DNA of 64,000 bases from Octopus sinensis (Eukaryota). Where the stretch lies: NCBI RefSeq assembly GCF_006345805.1, contig NC_043007.1, positions 1,798,001 to 1,862,000 on the forward strand. Reading direction: 5' to 3'. The position numbers and the translations under genes were made by a program. Each line of letters opens with the position of its first letter. The first letter of the stretch is position 1. Shown in pieces: positions 1 through 64,000 of the stretch. Below the pieces are notes generated by a model. That model searched no databases. It was not told where the DNA came from and saw nothing but the letters and a program-made list of their open reading frames with translations.

Positions 1-127
1 AAGACAGATGGAGGCAAAGAAACAACTGTCCTCAGATTGGTGACCTAATCCTTATGCCTATAATAGTGGGGACTCTACTAAGGGTACCAAATGTCATGGT
101 GGTGGCATTTTCAGGTGAGCTGAAAAA

Positions 128-523
128 AGGCGGCGAGCTGGCAGAAGCGTTAGCATGCCGGGCGTAATGCTGAGCGGTATTTCATCTGCCGCTATGTTCT
201 GAGTTCAAATTCCGCCGAGGTCAACTTTGCCTTTTATCCTTCCAGGGTCGATAAATTAAGTACCAGTTACGCACTGGGGTAGTGGCATTTTCAGGTGAGC
301 TGGCAGAAACGTTAGCACGCAGGGCGGAATGCTGAGCGGTATTTCATCTGCCGTTACGTTCTGAGTTCAAATTCCACCGAAGTCGACTTTGCCTTTCATC
401 CTTCCGAGTCGATTAAATAAGTACCAGTTATGCACTGGGGTCGATGTAATCGACTTAATCCATGTGTCTGTCCTTGTTCGTCCTCTCTGTGTTTAGCCCC
501 TTGTGGGTAGTAAAGAAACAGGT
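128..523 (+). mobile_element. Two tandem copies of tRNA-headed SINE family A (first 3'-truncated, second full length)
   Basis: Head GGCGAGCTGGCAGAA, B-box-like GAGTTCAAATTCC, core GTCGACTTTGCCTTTCATCCTT..GGTCGATTAAATAAGTACCAG, tail AGCCCCTTGTGGGTAGTAAAGAAA..GGTA. The same sequence recurs at 987, 49201, 49827 and 62685. Confidence 0.8.
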
Positions 524-986
524 AGTGGCATTTTCAGTGATCAATTAGGTCTGCCCCCTGAGAAATAAATTCATGCATCCTTCCACTTTGGCCGGGATGC
601 ATCATATTAATAAAGTTAATTCTGTCTTTTGTTTACTTTCTCAGTATCTCCAAGACATCCAGATAGGCTCCTTGCATCTTGCAGGGAAGAAGAGTCAGTA
701 ACAATATTGATTTCAGTTTTTGGCACTAGGCCAGTAATTTCGGGTGAAGCGCAAGTTGATTACATGAACCCCATTGCTTAACTGGTACTGTTTTATTGAT
801 CCCCGAAAGGCAAGGTTGAACTTGGCAGAATTTGAACTCAGAATGTAGAGACAGATGAAAAGCTGTTAAGCAGTTTTCCCCGTGTGCTAACCATTCTGTC
901 AGCTCAGCACCTTAGAGTCAGGAAGAATAGAGGCTGAATGATGTAACTATGGATACTTTAAAATATGACTGCTGATTTAAACTAAC

Positions 987-1204
987 TTCTTTACTACCCA
1001 GAAGGGGCTAAACACAGAGGGGACAAACACAGGGATTAATATGATTACATTGACCCCAGTGCGTAACTGGTACTTAATTTATCAACCCCGAAAGGATGAG
1101 AGGCAAAGTCAACCTTGGCGGAATTTGAACTCAGAACGTAATGGAAGACGAAAAACGGCTACGCATTTTGCCTGGCATGCTAACTATTCTACCAGCTCAC
1201 CGCC
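987..1204 (-). mobile_element. SINE family A copy
   Basis: Reverse complement of the family A sequence at 294-523, with an internal deletion. Confidence 0.75.
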
Positions 1205-1495
1205 TTATGATTTAAACTAGCAAGAGAAAAATGACCCTGCACACAGTGGAAATAAAATTTTTCGCAATGGGGGAAATATACTTACAAAATAGACTTTGCT
1301 ACTTCAGTGACGTGACTGCCAATTTATGAAGCAATTATGATTTTGGATCGCTGGTTTAAGGACAGTCCAACAAATAGAATTCCACACCATTTCTGCTTAT
1401 CTAGTTTCATTCACAAGGCCCATAAGGTGCACAGGGTTTGGTCCAAGAGCCACAGTGTTCAGATGTGGAAATCTTAATTTCAGGGCCATGCATGT

Positions 1496-4400
1496 CTTGT
1501 GTCTCCTCTCCTGCAAGGCACCTTTTCCTGTGTCTCCTCTTCTGCAAGGCACCTTTTCCTGTGTCTCCTCTCCTGCAAGGCACCTTTTCCTGTGTCTCCT
1601 CTCCTGCAAGGCACCTTTTCCTGTGTCTCCTCTTCTGCAAGGCACCTTTTCCTGTGTCTCCTCTTCTGCAAGGAACACCTTCCTGTGTCTCCCTCTCTGC
1701 AAGGCACCTTTTCCTGTGTCTCCTCTTCTGCAAGGCACCTTTTCCTGTGTCTCCTCTTCTGCAAGGCACCTTTTCCTGTGTCTCCTCTCCTGCAAGGCAC
1801 CTTTTCCTGTGTCTCCTCTCCTGCAAGGCACCTTTTCCTGTGTCTCCTCTCCTGCCAAGGCACCTTTTTCCTGTGTCTCCTCTCCTGCAAGGCACCTTTT
1901 CCTGTGTCCTCCTCCTCTCCTGCAAGGCACCTTTTCCTGTGGTCTCCTCTCCTGCAGGCACCGTTTCCTGTGTCTCCTCTCCTGCAAGGCAACTTTTCCT
2001 GTGTCTCCTCTCCTGCAAAGGCCCTTTTCCTGTGTCTCTGTTCCCCTCTTCTGCAAGGCAACCTTTTCCTGTGTCTCCTCTCCTTTCTGCAAGGCACCTT
2101 TTCCCTGTGTCCCTCTCTCCTGCAAGGCACTTTTCCTGTGTCTCGCTCTCGCCGGCACCTTTTCCTGTGTCTCCTCTTCTGCAAGGCACCTTTTCCCTGT
2201 GTCTCCTCTCCTGCAAGGCACCTTTTCCTGTGTCTCCTCTTCTGCAAGGCACCTTTTCCTGTGTCTCCTCTCCTGCAAGGCACCTTTTTCCTTTGTCTCC
2301 TCTCCTGCAAGGCACCCTTTTCCTGTGTCTCCTCTCCTGCAAGGCACCTTTTCCTGTGTCTCCTCTTCTTCTGCAAGGCACCTTTTCCTGTGTCTCCTCT
2401 CCTGCAAGGCAACCTTTTTCTTCCTGTGTCTCCTCTTCTGCAAGGCACCTTTTCCTGTGTCTCCTCTCCTGCAAGGCACCTTTTCCTGTGTCTCCTCTTC
2501 TGCAAGGCACCTTTTCCTGTGTCTCCTCTTCTGCAAGGCACCTTTTCCTGTGTCTCCTCTCCTGCAAGGCACCTTTTCCTGTGTCTCCTCTCCTGCAAGG
2601 CACCTTTTCCTGTGTCTCCTCTCCTGCAAGGCACCTTTTCCTGTGTCTCCTCTCCTGCAAGGCAACCTTTTCTCCTGTGTCCTCCTCTCCTGCAAGGCAC
2701 CTTTTCCTTGTCTCCTCTCCTGCAAGGCACCTTTTCCTGTGTCTCTCCTCTTCTGCAAGGCACCTTTTCCTGTGTCTCCTCCCTCTCTTCTGCAAGGCAC
2801 CTTTTCCTGTGTCTCCTCTCCTGCAAGGCAACCTTTTCCTGTGTCCTCCTCTCTCCTGCAAGGCACCTTTTTCCTGTGTCTCTTCTCCTGCAAGGCACCT
2901 TTTCCTGTGTCTCCTCTCCTGCAAGGCACCTTTTCCTGTGTCCCCCTCTCCTGCAAGGCACCTTTTCCTGTGTCTCCTCTCCTGCAAGGCACCTTTTCCT
3001 GTGTCTCGTCTCCTCTCTGCAAGGCACCTTTTTTCCTGTGTCTCCTCTTCTGCAGGCACCTTTTCCTGTGTCCTCTCTCTCCTGCAAGGCACCTTTTCCC
3101 TGTGTCTCCTCTCCTGCAAGGCACCTTTTCCTGTGTCTCTCTCCTGCAGGCACCTTTTCCTGTGTCTCCTCTCCTGCAAGGCACCTTTTCCTGTTCTCTT
3201 CTCCTGCAAGGCACCTTTTCCTGTGTCTCCCTCCTGCAAGGCACCTTTTCCTTTTCCTGTGTCTCCTCTCCTGCAAGGCACCTTTTCCTGTGGTCTCCTC
3301 TTCTGCAAGGCACCTTTTCCTGTGTCTCCCTCTTCTGCAAGGCACCTTTTTCCTGTTCTCCTCTCTCTCCGCAAGGCACCTTTTCCTGTGTGTCTCCTCT
3401 TCTGCAAGGCACCTTTTCCTGTGTCTCCTCTCTCCTGCAAGGCACCTTTTCCCTGTGTCTCCTCTCCTGCAAGGCACCTTTTCCTGTGTCTCCTCTCCTG
3501 CAAGGCACCTTTTCCTGTGTCTCCTCTCCCTGCAAGGCACCTTTTCCTGTGTCTCCTCTCCTGCAAAGCACCTTTTTCCTGTGTCTCCCTCTTCTGCAAG
3601 GCACCTTTTCCCTGTGTCTCCTCTTCTGCAAGGCACCTTTTCCTGTGTCTCCTCTCCTGCAAGGCCCTTTTCCTGTGTCTCCTTCTCTGCAAGGCACCTT
3701 TCCTGTCTCCTCTTCTGCAAGGCACCTTTTCCTGTGTCTCCTCTCCTGCAAGGCACCTTTTTCCTGTGTCTCCTCTTCTGCAAGGCACCTTTTCCTGTGT
3801 CTCCTCTTCTGCAAGGCAACCTTTTCCTTCCTGTGTCTCCTCTTCCTCTCCTGCAAGGCACCTTTTCCTGTGTCTCCTCTTCTGCAAGGCACCTTTTTCC
3901 TGTGTCTCCTCTTTCTGGTCTACTCTTCTGCAGGCACCTTTTCCTGTGTCTCCTCTCCTGCAAGCACCTTTCCTGTGTCTCCATCCCTGCAAGGCACCTT
4001 TTCCTGTGTCTCCTCTCCTGCAAGGCACCTTTTCCTGTGTCTCCTCCTCTCCTGCAAGGCACCTTTTCCTGTGTCTCCTCTCCTGCAAGGCAACCTTTTC
4101 CTGTGTCTCCTCTCCTGCAAGGCACCTTTTCCTGTGTCTCCTCTCTGCAAGGCACCTTTTCCGTGTCCTCCTCTATCTGCAAGGCAACCTTTTCCCTGTG
4201 TCTCTCCTCCTGCAAGGCACCTTTTCCTGTGTCTCCTCTTCTGCAAGGCACCTTTTCCTGTGTCTCCTCTCCTGCAAGGCACCTTTTCCTGTGTCTCCTC
4301 TCCTGCAAGGCACCTTTTCCTGTGTCTCCTCTCCTGCAAGGCACCTTTTCCTGTGTCTCCTCTCCTGCAAGGCACCTTTTCCTGTGTCTCCTCTCCTGCA

Positions 4401-5143
4401 AGGCACCTTTTCCTGTGTCTCCCTCCTGTCCCCAGCTCCTCTCCTGCAAGGCACCTTTTCCTGTGTCTCCTCCTCTCTGCAAGGCACCTTTTCCTGTGTC
4501 CTCCTCTCCTGCAAGGCACCTTTTTCCTGTGTCTCCTCTTCTGCAAGGCACCTTTCTGTTCTGTTTCTCCTCTTCTGCAAGGCACCTTTTCCTGTGTCTC
4601 CTCTCCTGCAAGGCACCTTTTCCTGTTCCTGTGTCTCCCCTCTCCTGCAAGGCACCTTTTCCTGTGTTCTCTCTCCTGCAAGGCACCTTTTCCTGTTCTC
4701 CTCTTCTGCAAGGCACCTTTTCCTGTGTCTCCTCTTCTGCAAGGCACCTTTTCCTGTGTCTCCTCTCCTGCAAGGCACCTTTTCCTGTGTCTCCTCTTCT
4801 GCAAGGCACCTTTTCCTGTGTCCTCCTCTTCGCAAGGCACCTTTCCTGTGTCCTCCTCTTCTGCAAAAGGCACCTTTTCCTGTGTCTCCTCTCCTGCAAG
4901 GCACCTTTTCCTGTGTCTCCTCTCCTGCAAGGCACCTTTTCCTGTGTCTCCTCTCCTCTCCTGCAAGGCACCTTTTCCCTGTGTCTCCTCTCCTGCAAGG
5001 CACCTTTTTCCTGTGTCTCCTCTCCTGCAAGGCACCTTTTCCTGTGTCTCCTCTCCTGCAAGGCACCTTTTCCTGTGTCTCCTCTCCTGCAAGGCACCTT
5101 TTCCTGTGTCTCCTCTCCTGCAAGGCACCTTTTCCTGTGTCTC
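1496..5143. repeat. 31-bp tandem satellite, about 115 copies (CCTGTGTCTCCTCT[C/T]CTGCAAGGCACCTTTT)
   Basis: Period read directly (GTGTCTCC at 1561 and 1592). Frequent 1-3 bp indels in homopolymers; a C/T variant at one position. Confidence 0.97.
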
Positions 5144-5388
5144 TTATCATACTCTCACCTCCACCAACACTATACTCTACCTCAGATGTGGTGGCCATGT
5201 CTTGCAAATTACTTGGTAACCTCACTAGTGCCACCACCATGGCAAAAAAAGCACCTGGTTGACTCTGTAAAGTGGTTGGTGTTAGGAAGGGCATCGCACC
5301 ATAGGAGCCCTAGCCCAAAGCAGACATTGGTGCTCAGTGCAGTCTTCTGTTGCATCAGTTCTTGTTGAACTACCACCCAGCCCATGTT

Positions 5389-5570
5389 ATCATCTTCATC
5401 ACTTAACGTTCGCTTTCCATGCTAGCATGGGTTGGACGATTTTGACTGAGGGCTGGCGAACCAGACGGCCGCACCAGGCTCCAATTTTGATCTGGCAGAG
5501 TTTCTATAGCTGGATGCCCTTCCTAACACCAACCACTCTGAGAGTGTAGAGGGTGCTTTTTACGTGCCAC
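5389..5570 (-). mobile_element. Short element matching the RTE LINE 3' UTR (SINE or truncated LINE)
   Basis: Reverse complement of GAGTGGTTGG..TTAGGAAGGGCATCCAGCT...CCAACCCATGCTAGCATGGAAA..(GAT)n, the same sequence as the LINE 3' end at 27420-27589. Confidence 0.75.
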
Positions 5571-6599
5571 AGCATTTAAAAGAAATGTTAAATGTTGATG
5601 GCAGCTAATTCTTTTTTACAAACTGGATGTAAAAGAGACTGCTGTATACACGAGTATTATGTAACTATTGCAGTCATCATTGGTGAGTGTGTATAAGGTA
5701 GAAACCTGTACTAGCTTTCTCCCTAATGTTGTTTAGGTGCCCATGCAGTTATGAACAGACAGAAAAGCTTTCTCTACCCTCCTGTCTTTGAATCGGCTAA
5801 AACATTCAGAGTGTGATTGCTAGACTGGGCTGCTACACATTTTTCAGCTGAGTAGAATGCAAGGACATGAAATGAAGTGCGTTGCTCAAGGTTTCCATGT
5901 GCCACCTCAGCTAGGAATTGAAACACCACTCTTATGATTTCTAACAGCAACGCTCTAACCACTAAGCAGTGTATTTTCACTGTCAGTATATACAGAGTTT
6001 GAACAATTTTCAGTGTTGTTATTGTTTACGAGCAAAGCCAGACTTGTGGTACACGTAACAGAAGGAAGCCGGCACATTCTGAATAAACCAAAAATAATTA
6101 TGCAAGAAATATGGACAGTCTTCTTGCACCAGCAACTCTCATTTCTGCAATTATCTTAAGCATGATGGCTTTTCTTCTTGTTTGATTCCGTTCCATTCAT
6201 GTTGGGGATATTCTGATGTACTCTTTTTCCTTCTCAATTCACCATTAGGATTATGTAAATTTGGTTTTGCCAAAATGTTACATTATCTTCAACATTAACG
6301 GACAACATAATATATTGCATTTGTTGGCAAGATTCCTATTTTTAGTAGAATGCCGTCGTTTTTGTTATTATTATTATTATTATTATTTTCTTTTTATGCA
6401 TCATTTTGAAATGATTTCTTCTGACCTCAGTTCAATATATTAATCAAAACTTTCATCTTTTGAACTTCAATCCTGATGGTTTCCATTTTGTTCTTTTTTC
6501 TCCTTTTTTCTCTTTTCTTTCTTTCTTTCTTTCTTTCTTTTTCTTGTTTCTGTTTTGTATTTGTTATTATATTGGCAAGGAAAATAATCATGCATTACT

Positions 6600-6607
6600 A
6601 ATACTTA

Positions 6608-6657
<50 letters not shown>

Positions 6658-6771
6658 TCCATTATTTCCATTATTATTATTATTTTTATTATTATTATTT
6701 TTATTATTATCATTATTATTATTATTATTATTATTATTAGTAGTAGTAGTAGTAGTATTAGTAGTAGTATT

Positions 6772-6814
<43 letters not shown>

Positions 6815-6846
6815 GTAGTAGTAGTAGTAGTATTAGTAGTAGTATT

Positions 6847-6886
<40 letters not shown>

Positions 6887-6912
6887 GTAGTAGTAGTAGT
6901 AGTAGTAGTATT
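6600..6912. repeat. Compound (ATT)n/(AGT)n microsatellite
   Basis: Read directly from sequence. Confidence 0.95.
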
Positions 6913-8772
6913 TATTTGTTTGTATGTATTTCTCTCCTTTTTTGTCTGTTTGTCTTCTATGATACATTTGTACATGTGGCTTTTTTATTCATTTCCTGGT
7001 GAAATTTCAACATTTATCAAGAGATCTCATCATTTAACCTTCCATATTCAATATCTAAAAACTGTCGTTTCATAAGCTTTAAATAATGTAATTGTAATAT
7101 TCTTCACAGGTGGCCAGCATTATCATTTACTGTATTTTAGTAGTATTTAAATAAGAAAAAGCTTAACAGCAACAACAATAATAATAGTAATAATAATAAT
7201 AATAAAATACGAATGATCCAAAATTCTGATTGTTTCAAATTCTATGTTTGGCTAGCCAGCTCACTGAAATAGTAGTTTTAATCTTTTTTTTGTTCTTTTT
7301 TTTGTATAAATGCATTTTCTCCGATGTCAAGAAGTCTTGCGTAGTATAATCCAGCTTTTAATAATATGGTACTGCTTGGTATAGCATCTGTTCACTAGTC
7401 TTTGTAGCTAGCTATTGTGTTTTACTGTATCGTAATTTGTGTTTTTGTTATTCTGCCAATATTCTTATTGGCTCTTCTTCCCCTGCCAGATGCCAGACTC
7501 CCCTCCTCTTTTACAGATGCTCTTCAAATTTTAGAAGTTTTTCTATAGAGACCACATTTGCTAGTCTTAAACAAATGAAGTTGTGTCCTTCAACCTTGCA
7601 TTAATTTGGAAATTTGTAGCTACTGTGAAGGACTGCTCCTCTGCTTCCTAATAAGAAAAAATACCCTTAATTTTTATTCTCTATAGTCTCTTTATCCCTT
7701 CAGTCTACCTGACAAGGTTAGAAAAAAAAACCTGATGGTTTTGCCAATGTGTGTGTATTTGTATCATAGTGTAGCAGTTGATGTAGTCACCTAAATCTTT
7801 CAAACCTTTCATCAAAAGAATCTTCCTTTGCATTTCATACTGTGTCTTTATGTTTCAAGTCTAAGATCTGTGGTTAAAGTGATGTTTAATCCCTACTAGA
7901 CAAATTCCGAAATGAATGAGTGTATGTGTAATAACTAACCTTAAGGTCTTGGCTGTTAAACTTTTATAATCTTTACTAGTGATGGATGTCTTATCCATAC
8001 ACTTGTGCATTATGTAATTAACTAGGCAATGTCTATCTAAGCATCAAGCCTTCCTGTTAAATTGATTGCAGTTTTGATTACAGTTACAATCATAATATCC
8101 AGTATTATTATTACTGCTTCTTCACCCATCTTTTTTAAACTTTTTTCCTTCACCATTATGATAATGAATTTGTTTGCTTCCTTATCACCAAAAAAGAATA
8201 CGAAAAAGAAATGGAAGTATCTCTTTCTATACTTTCAAGCATGTGATGTTTTCTACAAGCTTAAGATTTGTGGAATAAGATAACTGAGCATTACTTTTGC
8301 CAAAGAGCTTTAGCGTTCTACTTAAAATCCGATAGGTATATTAATTCGCTATGATCCAAAATCCGTTTAGCACTCCTTATGAAATTTTTGTTATTGACTT
8401 TCATATTCCAACAAAGTATTGTATTATCTTTCCTTATATCCTGTCTATTCTATATTTTACAAAAATGGTTCTTGTTGTTATTCATACCCAAATACATTTT
8501 ATGTATTTAGCATGAATATTATAGAATTAGCACATGCTTCAGATGCCTTCAGCACAAGGCTCCTGGTTACAAAAAGAAGAATGAGATGCGTTTAGGGGGG
8601 AAAAAAGGAGAAAAACAAGTTATATTAATCTACATGTTGCTTAAAGCTTTTTAACGTTATGGTGTCTTTTTTTTCCTAATCTTTTTATTCCTAATCCTTA
8701 TTGTGTGAAAATGTTACACATATTTCCTTGCTACGATTCAGTAAAATAGCTGATAGCCATAAACGTGTGTGT

Positions 8773-8886
8773 ATGTATGTATAGTGTGTATAGCCTCTCT
8801 TGTGTGTATAGTGTGTATAGCCTCTCTTGTGTGTATAGTGTGTATAGCCTCTTTTGTGTGTATAGTGTGTATAACCTCTCTTGTAT
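8773..8886. repeat. 27-bp minisatellite, about 4 copies
   Basis: GTGTGTATAGTGTGTATAGCCTCTCTT repeated. Confidence 0.9.
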
Positions 8887-9472
8887 GCAGCCAAACATCT
8901 CTAAAAGATAGTCTCAGTCAAGTTTCATTAAACACCGACACCAGGATTCTTATTCCTCTTTCACTTAATGCTTATTCACTAATTAACTCATGCGTACTTT
9001 CTTTCATAATTTCATGAATTATTCCCAATCAGTAATCAATTCAGTTAATTACGATCTTTCCAATTGATTATTAGCATATGGCAAATTAGCATTCAGGATA
9101 TATTGTTTATGCAGTTACGTGTTTTATATACAGTTTTCACTTGGAAAAATCTTTGTTAAAACATTTGTATCAACCTAAATTGCACTTTTACCCTATCATA
9201 ATTGATTCTTGTTATCAGATCTTGGAATTTAAAAGATTTATAGTAAAACAGCATAGCAGAATGGTTAGGAGGTTTGTTTCATGATAACAAGACGGTGTTC
9301 AATCTCATGCTGTAATATTTTGAATGCGTACCTTTTAAAACAGCCTCCTGTCAACCCTTGTTTTGTGATTGAAATGGAATCGGTAAAAACTGTATGGAAG
9401 CCTGACCAATGGAGTGTCCATTTCAAATGAGCAAAACCCACTCTGTTTCTCTGATTCTGCTTCATAATTACA

Positions 9473-9690
9473 TTAACCCTTTTTGCTATTAGATTTCCCC
9501 TTCAAATTACACTGCCTTTGTTTCAATTAATTTTTAGAATAACGAAAAATTCAGTAAAATAACACTTTCATTATCAAGCTAATATTTTGAAAATAAATTA
9601 ATATGAAGATGTGATGGAATCACTTTAAAAGTGGGTGTTTGTATCACACAACTAGGAGCACTGTCAGGCAGGTTCATATCAAAAGAGTAA
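9473..9690. mobile_element. Degenerate piggyBac-like MITE
   Basis: Starts TTAA|CCCTTTT and ends ..TATCAAAAGAGTAA; diverged homologue of 36358-36588. Confidence 0.4.
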
Positions 9691-10638
9691 AAATTACACA
9701 CACCTGTGGAATACTCGACCACTTACATGTTAATTCATTAAGCAGTTGATTCAGTTGACTTCACAACTGATGATTTGGTTGGTTAATTATCTTATCATCA
9801 AAACCAGCCATCATCCAGTTACCATTTAGCATGTAGACCTTGTGTAGTCCTGTTAGTAACATTTCTTGATTTGTCCATATGGCAACACTATCTAAAGTTT
9901 CACTTCTAAAGTGTAAAATGTCTTCAAAAATAACTTCTTAAAATTAAATGATTTTTCTTTGATTTTTTTTTTTTCCCCAGTTTACTTTTCCTTCTTTAAA
10001 ATTTTACCCTCTCTCCATCTAATTGATTGAAATCTCAAATAGCTCCTAAAACACTTGACTATGTTTTTCTACTTTTATTATTCAGCTACATCTTATTATC
10101 TTACCTGAAAATTTTCTCTTTGATATTAGTTGCGTTAATGAAATCTGTTCCGTGGAATTAACTCTGTCTGTTGTTGTTATTGCTGTTACAATTCTTACAA
10201 TTTATTTATATTCTCATCAGTCAATCTTTTTTTTTTTTATATATAAACCATCAACAATTCTTCATCTTATTTTCCACCATCTTGTCTTCCAAATTAACAC
10301 ACTGTGCAAGCAAAACATCCGTGTGCAAATGAAACGATGACTGTTGGTAGTCATTACACTGCAAAAACATCTCAGACATGTATGCAATACGTGAAACACA
10401 CAAACAAACAGTACAAGCAATACATTACCAACTGTCATCCATTCAGCCGGGAGGATGACACATTCTTCACTCTCAGCAAACTGCGATGTTGACATCATGT
10501 TTTTGTATATACCACTCAGCATGAGATGAAGAAGGAACATCTGAGTGGGTTGTGAAATCATTGACAGAAACATGTTTTTTTTTTCTCTCTTTTTGGCTTC
10601 TATTAGACTTGAAGTGAAATGAATGTGTGTCCGTGTGT

Positions 10639-10685
<47 letters not shown>

Positions 10686-10710
10686 ATATATACATACATA
10701 ATATATATGT

Positions 10711-11037
10711 GGAGGTGCAATGGCCCAGTGCTTAGGGTAGCGGACTCGCGGTTGTGGGATCGCTGTTTCGATTATGAGACCGGGCGCTGTGTGTATTTAT
10801 TGGGCGCTGTGTGTACTTATTGGGCGAAAACACCTAAAGCTACAAGAGGCTCCGGCAGGGGGTGTTGGCGATCCCTGCTGTACTCTTTTGCCACAACTTT
10901 CTCTCACTCTTTCTTCTGTTGGCCTCCTCGCTTAGCCAGCGGGGTGGCGTCATATGAAGGCTAAAACAATGCGAAGCGCATTGTGACCAGCGATGTGCAG
11001 TAACATCTGATAGCCTGGTCAGTCACAGTGATTACGG

Positions 11038-11040
<3 letters not shown>
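10711..11040 (+). mobile_element. tRNA-headed SINE family B inserted in (TA)n
   Basis: A-box-like TGGCCCAGTG and B-box-like GTTTCGATT; the body recurs at 14075-14312; (TA)n on both sides. Confidence 0.7.
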
Positions 11041-11088
<48 letters not shown>

Positions 11089-11578
11089 TGTAAATAATAA
11101 TAATAATAATAATAATGGTATTTTTCTATAAGTTTAAAGCTTATGGTGATCACTGTGTAATGACTGAGGAAAATAGTCTAATAAAGGGGCCCTCAACAGA
11201 AAAAAAGTAGGCTTTCCTGTCCGCATGGGAGTCGAACACACATCCCTTTGTTAACGCGAGTAACTGTATTACCTTTACACCAGCGAATCAACTTCCCCGT
11301 TTCTGTCAAATTTAAGAACTAGGTATTAGTTTGTATTTGTTTTTATGTAAACAAACTTTCTACATGCTTTCAGTGTGAATGTTTTTTCTTTTTCTCATAC
11401 AGCACTGTGATTTAGCCTTCTTTTTCCTCTCGAGGGTTTATATGCCCGATTATTAGGCTACTTTCCTTTGTCATTGCAGGGTGATTCGCATAAGCTTTAA
11501 GCTTATATAAAAATACCATTATTATTATTTACCAATTCTAAATCACGGTGCCATATAAAAAAAAATATATTCACACTG

Positions 11579-11613
<35 letters not shown>

Positions 11614-12167
11614 TTCTCTCTGTGTTTATTTTCTCTTATTCCTTTCTGTTGAAGAGCATAGGCTCAAAATGTAAAAGATTTTTTCATTTTCCTGAGCATG
11701 AAACTAATACACCTGCTTGTTATTCTCTCAACTGTCTTCGTCTTTTGTTTTTCTATAAATTTCAACTATATATATATAAAATATTTTGCTTAGGCTTAGC
11801 CATACTGGTAACCTGGCATTAGAACTCAATATACATTGAATACAGGGCATAATATGAAATTAAATAAATGACAATGGAACCGTAAACTATGTAATGAACT
11901 GCTTTAGCTTACAGCTGTTTCTGCTACAAGGTGCTCATGCATTCAGAATTGAGTGCATATGCATCACTCAATAGCTTTCTCTTTTGCAGCTCTGATGAAG
12001 CTATAGAGTAGTGCACATGTATTTAGCTTTGTGTGCACTGCATCCTATAAGAGAAACAGCCATAAAGTAATTAAGTTCAGAGCATAATCTCCCGTTCCTT
12101 TGTCGTTTATTTAATTACATACATATGTGAGACTGTAGTTGTGGCTGATGCCAGTGGCAGGTCATTG

Positions 12168-12352
12168 GTACCTATGCCGGTGGCATGTAGAAAACTCCCA
12201 CTGCACTCTTGGAGTGGTTGGCATTGGGAAGGGCATCCAGCCATAGAAACTTTGCCAAACCAGATGAGAACCTGGTGCAGCCTCCTGGCATACCAGTTTT
12301 CAGTCAAACCGTTCAACCCTTGCCATCATGGAAAGGGGACATTAAATGATGA
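12168..12352 (+). mobile_element. RTE-3'-end-related short element
   Basis: GAGTGGTTGGCATTGGGAAGGGCATCCAGC...(GAT)n. Confidence 0.7.
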
Positions 12353-12888
12353 TAAATATATATATATATATATATATATAAACACACACTTCAGAATTTC
12401 GATGCATTTATGGATGTAGCACTTTTGGGTCTGCTCTATAAACCTGCATAGGCTTTGAGAGTGGAGGTGGTAGCAAACACAAGGGCTGCCCTGAGTGGCA
12501 CACTTGCTGGCTCTACCATTGGTTGAATCCCTTCCTTGTGCCAGCTGCCAGAACTCTCAATCTTTGGACCAAAGAACAGCCCAGATATTGCCATGTGAAG
12601 AACTGGAACAATGCCACCATCAAAAGGAATCTTTTGTTTATGATAAGTGATCACACATGAAGATGAGGGCTAATAAAAAATGTAAATATTGGCTTATGAT
12701 GAGCCCCTTCAATTTCTCCCTACGTATTTCACCCACAAGGTATTCGTTGTCCGGTGTCTGAGTAGTGGCATCCGAACCATATTGTCCATGTCACCATGTG
12801 GTTCTTAACCATGAAGCCATACCTGCACTTATATGCATGAACGGCACCCCACCCGTATCTGCATAAACAGATATATTGGTACACACAA

Positions 12889-12930
<42 letters not shown>

Positions 12931-12931
12931 T

Positions 12932-12964
<33 letters not shown>

Positions 12965-13560
12965 GCACATACACATGTACAGAGATATGTGTGACACACA
13001 CACACACACATATATATATACACATAGATACATATGTACAATGCACATGCACACATGTGTGCACACAGACACATGCACACACGTATCACTTTCTTATGCC
13101 TTCAGATTATCCAGCTTGTTATCTAATTTGCTGAATTAATGCCTCAACAGTATTCCTGTAACGATTAAAGAGAACGTGGATTCTTCATTATTTTGAATTG
13201 AATTCCAAGCAGCTTTGCCTAACTCTTATCGTTCATCAAGCATTTTATTTCCAGTCTAACGACTCTGTTCTTGGCAGATGAAAGGCTATGAAAACGATCT
13301 GCATATCCTCTCCATCGCTATTTATCAGTGATACAACTCCTTCCACAAATATTTGTCCAAACTCTTTTTCACAGAATACAAAAGTAATTGTACAAATTGA
13401 TAAAATGTATCAAAAGGTTTTTTGAAAAAGTTTAGGGTTTTTCGTTTTTCTTGTTTTTAATGATAATCTCATGACTGTTAATTCTAAAAGTCTTTGGGGG
13501 ATTTCACATGCAATTCCACAGAAACTAACTGAGTTACAAGTACTGACAGCTTTGTCTTTA

Positions 13561-13735
13561 TTTACATTATTTACATTTCATGAATATTTGTCTCCATCTT
13601 GTTTGTTGCCAACATAATGTTTCAGCTGATATACTCTCCAGCCTTCATCAGGTGCCTTGGGGAAATTTTGAACCTGGGTTCTCATTCTTAAGCTATTTTT
13701 TGACGTTGTTGTTGTTGTTGTTGTTGTTATTAACA

Positions 13736-13787
<52 letters not shown>

Positions 13788-13990
13788 TATTATTATTCAA
13801 GTCACTACCTGGAATCGAACTCGGAATCTTGGGGTTAGTAGCCTGCACTCTTAACCTCTATGCCATATGATGAAGGCTGGAGGGTATATGAGCCAAAGCA
13901 TTGTGTTAACAACAAACAAGATGAGGACAAATATCCGTCAAATGTAAATAATGTACACAATTCCTCATCTCTTAAATATAGAACTGTACT
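13561..13990 (-). mobile_element. tRNA-headed element with Penelope-type minimal hammerhead (full copy on minus, 13561-13868) plus inverted partial copy (plus, 13868-13990)
   Basis: Minus strand reads tRNA-like head, (AAT)n, then GGCAC CTGATGA A GGCTG..CAGCT GAAA. The plus-strand partner begins ATGATGAAGGCTGGAGGGTATAT. Same family as 36042 and 37858. Confidence 0.7.
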
Positions 13991-14074
13991 ATCATCATTT
14001 ATCATCCATGCACCATGTTGGCATGAACTGGATGGTTTGTCAGGATTGAACAGTTCCAAAAAAATGCAGACTGG

Positions 14075-14310
14075 GCATTGTGAGTGTTTATTGAGTGAAA
14101 ATGCCTAAAAGCTCCACGAGGCTCCGGCAGGGTGTGGTGGCGATCCCTGCTGTACTCTTTCGCCACAACTTTCTCTCACTCTTTCTTCTGTTGGCCCCTG
14201 TTCCCTTAACCAGCAGGGTGGCGTCATTTGAAGGCTAAAACAATGTGAAGCGCATTGTGACCAGCGATGTGTAGCAACATCTGATAGCCTGGTCAGTGAC
14301 AGTAATCACA

Positions 14311-14312
<2 letters not shown>
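14075..14312 (+). mobile_element. SINE family B, 5'-truncated
   Basis: Homologous to 10790-11040 and followed by (TA)n. Confidence 0.7.
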
Positions 14313-14345
<33 letters not shown>

Positions 14346-14739
14346 GTGAATTTTAGCCTTCTAATGCCTGATATTTTACGGGGCAATTCTTAGTGTGGTA
14401 TTATTGTGGGGTAGATAAGTGATGGACTTTGTGTTTTTAGTTTCCCTTCGGTGGGTTCAACATTTAAAGTTTTATATACTGTTGTTTAATTCCATGTCAA
14501 TTCTGACTAAGCTAACTTAAGATCAAATACCTTCCAAACCTGGCCATCCAATCCTTTTTATTCTCAAGAGTACTTAGATCATTAGTTTTCCTGTTAGATA
14601 TTGCAGACAGATCTCCATAACTCATACCTTTGTTATTTTTAAAGAATGTCAAGGATATGGGCCACTGACTCACATGTATGCTTCAGTGTAAGTAAACATG
14701 TAATGTATGTACACTACTGCTAACATGCATGTATAAGTA

Positions 14740-14918
14740 GCCACGTAAAAGCACCCACTACACTCTGAGAGTGGTTGGCTTTAGGGAGGGCATCCAGCTG
14801 TAGAAGCATTGCCAGATCAGACTGGAGCCTGGTGCAGCCTCCTGGCTTGCCAGTCCTCAATGAAACCATCCAACCCATGCCAGCATGGAAAGTGGACGTC
14901 AGACGATGATGATGATGA
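14740..14918 (+). mobile_element. RTE-3'-end-related short element
   Basis: Same family motif with (GAT)n tail. Confidence 0.7.
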
Positions 14919-15967
14919 CATATGCAAAAATGTGATATAATTGTGATTGAGGTTGTCTATATTTCTTTTTAGACAAGAAACCTTTGGCATAGTTACTTAA
15001 TCTGCTTGTGCAATGCTCAAATTTCTGTGAATAGTATTTCGGCTTTCATTGAAAAATTAATCAAAACCATATTCCCTGTTTGTCAGTCTCTTCAGTATAA
15101 AAAGCAAAAAAGCTAAGCTCAATAAATATGCTTGCCAATATATTGAATGTGAAAACTAAATGTATATGTTAAGTTTGATTCATGAATATAGATTCTAAAG
15201 CTACAAAAATAATTGTCATATATTACTTTATTTCCATTTTAACTGTCAAAGTTTGGTTCTAGAATTTGGATTCTAGTTTAGCAGATACGAAATCCATTTA
15301 TAAGATATGTACTTGGATTGTGTAATATAATAAGCAGATACAAATACAAAAACCATTTCCTTTCCTGACATGCTAACTAATAATTTGTTTTAAATCTTGA
15401 AATTTATTCCTAACTTTTTTTCTTTTTACTCAGGCTTTGCTGACAAACGCATAGTTTTAGAGCACTATCTATTGTCAAATACAAAGTTAGGTAATATCTC
15501 ATTTTATGGGCGTAAGATTCTATTATTGAAACTGCAGTTAGGTATATGTATATTGGTTATCCTCTTTCATATTAGTCTTTCTTGGTTGGATGTCCTAAGC
15601 TTTTATGAACAGCTGTTGCTAGGTGGATGTGATATTTTCCGAGCTATTTTGGTTGGTAATTTTATGGTACTTGTGGTTAGGTGGGAAGTGGTAATAGTTT
15701 AAGGACAGTTTTAATGATGAGTGTTGTTACTTGTAAAATCTATAATGGATTATATTAGTGTATAAAATTTCATGCACAAGAGTCCAGACCATGGGGTAGA
15801 AAGTAGTGACATAACCAAGGTAACACATAGTGGGGGTCAAACCTGAAACCACATAGTTGTTAAGCAAAAAGCTTGACCATCCAGCCATGGTTATGTTAAT
15901 ATAATGAAAGGGTATCTATACTAAAGTATAGAGTAACCCATTGGATTAATAATTAATATATATATAT

Positions 15968-16380
15968 AGGTGCAGGAATGGCTGTGTGGTAAGTAGCTTG
16001 CTAACCAACCACACGGTTCCGGGTTCAGTCCCACTGCGTGGCATCTTGGGCAAGTGTCTTCCACTATAGTCTCGGGCCGACCAAAACCTCGTGAGTAGAT
16101 TTGGTAGACGGAAACTGAAAGAAGCCCGTCGTATATATGTATATATATATGTGCGTGTATGTTTGTGTGTGTGTGTTTGTCCCCCTAGCATTGCTTGACA
16201 ACCGATGCTGGTGTGTTTACATCCCCGTCACCTAGCGGTTCGGCAAAAGAGACCAATAGAATAAGTACTGGGCTTACAAAGAATAAGTCCCGGGGTCGAG
16301 TTGCTCGACTGAAGGCGGTGCTCCAGCATGGCCGCAGTCAACTGACTGAAACAAGTAAAAGCGTAAAGGAGAGTAAAGAG
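15968..16380 (+). mobile_element. tRNA-headed SINE family C (bipartite, internal microsatellite)
   Basis: Head GCAGGAATGGCTGTGTGGTAAG..GGTTCAGTCCC, an internal TA/TG tract, then a 3' part ..GGCAAAAGAGACC..GGTGCTCCAGCATGGCCGCAGTC..GAAACAAGTAAAAG. Recurs many times in the window. Confidence 0.8.
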
Positions 16381-16525
16381 TATATATATGCATGCGAGTG
16401 CATGTGTGTTTGTAGGTGTGGGTGTGTATATGGCATAGCCAAAGCTTTCCATCATTTCAAAACCAATTTCACAGTCTGCTTCGGTTCAAACCTTAACAGT
16501 AACTAAAAAAAAAAAAATCAAAAAG

Positions 16526-16864
16526 AACAAGAGCACTCATAGAGCGCAAACCTCCGTCAAGGCAACATCAGCGTCATCTCAACAATTAGCCAGACATGAT
16601 TTAAAAAGTTTTTGAAATAAACTCGACTGATCTCACAAACGAGAGTACTAAAAATGAACCTGACTGCTCTCAAAAATTAAGTTAAAATGCAGGAAAGATA
16701 ATTCAAAATTTAAACAGTTGATGCCAGTCACAAGGCCAAACATCCCTGAAAGTTTCATCTGAATCCATCCAGTGGTTCTTGAGATATATCTTGTCCATGG
16801 ACAAACAAACAAACAAATATGACTGAAAACAATACCTCTGCCCTCGTTAAGGTGGAGGTAATAA
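16526..16864 (-). mobile_element. Non-autonomous Helitron/Helentron-like (HINE/DINE-like) element
   Basis: Subterminal inverted motifs CCTCCG/CCTCTG..GGAGG, a (TTTG)n tract and a TTATTACCTCC start on the minus strand. Family assignment rests on recognition only. Confidence 0.5.
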
Positions 16865-17030
16865 GCAAATATAAATGAAAACAAGGAAACTTTAGCTTCA
16901 GGGATACATTGTTACCACCTGCCTGACTTCATTAGCTAATATTCACTAAAACAAGGGAATTGGGAAGTTTTTTTAAATTTTTATTGCACCCACTATGTAC
17001 ACATGAGTGCATACATGTGCCTGTGTTGAT

Positions 17031-17073
<43 letters not shown>

Positions 17074-17270
17074 TAAAAATCCTTAAAATCCTTAAAAATG
17101 CTTCAGCCTGAAAGCTACGGCCATGCTGGGGCACCACCGTTGAAACCTCTGCATAGCAGAGTGTAGTTTCGATCTACGGACCTCTGGGTTATGGGCCCAG
17201 CACACTTCCACTGCGCCACTCCATATTTATATATATATATATATATATATATAGAGATATATATATATAT

Positions 17271-17363
<93 letters not shown>

Positions 17364-19840
17364 AAGAGAGAGAGAGAGGGGGGAGAAAGTGGGGAGAGAG
17401 AATGTTACATGATTTTCTTGACATTTATTTTTACTTAAAAAAAATATCTGCTGTCAAAAATATACGATGAATCACTTCCTTGAAGCTTTACCGATTCTCT
17501 ATAACGTTCCTGTTTTTTTAATTTTTTTTTTTCTGTAGTCCTATGTAATTCCAAAATGGTATCCCAGAGAGTCTGCATTTTCATTTTTGATTTATTTATT
17601 CATTTATTTCCATCTCTTAGATTCTCTCCCAAAAAACTGAAAGAGACACAAAAACCACTCTCATCCAAATATTCTGTTCATCATTTGTTTTGGGTTTGTT
17701 TTTTTTTGTTTTTTTTTGTATTGAATTTTCAGCGTTGAGTTTTACATTCTACCAAGGTATCGTATCGTCCTACCTTATTCAACTATTACACATTTTATAA
17801 AAACCATTCTTGTTATTGTTCACACCCTATACATTCTTATGCATTTGGCATGGATATTAATATTAAATGAACATGTACTTCATATGCATTTAGGTTTAGG
17901 CTGATGGTTAAGGAGGCAAAAAAAAAAGAAATAAGTGCATTTGAAAAAATATATATATAAAATATAAATATTACAAAAATTGTGTAGTTTCAAACATCTT
18001 AGTGTTATATTTTTCCAATCCCCATATTAATGCCTATTGTGTAAAATTGACGCACATATTCCATTGCTCTTATTCAAGAGTATTGTTAATATATATGAAT
18101 CCCCACCCCACCCTAGCCATGTATATATCTGCTATAGAAATATGGGTGTATGTGGTTATGTATGTCTGTTTAGCCCAGAAACGCTCTGAAACAGAGCATC
18201 CGTGAGAAAAATGAATTTGATTTGTGAAATTTGCGTCCCAAAGAAAAGGTTGTCCATAAATAATAATAGAAAAATATAATTTGCTATGAGAAATAACTTT
18301 TACATTGACAATTCTCCAGCTCCCTCTGTCTTTCTCCGCAAATGTATCCCGCAATATATATTTCCCCCACTTTTCGATACTTATTCTCTTTTGTGTGATT
18401 ATGCATTAATTCTCAGGCATTGCTTTCATTTTGTTTACAGCCTCATCTTCTAAAGTTTATTTTCATTTTGTGATAACTATTATGCACAAAGTCTGTTTTT
18501 TGATTGGATAAAAACTTTATCAAACTTTAAACTTCTGTAACATTTTTTCTAAAATTCTTCTGGAATAAATGAACTGCAAGCTCAGAATTGGCGTCAAAAG
18601 GTACGCATCACTATACCAAATTTGAAGCTATTCAATTAATTTGAACATTTCAAAATCTGTCACAGCAACAGAAACGATCTCTCTGTCTCTTTCATATTTT
18701 TGCTTTTCTTAAGGTGAACGCCCTCTCTCCTGATAATTTTTTTTTACCAAACTCTCTCTCACTCTCTATAAAATTCCATTACTCGTGCTGAGTGAGTGAG
18801 TGAGTGAGTGTGTGTGTGTTTGTCAATGTGTGTGTATGCATGTGTGTAACGAGTATCATTAGGGCAACATAATGATCTAAAATAGGTATGTTAATGATAA
18901 TTTATTTTAATAGCATAATTTTTTTCTGTTAGCAAATGTGGTTTTTATTACGTACACACACAACACACATACACAGAGACATGCATGCACATATGCACTC
19001 ACACATACAATTATGCACGCATGGACTTGCTTGATACAGGGTTCGGGAATAAAAATTTCAATTACACTTTTTGTTCCTGTTGTTGTTGTTGCTTGCATCC
19101 CATCAACATAATCATTCCATTTAATGTGTTTATGGGGAGAGGAATGTTGGAAAACATAAATACATGTCAGAGTGACAAAGAAATGCGGAAGGTAGCAGAT
19201 GGTTGTGGGATGTGCTAGAAACAACAGTTAAATCTACCTCAAATCACACATTTTTCGCCTGAAGATTACTTTGAAATTATTAACAGAAACAGATTATAGA
19301 TTCAGACTGTTTCATATCTTACAAATTTGATTAAAGAAATTTTGGAAATAAAAAGCCAAAATTTGAGGATTTATGGAGGGACAGGATTAATGGAAAAATT
19401 AAAAAGATTTCACTATTTTAAGTTACATTTCATTTGTGTTTGGAAATAAAGGAGTGAATTGTGATAGTGATTACCATTTCCCAAATGTTGGGGTTTTTTA
19501 ACCTTCAAGGCTTCCCCCAATGTTCTTCAAGCATGTAATGTCTAAATAATTGGCCCAAATCAGTACTGAGTCAGGGAGGGAGATTTGAAATGATTCATAA
19601 ATTTTCAAAAAGGTTTTTTTTTTTTTTTAATTTTATCTAAAAGGTGCCTCCTATTGTTTGTAAATGCGTAATGCTAAAAATTGGACACAATCGGTCCAGG
19701 AGTGGGATTCATTTATTTTCAAAAACTCTTTTCATAAAGAGCTATCCCCCATCATTTTTAGTGATGTAGTGTCAGGCAAATCTGAAAAATCCTCATCTTC
19801 TATTGTGAAAATTATCTTGCAGAATTGGGATACTCAGCTA

Positions 19841-19895
<55 letters not shown>

Positions 19896-20014
19896 CCTAT
19901 CATTTTAAGGAAATTCATTCCCCCAAAATACTAGGTATTGAACCAGTATTTCCTTGGATGAAACCATCCCTTCACGAGGTTAACACATCCTCTAATCGTA
20001 TTTGAATATATATG

Positions 20015-20058
<44 letters not shown>

Positions 20059-20351
20059 TATGTATACGCATACACACACACATATTTACATATATGTATA
20101 TGTGTGTGTGTAGTTTTTGAAAAATATAGAAACAAAAGGAAAACTGAGAGAAATCTTATGTTGGGCAAAATCTAGTATTTTATGAAATGAAATATTTACA
20201 TTGACAACTGGTTTTGCCTTTGCTAATCATTACTTAGAAGTTAGCAATAATGTTATAACATTTCATGCTATCATAAGAAGTTTTCATCCCATGTTAGTTG
20301 GATGTAAGATGTTTTGTAAATACAACACACACGCGCGTGTGTGTGTGTGTG

Positions 20352-20464
<113 letters not shown>

Positions 20465-21250
20465 TCAGATTTGTACATTCATGCCTTTCTATGAAAATAT
20501 ACTTCTATTCACTTGTATTAAACCTTCACATACACAGGCCCTCTCTTTCACTCACACACACACACATATTACACCTATTATCTCAAACACACTAATTAAT
20601 GTCATACATACGTTCTTAGATATTTTTGAGAATCATTCCCTCTCAATTACTAGTTCAAGTAATTATTATCTTACAAATTGATTATTAATCTAAGACAATG
20701 TTCTATCCAAGATGAATTATAATTTCAAATTATATGTTCTGGTATTTTTTTTTTTTCTTTTTAGTTCTTACACTCAGAAAACCCTTTTCTAAAGCATTGC
20801 GTTGGAATCTAAATGTCACTTTTACCATATCATAATTTGTTCTGCTAATTAGATACAGTAATTTAATTGTTGTATTATAACAGTGGCCATATTGCAGCTC
20901 ACAGGCTGCAAGTGACTCTTAAACCTACTTGTACAATTGCCAACATTGTATTGGCTTTTGTGTGGTTTTCTTTTCTTTCTTTTTTTTCTTCCTTAAGACA
21001 GCCTTAACATTCTACTTCTCAGATCTTAAAGTATTAACTGTTAAAATGAAGATTCCAGAAAACCTATAATGAGCAGAGGTTAATCAATGTTCTTTGGTTA
21101 GTAAAGTTATGCATTGGTTTATTTTCTTCTTTCATCATCATCATCATCGCCGCTGTTGTGTTCACGCCCTCATTTCCATGCTTACATGAGTTTGACAGAA
21201 TTCATCGAGGGCGATATTCTACAACCAGATACTAGTATTGTTACTAGACT

Positions 21251-21560
21251 TCAAATGTTTCTTTCCAGTGACATTTTAATCATGTGTCTGTAACACCAGA
21301 GATGTGACTTCTCAATATGGAGAAATAGGAGCTTGGCATGGAGAGACTCCCTCAGCTCTGAGTTTTGTGCTCTGCTGAGTAAAATTACCTCAGAGAGCCT
21401 TCTGAGGAACACCATTTCAATTGCTCCTATTTGCAATCACATTCTTTTAGTCAGGAATGAACATTCATGATCTTAGGTGAGAATAGGTGCAAAACCCAAA
21501 CTGAAGATAGCAAACTTGGCTCTGTTACCAAGTTTCCCCTTCTGAGGTTCAAATGCTGGT
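21251..21560 (-). pseudogene. Decayed RTE-clade LINE ORF2 C-terminal fragment
   Basis: Translates as AKFAIFSLGFAPILT*DHECSFLTKRM*LQIGAIEMVFLRRLSEV...IEKSHLWCYRHMIKM, matching the RTE post-RT motif LTYGxExW..EMxFLRR..WxGHVxRM. Confidence 0.7.
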
Positions 21561-23288
21561 GCTGGCTCATTACTGTTTTATATTTTGCATTGCCCATACA
21601 GCACTGCCTGTAATTTCCCTTGATTTATCCCTCTGTAGTGGTGTAGGTAGCTACATAGTTGAATGATCTCCCTTGCAGGAAAGATCATAAAGTAATCTCC
21701 CTTATCTTAGTCTATTGAAGCATCTGTGTCATGAGACGTGATTCTTAATTATTCAAGAAGCTTAGCGTTTCTCTTGGAAGTTTCTAGAATGTCTAGTGTT
21801 TCATTAATAAAAACAGCTTGCTAACCCAGCTTTTCACTTCTTAGTCGATTAGACTTAGAGCCTTTCACATCATTGCTATGCCCAGCTATTTCTCTACGCT
21901 ACATGACTGAAAACCACCACTTAGAAGTTATTTCTACATTTCCTATCTCTGAACTTTCTTGCATAGATTACTTCATTCAACTAGTTTCTACAATTTGATT
22001 CCATGTATCATCATCGATAAAAGAAATAAAATATATTTTTATGTAGCAAATGTATAGGTCTTGAATTCATTTTTGCATCTCTCTATGAACTCTTGTAAGA
22101 ACGTACATGCAGCCATATCAATACCTTGCACTGACTATATATTTCCACTACATTAATTGATGACCCTGACGTGATTCGAAAACGCAACCTTCTGATCTAT
22201 CAAATTAAACTCAAATCTCCATTCTAACTCTCAAAATATCCTCAGACCTAACATTTTGACATTAAGTTTTATTTCCTTTCACTTTTCATTCTTTCAAATT
22301 TTTACCTTTTCTCTGTCTGATAAGAAAAAAATTATCAGGCAACTCATAATCTTCAACACTATTTTATGTTTTTTTTTTTTTTTATTTCTTTCTTCAACCA
22401 CTGTCATATCTCAGAATTTGTTTCAGCATGTTTTGTATTTACACTAATTACATTTATTGGATAAAATTTATTCCACCTAATGAAATTATTTTCCTTATTG
22501 TTAATCTTTATTCTATTTACATTCTTTTTTTTCTATTTTTTTTATATGGCTGTCAGTGAGTGTTTTATTTAACCACCGTGAAGACGTAAACATATTTTTA
22601 GTTATGTCAACAAATCACTTATTTGCATCTCAGTGGTCGATGTTGTTATTATCAGAATTGCCAGCATGCTGAGCAAAATGCTGTCAAGCATTTTGCCCAC
22701 CTTTATACTCTGGATTCAGATTCTCTCAAGGTCAGCTTTGCTTTTCATCCTTTCAGGGTCGATGAAATAAATACCAGTGAAACACTGGAGTTGATGTAAT
22801 CGACTAGTCCCCTTCTCCTAAATTCCAGGCCTTCTGCCTTCTGTAGAAAGGGTTGTTATTATTATTATTATTATTATCCTTATTCCGCCAAGGTTGACTT
22901 TGCCTTTCATCCTTTTGGGGTCGATTAAATAAGTACCAGTTACGCACTGAGGTTGATGTAATTGACTTAACCTGTCCTCCAAGCTGGCCTTGTGGCAAAA
23001 TTTGAAATCATTATCATTATTATCATCATCATAATTATTATTATTATAAAGATGGTGAGCTGGCAGAATCATTAACATGCCAAGGAAAATGCTTAGAATC
23101 TGAGTTTGGAAATTCCGCTGAGGTCGGCTTTGCCATTCATCTTCTCGAGGTTGATAAAATGAGTACCAGTTGCACACTGGGGTTGATGTAATCAACTTAT
23201 TTCCCCACCACCACCACCACCACCCACTGCCAAACTCGTTGGCCTTTTATGCCAAAATTTGAAACCATTATTATTATTGTTAACAACC

Positions 23289-23322
<34 letters not shown>

Positions 23323-25324
23323 TAATATTCCTGTCGCAGCTTAGTCACACAACTGCTGGGTACAGTTTATAATTATTATCTATCTAGAGACCCCGTCAGT
23401 GGTTTCCTTTTCAACTTTGTCTTTTTTTTTCTTTTTTTTCAAATGTCCCTTACAGGAGTTGAACTTAACTCTCTGTGAAAATGAAGCCAGCATTAATCAT
23501 ATCATTGCTAATGGAACAAACCAGCAAGGGTATGGATATTGTTCTGTCCTGTATGCAATACAGTTCCGATGACAAGTTCTTGCCTGTCATCCATTCAGCC
23601 TGTACAGCTGACACACACTCACTCTTCTTCGTGATCTCTGAATTGAATTATTGTCATCACATTTTGCATTAAGACTTCAGCAAGATATGAAGGCTTCAAT
23701 AAGCAGCCTCTGATTGAATGGCTGCTGAAATCATTGATTGAAGAAACTGCCTTTTATATTTAAAAAAATTTTTTTTTTTTGCTCGCTTGTATAAGATTTG
23801 AAGATACACACACGTCTGTGTGTGTAGGCATTCATTCATTCATATACATACACACTCATACATATGTATGTATTTATGAATGTGTATGTACTTGTCTGCA
23901 TTCATTGTGCTATTGAGAGGGAATAAAGGAGAATGTCAGTATTTTTATTTTAGTTTAAGAATGTCAATAATTGAGTAAGTTGTTTGGAAAGTTTTTAGGT
24001 GGATTAGGAAGTTATCGACTGGGAAGTTTGTAAATTCAAAAGGAGCATTTGCAATTTCTAGGAATATGTGAAAGTTTGGAAGTTTGAAGAATTAAATTGC
24101 TTTGGATATCTACTCTCTAGTTTGTAAAAAAAAAAGAAAGAAACAATAAAAAATAAAATGAAATCAAACATCATTTCCATTTGGTGCAATACAACTGTTT
24201 GTGAAAGGCTTATCTTCATGCACCAACAATATCGTTGCACCAATACAATAAAACTGAATAAGGAACGAAAAAAAAAAAGCACTTCTATGCATTAGTTTTC
24301 TATTTCTATATACAGAAAAAAACCAAAAAAAAACAAAACAAAAAAAAAGGGGGTACTATCCTGAACCAATTTCAGAATATCTGTGATTAGATTTAGATAA
24401 TAGATGCATATTAATAATTGATAAAGGTTCCCATTGTAGACATATTCAAAAGCTCTGCAGATATCAAGGGACGGCAGAATTTCTTTCAATGATTATCTGA
24501 CATTCCCCAGGTCCCGTGGGATCTAGTTTTGCAGAATCTTTTCCTGCTGTTTGACCAGAAAGATAGTAAGGGTCTTGTACGAGGTTATTGTTAACGAGCA
24601 TCTTCGTTCTCTTGGGCACAGTAACACAGACCTTCATAAGCGGAGCAGATTCTTAAGCCTTGCTGATTATCCAGCTCGTTATCTAATTTGCTGAATTAAC
24701 ATGTCAAGAATATTGCTTTAACTATTAAAGAGAGTTTGTAACTCCTTCGTTATTTTCAATCAAATTCTTGGCATGTTTGCTTAATCGTGGTGTCCGTTGT
24801 ACATTTTATTTCCAAACTAATCAGGCCGTTCTTGGCAAATGAAAGGATACCAGACCCATTACCATGTTCTGTCAGTCATTATCTGTTAGTAATACAAATT
24901 GTTCAATAAATATTTGACCGGTGCTTTATACAATACAGGGAAAGTTATGATAAGAAAATACTTGAATCGGTAAAGAAATTATGAAACAGGATCTCTTCCA
25001 TTTGAGCATTGGGCCTCATGGAGGCAAAGTGGCTGAGTTCCTTTCGAGTGTTAGGCCTTCATGGAGGTAATGAGCAAGGCATCATGTCATGCTTGAGAAG
25101 AAGACCCACCAAACTGAGAAAAATCGCAGTCATGGCAGATACCGGTCTCACACAAATTGGCTGTTCTGTTGACCAGATCAATTGGAACTCTTGTCATCAC
25201 AACCAACGGAGTGGCATAGGAGTAATATGAATACATATATGTATGTATATACATACATACATACATACATACATACGCATGTACGTACGTACGTATGTAT
25301 GTATGCATGTATATGTATATATAT

Positions 25325-25664
25325 TCTTTTATTGGTTTCAGTTATTTGACTGTGGCCATGCTGGAGCATCACCTTTAGTTGAATAAATTGACTTCTGGAT
25401 TTATTCTTTGTAAGCCTAGTACTTATTCTATCGGTCTCTTTTGCCGAACTGCTAGTTACGAGGGTTGGGGATGTGAAGTGGTGGTGGAGGGACAAACAGA
25501 TACACAAACATATATATATGATGGGCTTCTTTCAGCATCCGTCTAACGAATCCACTTGCAAGACTTTGATCTGCCCAAGGCTACAGTAGAAGGCACTTGC
25601 CAAAGGTGCCAAGCAGTGGAACTCAACCCGTAACCAGGTGGTTGGGAAGCAAGCTTCTTACCAC
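25325..25664 (-). mobile_element. SINE family C copy
   Basis: Reverse complement of 15968-16380. Confidence 0.75.
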
Positions 25665-25698
25665 ACACACATATAATATCCATATATCTGTATATACA

Positions 25699-25743
<45 letters not shown>

Positions 25744-25747
<4 letters not shown>

Positions 25748-25831
25748 TAATAGTTATCGCCATACTAATATGGCAGTCTTATAAATATAAATATAAGACT
25801 GCCATATTAGTATGGCAATAACTATTAATTT
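25744..25831. repeat. Near-perfect 40-bp-arm inverted repeat
   Basis: AAATTAATAGTTATCGCCATACTAATATGGCAGTCTTATA, an 8-nt loop, then its reverse complement with 1 mismatch. Confidence 0.92.
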
Positions 25832-25917
25832 CCAGTAACGCTGCCGTAATATCCTTTAGAGAGACTTAGTAATTTTAATATTTCTATTATATATATATAT
25901 ATACATATATACAGTTA

Positions 25918-26979
25918 GAGGTAGGGGTCCACCAAGGCTCAGTACTCAGCCCCCTCCTATTTATCATAGTCCTCCAGGCAATAACGGAGGAATTCAAGAC
26001 AGGATGCCCTTGGGAGCTCCTCTATGCTGATGACCTTGCTCTAATTGCTGAGTCGCTATCAGAACTGGAGGAGAAGTTTCAGGTGTGGAAACAAGGATTA
26101 GAATCGAAGGGCCTCAGAGTCAATCTAGCTAAAACCAAAGTCGTAATCAGTAGGAAGGTAGACAAATCACAAACACCTTCAGGTAGATGGCCCTGCTCGA
26201 TCTGTAGAAAAGGTGTAGGTAGAAACTCTATAAGATGCACCAAGTGTAAGCTATGGACACATAAGAGATGCAGCAATGTCAAAGGAAGACTAACTAGGAA
26301 GATGGTTTTTGTATGTGGCAGATGCTCAGGAACAATAAACACTGAAAATGCTCTGAGACCAACTTCCGTCACTTTCCAGGGAGAAAAACTAGAAATAGTT
26401 GATAGTTTCCGTTACCTAGGTGACCAAGTCAGCAGCGGGGGCGGGTGTGCTGAAAGTGTAACTGCTAGAGTAAGAATAGCTTGGGCAAAGTTCAGAGAGC
26501 TCTTACCTCTGCTGGTGACAAAAGGCCTCTCGCACAGAGTGAAAGGCAGACTGTATGATGCGTGTGTACGAACAGCCATGCTACATGGCAGTGAAACATG
26601 GGCCGTGACTGCTGAGGATATGCGTAAGCTCGCTAGAAATGAAGCCAGTATGCTCCGATGGATGTGTAATGCCGGTACTCACACTCGGCAGAGTGTAAGT
26701 ACCTTGAGAGAAAAGCTGGACCTAAGAAGCATCAGTTGTGGTGTGCAAGAGAGACGTTTGCGCTGGTATGGTCATGTGGCGAGAATGGATGAAGATAGTT
26801 GTGTGAAAAAGTGCCACACCCTAGCGGTTGAGGGAACCTGTGGAAGAGGCAGACCCAGGAAAACCTGGGACGAGGTGGTGAAGCACGACCTTCGAACTTT
26901 AGGTCTCACTGAGGAAATGACTAGAGACCGAGACCTCTGGAAGTGTGCTGTGCGCGAGAAGACCCGGCAGGACAAGTGA
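25918..26979 (+). CDS. Partial LINE ORF2: reverse transcriptase C-terminal half with PHD-like C4HC3 finger
   Basis: The frame of the tracked ORF stays open upstream: EVGVHQGSVLSPLLF...ELLYADDLAL (QG-SP and YADD motifs), FRYLG, LHGSETW, LRWYGHVARM, GRGRPRKTW. No internal stop; 5'-truncated, so there is no true start. Confidence 0.9.
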   Translation, partial: EVGVHQGSVLSPLLFIIVLQAITEEFKTGCPWELLYADDLALIAESLSELEEKFQVWKQGLESKGLRVNLAKTKVVISRKVDKSQTPSGRWPCSICRKGVGRNSIRCTKCKLWTHKRCSNVKGRLTRKMVFVCGRCSGTINTENALRPTSVTFQGEKLEIVDSFRYLGDQVSSGGGCAESVTARVRIAWAKFRELLPLLVTKGLSHRVKGRLYDACVRTAMLHGSETWAVTAEDMRKLARNEASMLRWMCNAGTHTRQSVSTLREKLDLRSISCGVQERRLRWYGHVARMDEDSCVKKCHTLAVEGTCGRGRPRKTWDEVVKHDLRTLGLTEEMTRDRDLWKCAVREKTRQDK

Positions 26980-27589
26980 GTCCACAACCCGTGGCCTTCT
27001 ACATGGGATGGAGCCAGCCTACGTATGCATACCTTCCCTTCTTGGGACACAAAGCTCTACTTGTGAAGACGTGTTGAGGCAAGTGAGGATCAGAATCGAA
27101 ATCGATCAATGGAAATTGCGGATGTGCTACCAGTGCCGGTGGCATGTCGAAACTCTGCTTGTGAAGACCCATTGAGGCAAGTGAGGATCAGAATCGAAAT
27201 CGATCAATGGAAATCGATCAATGGAAATTGCAGATGTGTTACCAGTGCCGGTGGCATGTAAGAGAACTTTCCGTTTCGCGACCGTTGCCAGCACCGCCCC
27301 GTTTCGTGTCCGTTGCCAGCCTCGCCTGGCCCTCGTGCTGGTGGCACATAAAAAGCACCATCCGTTCGTGGCCGTTTGCCAGCTCTGTCTGGCACCAGTG
27401 CGGGTGGCACGTAAAAAGCACCCACTACACTCACGGAGTGGTTGGCGTTAGGAAGGGCATCCAGCCGTAGAAACACTGCCAGATTTGACTGGGCCTGATG
27501 AAGCCTTCTGGCTTCACAGACCCCAGTAGAACCGTCCAACCCATGCTAGCATGGAAAACGGACGCTAAATGATGATGATGATGATGATG
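25918..27589 (+). mobile_element. 5'-truncated RTE-clade LINE with 3' UTR, (GAT)n tail and probable TSD ACAGTTA
   Basis: RT ORF, a 3' UTR with an internal ~100-bp duplication (27053-27260) and a (GAT)n tail. ACAGTTA occurs at 25911-25917 and 27590-27596. Confidence 0.92.
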
Positions 27590-28219
27590 ACAGTTATAGA
27601 GGGAAATTAAACAGATCTGGAATATTGGTGTTTAGAAGCACTAGATTTGTACTGTGGAAAGTATTGATCTTTGGGCGGGAATCAAAACGGTTGTCCTCTA
27701 ATTTACATTTGACTCTGTAATTACTAGCTTTTAAGGACACTCGCTGATAACAGCTGCATCGACCGTATTTGATATCAGATGTTGGCCACTGTACAAACAC
27801 AGCAGAAGTTTACTGCGGTGCATTGTAATTAGTCATTTATGATATCCACCAAGGACAGCAATGTCAACAGGTATTTCCTCAGAGTCATCAGGTAAGATTA
27901 CAACATAAACATTCAAATTAGAAATTATATTAGGATAATCAATAATCAATAATCTTCACATCTAATATGAATTCAGAACTTCATTGTTGTTTTTTTTCTG
28001 TTTCTTTTTTTCATTTCCATTGATGTGCCACGGCTATAGTGCCAGTTTTTTATTTTGTTTTTCATTTGGTAAAAAAACAGAAATTATGTAATCTTTTTAT
28101 AATTGTCTTAAATTTCTCTGAATTAATAATTGAATAATATAATTCATTAATAAAGAAAGCGTGGGGAAAGCTGGCTGTCCATTTGGATTCAGTTGTAAAT
28201 ATGTATGTTTATGTTGTAG

Positions 28220-28263
<44 letters not shown>

Positions 28264-28313
28264 TGTGTAGGTTTTCATGTTAAAAATTATTGCACAATGT
28301 AGTTTATGAATAT

Positions 28314-28560
28314 ACTAGCTGACCCCCATGCCATCAAAAATGATGGCTAATCATAGTATTTTATATAGAAAACGGGTATAAAAAGGTGAAAAAAAAAAAA
28401 ATCAAACTGTTCTATAACTCTGTGTGATTGTGAGTGTGTGTACATTTATATGTATGAGTAGCACAGTCAGTAGCGAACGCGGTTTTCTATACTTTGTCAC
28501 AGCCTGCTCCCTTAAACATAAGTTTAAATAATAAACTGTGATAGGTGAACTGCGATAAGG
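28314..28560 (-). mobile_element. Possible Helitron 3' end (hairpin followed by CTAG)
   Basis: Hairpin GCCATCA-AAAA-TGATGGC at 28330-28347 lies about 11 nt before CTAG|T on the minus strand. No clear 5' TC end was found, so the far boundary is approximate. Confidence 0.4.
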
Positions 28561-28584
28561 TAGGGTTAGTGTGCATATATATAT

Positions 28585-28850
28585 ATCATCATCATCATCT
28601 AATGTCTGCTTTCCATGCTGGCATGGGTTGACTGAGGGCTGGCAAGCCAGATGGCTGCACCAGGCTCCAATCTGATCTGGCAAAGTTTCTACAGCTGGAT
28701 GCCCTTCCTAATGCCAACCACTCTGAGAGTGTAGTGGCTGCTTCTACGTGCCACTGGCATGAGGGCCAGTCAGGTGGTACTGGCATCGGCCACGCTCAAA
28801 TGGTGCTTTTTATGTGCCACCTGCACAGGAGCCAGTCCAGCGTCACTGGC
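28585..28850 (-). mobile_element. RTE-3'-end-related short element
   Basis: Reverse complement of the family, starting with (CAT)n. Confidence 0.7.
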
Positions 28851-29222
28851 AACACACATCATCATATATCTAACTTCTATTACTTGCATGGGCCGGACGG
28901 ACCTTGTTGAGGTAGATTTTCTGTGGTTGGATGCTTACCCATGCCTCTTTCCAAGAAAGGTGATGTGTTTACGAGGCAGAATATATTTTTGTTTCACTGA
29001 AGACTGGAAACAAACAGCATTTCTTGCATGAGGGCAGCGTTCATTTACAACCATCCAATGATGTCGAGACAAGAGTATACACACTCATGCTCACCTAAAA
29101 CACACACACACTCACACACACACATGCACACACTCACACACACTCACTCACTCACACACACACGTTCACACACACACACACTTGCACACACATACACACA
29201 CACTCACTCAATCACACACATG

Positions 29223-29257
<35 letters not shown>

Positions 29258-29746
29258 GTGCACATAATCGCCTCATTTCAGTTTCCAACTACAAATCCAT
29301 TAACAGTGCTTCAATTGTCCTGGGACTATAGCAGAAGGTGTTTGTGATGCGTCTGGTGCTGTGGGACTGAACCCAAGACCACGTTATTGGGAAGTGGTTT
29401 CCTTAACCATACAGCCATGCCTACACCTTGCAAGCTTCTTAACCATTTATATTATAAACACTTGCCTAATAGGCTTATGCAGTTGAGACACTAAACAGAC
29501 GTTGAATGAATGACTCAAAGACTATTTCGAAAAAGTTGAAATAATATTCAATATTCATAGCAACTGTTTACTTTGCAATGTTCTGCTGCTAAAACTGTCT
29601 TCTCATAGCAGGCTGTTTGGAGGAGTTAGTTTTCATGTCAGAACTTTGAAGTAAATAGTCACTATTAATATTAGAAAAATTTACATATATATATACATAC
29701 ATACATACATACATACATACATACATACATACATACATGCATACAT

Positions 29747-29828
<82 letters not shown>

Positions 29829-30191
29829 GAATATATATACATATAAATATATATATATACATATAAATATATATATGTATGTGTACATATGTATATGAAT
29901 ATATATATATATATGAATAGCGGTTCGGCAAAAAGAGACCGATAGAATAAGTACTGGGCTTACAAAAAGAATAAGTCCCGGGGTGATTTGCTCGACTAAA
30001 GGTGGTGCTCCAGCATGGCCGCAGTCAAATGACTGAAACAAGTAAAAGAGTAAAAGAGAAAAGAGAGATATATACATATAAATATATATGTGTGTATGTG
30101 TATATCATGTGCAACTCGTAACACCAGTCGTCTTTTTTCTCTTTCCCTGTTGCCCGCTCTGGGTCTTCTTTCCTCTCTCTTCCTTCTTTAT

Positions 30192-30226
30192 GTTTCCGAC
30201 GAAGAGCTCCGCTCGAAACGTCATAC
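30192..30226 (+). ncRNA. Degenerate or variant Penelope-type minimal hammerhead motif
   Basis: GTTT-CCGACGA-A-GAGC-TCC-GCTC-GAAA-CG-TC-ATAC. U4 is replaced by C and stem I is imperfect. Confidence 0.45.
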
Positions 30227-30350
30227 CTCCCTGCTTCCATTTCCTGAGCGCTATTAATAATAATATGTAATTGGTCCGTAAGTTCCATTGTTGTGTTTTT
30301 TTGTTTCCGGTTGGATTAAAAACATATAGATATATATATATATTATATAG

Positions 30351-30413
<63 letters not shown>

Positions 30414-30578
30414 GTGTATATATATATATACATATATATATATGAATATATATACATATAAATATATGTGTATATATATATATACATATATATATATGAA
30501 TAATATACATATAAATATAATATATCTATATATATATATAATATATGATATATATATAATATGAATATATACATATAA

Positions 30579-30611
<33 letters not shown>

Positions 30612-30828
30612 GAATATATATAAATATAAAAGTATGGTATATATATATATAATTATATTATATAGATATATATATATATTATATATGTATGTATATATAT
30701 ATATATATATATATTACATTATATATATATATAATTAATCAATATAGGGTGGCAAAAAATTGTAGAATTTTTTGCCACCAGCGGCCTAGTGGGAAAAATT
30801 AAATAGTCATGACCATTTTTAAGTTCAA

Positions 30829-31016
30829 CATCACAATCAAGAAACGGCCATAATAGGCCATTTCACCCACTAGAAATAACAGCCAAAGCTTCAACCGCAC
30901 AAAATAACATTAACTCCGTTCTCCTGGTTTACGGAATTAATGTTATTTTGCGGTTGAAGCTTTGGCTGTTATTTCTAGTGGGTGAATGGCCTATTATGGC
31001 CGTTCCTTGATTGTGA

Positions 31017-31018
<2 letters not shown>
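30829..31018. repeat. Long inverted repeat (~90-bp arms, 11-nt loop) inside (TA)n
   Basis: 30829-30919 pairs with 30931-31018, with 2 mismatches and 2 small bulges. Confidence 0.92.
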
Positions 31019-31062
<44 letters not shown>

Positions 31063-31404
31063 GGCTTGATAGATATATAAATATGGATATAAACACATAC
31101 AATAAGGTCAATAAACATTTGCTGCAGATGCACACACACATGCACACGTGTGTGTGTGTGTGTGCATTAAAGCTGTTGGTCACAGCTGCAATTAAACTGG
31201 CAGCCACATGTTATTTGCAAATGTGGATGTTGTTTCTCCTATCTTTTTTATCTTTTTTATCAAGATGAACCAAGGTAGAATATATTTTGGTTTGGCAACG
31301 GTTGCTGGGGGAAGCCTACTGTAAAAGTTCAGTTGGCTCTCAACAAAGAATTCTGTTGTTGGAACTCCAACACCCCAGAGCCAACTTCTTAACCTATGTA
31401 CATA

Positions 31405-31821
31405 TGTGTGTGTGTATGTGTGTGTGTATCTATGTGTGTGTGCGTGTGTGTGTGTGTGTATTTGTGTGTGTGTGTGTATGTGTGTGTGTATATTTGTGTG
31501 TGTGTGTATCTGTGTGTGTGTGTATCTGTGTGTGTGTGTATGTGTATCTGTGTGTGTATATGTGTGTGTGTCTGTGTATCTGTGTGTGTGTGTATCTGTG
31601 TGTGTGTATGTGTGTGTGTATCTGTGTGTGTGTGTGTATCTGTGTGTGTATCTGTGTATGTCTGTGTATCTGTGTGTGGTGTGTGTATTTGTGTATGTGT
31701 ATGTATCTGTGTGTGTGTATCTGTGTGTGTGTATCTGTGTGTGTATATCTGTGTGTGTGTATCTGTGTACATGTGTGTATCTGTGTGTGTCTGTGTATTT
31801 GTGTGTGTGTGTATGTATCTG

Positions 31822-31855
<34 letters not shown>

Positions 31856-31860
31856 GGAGA
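31405..31860. repeat. Degenerate (GT)n with GTATCT interruptions, then (GA)n
   Basis: Read directly from sequence. Confidence 0.95.
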
Positions 31861-33037
31861 GCCACAGGGAAAGAGAGAGGAACAGAAAGCCATGAGGTTT
31901 ATCCATGTCAAGTATCATTTCTCAATGCATGAAACCATTGATAGAAGTCAGTTCACTTCATTCAAAGCAGTTTACATTTAAGACGAATGTTCCTATGGGA
32001 TGTTGTAATCTTAATACAGATTTACATTTGTGATGAAAAGCTAATTTATTAATTTCATTCTGTTGTTTGATTAATTGACAGACACTAATTAGGCTGGATT
32101 TCTTAACCTATTGCCAGGAATTGGAGTCTTCTCTTTGGTTTTTGCATTACATAATTAGTCGAGGCTCGTTAAAAGCTGTAACTCTAATCTGGTTTGCTTA
32201 ACCACTTCCATTCCACTGTATGAAACAAGCTAATAAAGAAACAGAACATCTATGTGGCCGTCGTAGTTGTTGTTGTAGTAGTTATTGTTCTTCTTTAGCT
32301 TGAGGCTTGATTTGAATTAGCTGACCGCCAACCTAGTGCATTCTAGAAGTGACCATTTGGCTGTTTTATGAAGGGTCCCGAAGGCCACATTATCCAGTGT
32401 GTCTGTTTTTGAAGATGGCAATAATGTGATTTGAAAGTAATTTGGCTGATATTTCTAGCGAGACCAGTGACACTTTTATTAGAGGCAAATTTATTGGACC
32501 AACTCTACTTGCTAGAAAGAGCAGCTAGATTTCCTTTGAATGGTACTTTGTATTGTGCACTGTTCAATTTTAAAATATTTTTGGGTTATAAATGTCAATG
32601 ATTTGACGCACTGGGGTCAGTATAATCGACTTAATCCGTTTGTCTGTCCTTGTTTGTCCCCTCTGTGTTTAGCCCCTTGTGGGTAGTAAAGAAATAGGTA
32701 ATAATTTGGTTACTTTTTGGCCTCAACATGTAAATCTACAGACATAATTGTCTCACAGTTGAATATTCTTCAAAATTCTTGTAAATAGTTTAGCTTTCAG
32801 TTGCTTCTTATTCCATTTCTTAGTTCCATTCTTTTATTTGCATCCAATTTAGTAATTTCTTCACTTTTCAGTCTGGCATTCTACAAATTATCCGGCTGCA
32901 TTTCTACTGAGCCACTCGCTTTGATGTTTCCCCGCCACGTCCTATTGATTGGTCATGACAGCGTCTCCTGATTTAATTTAAATCCCAGCAGCTATTTGGT
33001 CCTGGACCATTATCAGTTTTCACGAGCCTCTTATCTA

Positions 33038-33192
33038 GTAGTAGTAGTAGAAGCATAAGTAGTAATAAGGGTGGTGATGGTGGTAGTGGTGAGGGTGGTG
33101 GCAGCAGCAGTAGTAGTAGTAGTAATAGTAGTAGTAGTAGTAGCGGTGGTGGTGCTGCTGCTATTGGTAGTAGTGGTTGTGTTGGTAGTAGC

Positions 33193-33231
<39 letters not shown>

Positions 33232-33293
33232 GGTGGTGGGCTGCTGCTACTATTGGTAGTAGTGGTTGTGGTGGTGGTAGTAGTAGTAGTAGC

Positions 33294-33329
<36 letters not shown>

Positions 33330-33405
33330 GGTGGTGGTGGTGGTGGTGCTGCTGCTGCTATTGGTAGTAGTGGTTGTGGTGGTAGTAGTAGTAGTAGTAG
33401 TAGTA
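33038..33405. repeat. Compound (GTA)n/(GTG)n/(GCT)n microsatellite with higher-order period
   Basis: Read directly; the marker CTGCTGCT.CTATTGGTAGTAGTGGTTGTG occurs three times. Confidence 0.9.
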
Positions 33406-33877
33406 ACCTTTGCTTAGGAATTTTGTTGACTTCAGAAGATGGATTTTTTTTTAACCCCTTGCAGAGAGATTTAGTATGGACAGTCTGTGCTGTGTACCAG
33501 TTCTTGGCCTTCCAGTAACTACATAATTTTACACACAAGGAATTTTACAGTGTATTTAGAGACTTTTTCTCAGTGCGGCAAGTATTTAGTTGTTCCATCA
33601 ACTGGACTACTAACTTTACTGTATTATAAGGGGTTGAGTATTCCTCTGACATGTGGAATCGATGTGACATAGTTTGACGAATGTGGACCTTTTAATTACA
33701 GATTCAATCCATCTGCTAGGATTCCGTACAGTTTCTGCCTGTCTGATTTCGCACACAGAATAAAGAGTGACCCGAGGCTGTTGAAAATGGCACTTGGTCA
33801 AGATGTCACACAGTACGATCAAACCTGGGACCTTGTGGTTACAGAGAAAAATTCTTTACTGCTTGACCATACTGTGC

Positions 33878-33936
<59 letters not shown>

Positions 33937-34155
33937 AATACCAGGTTCCACAATCAAAAATCAATTATAATCATTTATAAGCAGAAGTGCCACGTGGCTG
34001 AATTGAACCCCCAGCCACGGGGTTCCCACTACCAACTGCTTAACCACACAACCGCGCCTAGTCAAAGTGTCCATTTCAGTCTTCCAATTAATAACTGTTT
34101 ACAGCTTTACTAAGATATGTAACACTAACAAGAACAGCATGTGTCCTTGCTGCTG

Positions 34156-34196
<41 letters not shown>

Positions 34197-34670
34197 GCTA
34201 TTACTAACAATAAGATGCGTTCATTATTTATGCATTTCTTTTCTTCTTTTTTTTTCTGTTTTTTTTTACCTTTTTCTTTTGTTTGTTTGCTTGGTTTTAC
34301 TTATGAAGTCTTAGAGTTATCAGGAAGTTGTAACGTTCTTATCGTTCATTAGTTAAGAATATAAATGAAATTACCGTGAATTGGGAAGCCAGACAATTTG
34401 GAAATGTTGGGGGGGGGGGGGAAACGATGGCTATAAAAGCTGACTGCTGTACGAATAACAAGAAAAGAAAAGAAAAGAAAGACAAAAAAGACAAAAAGAA
34501 AAGAGATTCTTAATTCGGTGTAAAACTGGAGGCTAGTTAAATGTTTAAAGTGAGACAGCGTTAATGGCCAAGTCATCAGCGGAGAGTCTGGAGTTAAGTG
34601 AGTTTTCATTTTTGCTCTTTCACTGGTTTTGATCACTTGTCTGTGGCCAAGCTGGAGCTCTGTCCTTTGA

Positions 34671-35061
34671 AAGTTTAGTTGACCATAAGTTGGTCATTAG
34701 TTTAGTTGGTCATAAGTTGGTCATAAGCTGGTCATAAGTTGACCATAAGTTTAGCTGGTCATAAGTTGGTCATAGGTTGGTCATAAGTTTAGTTGGCTAT
34801 AAGTTTAGTTGGTCATAAGTTTAGCTGGTCATAAGTTGGTCATAAGTTTAGTTGGCCATAAGTTGGTCATTAGTTTAGTTAGTCATAAGTTGGTCATAAG
34901 CTGGTCATAAGTTGATCATATGTTTAGTTGGTCATAAGTTTGTCATAAGTTTAGTTGGCCATAAGTTGGTCATAATTTTAGTTGGTCCTAAGTTGGTCAT
35001 AAGTTTAGTTGGTCATAAGTTTTGTTGGTCATAAGCTGGTCGTAAATTTAGTTGGTCATAA
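34671..35061. repeat. Minisatellite of GTTGGTCATAA (11 bp) with interspersed GTTTA (5 bp) modules
   Basis: Read directly from sequence. Confidence 0.9.
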
Positions 35062-36041
35062 CAACCCACTAAACCGATTTCATTCCGGTATTTCATTTAT
35101 TACTGCAGACATAAAGCCTGGTGGTTATGGTGTTTTACAGTTGAGTGACTTATCCTTTTACTTTTTGGTTACTTTCAGTCATTAGTCAGTGGCCATGCTG
35201 GAGCGCTAAACTTCAGTGGTTTCGTCCATCATATCAACTCCCAATATTTATTTCCCTCTGGTATTTATTTTATTAGTGAAGGCACGTGGCCCAGTGGTTA
35301 AGGTGTCTGGCTTGCAATCATTAAGTCGTGAGCTCAATTCCAGGAGCAGGCAACATGTTGTATCTTTGAGTAAAGTGACTCCACTCATTTCACGTTGTTC
35401 CACTGCATTCACCCAAAACTGAGTTCTTGTGGTTCCTGAGAGTTAACTTTCATAGGAATTGGTGTCCCTACTTAAAAACAAAAGCCAGAAATAATTATTA
35501 TCTATATATAGACATAGAGATAATGCTGTTGTTGCTTAGCCTGTCAATGGTTATCTTATCTTTTTAATGGTATTTCGGACATACATTATTTGATGTATGT
35601 TGCCGTTTCCTTGTTTTTTTTTTGTTTTTTCTTCTTTTTTTTGGGAGATGGATAGATGGATGCTAGAGTATGATTAACGAGAAGTTTGGTTATTGTTTGT
35701 AAGAAGTCAAGCAATGGCTTAGAAGTTCTCCGTTTGATGTGTAATCGATCGAGGAAAATCCATAACGAATTAATATTTATGCAAATGAAAACAAAGGACT
35801 ATCTATCAAAAGTGAACAAATATGGATACCTTAGGCGTTAACGGTTGTTTTTGAAATTTTAATTACAAGCGTTTCTGAAGTAAATACATAGATGGCTTTT
35901 TAATGTGATTACCAATTTTGTGCACTATTAAATGTTTCTTGAGATGAAAAATATATCAATATTCACATTTTTGCTATGTTTCCATTAGTTTGATCACCAA
36001 TCACCATTTAGGACTTGAGGGGATTCAAACTAAGAGCATAA

Positions 36042-36188
36042 ACATTATTTACATTTGATGGATATTTGTCCTCATCTTGTTTGTTGTTAACACGTTTCGG
36101 CTGATATACCCTCCAGCCTTCATCAGGTGTCTTGGGGAAATTTCGAACCTGGGTTCTCATTCCTAAGGTATTTTTTGATGATATTATT

Positions 36189-36232
<44 letters not shown>

Positions 36233-36270
36233 TTTTATTGTTATTATTATTATAATTATTATTATTATTG
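36042..36270 (-). mobile_element. Penelope-type hammerhead element, headless copy
   Basis: Minus strand reads (AAT)n ... GACAC CTGATGA A GGCTG GAGGGTATAT CAGCC GAAA CG TGTT. The core is intact but 3 nt are missing at the cleavage site. Confidence 0.7.
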
Positions 36271-36357
36271 AAGGAAATTTAGGCTATTACTTCTAGCATA
36301 TAAATTAACCATGTTGAGGATTACTTCTCTTATGTCTTCTGCTGATTATTTTTCTTC

Positions 36358-36588
36358 TTAACCCTTTTGTTACTGTATTTATTTTGAGATGCTCTGTGTT
36401 TCTTGCAATTAATTTTAAATATAGCAAAGAATTTAGTAAAAGAACTTAGTTATCATTCAGCTAGTGTTAGGAACATAAATTGTGACTAAGGTTTGGTGGA
36501 AGATTCTAATTCAGAACTTATGAAAACCAGACATTTGTACTACAGAGCCAGAGGTGGTTCCAGCTGGGTTGGTATCAAAAGGTTTAAA
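36358..36588. mobile_element. piggyBac-like MITE
   Basis: TTAA|CCCTTTTGTTAC ... GGTATCAAAAGGT|TTAA: imperfect TIRs with TTAA ends. Confidence 0.55.
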
Positions 36589-36841
36589 GATGAGTTTAAA
36601 AGTTTCAACAATTATAATTGCATTCAATCAGTCAAGTTATCATGTGTCATAATATGAAATATTTGTTTAAGTAAAAATTCTTTGCACATGCATGCATAGA
36701 CACAGACTCTCTCTCTTGTGCCCTTACACTTGACCATATACCTACTGGAAACCTTTAAAATAATGGTATGAATATAGTTCAAACAACTTCAGATTTACTT
36801 GTATCTCAAACCATGTCATGTTTGTTGTGAAGAGTAGTAGT

Positions 36842-37025
36842 TATCATCATCATCATCATCATCATCATTTAACATCCGTTTTCCATGCTTGCAATGGTTG
36901 GATGGTTTGACTGGGGACTGGCAAGCCAGGAGGCTGCACCAGGCTCCAATCTGATCTGGCAATGTTTCTACAGCTGGATGCCCTTCCTAATGCCAACCAT
37001 TCCAAGAGTGTAGTGGGTGCTTTTT
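36842..37025 (-). mobile_element. RTE-3'-end-related short element
   Basis: (CAT)n followed by the reverse complement of the family. Confidence 0.7.
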
Positions 37026-37785
37026 GTGGAATATGAAAGCAAAGCTGTATATGGGATTGTAGAATGTTATATATATTTTTTATTTTAATTAGTGTACACC
37101 AACAAATGATAAGTTATGGAAAAGTTTACTGATTAACTGATGTACCAACATTTTCAGGGCATTGTTTCATCAACATTGGCAAGAGATTAGGATTCAGTTT
37201 GTGTTGTCGATTAGAAAAAAAATTGACAGCTGACAGATATTCATCTGGAAGTTGTGGAAATATTTATTAAATGAGAAATTTCAGTCATGGGTGAAGGTGA
37301 GAATTATGGGAATTAACGAAGGAAGTAGAAAATAAGAGAGATTAACGAGTTTGATATAACAGAGAGGAGAAAAGTGTGTTCAGTGTGTAGGAAATATTAA
37401 CTAATTCTGTTGAGACGGGAAGCCTGACGGATGAGGAGGTGGGGAGTAGTGTCAATAACTGATAAAAGACTGGAGATTACAAAGGAGCAAAAGGGCTCCA
37501 GAGACCAGACAGGCAAGTTGGAATGCAATTAAAGGGATAATTGAAGTGATGCATTACAAAATTAATAGCGTTAGCCAAACAAACAGTTTTCCAAATGCAA
37601 CAGAATTCTACGTTGCTGATAAAATGGCAGTGGAATCAAAGAGAAAACCCTCATCGATTATAGGAAAGAAAATTGAAGGCTCAGGTTAAAGAAACTTCAT
37701 TTTTGAAGTGTCTCTAACCTTTTCTGATACATATCCATCCAAGACCACCTCTGGTTATTTGGTGCAAATTTTGTGTCTAAATTAA

Positions 37786-38151
37786 TCACTGCTTGGAATA
37801 GAACTCAGAATCTTGGGGGTTTGTAGCCTGTGCTCTTAACCACTATGCCCATGGGTATATGGTGTAGTTGTTAAGAGCGCGGGCTACTAACCCAAAGATT
37901 CTGAGTTCGATTCCAGGCAATGACCTGAATAATAATAATAATAATAATGATAATAATAATAATAATAATAGTAATAACATTGAAAAATACCTGAGGAATA
38001 AGAACCCAGATTCGAAATTTCCCCAAGAGACCTGATGAAGGCTGGAGGGTATATCAACCGAAATGTTGTGTTAACAACAAACAAGAAGAGGACAAATATC
38101 CGTCAAATGTAAATAGTGTACATAATTCCTCATCTCTTAATTATAGAACTG
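37786..38151 (+). mobile_element. tRNA-headed Penelope-hammerhead element (37858-38151) preceded by an inverted copy of its head (37786-37850)
   Basis: A box TGGTGTAGTTG, B box GAGTTCGATTCC, (AAT)n, then CTGATGA A GG.TG..CA.CC GAAA TG TT GTGTT (38027-38072). Confidence 0.75.
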
Positions 38152-40009
38152 CTTTAGAAAAATGTTAAAAGTTATTTGAATGAGTAAATTGCAGAATATC
38201 GAGGAACATGCTGTATGCAGTAGATGGGTCAGTCTACTTAAAATTTACCGTTTAGCATTTAAACCAGCCGATTCCATCCAAAATATTCGTCCTTGTTTAT
38301 GTTCAAACTGACCAGATCTGGCCTTTCACATCAACCCTACAATGCCATTCAAAATGATATGCAGTCACATAATCAAAATTTCAAGACTACAAGGTAATGC
38401 TGAATAAATTCAAAACAAAGAATAAATAAGCATTACAATTGATTGCTGATTGCTGGCCTTCCATAAACAAACCTTCTCCTGACTTGTGCCCCAGAGGGGA
38501 ACTTTCTAGGTGCAAGCTTATGGTCATACACGACTGAAGGGGTTCATTACCCTTTACGTTTGACAGAATAGGTTGAATGCTAAAGGATTAACTATAAAAC
38601 ATATTGGTAAAATTCATTAAAAAGCCACTCTTGAATGCAAATTCTGCTTTTAGATATAAGAAGAACCATTTTATCCGATAACTGAAAGTAGAGCCAAACT
38701 GTGGGTTGTAATTTAAGTTTTCTGATAGGGGCACTTTTTGGTTTAACGAAGGAAAATTAAAACGGTATTTCATTGTAAGAGATCTGTGTGATTCCTCACC
38801 AAAACTTTAACGATTAATCAAGGGATTAATATAAATAAAATAAATAAGCAGAAATCTATATCATGATTTAATAGTTTGTCTTGTTTTTATCCCCTTCAAA
38901 ATTATTGGAGGAAAAGTACAGCTATGTGTAAATAGACAATTTGTCTATCACCTACATTTCAAAGTAATTATAATGATGATGATGATAATAATAATAGTAA
39001 TAATAATAACAACAAGAACAATAATAAATAAAATTTCCTTGATGTCCAGATGAATAAAGTGTGTCATTCTGAGTCAGTTTTACCATTTCTGAGTCTTCGT
39101 TTATTTATTATTGTATATTAATCTGATAAAAGGTTTCTGACGTGTGTATGAGATAAAGTTTTGACACTTTTTTCCAAAGAAAGAAGCTACTGAGATTAAA
39201 CCGGATTAAGTTCTTGTGTGCATATGAAAGTCTTTTAAAAATTGGGTATAACTGTGAAGACACTAGGTAAAAAAAAAATTCCATGATCTTCTTTGTTTGT
39301 GTGTTTGTGTGTACAAACATATATATATATGTACATACACATACATACATGTATGTATGTATCTATACGTATATATGTATGTATCTCTATATGTATGAAT
39401 ATGTATGCCTATATTTATGTGTGTGTGTATATATATATGTATGTGTGTATGTATTGCAGAATAAGTGAAATTTTCCAAAAAAATTTCACTTGTTCTGTAA
39501 TGATCGTTGGCAAACTGGTCGCCTTCTGTTTCTGTCTTACCTGTTTATATATTTCAAATTTACCTGACAGGTGGATTTTGCCACCATGTAATCCAAGGAT
39601 GCATTAATAAAATGCTCGCAAAACAGCCATTGTGAATGTGAATCCCACTTATGTTCTTCACACACACACACACACACACATATATATGCATATATATATA
39701 TATATATATACACACATACATATGCATGTTTAAATATTCACTAGGATTCACTAGGATTAAATATTCACTAGAATTAATGGGTCATACATATTAATCCTAG
39801 TGAATTCGTTGTCATGGCAAATACTTATGACACACACCTGGCACCTGTGTCGGTGGCACGTGAGAAGCACCCATTACACTCTCAGAGTTGTTAGAAAGGA
39901 CATCCAGTTGTAGAAATTGTCAAATTAGACTGGAGTCTGGTGAAGCCCCTCAACTTATCACCCCTAGTCAAACTGTCCAACCCATGCCAGCATGGACAAC
40001 AGATGCTAA

Positions 40010-40040
<31 letters not shown>

Positions 40041-41202
40041 GTCTATCATGTTTTAGCGCACTCTTTTTGTTTTTGTTGTTGTTTGCTACTTCATGCTGGT
40101 AGCACTGAGGGTTAGTGGTTGTCCAAACATATTATCATACATAGAAGAAGGATGTTTATAATTATGAACAAATCACAATGATAACCATGAGGGTTTCAAA
40201 AACCCTTATATGTTTATGTTTAGAAATAGCAGTCCAAACCGCTATAAAGCTATTATTATCAGTCATATTATTTCTCCTTGTGATAAAAGCTGTCTGTAGG
40301 CAACATGACATATAGAATCCACAAATTAAAAATAAATGGTTAATTCCCTATTGCAATTTCAACATTAAGAACCTATTGAGGGTCCCTTGACCAAGAGCGG
40401 TGCTCCAGCATGGCCACAATCAAATGACTGAAACAAGTAAAAGAATAGAAGAGTAAAACACACATGTACACATGCAGGCGCGCGTCTAGAAAGATAAGCA
40501 TCCATCAGTCTCGGATGACCATGGATCTGCGCCTGGAGAATTCTGTGTTCGCTGCTGATGGTTATGCCATACGTGTCCACCATACACATTTCCAGACCCA
40601 TTCACATGTACATCTATTCTGTACTCAATGGTATGAATATATTTATGAGTCAGCTAATAATATTTCTCCAGTTATCATAGGAATTATCACACACTTCCTC
40701 TCAATATTAACCAGAAATAACCATTAGAGAGTTCAAACAAGTCAATATTTGCCAATAGATTTTATCCATTTGTTTGTTCAATTCATTTGCATTTAACCTC
40801 TTGTGTTAATGTTATAATAAATATATCCAGCAGACCATACTCAACTCATTTCTCTTTAATCACTGCAGATTCTCACCACTTACTGTTCATGTTTTATTCT
40901 CAGCTAACATCACACTTCGTAAACATTTCTGGTAAACTTTTATCCGGAATATATTGACAGAAACGTTTTTGTCACTTACAGATATAGCATTTTCTAGCCC
41001 CCCCCCCCCACACCTTCCATCTTATAACCTGGCCGTTTCTTCCTTTGCACCAACTTCAGCACTTTGTCATATTGGTAATAAAACTTTATCTGCAATTTCC
41101 AACATTCTGTAGTGTTCAGGATCGTAGGATGTTAGCTACTCCATCGCACCATTGAAATAGCTAATATTATGTTATAAAGTCCAGTGTGACAGCAGCCTTC
41201 AT

Positions 41203-41838
41203 CGTCATCATTGGTTAGCGTCTGCTTTCCATGCTAGCATGGGTTGGACGATTTTGACTGAGGGCTAGCAAACTAGATGGCTGCACCAGGCTCCAATCTT
41301 AATCTGGCAGTGTTTCTACAGTTGGATGCCCTTCCTAATGCCAACCACTCTGAGAGTGTAGTGGGTGCTTTTATGTGTCACCGTCACGGGGCCAGTCAGG
41401 TGGCACTGGCAACGACCTCGCTCGAATCCTTTACACATGCCACCAGCACGGGTGCCAGCAAGGTGATGCTGGTAATGATCATGCTCGAATGGTGTCTTTT
41501 ACGTGCCACCGGCACGGAAGCCGGATAGCCGCTCTGGCAATGATCACGCTCAGATGGTGCTCTTAGCTTTTGACTAGCATCGCCTTACTGGCACCTGTGC
41601 CAGTGGCATGTGTAAAAGATTCGAGTGAGGTTGTTGCCAGTACCACCTGACTGTTCCCCATGCCGGTGGCACGTAAGAAGCACTCACTATACTCTCAGAG
41701 TGGTTGGCATTAGGAAGGGCATCCAGCTGTAGAAACTCTGCCAGATTAAGATTGGAGCCTGGTGCAGCCATCTGGTTCGCCAGTCCTCAGTCAAAATCGT
41801 CCAACCCATGCTAGCATGGAAAGTGGACGTTAAACGCT
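41203..41838. mobile_element. Head-to-head inverted pair of RTE-3'-end-related elements
   Basis: 41215-41465 (minus) is the reverse complement of 41587-41835 (plus). Both carry the variants CCAGATTAAG and CAGTCAAAATCGTC. Confidence 0.85.
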
Positions 41839-43129
41839 GAATAATAATAATAATAATGATAATATTAATAATAATATCGAAATCATCCCTTGTACAATTT
41901 TTTATGTCTGGTACTTATTTTATCAGTCTTTTATTGCTGAACCACTAAGTTATGGAGATGAGACAAACCAACACTAGGTGTCAGACAGTGGTAGTGAACA
42001 AACAAAAAAGACAGACAAACACATGAACACATGGTAGGCTTCCTCACAGTTTCCATCTACCAAATTCACTCCCAACACTTTGGGGAGCCTGAGGCTTTAG
42101 CAGATGGCACTTGCCCTAGGTACCATGAAGTGGGACTGAACCGGAAGCCTCGTGATCGAGAAGTGAACTTCTTACCACATAATTATGGCTGCTACTAAGC
42201 ATTTTTTAAATCACCTTTGTGAATTGAATTTATTAATAATCTAGCAAAATTTTTTTTGCTTTCATCTCAAAACTTTTCCGTTTCTGTATCAATACAAATG
42301 GGCATGCTTGTGTGTGTGTGTGTGTCTGTACGCTTGTGTGTGTGTGTGTGTCTGTACGCTTGTGTGTGTTATTGTATTGAACTATGAATCTGATAATAAT
42401 GATTAAAAAATAATAATTACCGCAACAATAGCTATTCTCCCGCTGACTGCAATGCGCTCTCCATTCAAACACGAAGAATTAAAAATCATAAATAAAGCAG
42501 AAACCATTTCATTTCTTCAAGAATCTCTACGGAATACAGTCATGCTTCACACAATTTTTTTTTTTTTTTGGCTTTTCTTTTTCTTTCTTTGTTTCTTTAT
42601 TTTTTTCTGGCATCATCTTCTGGGGAATTTCCTGCATGATTTTGATGTTTCAAAAGAAAAATATCTCGCTATCCTGTTAGCCACATGTGTAACTCACAAC
42701 AACCAGAGTAAATGATATCTTTGGGAGATTCTCACATATTCAACAATAAAATGATGTATGCTGCTATAAATTACTTCATCGCTCCTTCTCTCTTTCTCTT
42801 ACTCTTTCTCTTTTCTTTCCTAACTGTTGTTAGTATCTTAATACCTCTTGTAGGAATTCTCTTTTGTCAGACAAAGCTGGAGATGTATTTTAGCTGATGT
42901 AAAAAAAAATTCAAAAAAAAGAACATTGTGTAACGCCAAAAATTAATTAACAAAGGAAAAACATGCATGTAAAAACCACATAATAAATGTTCGGCATTGT
43001 TGATTTTTAAATGTGTTGATATTGTGTTCTTCAATATGCCAGTTCTGATATGTAGAGATCATACATCAGTGTGTGTGTGTGTGTGTGTGTGTATAAATAT
43101 ACACAGACGTGCAGGAAGTAAATAGACAC

Positions 43130-43510
43130 CTTTAATTTTCAAAATCTTTTATTTGATATTAATTGGTTGAAGGAGAGGTTTTCTTCTAGCTGCTCGTCCA
43201 TAATACCCAAGCTTATGCAGATATGTAACACATGTTCTTGGACTAACTTCTAGCTGTTTTGCAATGTCAGAAGCCCTCGAACGGGGTTCGCTTTCCACAA
43301 TTCTCTTTAAACAGTGAAGCTTTCTTTCCAAGGGCCCAGGTTGGTCGGAACAAAAATCTGTTGATTCTTTTCCTTGGCTTTTGAATTGCACTATGATTCT
43401 ATTAACAGTATCAAGAGGAATTTGAAGATTTTTGGCAATTTTTCACTGGCTAAGACCAGCCTCAGATTGCCCAATAATACGACCTCTTTGAAAATCTGAC
43501 AGAGATGAGA
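43130..43510 (-). pseudogene. Tc1/mariner transposase N-terminal (paired-like HTH) fragment
   Basis: [44 protein letters not shown]...LKRIVESEPRSRASDIAKQLEVSPRT..LHKLGYYGRAARRKPLL, matching the Tc1 HTH pattern; one stop (probably CGA>TGA). Confidence 0.85.
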
Positions 43511-44094
43511 TGGTGCTGAGGAGGTGAGAGAAGAACACGAGAAAACAGAGTAGAGAGAGGGGGAAAGGAATGGGTTAGTGTAAGGGAGAGCTATAAGGGA
43601 GAGAGAGGCAGGGAGGGGTTGTGGAGAGAAGGCAAGACAGCCCCTTAAATTTGTAAGAGGGGTTAATGAGACTGAGGCAAATGCAGGTGGGAAAATGATG
43701 CCAGTTGGGTGATTGAGCAGGATGAAGGGCCAGTAGGGATTATAGTGTAGTGAAGGTTGTGGTTGGTACACGTGGCAGAGATTTGAGAAAGCTGAGAAGA
43801 AAAAGTTTTATGTTTCAAGTCGGTGGTTTAGTGTAGAATTTGCAGTCTTGCTGTAAAAGCAAAAATCTCAATTGAAACATTGACAAAGAAATTGAAGCAT
43901 ATCTCCCAATTCTGAGGACAAGAAGGACACTACGAATGATAACAGGAGCCAGCTTAGGGCCAAATGAAAGGCCCAGGATAGGAGTGAGTGGGGAAAGATC
44001 ATAAATATTATCTAACCCAGGAGGGACCAAGAGTCTGAGTAAGTGAGTTATACATACGCATGATGCAGAGTTTGAAATATAAGATGCTACCAGC

Positions 44095-44290
44095 CTGCCC
44101 TGGCACCTGTGCAGGTGGCACGTAAAAAGCACCCACTACACTCACGGAGTGGTTGGCGTTAGGAAGGGCATCCAGCTGTAGAAACACTGCCAGATCAGAC
44201 TGGAACCTGGTGCAGACTCCTGGCTTCCAAGACCCCGGTCAAACCGTCCAACCCATGCTAGCACGGAAAATGGACATTAAATGATGATGT
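44095..44290 (+). mobile_element. RTE-3'-end-related short element
   Basis: Near-identical to 27400-27589. Confidence 0.75.
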
Positions 44291-45704
44291 TTAATGTGTT
44301 TAATGGATTTTGTGGAACCAAATCAGCAATCCTCTGCTATTTTCTTCTATGGAAGCCATTTCAAAAATGATATTTTAATTACATTCATTGGTTGGCATTG
44401 AGTGGTTGGTGTTAGGAAGGGCATCTAGTCGTAGAGACTGTGCTGTAGCCCTCTCAGTTGAAGGCACTTGTTTTAGCAGGTACCTGCTGACCTTGCCAGT
44501 GCTGGTGTCAGGAAAAGAGCATACAGTACAGTGGTTCGCATCAGGTCGGATGAAGGGCCAGTAGGGAGTGGGGTGTAGTGAATGTTGTGGTTGGTACATG
44601 TGGCAGAGAAATGAGAAAGGTGGGAAGAAAAGGTTTTATGTTTCAAGTCGGTGGTTGGAGAGAGGGAGAAAGGAGTGGGTTAGTGTAAGGGAGAGCTATA
44701 AGGGATAGAGAGCCTGAAGTGTACCCTAGAGGTAGGGAGGTTGTGGAGAGAAGCACTGCCAAAGCAGATGCTGGAGCTCTGCACAACCTTCTGGCTTGTC
44801 AGTTCATGTTGGGATATCCAACACATGCCAGCATGGGAAAAGGGGACATTACACAATGGTGATGATGCGAACAATGATATTTGGCAACTATCCTTATTTC
44901 ACCCCTTTTTCTCCATTACATTAACCATAAAAGCTGGGCTGTTATAAATTGCCAGATGCCTTGTCTCACTCTCTGATTTGTTTACCATTCTTTCAATGGA
45001 AAGTGTTCTCAAGGAAGCACTTTATCCCGTTGTAGTATTTAATTATTTGAGATAACGAGATTCAAGCAATTCACCTGTCTTCCTTTCCTTTTTCTTTTTT
45101 CTCTTTTTTTATCACACCTGTTTTATTTATTTATCTTTAATTTTTCAATTCATTATTTCACTAAAATCTTTCAAATCTAATTCAATGAGATGACATTTTA
45201 GTGTTTCAGATATTTTGTCTGGGATTCAGTTTCCGTCACTCAATGCCAGACAATGGAATAATGGCAGAATTCATTTAGAACATGTCCCTTTTATATTCCT
45301 TTCATTAATTGTCATTATTCTTAAATTCAATACCATTTTATAGCATTATATTTGGACTGAAACTGTTGGGTCTTTTTTCTATTTTTTATTTTTCGATAAG
45401 CATTTTGTTTAAAAAAAAGAATTATTTTATATTTTTTGGATTTCTTATATCATCAAATTCTGTTAAGTAGTTTATACGTGTGTATGTGTGTGTGCGTGTG
45501 TGTGTGTGTGTGTGCATATGTGTGCATGTGTGTGTGTGTATATATATATATATATCCCTCTCTCAATCTGTATATACATATATGTATGTATGTGTGTGTG
45601 TGTGTATGCATGTATTTATATATATATGTATATCCTTCTCTCAATCTGTATATACATATATGTATGTATGTATATATATATATGTCTGTGTGTTTGTGAG
45701 CGTG

Positions 45705-45788
<84 letters not shown>

Positions 45789-46525
45789 TGAATTTCATAA
45801 GCATGCTACATTGCTCACATACATACATACATGCATACATATGCACAGACATTTTAAATTAAATACTAGACTGAAAGACTCTGTAATGATGATGAAGATG
45901 ATGATGATGGTGATTATAATAGTAATAATATTAATAGCAATAATAACGATGATAATGAAAGCCTTTTATTAATAGTATATTATACCACTTTTTTTAAAAA
46001 ACTTTTTCGTTTTCTTCACTGTTGCAATAAACTATTTAATTTACACTTTTAACACACTCATATATAACAGAAATGGCACTCTCTCACAAGCATACACACA
46101 CATACACACACATACACATACACGCATGCATGCGTTAATAGGTTATCAGTAATCTCCAATATGTATTTAAGTAGATTTCACTGGCTGCTGCTATACGTAT
46201 GAAGTTTCGATATTATTCCTCTCTGCTTTTCCTTCCTTACCAAAATAACAAAAGTAGATTTCCTTTTTGCATTTCGGTGGCATTCCTTTCTATTTTTATC
46301 AAAGACAATACCCAAAAGATAAAAGTAATCTACAGTTCCAAAAGAACTATTGGTATTTATCTCGGAGAATTGATGCGATATAAACGAGCAATTTACAAAA
46401 GAAGTCACTAACTGGAAATAATTACAACAGTTCATAAGTTGATAATCAGATGTATTCTTGTAGAGTTTTAGCTACTAACTATATCCACACATACATATAT
46501 ATGTACATATATACATGTACATATA

Positions 46526-46578
<53 letters not shown>

Positions 46579-46592
46579 ATGTATATATATAC

Positions 46593-46631
<39 letters not shown>

Positions 46632-48504
46632 GGTATATATATATATGTATATATATGTATATATATATCGGTGTGTGTGTGTGTATACTGTGATTGAAAA
46701 TATATATTTTTATCCGCATAAACACACACATGCAACTACTTGCATCCATACACTGCAGGATGCGGTTTCTGTACTTTTATTGAAGTACTTTGGAAAACAT
46801 TTTAATCCTTTTTTCCCCCTTTTCTCACTTTTAAATTCTCAAATATCTGATGTATGCATGTGTATGTAAACACACACACGTGCATGCACACACACACTCA
46901 TGTGCATGCACACACACACAGACACACACACACATATACACCCTCGATCTTTATGTTGCTTCATTTCGCTACATTTTATAATGTTGTTCTGTCTATTTAT
47001 TTCTCTCTTGCACACACACACAAACACATAAAAATATACACTCATATGTGTGTCTGTTTATATGTATACGCACTCATATGTATAACACACATGCATATAT
47101 ATACACATTCATAAACATGCTTATATGTATGTACACACACACACACACACAGACACACACGCGCAGACACCCACTTATATTTCATTATTTGCTCAACTTT
47201 AATTCCATATTTTTAGCGTTTGGTCCGATTTCTTTGAGACCATTTTTATTTTCTTTATTCATTCCAAAACTTTCCTCTCTCTCTCTCTCCCTCTCTCTCT
47301 CTCCCCCTATCTCTCTCTCCCTCTCTCTCTCTCCCCTATCTCTCTCTCCCTCTCTCTCTCTCTCCTCTCTTTTTCTTGTGGTTTTACTCATTCCGTTTAT
47401 TAATTTTTACTTGTGTTTTGTTGTCTTTATTTCTTTTATGCATCTCTTTCTTTGGGCATAAGAACACGACAAGAAAACCGCTATGCTCTAAACGGTTTTC
47501 AAAGAATTTTAACACATGCTGAAGCTAATATTATTTGGAAAAATCCATTCCTTTCATGTGTTCTTTCATTGTTTTATCCTCAACTTTGTTTCTCCCTCTC
47601 CCTCCACCCCCCGTCCTTCTCTCTGATCAGCTGTGCTTTTTGATAAAATCTCTGCTCAGAGAAGCTTCTCACCTCCACCATCCTTGCATTCTGTTGTAGT
47701 ATTTAATTACCTGAGATATTTATAGTTGGAATATTACCAATATTTATTCCTTCTTTTTACCATTTTGCTACTTCAATCATTGTATGGTATTTTTATAATT
47801 TTATTTATTATTATTATTATTTTTTTTTTCCTTCTTTGATACCTGCGAGGCGGTTGTTTTAGTTTACGTTGTTAAATATTTTAATAAGACGCCAGACAAT
47901 CGGCTTACCATTATCACCAGATTCTCAGTTCAGATCCCTTCAACTGGCTTTGCGTGTTGGTATTTATTCCTGGTGCTTATTTATTAAGATGAGTTGCAAA
48001 ACACGTTTCTTTCTGTTTTGTTTTGTTTTTGTCTGTTTGTTTCGTTTTTCTTTTTCTTTTCTTTTTTGTTTTCGGTTTTCGTCAGGAGGCAAGGCAGTGC
48101 TCTTGACCTTTTTATAAGTCTTCCGAGACTGGTGGGGGGGGCAGGGGGGGTTCGGGGGAAGGTATCTTCGCACCAGAGACCTAAGCCGAAAGCTTACGCA
48201 GCAAATGGACTCTACCAAATGTATGACTAAACAGGTTTCAAAGATGCCGGTGTTGGTCTGCGTCAGCAATATTTTTATAGCACATAGTGAAATCAATGAG
48301 AAATGTGTGGGGAACTTGTCATGGGGGAGATGAAAATTCAAAGTTCCCCACAAAGTCTTTTTTTTTTTTTTTTTTAGGAAAAACTGAAAACAAAGAAATT
48401 ATTGAGAGACAGCAGCATTTTTCATCCTCAAATTTGCAGCCAGATTTTTTTTTTATTTTCCTCGATTTAAAAAAAAATCTTTTAAATGTTTTATTTATTT
48501 TGGT

Positions 48505-48893
48505 TACTTTTACTCTTTTACTCTTTTACTTGCTTCAGTCATTTGACTGCAGTCATGCTGGAGCACCGCCTTTACTCGAGCAAATTGACCCCAGGACTTA
48601 TTCCTTGTAAGCCTAGTACTTATTCTATCGGTCTCTTTTGCCGAACCGCTAAGTTACGGGCATGGAAAGTCACCAGCATCGGTTGTCAAACGATGTTGGG
48701 GGTGGGGGGCAAACAGACACACAAACACACACACACACACACATATATATACATATATATGACAGGCTTCTTTCAGTTTCCGTCTACCAAATCCACTCAC
48801 AAGGCTTTGGTCAGCCTGAGGCTATATTAGAAGGTGCCACGCAGTGGGACTGAACCCGGAACCATGTAGTTGGTAAGCAAGCTACTTACCACA
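48505..48893 (-). mobile_element. SINE family C copy
   Basis: Reverse complement of family C. Confidence 0.75.
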
Positions 48894-49200
48894 CTTTAAT
48901 GTAAAGAATTTAAAACTCTGTTATTCTTCATTAATTTCTCTCCTTTCAACTTCTGGGAAATTGTGTTAAACCAGCTGATGCATCCATTTGGTAGGTCACA
49001 AAGAACTAGGTTGCTGTGGAATTTGAATGCACGACCTGAAAAAGTTGGAACAAACAGTGCAAGGTGTTCACTCGGGAGTTCTTACATTTTCCTCTAATCA
49101 CTACTCTGAATTGGCACATTCTTTTTACAGACCCTGGATGTATGAAAGATAAAGTTGCCCTTAGTGGGGCTTGTACTTAGAAGTGTGTTAGTATCAGAAC

Positions 49201-49622
49201 AAATACCTATTTCTTTACTACCCACAAGGGGCTAAACACAGAGAGGACAAACAAGGACAGACAAATGGATCGAGTCGATCATATCGACCCCAGTGCACAA
49301 CTGGTACTTATTTAATCGACCCCGAAAGGATGAAAGGCAAAGTCAACCTCGGTGGAATTTGAACTCAGAACGTAGCGGCAGATGAATTACCTATTTCTTT
49401 ACTACCCACAAGGGGCTAAACACAGAGGGGACAAACAAGGACAGACAAACGGATCAAGTCGATCATATTGACCCCAGTGCATAACTGGTACTTATTTAAT
49501 CAACCCTGGAAGGATGAAAGGCAAAGTCGACCCCGGCAGAATTTGAACTCAGAATGTAGTGGCAGACGAAATCCCCCTAAGCATTTCGCCTGGCGCGCTA
49601 ACGTTTCTGCCAGCTTGCCGCC
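49201..49622 (-). mobile_element. SINE family A, head plus tandem headless unit
   Basis: Two ~185-bp units joined at GAAATACCTATTTC, with the head at the right end. Confidence 0.8.
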
Positions 49623-49826
49623 TCAGAACAAATACCATTAAGTATTATCTCTAACACTTTAACAGTGCCGCTGATTCACCAGTGTAATTCTCTTGTATGA
49701 AATTACATGGCCTTGTGGTCAGGGCATTTAGTTCCTGGACCAGGAAGTGAATTTTGTCATTGAGCAAGGTGTATGATTTCACATTGCTCAAATTTTCTCA
49801 GCTGAAAAAGAGTAAGAGCACAGTAA

Positions 49827-50138
49827 GGTGGTGAGCTGGCAGAACCGTTGGCACACCGGGCAAAATACGTAGCAGTATTTCGTCTGCCACTACGTTCTGA
49901 GTTCAAATCCCGCCGAGGTCGACTTTACCTTTCATCCTTTCGGGGTCGATTAAATAAGTACCAGTTACGCACTGGGGTCGATATAATTGACTTAATCCGT
50001 TTGTCCCCTCTGTGTTTAGCCCCTTGTGGGTAGTAAAGAAATAGGTATTTCGTCTGTCTTTACGTTCTGAGTTCAAATTCTGCCAAGGTCGACTTTGCCT
50101 TTCATCCTTTTGTGGGGATCAATCACATAAGTACCAGG
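49827..50138 (+). mobile_element. SINE family A, full unit plus partial second unit
   Basis: Same junction, GAAATAGGTATTTC, near 50040. Confidence 0.8.
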
Positions 50139-50669
50139 TAATCACTGCATTGAGGGGGTAGGAAATTTGCGCGTTTATTGTCTCATCATTATCTTCTTTG
50201 ATGTAATTGATGTAAAATGTTTTATGAAACCCATAGAAAAAAAATTCCCATCTTTTAACTAAAATTATGGCATCGGGAAATTTATGAAACTAGAGCGTTA
50301 TCCATCATTACAGCTAATGTTGGGAACACACACACACACGCATGCACACATACATACACGTATGTACCCCTGTGCCTAATGAATGGTAATGTTACATAAT
50401 TACAATAATTATAATTTTACATTTTTTAAAAATTTCACAATCAAATAATCTGAATAAAATATATAAAATATACATTTTCGAAATAAATAATTTTATTAAG
50501 TGAAAATGAAAATGAAAACAGATTTCTTGTTTTTATGTTTCCAATTGAGATATATTATGAATAACGATGATTCTGTTTTTCTTTCATTTATTAATCACTG
50601 CCATAGCACTATCTTTCATTTTACACAGAAATATATATTTCCTGCTCTACCTCTCATATAAAAGTTAAT

Positions 50670-51215
50670 GCAGGAGTAGCTGTGTGGTGAGTAGCTTGCT
50701 TACCAACCACATGGTTCCGGGTTCAGTCCCACTGTGTGGCACCTTGGCCAAGTGTCTGCTATCTATAGCCTCAGGCTGACCAAAGCCTTGTGAGTGGGTT
50801 TGGTAGACAGAAACTGAAAGAAGCCTGTCATACACGCACACATATGTAAGCACAGAGCGTAGGAGTGGTTGTATAGTAAGTAGCTTGCTTACCAACCACA
50901 TGGTTCTGGGTTCAGTCCCACTGCTTGGAACCTTGGGCAAGTGTATTCTACTATAGCCTTGGGTCAACCAAAGCCTTGTGAGTGGTTTGGATAGATGGAA
51001 ACTGAAAGAAGCCCGTCATATTTATAACGGTGTGTGTGTCTATGTTTGTCTCCCTAACATCGCTTGACAACCAAAGTTGGTGTGTTTACATCCTCAAAAC
51101 TTAGCGGTTCGGCAAAAGAATAAGTACTAGGCTTACAAAGTCCTGAAGTTGATTTGTTCGACTAAAGGTGGTGCTCCAGCATGACCACAGTCAACTGACT
51201 GAAACAAATAAAGAA
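50670..51215 (+). mobile_element. SINE family C with duplicated 5' half
   Basis: The head region occurs at both 50670 and 50860, followed by the 3' part. Confidence 0.75.
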
Positions 51216-51809
51216 AAAAAGAATTCTGATTAGCATATGGTAACCAAGGGATATAAACCCAAACAGGGTGATGGTGACCCTCTATGGATATTATGTTAAT
51301 AAATGCTAGTTTAAGGATGAGAATAAAATCATGTCTTGACATTGTAGCAACCTGAAACTAGGAAAAGTAAAGTTTGGAATCTGAGGAAAGTGGCATGGGT
51401 GGGTGGGTTGATCGTTTTATGTATTGTAGTGGTAGTGGTGGTGGTGGGGGTTCCTTGCCCAGAACAATAAATGAAAATGAGATCTTGTGGAATGTCAAAT
51501 GAATTAGCTGCTACTTATTGCTGAAAGGTAAAAACCTGAAATGTCAGCTTCTCTCCTCCTCATCACAATCAAATTTATTCGGCATTCCACCAACTCTTCC
51601 TTTGAGTTTGGCAATAATCTAGCTGTAGAAGGATGCTTCTTCTTGAAAATATGCAACATTCTGGATGTTACCAAACATGACAACCAAATTGCTGGTTGCA
51701 ATAGTTTCTAAGCTAAATTGGTAGGTTTGATTTTCCTCATTGCTATCCTCATAGACAGACTAGGGCCCCAAATTAACGACAGGCTGGAAGTTGGCAATTA
51801 ATATATCAT

Positions 51810-52150
51810 TTAGCCAAGTTTCTTCTTGGTATACTAGTGCGTTCTTTTAAATGGGTGTCTGTCACTAGTTTTTCTTGAATCACCGACAGTGTTTCACCAG
51901 TTGGGACTTTGGTAAACAGACTTATCACATCTAGACTCACCATCTGATTGGTTTCAGTGGGGGTATCCTTGATAAATTCTGTGAAGTGGGTGGAATTCTT
52001 CACATATGATGTTGACTTTCCTGCTAATGGACTGATTATATCCACAAGGAAGCGGCTCAATGGATGACATGCTGAACCTTCAAGGCTCACTATAGGTCTT
52101 AACAGATGAATTGTTCAGCGATGGATTGCCTTTGGAATGCCAATGATGGA
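51810..52150 (-). pseudogene. Penelope-like element (PLE) reverse transcriptase fragment
   Basis: [52 protein letters not shown]...MVSLDVISLFTKVP...KERTSI matches the PLE RT motifs LPKIH/RPIVS/VKNS/SxDVxSLFTxVP. Contains a stop. Confidence 0.85.
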
Positions 52151-52232
52151 AAGGTACTCTTAAATGGGCCAGTTATGCTGGCGTTGGCCATGGTTACAGT
52201 TTCACTTGGCTTGCAGGGTCTTCTCAAGCACA

Positions 52233-52242
52233 GCATATCTCC

Positions 52243-52306
<64 letters not shown>

Positions 52307-52374
52307 ATATACATATACATATATATATATATACATATATATATATACATATACATATATATATATACATATAC

Positions 52375-52405
<31 letters not shown>

Positions 52406-52430
52406 CATATATATAATATATATAATATAC

Positions 52431-52484
<54 letters not shown>

Positions 52485-52490
52485 ATATAC

Positions 52491-52586
<96 letters not shown>

Positions 52587-52610
52587 TATATATATATACA
52601 TATCATCATC

Positions 52611-52668
<58 letters not shown>

Positions 52669-52669
52669 T

Positions 52670-52734
<65 letters not shown>

Positions 52735-52758
52735 TATATATATATATATTTATATATA
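52233..52758. repeat. (TA)n/(TACA)n tract, left flank of the ribozyme array
   Basis: Read directly from sequence. Confidence 0.95.
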
Positions 52759-53011
52759 GGTTTAACAATTAAGGATAATCTCTTAATAAGGGATCTTAAC
52801 AAGAAATTATCGGGTAGCTAGCGTGAAAACCTCATAAAAGAAAAGAATCCGAAAATAATTTTTTTCTTTTGAACAAATTAATTATATCTATATTGTATAA
52901 AGGGCATTATTACACATAAATGCCTCACACTAGGAGGGACAAAGTCATTACTACCAAAAATTATACTAATCATACCCAAATGCAGTTTTTCAAAGCAAGA
53001 CATTTAAAAAT

Positions 53012-53080
53012 GAATTATGTTCTGTATCACCGTGATTTCACATACAACTTGCGTCTAATGATCGTCAGCAGAACTGATTC
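53012..53080 (-). ncRNA. Type I hammerhead ribozyme (array copy 1)
   Basis: Reverse complement of GAATCA GTTCTG CTGACGA [stem II] GAAA TCA CGG TGAT A CAGAAC ATAATTC. Confidence 0.8.
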
Positions 53081-53486
53081 TGAATACATCATAAATAAAC
53101 CAACCTTATGTAGCGAAGACGAACAGACACTGTTCACTCCGGCCAAGCACATGGAATGTTTATAAATCTATATCCGGTAAATGGCGGGCTTTTTACGAAC
53201 TGCATGTCGGGTAATGAAAAGTATTTCGGAATAAGTTTAACAATTAAGGATAATCTCTTAATAAGGGATCTTAACAAGAAATTATCGGGTAGCTAGCGTG
53301 AAAACCTCATAAAAGAAAAGAATCCGAAAATAATTTTTTTCTTTTGAACAAATTAATTATATCTATATTGTATAAAGGGCATTATTACACATAAATGCCT
53401 CACACTAGGAGGGACAAAGTCATTACTACCAAAAATTATACTAATCATACCCAAATGCAGTTTTTCAAAGCAAGACATTTAAAAAT

Positions 53487-53555
53487 GAATTATGTTCTGT
53501 ATCACCGTGATTTCACATACAACTTGCGTCTAATGATCGTCAGCAGAACTGATTC
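53487..53555 (-). ncRNA. Type I hammerhead ribozyme (array copy 2)
   Basis: Same motif as copy 1. Confidence 0.8.
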
Positions 53556-53961
53556 TGAATACATCATAAATAAACCAACCTTATGTAGCGAAGACGAACA
53601 GACAACTGTTCACTCCGGCCAAGCACATGGAATGTTTATAAATCATATATCCGGTAAATGGCGGGCTTTTTACGAACTGCATGTCGGGTAATGAAAAGTA
53701 TTTCGGAATAAGTTTAACAATTAAGGATAATCTCTTAATAAGGGTCTTAACAAGAAATTATCGGGTAGCTAGCGTGAAAACCTCATAAAAGAAAAGAATC
53801 CGAAAATAATTTTTTTCTTTGAACAAATTAATTATATCTATATTGTATAAAGGGCATTATTACACATAAATGCCTCACACTAGGAGGGACAAAGTCATTA
53901 CTACCAAAAATTATACTAATCATACCCAAATGCAGTTTTTCAAAGCAAGACATTTAAAAAT

Positions 53962-54030
53962 GAATTATGTTCTGTATCACCGTGATTTCACATACAACTT
54001 GCGTCTAATGATCGTCAGCAGAACTGATTC
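53962..54030 (-). ncRNA. Type I hammerhead ribozyme (array copy 3)
   Basis: Same motif as copy 1. Confidence 0.8.
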
Positions 54031-54436
54031 TGAATACATCATAAATAAACCAACCTTATGTAGCGAAGACGAACAGACAACTGTTCACTCCGGCCAAGCA
54101 CATGGAATGTTTATAAATCATATATCCGGTAAATGGCGGCTTTTTACGAACTGCATGTCGGGTAATGAAAAGTATTTCGGAATAAGTTTAACAATTAAGG
54201 ATAATCTCTTAATAAGGGATCTTAACAAGAAATTATCGGGTAGCTAGCGTGAAAACCTCATAAAAGAAAAGAATCCGAAAATAATTTTTTTCTTTTGAAC
54301 AAATTAATTATATCTATATTGTATAAAGGGCATTATTACACATAAATGCCTCACACTAGGAGGGACAAAGTCATTACTACCAAAACTTATACTAATCATA
54401 CCCAAATGCAGTTTTTCAAAGCAAGACATTTAAAAT

Positions 54437-54505
54437 GAATTATGTTCTGTATCACCGTGATTTCACATACAACTTGCGTCTAATGATCGTCAGCAGAACT
54501 GATTC
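54437..54505 (-). ncRNA. Type I hammerhead ribozyme (array copy 4)
   Basis: Same motif as copy 1. Confidence 0.8.
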
Positions 54506-54910
54506 TGAATACATCATAAATAAACCAACCTTAGTAGCGAAGACGAACAGACAACTGTTCACTCCGGCCAAGCACATGGAATGTTTATAAATCATATATC
54601 CGGTAAATGGCGGGCTTTTTACGAACTGCATGTCGGGTAATGAAAAGTATTTCGGAATAAGTTTAACAATTAAGGATAATCTCTTAATAAGGGATCTTAA
54701 CAAGAAATTATCGGGTAGCTAGCGTGAAAACCTCATAAAAGAAAAGAATCCGAAAATAATTTTTTTCTTTTGAACAAATTAATTATATCTATATTGTATA
54801 AAGGGCATTATTACACATAAATGCCTCACACTAGGAGGGACAAAGTCATTACTACCAAAATTATACTAATATACCCAAATGCAGTTTTTCAAAGCAAGAC
54901 ATTTAAAAAT

Positions 54911-54979
54911 GAATTATGTTCTGTATCACCGTGATTTCACATACAACTTGCGTCTAATGATCGTCAGCAGAACTGATTC
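54911..54979 (-). ncRNA. Type I hammerhead ribozyme (array copy 5)
   Basis: Same motif as copy 1. Confidence 0.8.
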
Positions 54980-55387
54980 TGAATACATCATAAATAAACC
55001 AACCTTATGTAGCGAAGACGAACAGACAACTGTTCACTCCGGCCAAGCACATGGAATGTTTATAAATCATATATCCGGTAAATGGCGGGCTTTTTACGAA
55101 CTGCATGTCGGGTAATGAAAAGTATTTCGGAATAAGTTTAACAATTAAGGATAATCTCTTAATAAGGGATCTTAACAAGAAATTATCGGGTAGCTAGCGT
55201 GAAAACCTCATAAAAGAAAAGAATCCGAAAATAATTTTTTTCTTTTGAACAAATTAATTATATCTATATTGTATAAAGGGCATTATTACACATAAATGCC
55301 TCACACTAGGAGGGACAAAGTCATTACTACCAAAAATTATACTAATCATACCCAAATGCAGTTTTTCAAAGCAAGACATTTAAAAAT

Positions 55388-55456
55388 GAATTATGTTCTG
55401 TATCACCGTGATTTCACATACAACTTGCGTCTAATGATCGTCAGCAGAACTGATTC
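55388..55456 (-). ncRNA. Type I hammerhead ribozyme (array copy 6)
   Basis: Same motif as copy 1. Confidence 0.8.
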
Positions 55457-55898
55457 TGAATACATCATAAATAAACCAACCTTATGTAGCGAAGACGAAC
55501 AGACAACTGTTCACTCCGGCCAAGCACATGGAATGTTTATAAATCATATATCCGGTAAATGGCGGGCTTTTTACGAACTGCATGTCGGGTAATGAAAAGT
55601 ATTTCGGAATAAGTTTAACAATTAAGGATAATCTCTTAATAAGGGATCTTAACAAGAAATTATCGGGTAGCTAGCGTGAAAACCTCATAAAAGAAAAGAA
55701 TCCGAAAATAATTTTTTTCTTTTGAACAAATTAATTATATCTATATTGTATAAAGGGCATTATTACACATAAATGCCTCACACTAGGAGGGACAAAGTCA
55801 TTACTACCAAAAATTATACTAATCATACCCAAATGCAGTTTTTCAAAGCAAGACATTCGTCTTCGCTACATAAGGTTGGTTTATTTATGATGTATTCA

Positions 55899-55967
55899 GA
55901 ATCAGTTCTGCTGGCGATCATTAGACGCAAGTTGTATGTGAAATCACGGTGATACAGAACATAATTC
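55899..55967 (+). ncRNA. Type I hammerhead with core mutation (CTGGCGA), array copy 7
   Basis: Stems are intact but A6 is replaced by G, so it is probably inactive. Confidence 0.6.
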
Positions 55968-56374
55968 ATTTTTAAATGTCTTGCTTTGAAAAACTGCATT
56001 TGGGTATGATTAGTATAATTTTTGGTAGTAATGACTTTGTCCCTCCTAGTGTGAGGCATTTATGTGTAATAATGCCCTTTATACAATATAGATATAATTA
56101 ATTTGTTCAAAAGAAAAAAATTATTTTCGGATTCTTTTCTTTTATGAGGTTTTCACGCTAGCTACCCGATAATTTCTTGTTAAGATCCCTTATTAAGAGA
56201 TTATCCTTAATTGTTAACTTATTCCGAAATACTTTTCATTACCCGACATGCAGTTCGTAAAAAGCCCGCCATTTACCGGATATATGATTTATAAACATTC
56301 CATGTGCTTGGCCGGAGTGAACAGTTGTCTGTTCGTCTTCGCTACATAAGGTTGGTTTATTTATGATGTATTCA

Positions 56375-56443
56375 GAATCAGTTCTGCTGACGATCATTAG
56401 ACGCAAGTTGTATGTGAAATCACGGTGATACAGAACATAATTC
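56375..56443 (+). ncRNA. Type I hammerhead ribozyme (array copy 8)
   Basis: CTGACGA at 56387; predicted cut after 56430. Confidence 0.8.
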
Positions 56444-56849
56444 ATTTTAAATGTCTTGCTTTGAAAAACTGCATTTGGGTATGATTAGTATAATTTTTGG
56501 TAGTAATGACTTTGTCCCTCCTAGTGTGAGGCATTTATGTGTAATAATGCCCTTTATACAATATAGATATAAATTAATTTGTTCAAAAGAAAAAAATTAT
56601 TTTCGGATTCTTTTCTTTTATGAGGTTTCACGCTAGCTACCCGATAATTTCTTGTTAAGATCCCTTATTAAGAGATTATCCTTAATTGTTAAACTTATTC
56701 CGAAATACTTTTCATTACCCGACATGCAGTTCGTAAAAGCCCGCCATTTACCGGATATATGATTTATAAACATTCCATGTGCTTGGCCGGAGTGAACAGT
56801 TGTCTGTTCGTCTTCGCTACATAAGGTTGGTTTATTTATGATGTATTCA

Positions 56850-56918
56850 GAATCAGTTCTGCTGACGATCATTAGACGCAAGTTGTATGTGAAATCACGG
56901 TGATACAGAACATAATTC
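56850..56918 (+). ncRNA. Type I hammerhead ribozyme (array copy 9)
   Basis: CTGACGA at 56862; predicted cut after 56905. Confidence 0.8.
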
Positions 56919-57326
56919 ATTTTTAAATGTCTTGCTTTGAAAAACTGCATTTGGGTATGATTAGTATAATTTTTGGTAGTAATGACTTTGTCCCTCCTAG
57001 TGTGAGGCATTTATGTGTAATAATGCCCTTTATACAATATAGATATAATTAATTTGTTCAAAAGAAAAAAATTATTTTCGGATTCTTTTCTTTTATGAGG
57101 TTTTCACGCTAGCTACCCGATAATTTCTTGTTAAGATCCCTTATTAAGAGATTATCCTTAATTGTTAAACTTATTCCGAAATACTTTTCATTACCCGACA
57201 TGCAGTTCGTAAAAAGCCCGCCATTTACCGGATATATGATTTATAAACATTCCATGTGCTTGGCCGGAGTGAACAGTTGTCTGTTCGTCTTCGCTACATA
57301 AGGTTGGTTTATTTATGATGTATTCA

Positions 57327-57395
57327 GAATCAGTTCTGCTGACGATCATTAGACGCAAGTTGTATGTGAAATCACGGTGATACAGAACATAATTC
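57327..57395 (+). ncRNA. Type I hammerhead ribozyme (array copy 10)
   Basis: Stem I 57333-57338 with 57383-57388, CTGACGA 57339-57345, GAAA 57368-57371, stem III ATCA/TGAT; predicted cut after 57382. Confidence 0.8.
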
Positions 57396-57800
57396 ATTTT
57401 TAAATGTCTTGCTTTGAAAAACTGCATTTGGGTATGATTAGTATAATTTTTGGTAGTAATGACTTTGTCCCTCCTAGTGTGAGGCATTTATGTGTAATAA
57501 TGCCCTTTATACAATATAGATATAATTAATTTGTTCAAAAGAAAAATTATTTTCGGATTCTTTTCTTTTATGAGGTTTTCACGCTAGCTACCCGATAATT
57601 TCTTGTTAAGATCCCTTATTAAGAGATTATCCTTAATTGTTAAACTTATTCCGAAATACTTTCATTACCCGACATGCAGTTCGTAAAAAGCCCGCCATTT
57701 ACCGGATATATGATTTATAAACATTCCATGTGCTTGGCCGGAGTGAACAGTTGTCTGTTCGTCTTCGCTACATAAGGTTGGTTTATTTATGATGTATTCA

Positions 57801-57869
57801 GAATCAGTTCTGCTGACGATCATTAGACGCAAGTTGTATGTGAAATCACGGTGATACAGAACATAATTC
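57801..57869 (+). ncRNA. Type I hammerhead ribozyme (array copy 11)
   Basis: CTGACGA at 57813; predicted cut after 57856. Confidence 0.8.
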
Positions 57870-57996
57870 ATTTTTAAATGTCTTGCTTTGAAAAACTGCA
57901 TTTGGGTATGATTAGTATAATTTTTGGTAGTAATGACTTTGTCCCTCCTAGTGTGAGGCATTTATGTGTAATAATGCCCTTTATACAATATAGATA

Positions 57997-58004
57997 TATT
58001 TATA

Positions 58005-58045
<41 letters not shown>

Positions 58046-58057
58046 TATATATATATA

Positions 58058-58117
<60 letters not shown>

Positions 58118-58176
58118 TATATATAAAAATATAATATATATATATATAATATATAGATATATATATGAATAATATA

Positions 58177-58216
<40 letters not shown>

Positions 58217-58223
58217 TATATTA

Positions 58224-58267
<44 letters not shown>

Positions 58268-58275
58268 TATATATA

Positions 58276-58332
<57 letters not shown>
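57997..58332. repeat. (TA)n tract, right flank of the ribozyme array
   Basis: Read directly from sequence. Confidence 0.95.
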
Positions 58333-59469
58333 GGTAGATGCCAGTGCCACCTGACTGACAACCTCTCTAGTGCTGGTGCTGTGCTCAGGCATATCCGCTA
58401 GCATTATTAAGTGGTTATTTGTTAGGAAATGCAGTAAGAAATCACAAACCAAAACAAATAAAAGAACGGTTTCCTCAGTCCAGTTAGGACGATAGTAACT
58501 CTGAAGAAGCTTTGACTTTGACCATAACAATGCTTCCAACCCAAGTTGGCTCAAATTGATCAAAGGCATTCTAGCCATGACCAATCCACCTATTTAAAAA
58601 AGGATAATTGCATTTGTTCAATCTGTTCTTTTTTTGAAATGATACAATGCAGTTTGAAAGAGATTTGGGTGCTTTTTCTAGCAAGCGAAGCAACCATCTA
58701 GTGGCTTATTTAAGATGGCATGATCAACCTATGGGCAGCTCATTACAAGTTGTTATATCACACTCAAGGAGATAAGTTGTAAGTCTATATGATATATGTT
58801 CATTATAAGACCAGTTATAAGTTCGTTAGTAATATCTAACATCAAGGTTCAAAATATTAGCAAGGAAAAGCTAAAAAAGAAACAAAAAAAAAGAATAAAC
58901 ATCATTTAAAAAAAAAGATTGAACTTGTGAAATTCTTGGGTGAAGGCAGCTGGGATTGGAGGAATTTTTTTTTTTCTGTTTTATTTCTAACACTTTTAAT
59001 TAATTAATTTATTTAAATTTTGGACAAGGGCACTAACAAATTGTCAGTACTAATGATAGAAATTATTGGCGATCTCTGTGATCATGGGAGTTGAGTGCAA
59101 GTAATTAAATGAAGGTGTTAAAAGAGGTTCTCGTTAACCATATGTTTCTATGTCTAAAAGTCTTGAAGAAAGACCAATTATAGCAACGCTGACATTCTCT
59201 CTCTTGCACACTCTTGGTGTACACGTACAACATACTCTTGCACTTACCTGTGTGTTTGCTAGGTGCACTCGTACACATAAAGCTGATATATTACTCAAGA
59301 AAATTAATTTCATCTCAGTGACTTCTTTTAATTTTCTGTTTGTTGCTAATTTAATTGCACCATTACATTACCGGTATTAGTTTTTAAAGGTTTTCTTTTT
59401 AATCTCTTCCTTACCTTATTTTGTTTATTTTTCAAATAGGGTTTTTCTCTTTTTTCTTTTTACATCATA

Positions 59470-60160
<691 letters not shown>

Positions 60161-60835
60161 GTCTTCATCCCTGTGATTTATTAATATCCCTATATATATA
60201 TATATTTAAAAATATATATATTTGTATCAATCCTTGACAGCTAATTTTATTTATGGCCCAACCAGCCAAAGTTATTTTGCACCAGCATCAGTGTGGCTGT
60301 TGTTGTCAATATCTTACCTCCATCCCTCCTCACTGGTTCACTTGACAGCCAGACACACAGAGCCATGGATATATTTGGGTGTGTGTGTGTGTGTGTGTGC
60401 GTTTGTAGGTTGGTAAGTAAGTAGGTGGATAGGTAGATAGGTTTACTCCAACAAGGAGTAGAAAGCTAAAAAAAGGGAAACTGATCTACTTATGACTGAT
60501 GTCAGTGAAAATTGTCTGTATTGTGCCATGTATTGATTGAGGTGAAAAGTTTCAAGGAAAATGGTTGTTTAATAAAAGAAATAAAACAAAACAGAGATTT
60601 CTTGGGCTATCACTGATCCTTAACCTTAATTTCATTCTTATTAAGTTCCTTTCATTAAGGTTACAGTTCAGTGTATGACATTTTCCAGTCTTAGCTTTAA
60701 CATCTGCCCCCCACCCCAGACTGGAGCAAGGAATCCATTCATTAATCATACTTTTCAGGTTATTTTTTGTTGTTGTTTTGGCTTTGTTGTGTTTTCATCT
60801 TTTTTTTTTTATATCTTTTCTCTATATTATTATGT

Positions 60836-61240
60836 TACTCTCTTTTACTCTTTTACGTGTTTCAGTCATTTGACTGCGGCCATGCTGGAGCACCGCCTTT
60901 AGTCGAGAAAATTGACTCCAGGACTTATTCTTTGTAAGCTTAGTACTTATTCCATCAGTCTCTTTTGCCGAACCGCTAAGTGATGGGGACGTAAACACAC
61001 TAGCATTGATTGTCAAGCGATGTTGGGGGAACAAACACAGACACACAAGCATATACACGCACACACATATATACATATATACGACGGGCTTCTTTCAGTT
61101 TTCGTCTACCAAATCCACTCACAAGGCTTTGGTCGGCCCGAGGCTATAATAGAAGACACTTGCCCAAGGTGCCACACAGTGGGACTGAACCCGGAACCAT
61201 GTGGTTGGTAAGCAAGCTACTTACCACATAGCCACTCCTG
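60836..61240 (-). mobile_element. SINE family C, full-length copy
   Basis: Reverse complement of family C, including the head. Confidence 0.8.
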
Positions 61241-62044
61241 TTCATTGTTTTTATTTTTCATATTTTTTGTTATTTTGTTAATTTTTTTTCCGTGCTGGTT
61301 TGGGTTTAGAGACAGGATTCATAGAGTCATGTGGCTGTCACGGCAAGCTCCTTTAGCTGATCCTGTTAGAAGGCTTTGTTGGCCCTGGGCTGTAATAGAA
61401 GATACTTGTCCAAGCTGCTGCAGTGTGAGAGCAAGCTTCTTAACCATGCAGCTATACCTGTAGTTATATTTAAACAAGATTTTTCCTAATTTTATAATTA
61501 CTAGCACATGGTCTACTGCTTTGCAAACAAAACAGATTATATTCTGTTTGATCAAAATATCAATAAATATATATATTACGAAAGAAGAAGCAAAAAATTC
61601 AACAAATTGTAAAAAAAAACATAAATATTCTTTTTTTACCTTTGTATGCATATAATTATCATCACCATCATCATCATCATCATTCTGTGTTTGACAAGAT
61701 CTGAGCTGGAGGACTGTGCCAGACTCCAGTATCTGCTTTAACATGGTTTCTGTGGCCAGGTGCCTTTCCTAATGCAAACCATTTTACAGAATTTACCTTT
61801 ATCTGTATGTGTGTGTGTATGTTCATTCTTTCATTTGTTCTCTTCTGGTTTTGATTATTTAGATTCTTCCTCTGAGGAAGGAGCTGGTTTCTAACAAAGA
61901 TACAAAGCTCCATCATTGCAATGGTGATAACGAAAACAGTGCCACATTTTAAACTTGAGAAAAGTCTTGCATATATTTACTGTTCCACTCACAGATTGCA
62001 CTTGTAATGTATGAATTAGCCGGTCGATTTCTCTTTCTGAAAAT

Positions 62045-62560
62045 TCCAGTTTATCCAGATTCTCACCAATTATTATTGGATTAGATTTGAATTCATAATC
62101 TGGATGGAGAAGTTGGAGGTTTTGAAGCAGTTGTCCATAGTTATCCTCTTTCTCTTTGATTTTAAAAGAGACATTGGAGAGCTGACTGCTAAGATATTAG
62201 AGAGCTGACCTCTAAGAAAGTACATACTTTTTCTTCTTGTCTGTCCCACACAACAACATCCAACATGTTATGCTTACACTTGACAAATATTTTGATGGGA
62301 ATGTTCCGCCATTATTGCTTGTGTTGTTGTTTATTTATGCATTCGGTAACATGGGGACTCTTTATATTTATTCCAGGACTATCCCTTTTCTGAATGGTAT
62401 TGTATATTGTTTTTAAGATAATGTCATGTCAGATAGAGAGGTATTACTTTGGTGACATTTTGGGCTGTTGCCTATCATGTGTGATGTCTAACACAGAAAT
62501 ATGACATAATCTACATTTTTGCTTGCATCTTAGAACTCCAAGATGGGTGTTGAGAGAGAG
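62045..62560 (-). pseudogene. Decayed non-LTR retrotransposon with CCHC knuckle and restriction-like endonuclease (RLE) domain
   Basis: KKCRLCHISVLDITH...*HDIILKTIYN...W.NIPIK..KCKHNMLDVVVWDRQEEKVCTFLEVS...KEKEDNYGQLLQNLQLLHPDYEFK.NPIIIG matches the CCHC / RHD / PD..E / KxxxY pattern of RLE-type LINEs; stops and frameshifts present. Confidence 0.75.
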
Positions 62561-62684
62561 AGAATCAAGCACAGAATGTAGATAATTAGACTATATCAAT
62601 GGGACCATGAATATCCTTGCCCTTTGTGCTTTGGTATCCATAGCAACTACCTTAAGATAACAATATTTATTGCCCATCCAATTT

Positions 62685-63754
62685 GGCAAGCTGGCAGAAA
62701 CGTTAGCATGCTAGGCGAAATGCTTAGTAGTATTTCGTCTGCCGTTACGTTCTGAGTTCAAATCCTGCCAAGGCCAAGTTTGCCTTTCATCCTTTCAGGG
62801 TCGATCAAATAAGTACCAGTTACGCACTGGGGTTGATGTAATCGACTTAATCCGTTTGTTTGTCCTTGTTTGTCTTCTCTGTGTTTAGCCCCTTGTGTGT
62901 AGTAAAGAAATAGGTATTTCGTCTGCTGCTCCGTTCTGAGTTCAAATTCCGCCGAGATCGACTTTGCCTTTCATCATTTCGGGGGTCGATTAAATAAGTA
63001 CCAGTTACGGACTGGGATGGATATAATCGACTTAATCTGTTTGTCTGTCCTTGTTTGTCTTCTCTGTGTTTAGCCCCTTGTGGGTAGTAAAGAAATAGGT
63101 ATTTCGTCTGCTGCTCCGTTCTGAGTTCAAATTCCGCCGAGATCGACTTTGCCTTTCATCCTTTCGGGGGTCGATTAAATAAGTACCAGTTACAGACTGG
63201 GATGGATATAATCGACTTAATCCGTTTGTCTGTTCTTGTTTGTCTTCTCTGTGTTTAGCCCCTTGTAGGTAGTAAAGAAATAGGTATTTCGTCTGCTGCT
63301 CCGTTCTGAGTTCAGATTCCGCCGAGATCGACTTTGCCTTTCATCCTTTCGGGGTCGATTAGATAAGTACCAGTTACGCACTGGGGTCAATATAATCGAC
63401 TTAATCCGTTTGTCTGTCCTTGTTTGTCCTCTCTGTGTTTAGCCCCTTGTGGGTAGTAAAGAAATAGGTATTTCGTCTGTCTTTATGTTCTGAGTTCAGA
63501 TTCCGCCGAGATCGACTTTGCCTTTCATTCTTTCGGGGTCGATTAGATAAGTACCAGTTACGCACTGGGGTCAATATAATCGACTTAATCCGTTTGTCTG
63601 TCCTTGTTTGTCCTCTCTGTGTTTAGCCCCTTGTGGGCAGTAACGAAATAGGAATTTCGTCTGCTGCTATGTTCTGAGTTCAAATTCCGTCGAGGTCGAC
63701 TTTACCTTTCGTCCTTTCGGGGCTGATAAATTAAGTATCAGTTGTGTACTGGGG
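62685..63754 (+). mobile_element. SINE family A tandem array: one head plus ~5.5 units of 184-185 bp
   Basis: Junction G(G)TATTTCGTC (GGAATTTCGTC in the last) recurs at 62913, 63098, 63283, 63467 and 63651. Confidence 0.88.
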
Positions 63755-63886
63755 CCTTGTGCCTATTGCTCATTCTTCTGTAGTCTTACCTCAGCTGTTT
63801 TCTTCTAGAGAGAAGAAAGAGAACAACAACTGTCTTGACAAAGAGGACTCCATGTTAGCAAATGAAATAAACTATTTTCTTACAGT

Positions 63887-63917
<31 letters not shown>

Positions 63918-64000
63918 CATACTTCTAGATCCAGTAATTATGATTATAATCCTAACCTGTTTGTTTTCACACTGAACATATCCGTAGTTTTAGTTTCCAT

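Follow-up and report, generated by a model that had tools for sequence, protein, structure and literature searches.

A hammerhead-bearing inverted repeat block in Octopus sinensis, probably a retrozyme-like element inserted by twin-primed reverse transcription

Results

Within the window, that is, the whole 64,000-nucleotide stretch of Octopus sinensis DNA that was analyzed, positions 52760–57998 hold 11 copies of a hammerhead motif, one in each 474–477-bp unit (consensus 477 nt, 33% GC). As assembled, this 5.24-kb block consists of two head-to-head inverted arms, 6.5 units on the minus strand and 4.5 units on the plus strand, and Tandem Repeats Finder (TRF) reported period-475 arrays at 52756–55857 (6.5 copies) and 55856–58002 (4.5 copies), each 99% matching. 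The left arm (52760–55857, minus strand) begins at unit position 21, corresponding to 55857, ends at unit position 265, corresponding to 52760, and has six intact hammerhead motifs; the right arm (55856–57998, plus strand) extends from unit position 379 to 142 with five hammerheads, of which four are intact and one is mutated. The junction is asymmetric (unit position 21 versus position 379), with a 2-nt overlap (TT, 55856–55857) assignable to either arm. The ribozyme-sense 3′ ends of both arms face outward and the 5′ ends inward, the latter being joined via this 2-nt microhomology. The initial annotation had described about 11 near-identical units of ~477 bp with one hammerhead each, and Tandem Repeats Finder and exact matching agree on this. 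Its tandem array stands as far as the repeats are concerned, but the array is divided into two inverted arms meeting at 55856/55857, at which its term "right arm" had hinted; likewise, its unit length is that of the consensus, but individual units range from 474 to 477 bp. Unit-to-unit differences were nearly all single-base deletions, many within homopolymer runs, and look like long-read assembly noise. As the units are essentially identical, the insertion event is recent. The region around the array holds many other tandem repeats.

Exact matching recovered a 56-nt type I motif 11 times, five times on the plus strand and six on the minus strand. It reads GUUCUG-CUGACGA-(helix II capped by GCAA)-GAAA-UCA-CGG-UGAU-A/CAGAAC, with the slash marking the predicted cut. 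Ten of the 11 copies are identical and intact, lying on the minus strand at 53019–53074, 53494–53549, 53969–54024, 54444–54499, 54918–54973 and 55395–55450, and on the plus strand at 56381–56436, 56856–56911, 57333–57388 and 57807–57862. The eleventh (55905–55960, plus strand), which belongs to the right arm's innermost, partial unit, reads CUGGCGA, a change of core A6 to G. The right-arm cut positions predicted earlier, after 56430, 56905, 57382 (in the copy at 57333–57388) and 57856, were predicted again on the plus strand; another falls after 55954 in the mutated copy, and the minus strand has six equivalent predicted sites.

The catalytic core is complete (C3 U4 G5 A6 N7 G8 A9, G12 A13 A14, an A15.1-U16.1 pair and H17 = A), and the motif satisfies the CUGANGA/GAAAY/RUH rule applied by the laboratory responsible for defining retrozymes. 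In topology it is type I: helix I has 6 bp and is extended by another 4 bp, helix II is a hairpin, and helix III consists of 4 bp capped by a triloop. All helices listed in the initial annotation were found, but it had omitted the U.U mismatch that opens helix II, after which come 3 bp, a 2x2 internal loop, 3 bp and the GCAA loop. The G10.1-C11.1 pair normally found in helix II is absent, and this helix is of unusual length; for these reasons, the classic loop 1–loop 2 contact may be missing. The hammerhead fold lies only 1.2 kcal/mol above the minimum-energy fold, and helix III is weak, with an ensemble pairing probability of about 0.07. Self-cleavage of the array motif is predicted.

A permissive hammerhead descriptor matched only the 10 intact array copies within the window. 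It gave zero matches in 60 dinucleotide shuffles of the window and zero in 60 Mb of first-order Markov sequence with both strands scanned, and the chance expectation for the motif is effectively nil. The Rfam hammerhead search recommended in the initial annotation came back negative, the models leaving the motif unreported at every threshold tried, including E ≤ 10 with a 68-nt query. A custom covariance model, for which four experimentally validated retrozyme hammerheads served as input, scored the array motif at 9.3 bits (E = 2.7), no better than background matches in the window. Relatives of the 477-nt unit were sought and none was found, leaving other genomic copies without support; as all intact copies are also identical, there is no covariation in the stems to draw on.

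The full 477-nt monomer, from one predicted cut to the next (56906–57382, plus strand), has a linear fold of −126 kcal/mol (z = −5.3). The consensus circular fold of the ribozyme strand reached −120.5 kcal/mol (z = −5.6), with 68% of positions paired and 18 G.U pairs, whereas the complement strand folded less strongly (z = −3.4, 8 G.U pairs), shuffles being the reference. The longest ORF of the unit, 98 aa, lies on the antisense strand, and no homologue of it was found.

On both sides the block is bordered by a host (TA)n microsatellite, the left part of which spans 52243–52758 (TRF period 2, 258 copies) and the right part 57999–58332 (TRF and sequence). The adjoining ends of these tracts form a 71-bp target-site duplication on the plus strand: the left copy (52688–52758) is flush with the array except for one extra base at 52759, and the right copy (57999–58069) begins flush with it. 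The copies are in direct orientation and identical at 70 of 71 positions, with irregular TTT, TGAAT and TTT landmarks spaced alike in both; among 117,744 left-by-right 71-mer pairs, no other reached 68 matches. Here the duplication can be read clearly, because the host microsatellite is irregular. Between its two copies lie 477-nt units only, without an ORF, and the right arm terminus coincides exactly with that of the most (TA)-like 11-mer in the unit. As read from the sequence, this arrangement shows that the irregular (TA)n microsatellite was there first and received the whole 5.24-kb block in a single event, between nicks offset by 71 bp. Independently, the insertion anatomy shows that the block most probably came via reverse transcription of ribozyme-sense RNA.

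A decayed reverse transcriptase (RT) remnant of a Penelope-like element, with an in-frame stop, was detected by tblastn at 51794–52147 on the minus strand, ~100 bp outside the (TA)n tract on its left side; its distance to the array is ~600 bp. It showed 62–66% identity to fragment relatives and 44% identity to residues ~334–439 of ~830-aa relatives; relatives of the remnant encode RT plus GIY-YIG. As it lies outside the duplication, it is a separate, older insertion. Similarity between the 477-nt unit and this remnant, which spans RT coding sequence only, was undetectable. The window also contains a LINE ORF, whose best named relative is an Octopus vulgaris protein (84% identity), which makes an octopus source plausible.

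Discussion

We consider it likely that the block belongs to the metazoan non-LTR retrozymes, as a non-autonomous retroelement inserted by twin-primed reverse transcription. The element class is already known, and the array would be a previously undescribed member with an unusually clear insertion record. In support of the retrozyme reading of the initial annotation, the unit shows all computable features of metazoan non-LTR retrozymes: one type I hammerhead per unit, an AT-rich non-coding monomer of a few hundred bp and a strongly self-paired ribozyme-strand fold. The anatomy matches what a single target-primed, twin-primed reverse-transcription event would leave, and by analogy the insertion resembles those of Penelope-like elements.

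In the proposed mechanism, a multimeric sense transcript would cut itself once per unit, after the A of GAUA/CAGAAC. Helix I and its extension keep the monomer ends together, which could allow a host RNA ligase to circularize the monomers. Both nicked DNA strands would then prime reverse transcription on the sense RNA, one primer annealing at the unit's best TA-like patch, AUAUAGAUAUA, and the cDNAs would extend over several unit lengths (6.5 and 4.5 units). Joining of the cDNA 5′ ends at the 2-nt microhomology would produce head-to-head inverted arms. Since neither arm stops at a ribozyme cut site, the template may have been a circular monomer copied repeatedly or else a multimer that was long and uncleaved. 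The initial proposal, rolling reverse transcription of a circle, fits the anatomy but is indistinguishable from copying of such a multimer. In the published retrozyme model, target-primed circular RNA gives rise to tandem cDNA copies (PMC7229834). The enzymes likely came from a Penelope-like element encoding reverse transcriptase and GIY-YIG nuclease; insertions of such elements are typically tandem plus inverted and favor (TA)n. The interpretation in the initial annotation is supported in part: the target-site duplication is long, and this genome also contains a Penelope-like element.

A retrozyme-like mobile repeat with a weak or dead hammerhead could instead have been copied from a linear read-through multimer of a donor array, with no circular RNA. 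We regard this as unlikely, though by no means negligible. In its favor are the U.U at the base of helix II, the weak helix III, the atypically long helix II and the failure of both Rfam and the custom model to recognize the motif. The 6.5- and 4.5-unit arms require an uncleaved or circular template, and axolotl ribozymes with comparable weaknesses cleave poorly as monomers (6–22% per hour). However, all core nucleotides are intact in 10 of 11 copies, the fold juxtaposes the monomer ends, and the 3′ ends of both arms are internal to the unit, a placement that fits an end-less template at least equally; related elements of mussel, coral and axolotl build up as circles (PMC7229834). An alternative in which the repeats belong to an autonomous Penelope-like element, as its tandem pseudo-LTR or terminal part, and do not form an independent non-autonomous retrozyme is quite improbable: the 477-nt units alone fill the space between the duplication copies, with no ORF, and the RT remnant ~600 bp away, which would favor that origin, is old, decayed and outside the duplication, in contrast to the pristine units. 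Penelope-like elements do bear hammerheads in pseudo-LTRs and insert as tandem plus inverted copies, and a 2026 preprint has retrozymes closely related to these pseudo-LTRs, but their hammerheads are described as "minimal" variants, whereas the array motif has full-length helices.

Ordinary satellite DNA, grown in place by unequal exchange and bearing a coincidental hammerhead-like motif, would accord with the negative Rfam result, the single locus observed and the abundance of other tandem repeats in the region. This origin is extremely unlikely, as the 71-bp flanking duplication and inverted arms indicate insertion and not in-place growth, even a looser descriptor has no match in 60 Mb of random sequence, and the fold signal is specific to the RNA strand. 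It is also hardly credible that the inverted layout is an assembly artefact (e.g. a fold-back chimeric long read) and the real locus a simple tandem array. The unit differences resemble uncorrected long-read errors, and Penelope-type tandem/inverted structures are known to trouble assemblies, but a fold-back chimera is symmetric at its turning point, whereas the arms here meet at unit positions 21 and 379, and each outer end abuts its own direct-orientation duplication copy, which is not expected from a chimera.

The twin-primed retrozyme-like insertion that we favor can be compared with several known systems. In L1 twin priming, as reportedly set out by Ostertag and Kazazian in 2001, both nicked target strands are said to prime cDNA on one RNA, giving inverted and direct segments joined at microhomology inside one target-site duplication. 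L1 copies a linear polyadenylated mRNA once, whereas both octopus arms are multimers of the 477-nt unit and neither stops at a defined RNA 3′ end. Type I hammerheads are likewise encoded in newt satellite 2 and Schistosoma Sm-alpha, genomic repeats of tandem or dispersed layout whose transcripts are processed to monomer RNAs. These repeats differ from the array in sequence, host and unit length, and the Rfam models centered on them do not report the array motif.

Penelope-like insertions share with the block partial tandem copies with an adjacent inverted 5′-truncated copy, a target-site duplication of variable length, a microsatellite bias including (TA)n, and non-autonomous derivatives that give multicopy head-to-tail insertions (PMC8557442). 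Unlike them, the octopus block has no RT/GIY-YIG ORF inside. The (TA)n bias is documented in Naiads and hypothesised in Neptune (Craig et al., 2021; PMC8557442).

The metazoan non-LTR retrozymes of coral, mussel and axolotl (Cervera and de la Pena, 2020; PMC7229834) resemble the array in their head-to-tail units, which each bear one type I hammerhead, in a GC-poor, non-coding and highly self-paired monomer a few hundred bp long, in a target-site duplication of >4 bp and in the presence of Penelope-like elements in the same genome. The octopus unit is unrelated to them in sequence, as expected of species-specific families. Its motif differs in the long helix II (3 bp, 2x2 internal loop, 3 bp, GCAA) and in a 4-bp helix III with a triloop, against 1–3 bp in four published retrozyme constructs. 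The array is also split into two inverted arms, whereas the word "inverted" is absent from the main text of PMC7229834. The axolotl HHR_Amex2 / Rtz_353 (Ax353) ribozyme, whose in vitro cleavage is weak for the monomer and improves in the dimer, shares the A17 cut site and the U.U at the helix II base with 3 bp after it. Its helix II, however, is short with a loop of 5 nt, and its helix III has 2 bp under a palindromic tetraloop. Its unit is 353 bp, versus 477 bp in the octopus array. The initial annotation had considered this monomer longer than typical, which holds against the range of 150–450 bp given in 2020 but not against the consensus lengths of 51–972 bp in the 2026 preprint.

Structure of the array

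Tandem Repeats Finder resolved the block at 52760–57998 into two arrays of period 475, one at 52756–55857 (6.5 copies, 99% matching) and one at 55856–58002 (4.5 copies, 99% matching), bordered by (AT)n tracts at 52243–52758 on the left and 57988–58332 on the right. Exact matching located 11 copies of the 56-nt hammerhead motif in the block, of which the + strand carries five and the − strand six. Ten copies are identical; the copy at 55905–55960 reads CUGGCGA in place of CUGACGA. Both methods confirmed the initial annotation of about 11 near-identical hammerhead units of ~477 bp. The tandem arrangement that it described is real and head-to-tail within each arm, but the units form two inverted arms and not one run. 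Each unit carries one type I hammerhead motif, as is characteristic of retrozymes.

When the arms were split at the predicted cleavage site, full units of 474–477 nt were obtained, and the + strand cuts fell after 56430, 56905, 57382 and 57856, exactly where they had been placed before. The consensus unit is 477 nt long with 33% GC. Among the nine full units compared, nearly all differences were single-base deletions, many in homopolymer runs, and only one was a substitution. This pattern looks like long-read assembly noise, and because the differences take that form, the units can be regarded as effectively identical. The block is made up solely of 477-nt units, and no similarity to the unit was found elsewhere in the 64-kb window, where the array is a single locus.

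The two arms also constitute an inverted repeat of ~2.1 kb with no spacer (55856–57998 against 52760–55857), identical apart from single-base differences. DNA of this kind is expected to be unstable; that it has survived agrees with a very recent insertion. Transcription across the arm junction, if it occurs, would yield a hairpin RNA of ~2.1 kb that could feed small-RNA silencing.

The hammerhead motif

The sense motif consists of the segments GAAU-CA-GUUCUG, CUGACGA, U-CAU-UA-GAC-GCAA-GUU-GU-AUG-U, GAA, AUCA-CGG-UGAU and A, followed after the cleavage site by CAGAAC-AUA-AUUC. The core was judged by the rule CUGANGA, GAAA with A15.1-U16.1, and cleavage after H17 (CUGANGA/GAAAY/RUH), which is the motif acceptance rule of the de la Pena laboratory (supplement, PMC7229834). 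Ten of the 11 copies carry CUGACGA, GAAAU and AUA|C, with all invariant positions present. The topology is that of type I: of the three helices around the core, II and III are closed by loops and I is left open. Helix I comprises 6 bp and an extension of 4 bp, the hairpin of helix II is capped by GCAA, and CGG forms the loop of the 4-bp helix III.

Two features of the motif are atypical: the G10.1-C11.1 closing pair of helix II is absent, its position being occupied by U.U, and helix II is long. The motif has an internal loop after the 6-bp helix I, a trait of canonical type I hammerheads, and loop 2 lies far from this internal loop because of the length of helix II. The U.U mismatch is predicted to weaken activity without excluding it, because the active axolotl ribozyme HHR_Amex2 (Ax353) has the same mismatch. 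This ribozyme resembles the octopus motif in having U.U followed by three pairs at helix II, as well as A17; it was 22% cleaved in one hour as a monomer and performed much better as a dimer (PMC7229834).

In an 83-nt segment, the hammerhead fold was calculated at −10.5 kcal/mol against a minimum of −11.7, a gap of 1.2 kcal/mol; helix I was well populated in the folding ensemble and helix III was weak. The segment was no more stable than its shuffles, a result that is not out of the ordinary for small ribozymes. The likelihood of a chance match was evaluated with a descriptor more permissive than the motif: it required at least 5 bp in helix I, where G.U counted as a pair, and at least 3 bp in helix III, tolerated a mismatch at the base of helix II, and let helix II vary from 8 to 45 nt. 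Within the window, it matched the ten intact copies only, and neither 60 dinucleotide-shuffled versions of the window nor 60 Mb of first-order Markov sequence, read on both strands, yielded a match. Because the descriptor was silent in these controls, a chance hammerhead motif in a 477-nt unit is very unlikely.

Profile searches gave a different outcome. The Rfam check proposed in the initial annotation (Hammerhead_1 and related models) was negative: no hammerhead family was found at gathering score in the whole window, nor at E<=10 with queries of 6.6 kb, 121 nt and 68 nt. The only Rfam matches were microRNA and snoRNA noise from (TA)n tracts. A custom covariance model was built from four retrozyme hammerheads that had been tested experimentally (one each from coral and mussel, two from axolotl; PMC7229834 supplement) and aligned the motif end to end at 9.3 bits (E = 2.7), a background-level score from a four-sequence model dominated by its seed stems. 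A degenerate ribozyme pattern had no matches in metagenome contigs or in viral contigs. By its core and topology, the motif appears to be a genuine hammerhead, possibly a slow one, to which profile methods add no confirmation.

Properties of the unit as an RNA

The longest open reading frame (ORF) found in a search round a trimer of the unit spans 98 aa and lies on the antisense strand; neither exact look-up nor homology search returned a relative of it. The unit is non-coding, and its size of 477 nt and 33% GC agree with the few-hundred-bp, low-GC (<45–50%), non-coding monomers of retrozymes, which are devoid of LTR, PBS and PPT. It had been thought longer than typical metazoan retrozymes, which holds against a published range of 150–450 bp (PMC7229834); because published monomer lengths now span 51–972 bp (Li et al., 2026, preprint), 477 nt is unremarkable.

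Folding of the linear sense monomer, cut site to cut site, gave −126 kcal/mol (z = −5.3, 100 dinucleotide shuffles), compared with −99.8 kcal/mol (z = −4.2) for its complement. As a circle, the sense strand folded at −120.5 kcal/mol (z = −5.6), with 68% of bases paired and 18 G.U pairs, and the complement at −94.7 kcal/mol (z = −3.4), with 8 G.U pairs. The monomer is therefore highly self-paired, like those of retrozymes, with a stronger signal from the ribozyme strand than from its complement. Such an asymmetry is what selection on ribozyme-strand RNA would produce. Moreover, helix I and its extension are predicted to hold the two ends of the monomer close to each other, an arrangement that circularisation by ligation would require.

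Anatomy of the insertion

To locate the boundaries of the arms, the ends of the block were mapped onto the 477-nt consensus. The left arm (−) runs from an inner 5′ end at 55857, unit position 21, to an outer 3′ end at 52760, unit position 265; the right arm (+) runs from an inner 5′ end at 55856, unit position 379, to an outer 3′ end at 57998, unit position 142. Read in ribozyme sense, both arms therefore have their 5′ ends at the centre, where they overlap by 2 nt, and their 3′ ends on the outside.

The 71 bp at the left edge (52688–52758) and the 71 bp at the right edge (57999–58069) are identical at 70 of 71 positions in direct orientation, and both copies contain three irregular microsatellite landmarks at equal spacing. 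Only one of 117,744 left-by-right 71-mer pairs, the flanking duplication itself, reached at least 68 matches, and in a control against another (TA)n tract 71-mer matches peaked at 69. The flanking repeat is a target-site duplication; its 71 bp exceed the 4 bp above which such a duplication is counted as a retrozyme feature. Accordingly, all 5.24 kb of the block were inserted in a single event at a 71-bp staggered break.

Other origins of the block were considered and rejected. Expansion of a satellite in place is very unlikely, as the 71-bp duplication marks the whole block as inserted. An assembly artefact is similarly very unlikely: a simple fold-back chimera is excluded by the asymmetric breakpoints, at unit positions 21 and 379. 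A later inversion inside a simple array would bring (TA)n and one copy of the duplication into the centre of the block, and two independent insertions would leave two duplications.

A single insertion of this layout matches twin priming, in which both nicked strands would prime cDNA on one sense RNA, because both arms lie within one duplication, the sense 3′ ends are at the target, and the centre shows microhomology. The layout likewise marks the ribozyme strand as that of the RNA intermediate. The right arm stops exactly at the end of the single best (TA)-like 11-mer of the unit (ATATAGATATA, 10/11 matches, one position in 477), which suggests that the (TA)n target annealed to this patch; at the end of the left arm, only about 3 nt of homology are possible. 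The ribozyme cut site is the end of neither arm, and for this reason the template was no processed linear monomer. It was either a circle copied several turns or a long uncleaved multimer, and the sequence is equally compatible with both. Since the copy is young and the microsatellite irregular, the boundaries, the 71-bp duplication, the priming microhomology and the arm junction can be read directly, giving a concrete, testable picture of the integration step.

Relationship to Penelope-like elements

A decayed fragment of a Penelope-like reverse transcriptase (RT) lies at 52147–51794 (−), ~100 bp beyond the left microsatellite end, and contains the motif SLDVISLFTKVP. Its relatives run on into MGSPLSP and RYVDD and match RVT_1. 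Full-length relatives identified by profile search are about 740–870 aa long, with RVT_1 in the middle and, at the C terminus, a GIY-YIG motif into which two cysteines are embedded, e.g. VIYKIPCSCGRLYIGQTKR. The GIY-YIG motif went undetected by Pfam and was spotted by eye and with a regular expression. This is the published layout of endonuclease-bearing Penelope-like elements, whose RT precedes a C-terminal GIY-YIG nuclease that carries two cysteines in its core (PMC8557442).

Because the RT remnant is old and lies outside the 71-bp duplication, it represents a separate insertion. It nevertheless indicates that a Penelope-like family lived in the host genome, and the presence of such elements in the same genome is a further retrozyme feature. 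Decayed relatives of the remnant were also seen in two contigs from other organisms, L001 (ENA ERZ21867824, contig ctg119596l) and L002 (GCA_052426985.1), with only about 71–73% nucleotide identity in the RT piece; the 477-nt unit is absent from both, and neither has an Rfam hammerhead at E<=1. The gene coordinates recorded for L001 do not yield its listed proteins on translation.

Penelope-like insertions are partial tandems, often with an adjacent inverted 5′-truncated copy (Craig et al., 2021, PMC8557442). The length of their duplications is variable and microsatellites are favoured; a (TA)n bias is documented for Naiads, and in Neptune a linker has been proposed to mediate the bias (PMC8557442). 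As a consequence of the microsatellite bias, the duplications are often unreadable (PMC8557442). The octopus block shares the tandem and inverted 5′-truncated copies, the microsatellite target and a duplication of the variable-length kind. It has been proposed that target-primed circular RNA gives rise to tandem cDNA, with Penelope-like elements as likely helpers (Cervera and de la Pena, 2020, PMC7229834), and the same link between retrozymes and Penelope-like elements was drawn from co-occurrence and sequence similarity (Li et al., 2026, preprint). The octopus locus displays the predicted insertion anatomy at single-base resolution.

Interpretation of the locus

We consider it likely that the block is a non-LTR retrozyme array, a known class. 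With distinctly less assurance, the locus might also be read as the surviving trace of an event in which Penelope-like machinery reverse-transcribed a circular ribozyme RNA by a target-primed, rolling-circle route, a reading that we hold as possible. Under this mechanism, both strands of a staggered (TA)n cut would anneal to internal TA-like patches of the 477-nt circle, each would be extended several turns round it, and the two multimeric cDNAs would then be joined head-to-head.

In the current view, animal retrozymes move as circular RNAs that a Penelope-like RT converts into tandem DNA, with support mainly from co-occurrence and similarity (PMC7229834; Li et al., 2026, preprint). If the rolling-circle reading is true, the locus would provide single-locus evidence on the way in which animal retrozymes move and on the reason for their arrival as ready tandem arrays, and would tie retrozymes to the tandem and inverted structure of Penelope-like insertions. 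Full-text searching of the literature turned up no octopus or other cephalopod for which a retrozyme or tandem hammerhead repeat had been described, in keeping with the initial annotation, which was aware of none in octopus. Retrozymes have been covered in mussel, listed in many invertebrate phyla and called widespread among invertebrates (PMC7229834), so a cephalopod retrozyme is an expected extension and no surprise. The class and the proposed mechanism being already published, the value of the locus lies in its clean insertion anatomy and in its being likely the first cephalopod example.

Other features of the window

A minisatellite at 1498–5143 consists of about 114 copies (87% matching) of the 31-bp unit TGTGTCTCCTCTCCTGCAAGGCACCTTTTCC, with higher-order periods of 62 and 93 bp, and contains long spurious ORFs in all six frames. 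Short tandem arrays with the sequence GTTCTGAGTTCAAATTCCGCCGAG occur at 62730–63754 (periods 184/369), 135–441 (period 162) and 49204–49570 (184 bp). Outside these arrays, the window has dispersed copies of this sequence, and FDCGHAGAPPLVEQI recurs as a translated motif; the element is SINE-like and forms small tandems as well.

An ORF fragment of a non-LTR retrotransposon (LINE) at 25879–26976 (+) encodes the C-terminal portion of RVT_1 and then a PHD-like zinc finger. Its best named relative is a hypothetical protein of Octopus vulgaris, 84% identical across 59% of the query, and identity to cnidarian and lancelet proteins is about 46–56%; these matches are compatible with an octopod origin of the DNA. 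The helix-turn-helix remnant of a Tc1/mariner-type transposase was found at 43152–43442 (−) (HTH_Tnp_Tc3_2, E = 2e-8), and ARAGORN predicted a candidate tRNA-Ala (CGC) at 11216–11290 (−), either a gene or a tRNA-derived repeat. Long dinucleotide tracts are present at 59489–60158 ((TA)~338), 30324–30733 ((AT)~209) and 31405–31837 ((TG)~217); a window this rich in microsatellites offers many potential (TA)n targets for retrozyme-type insertion.
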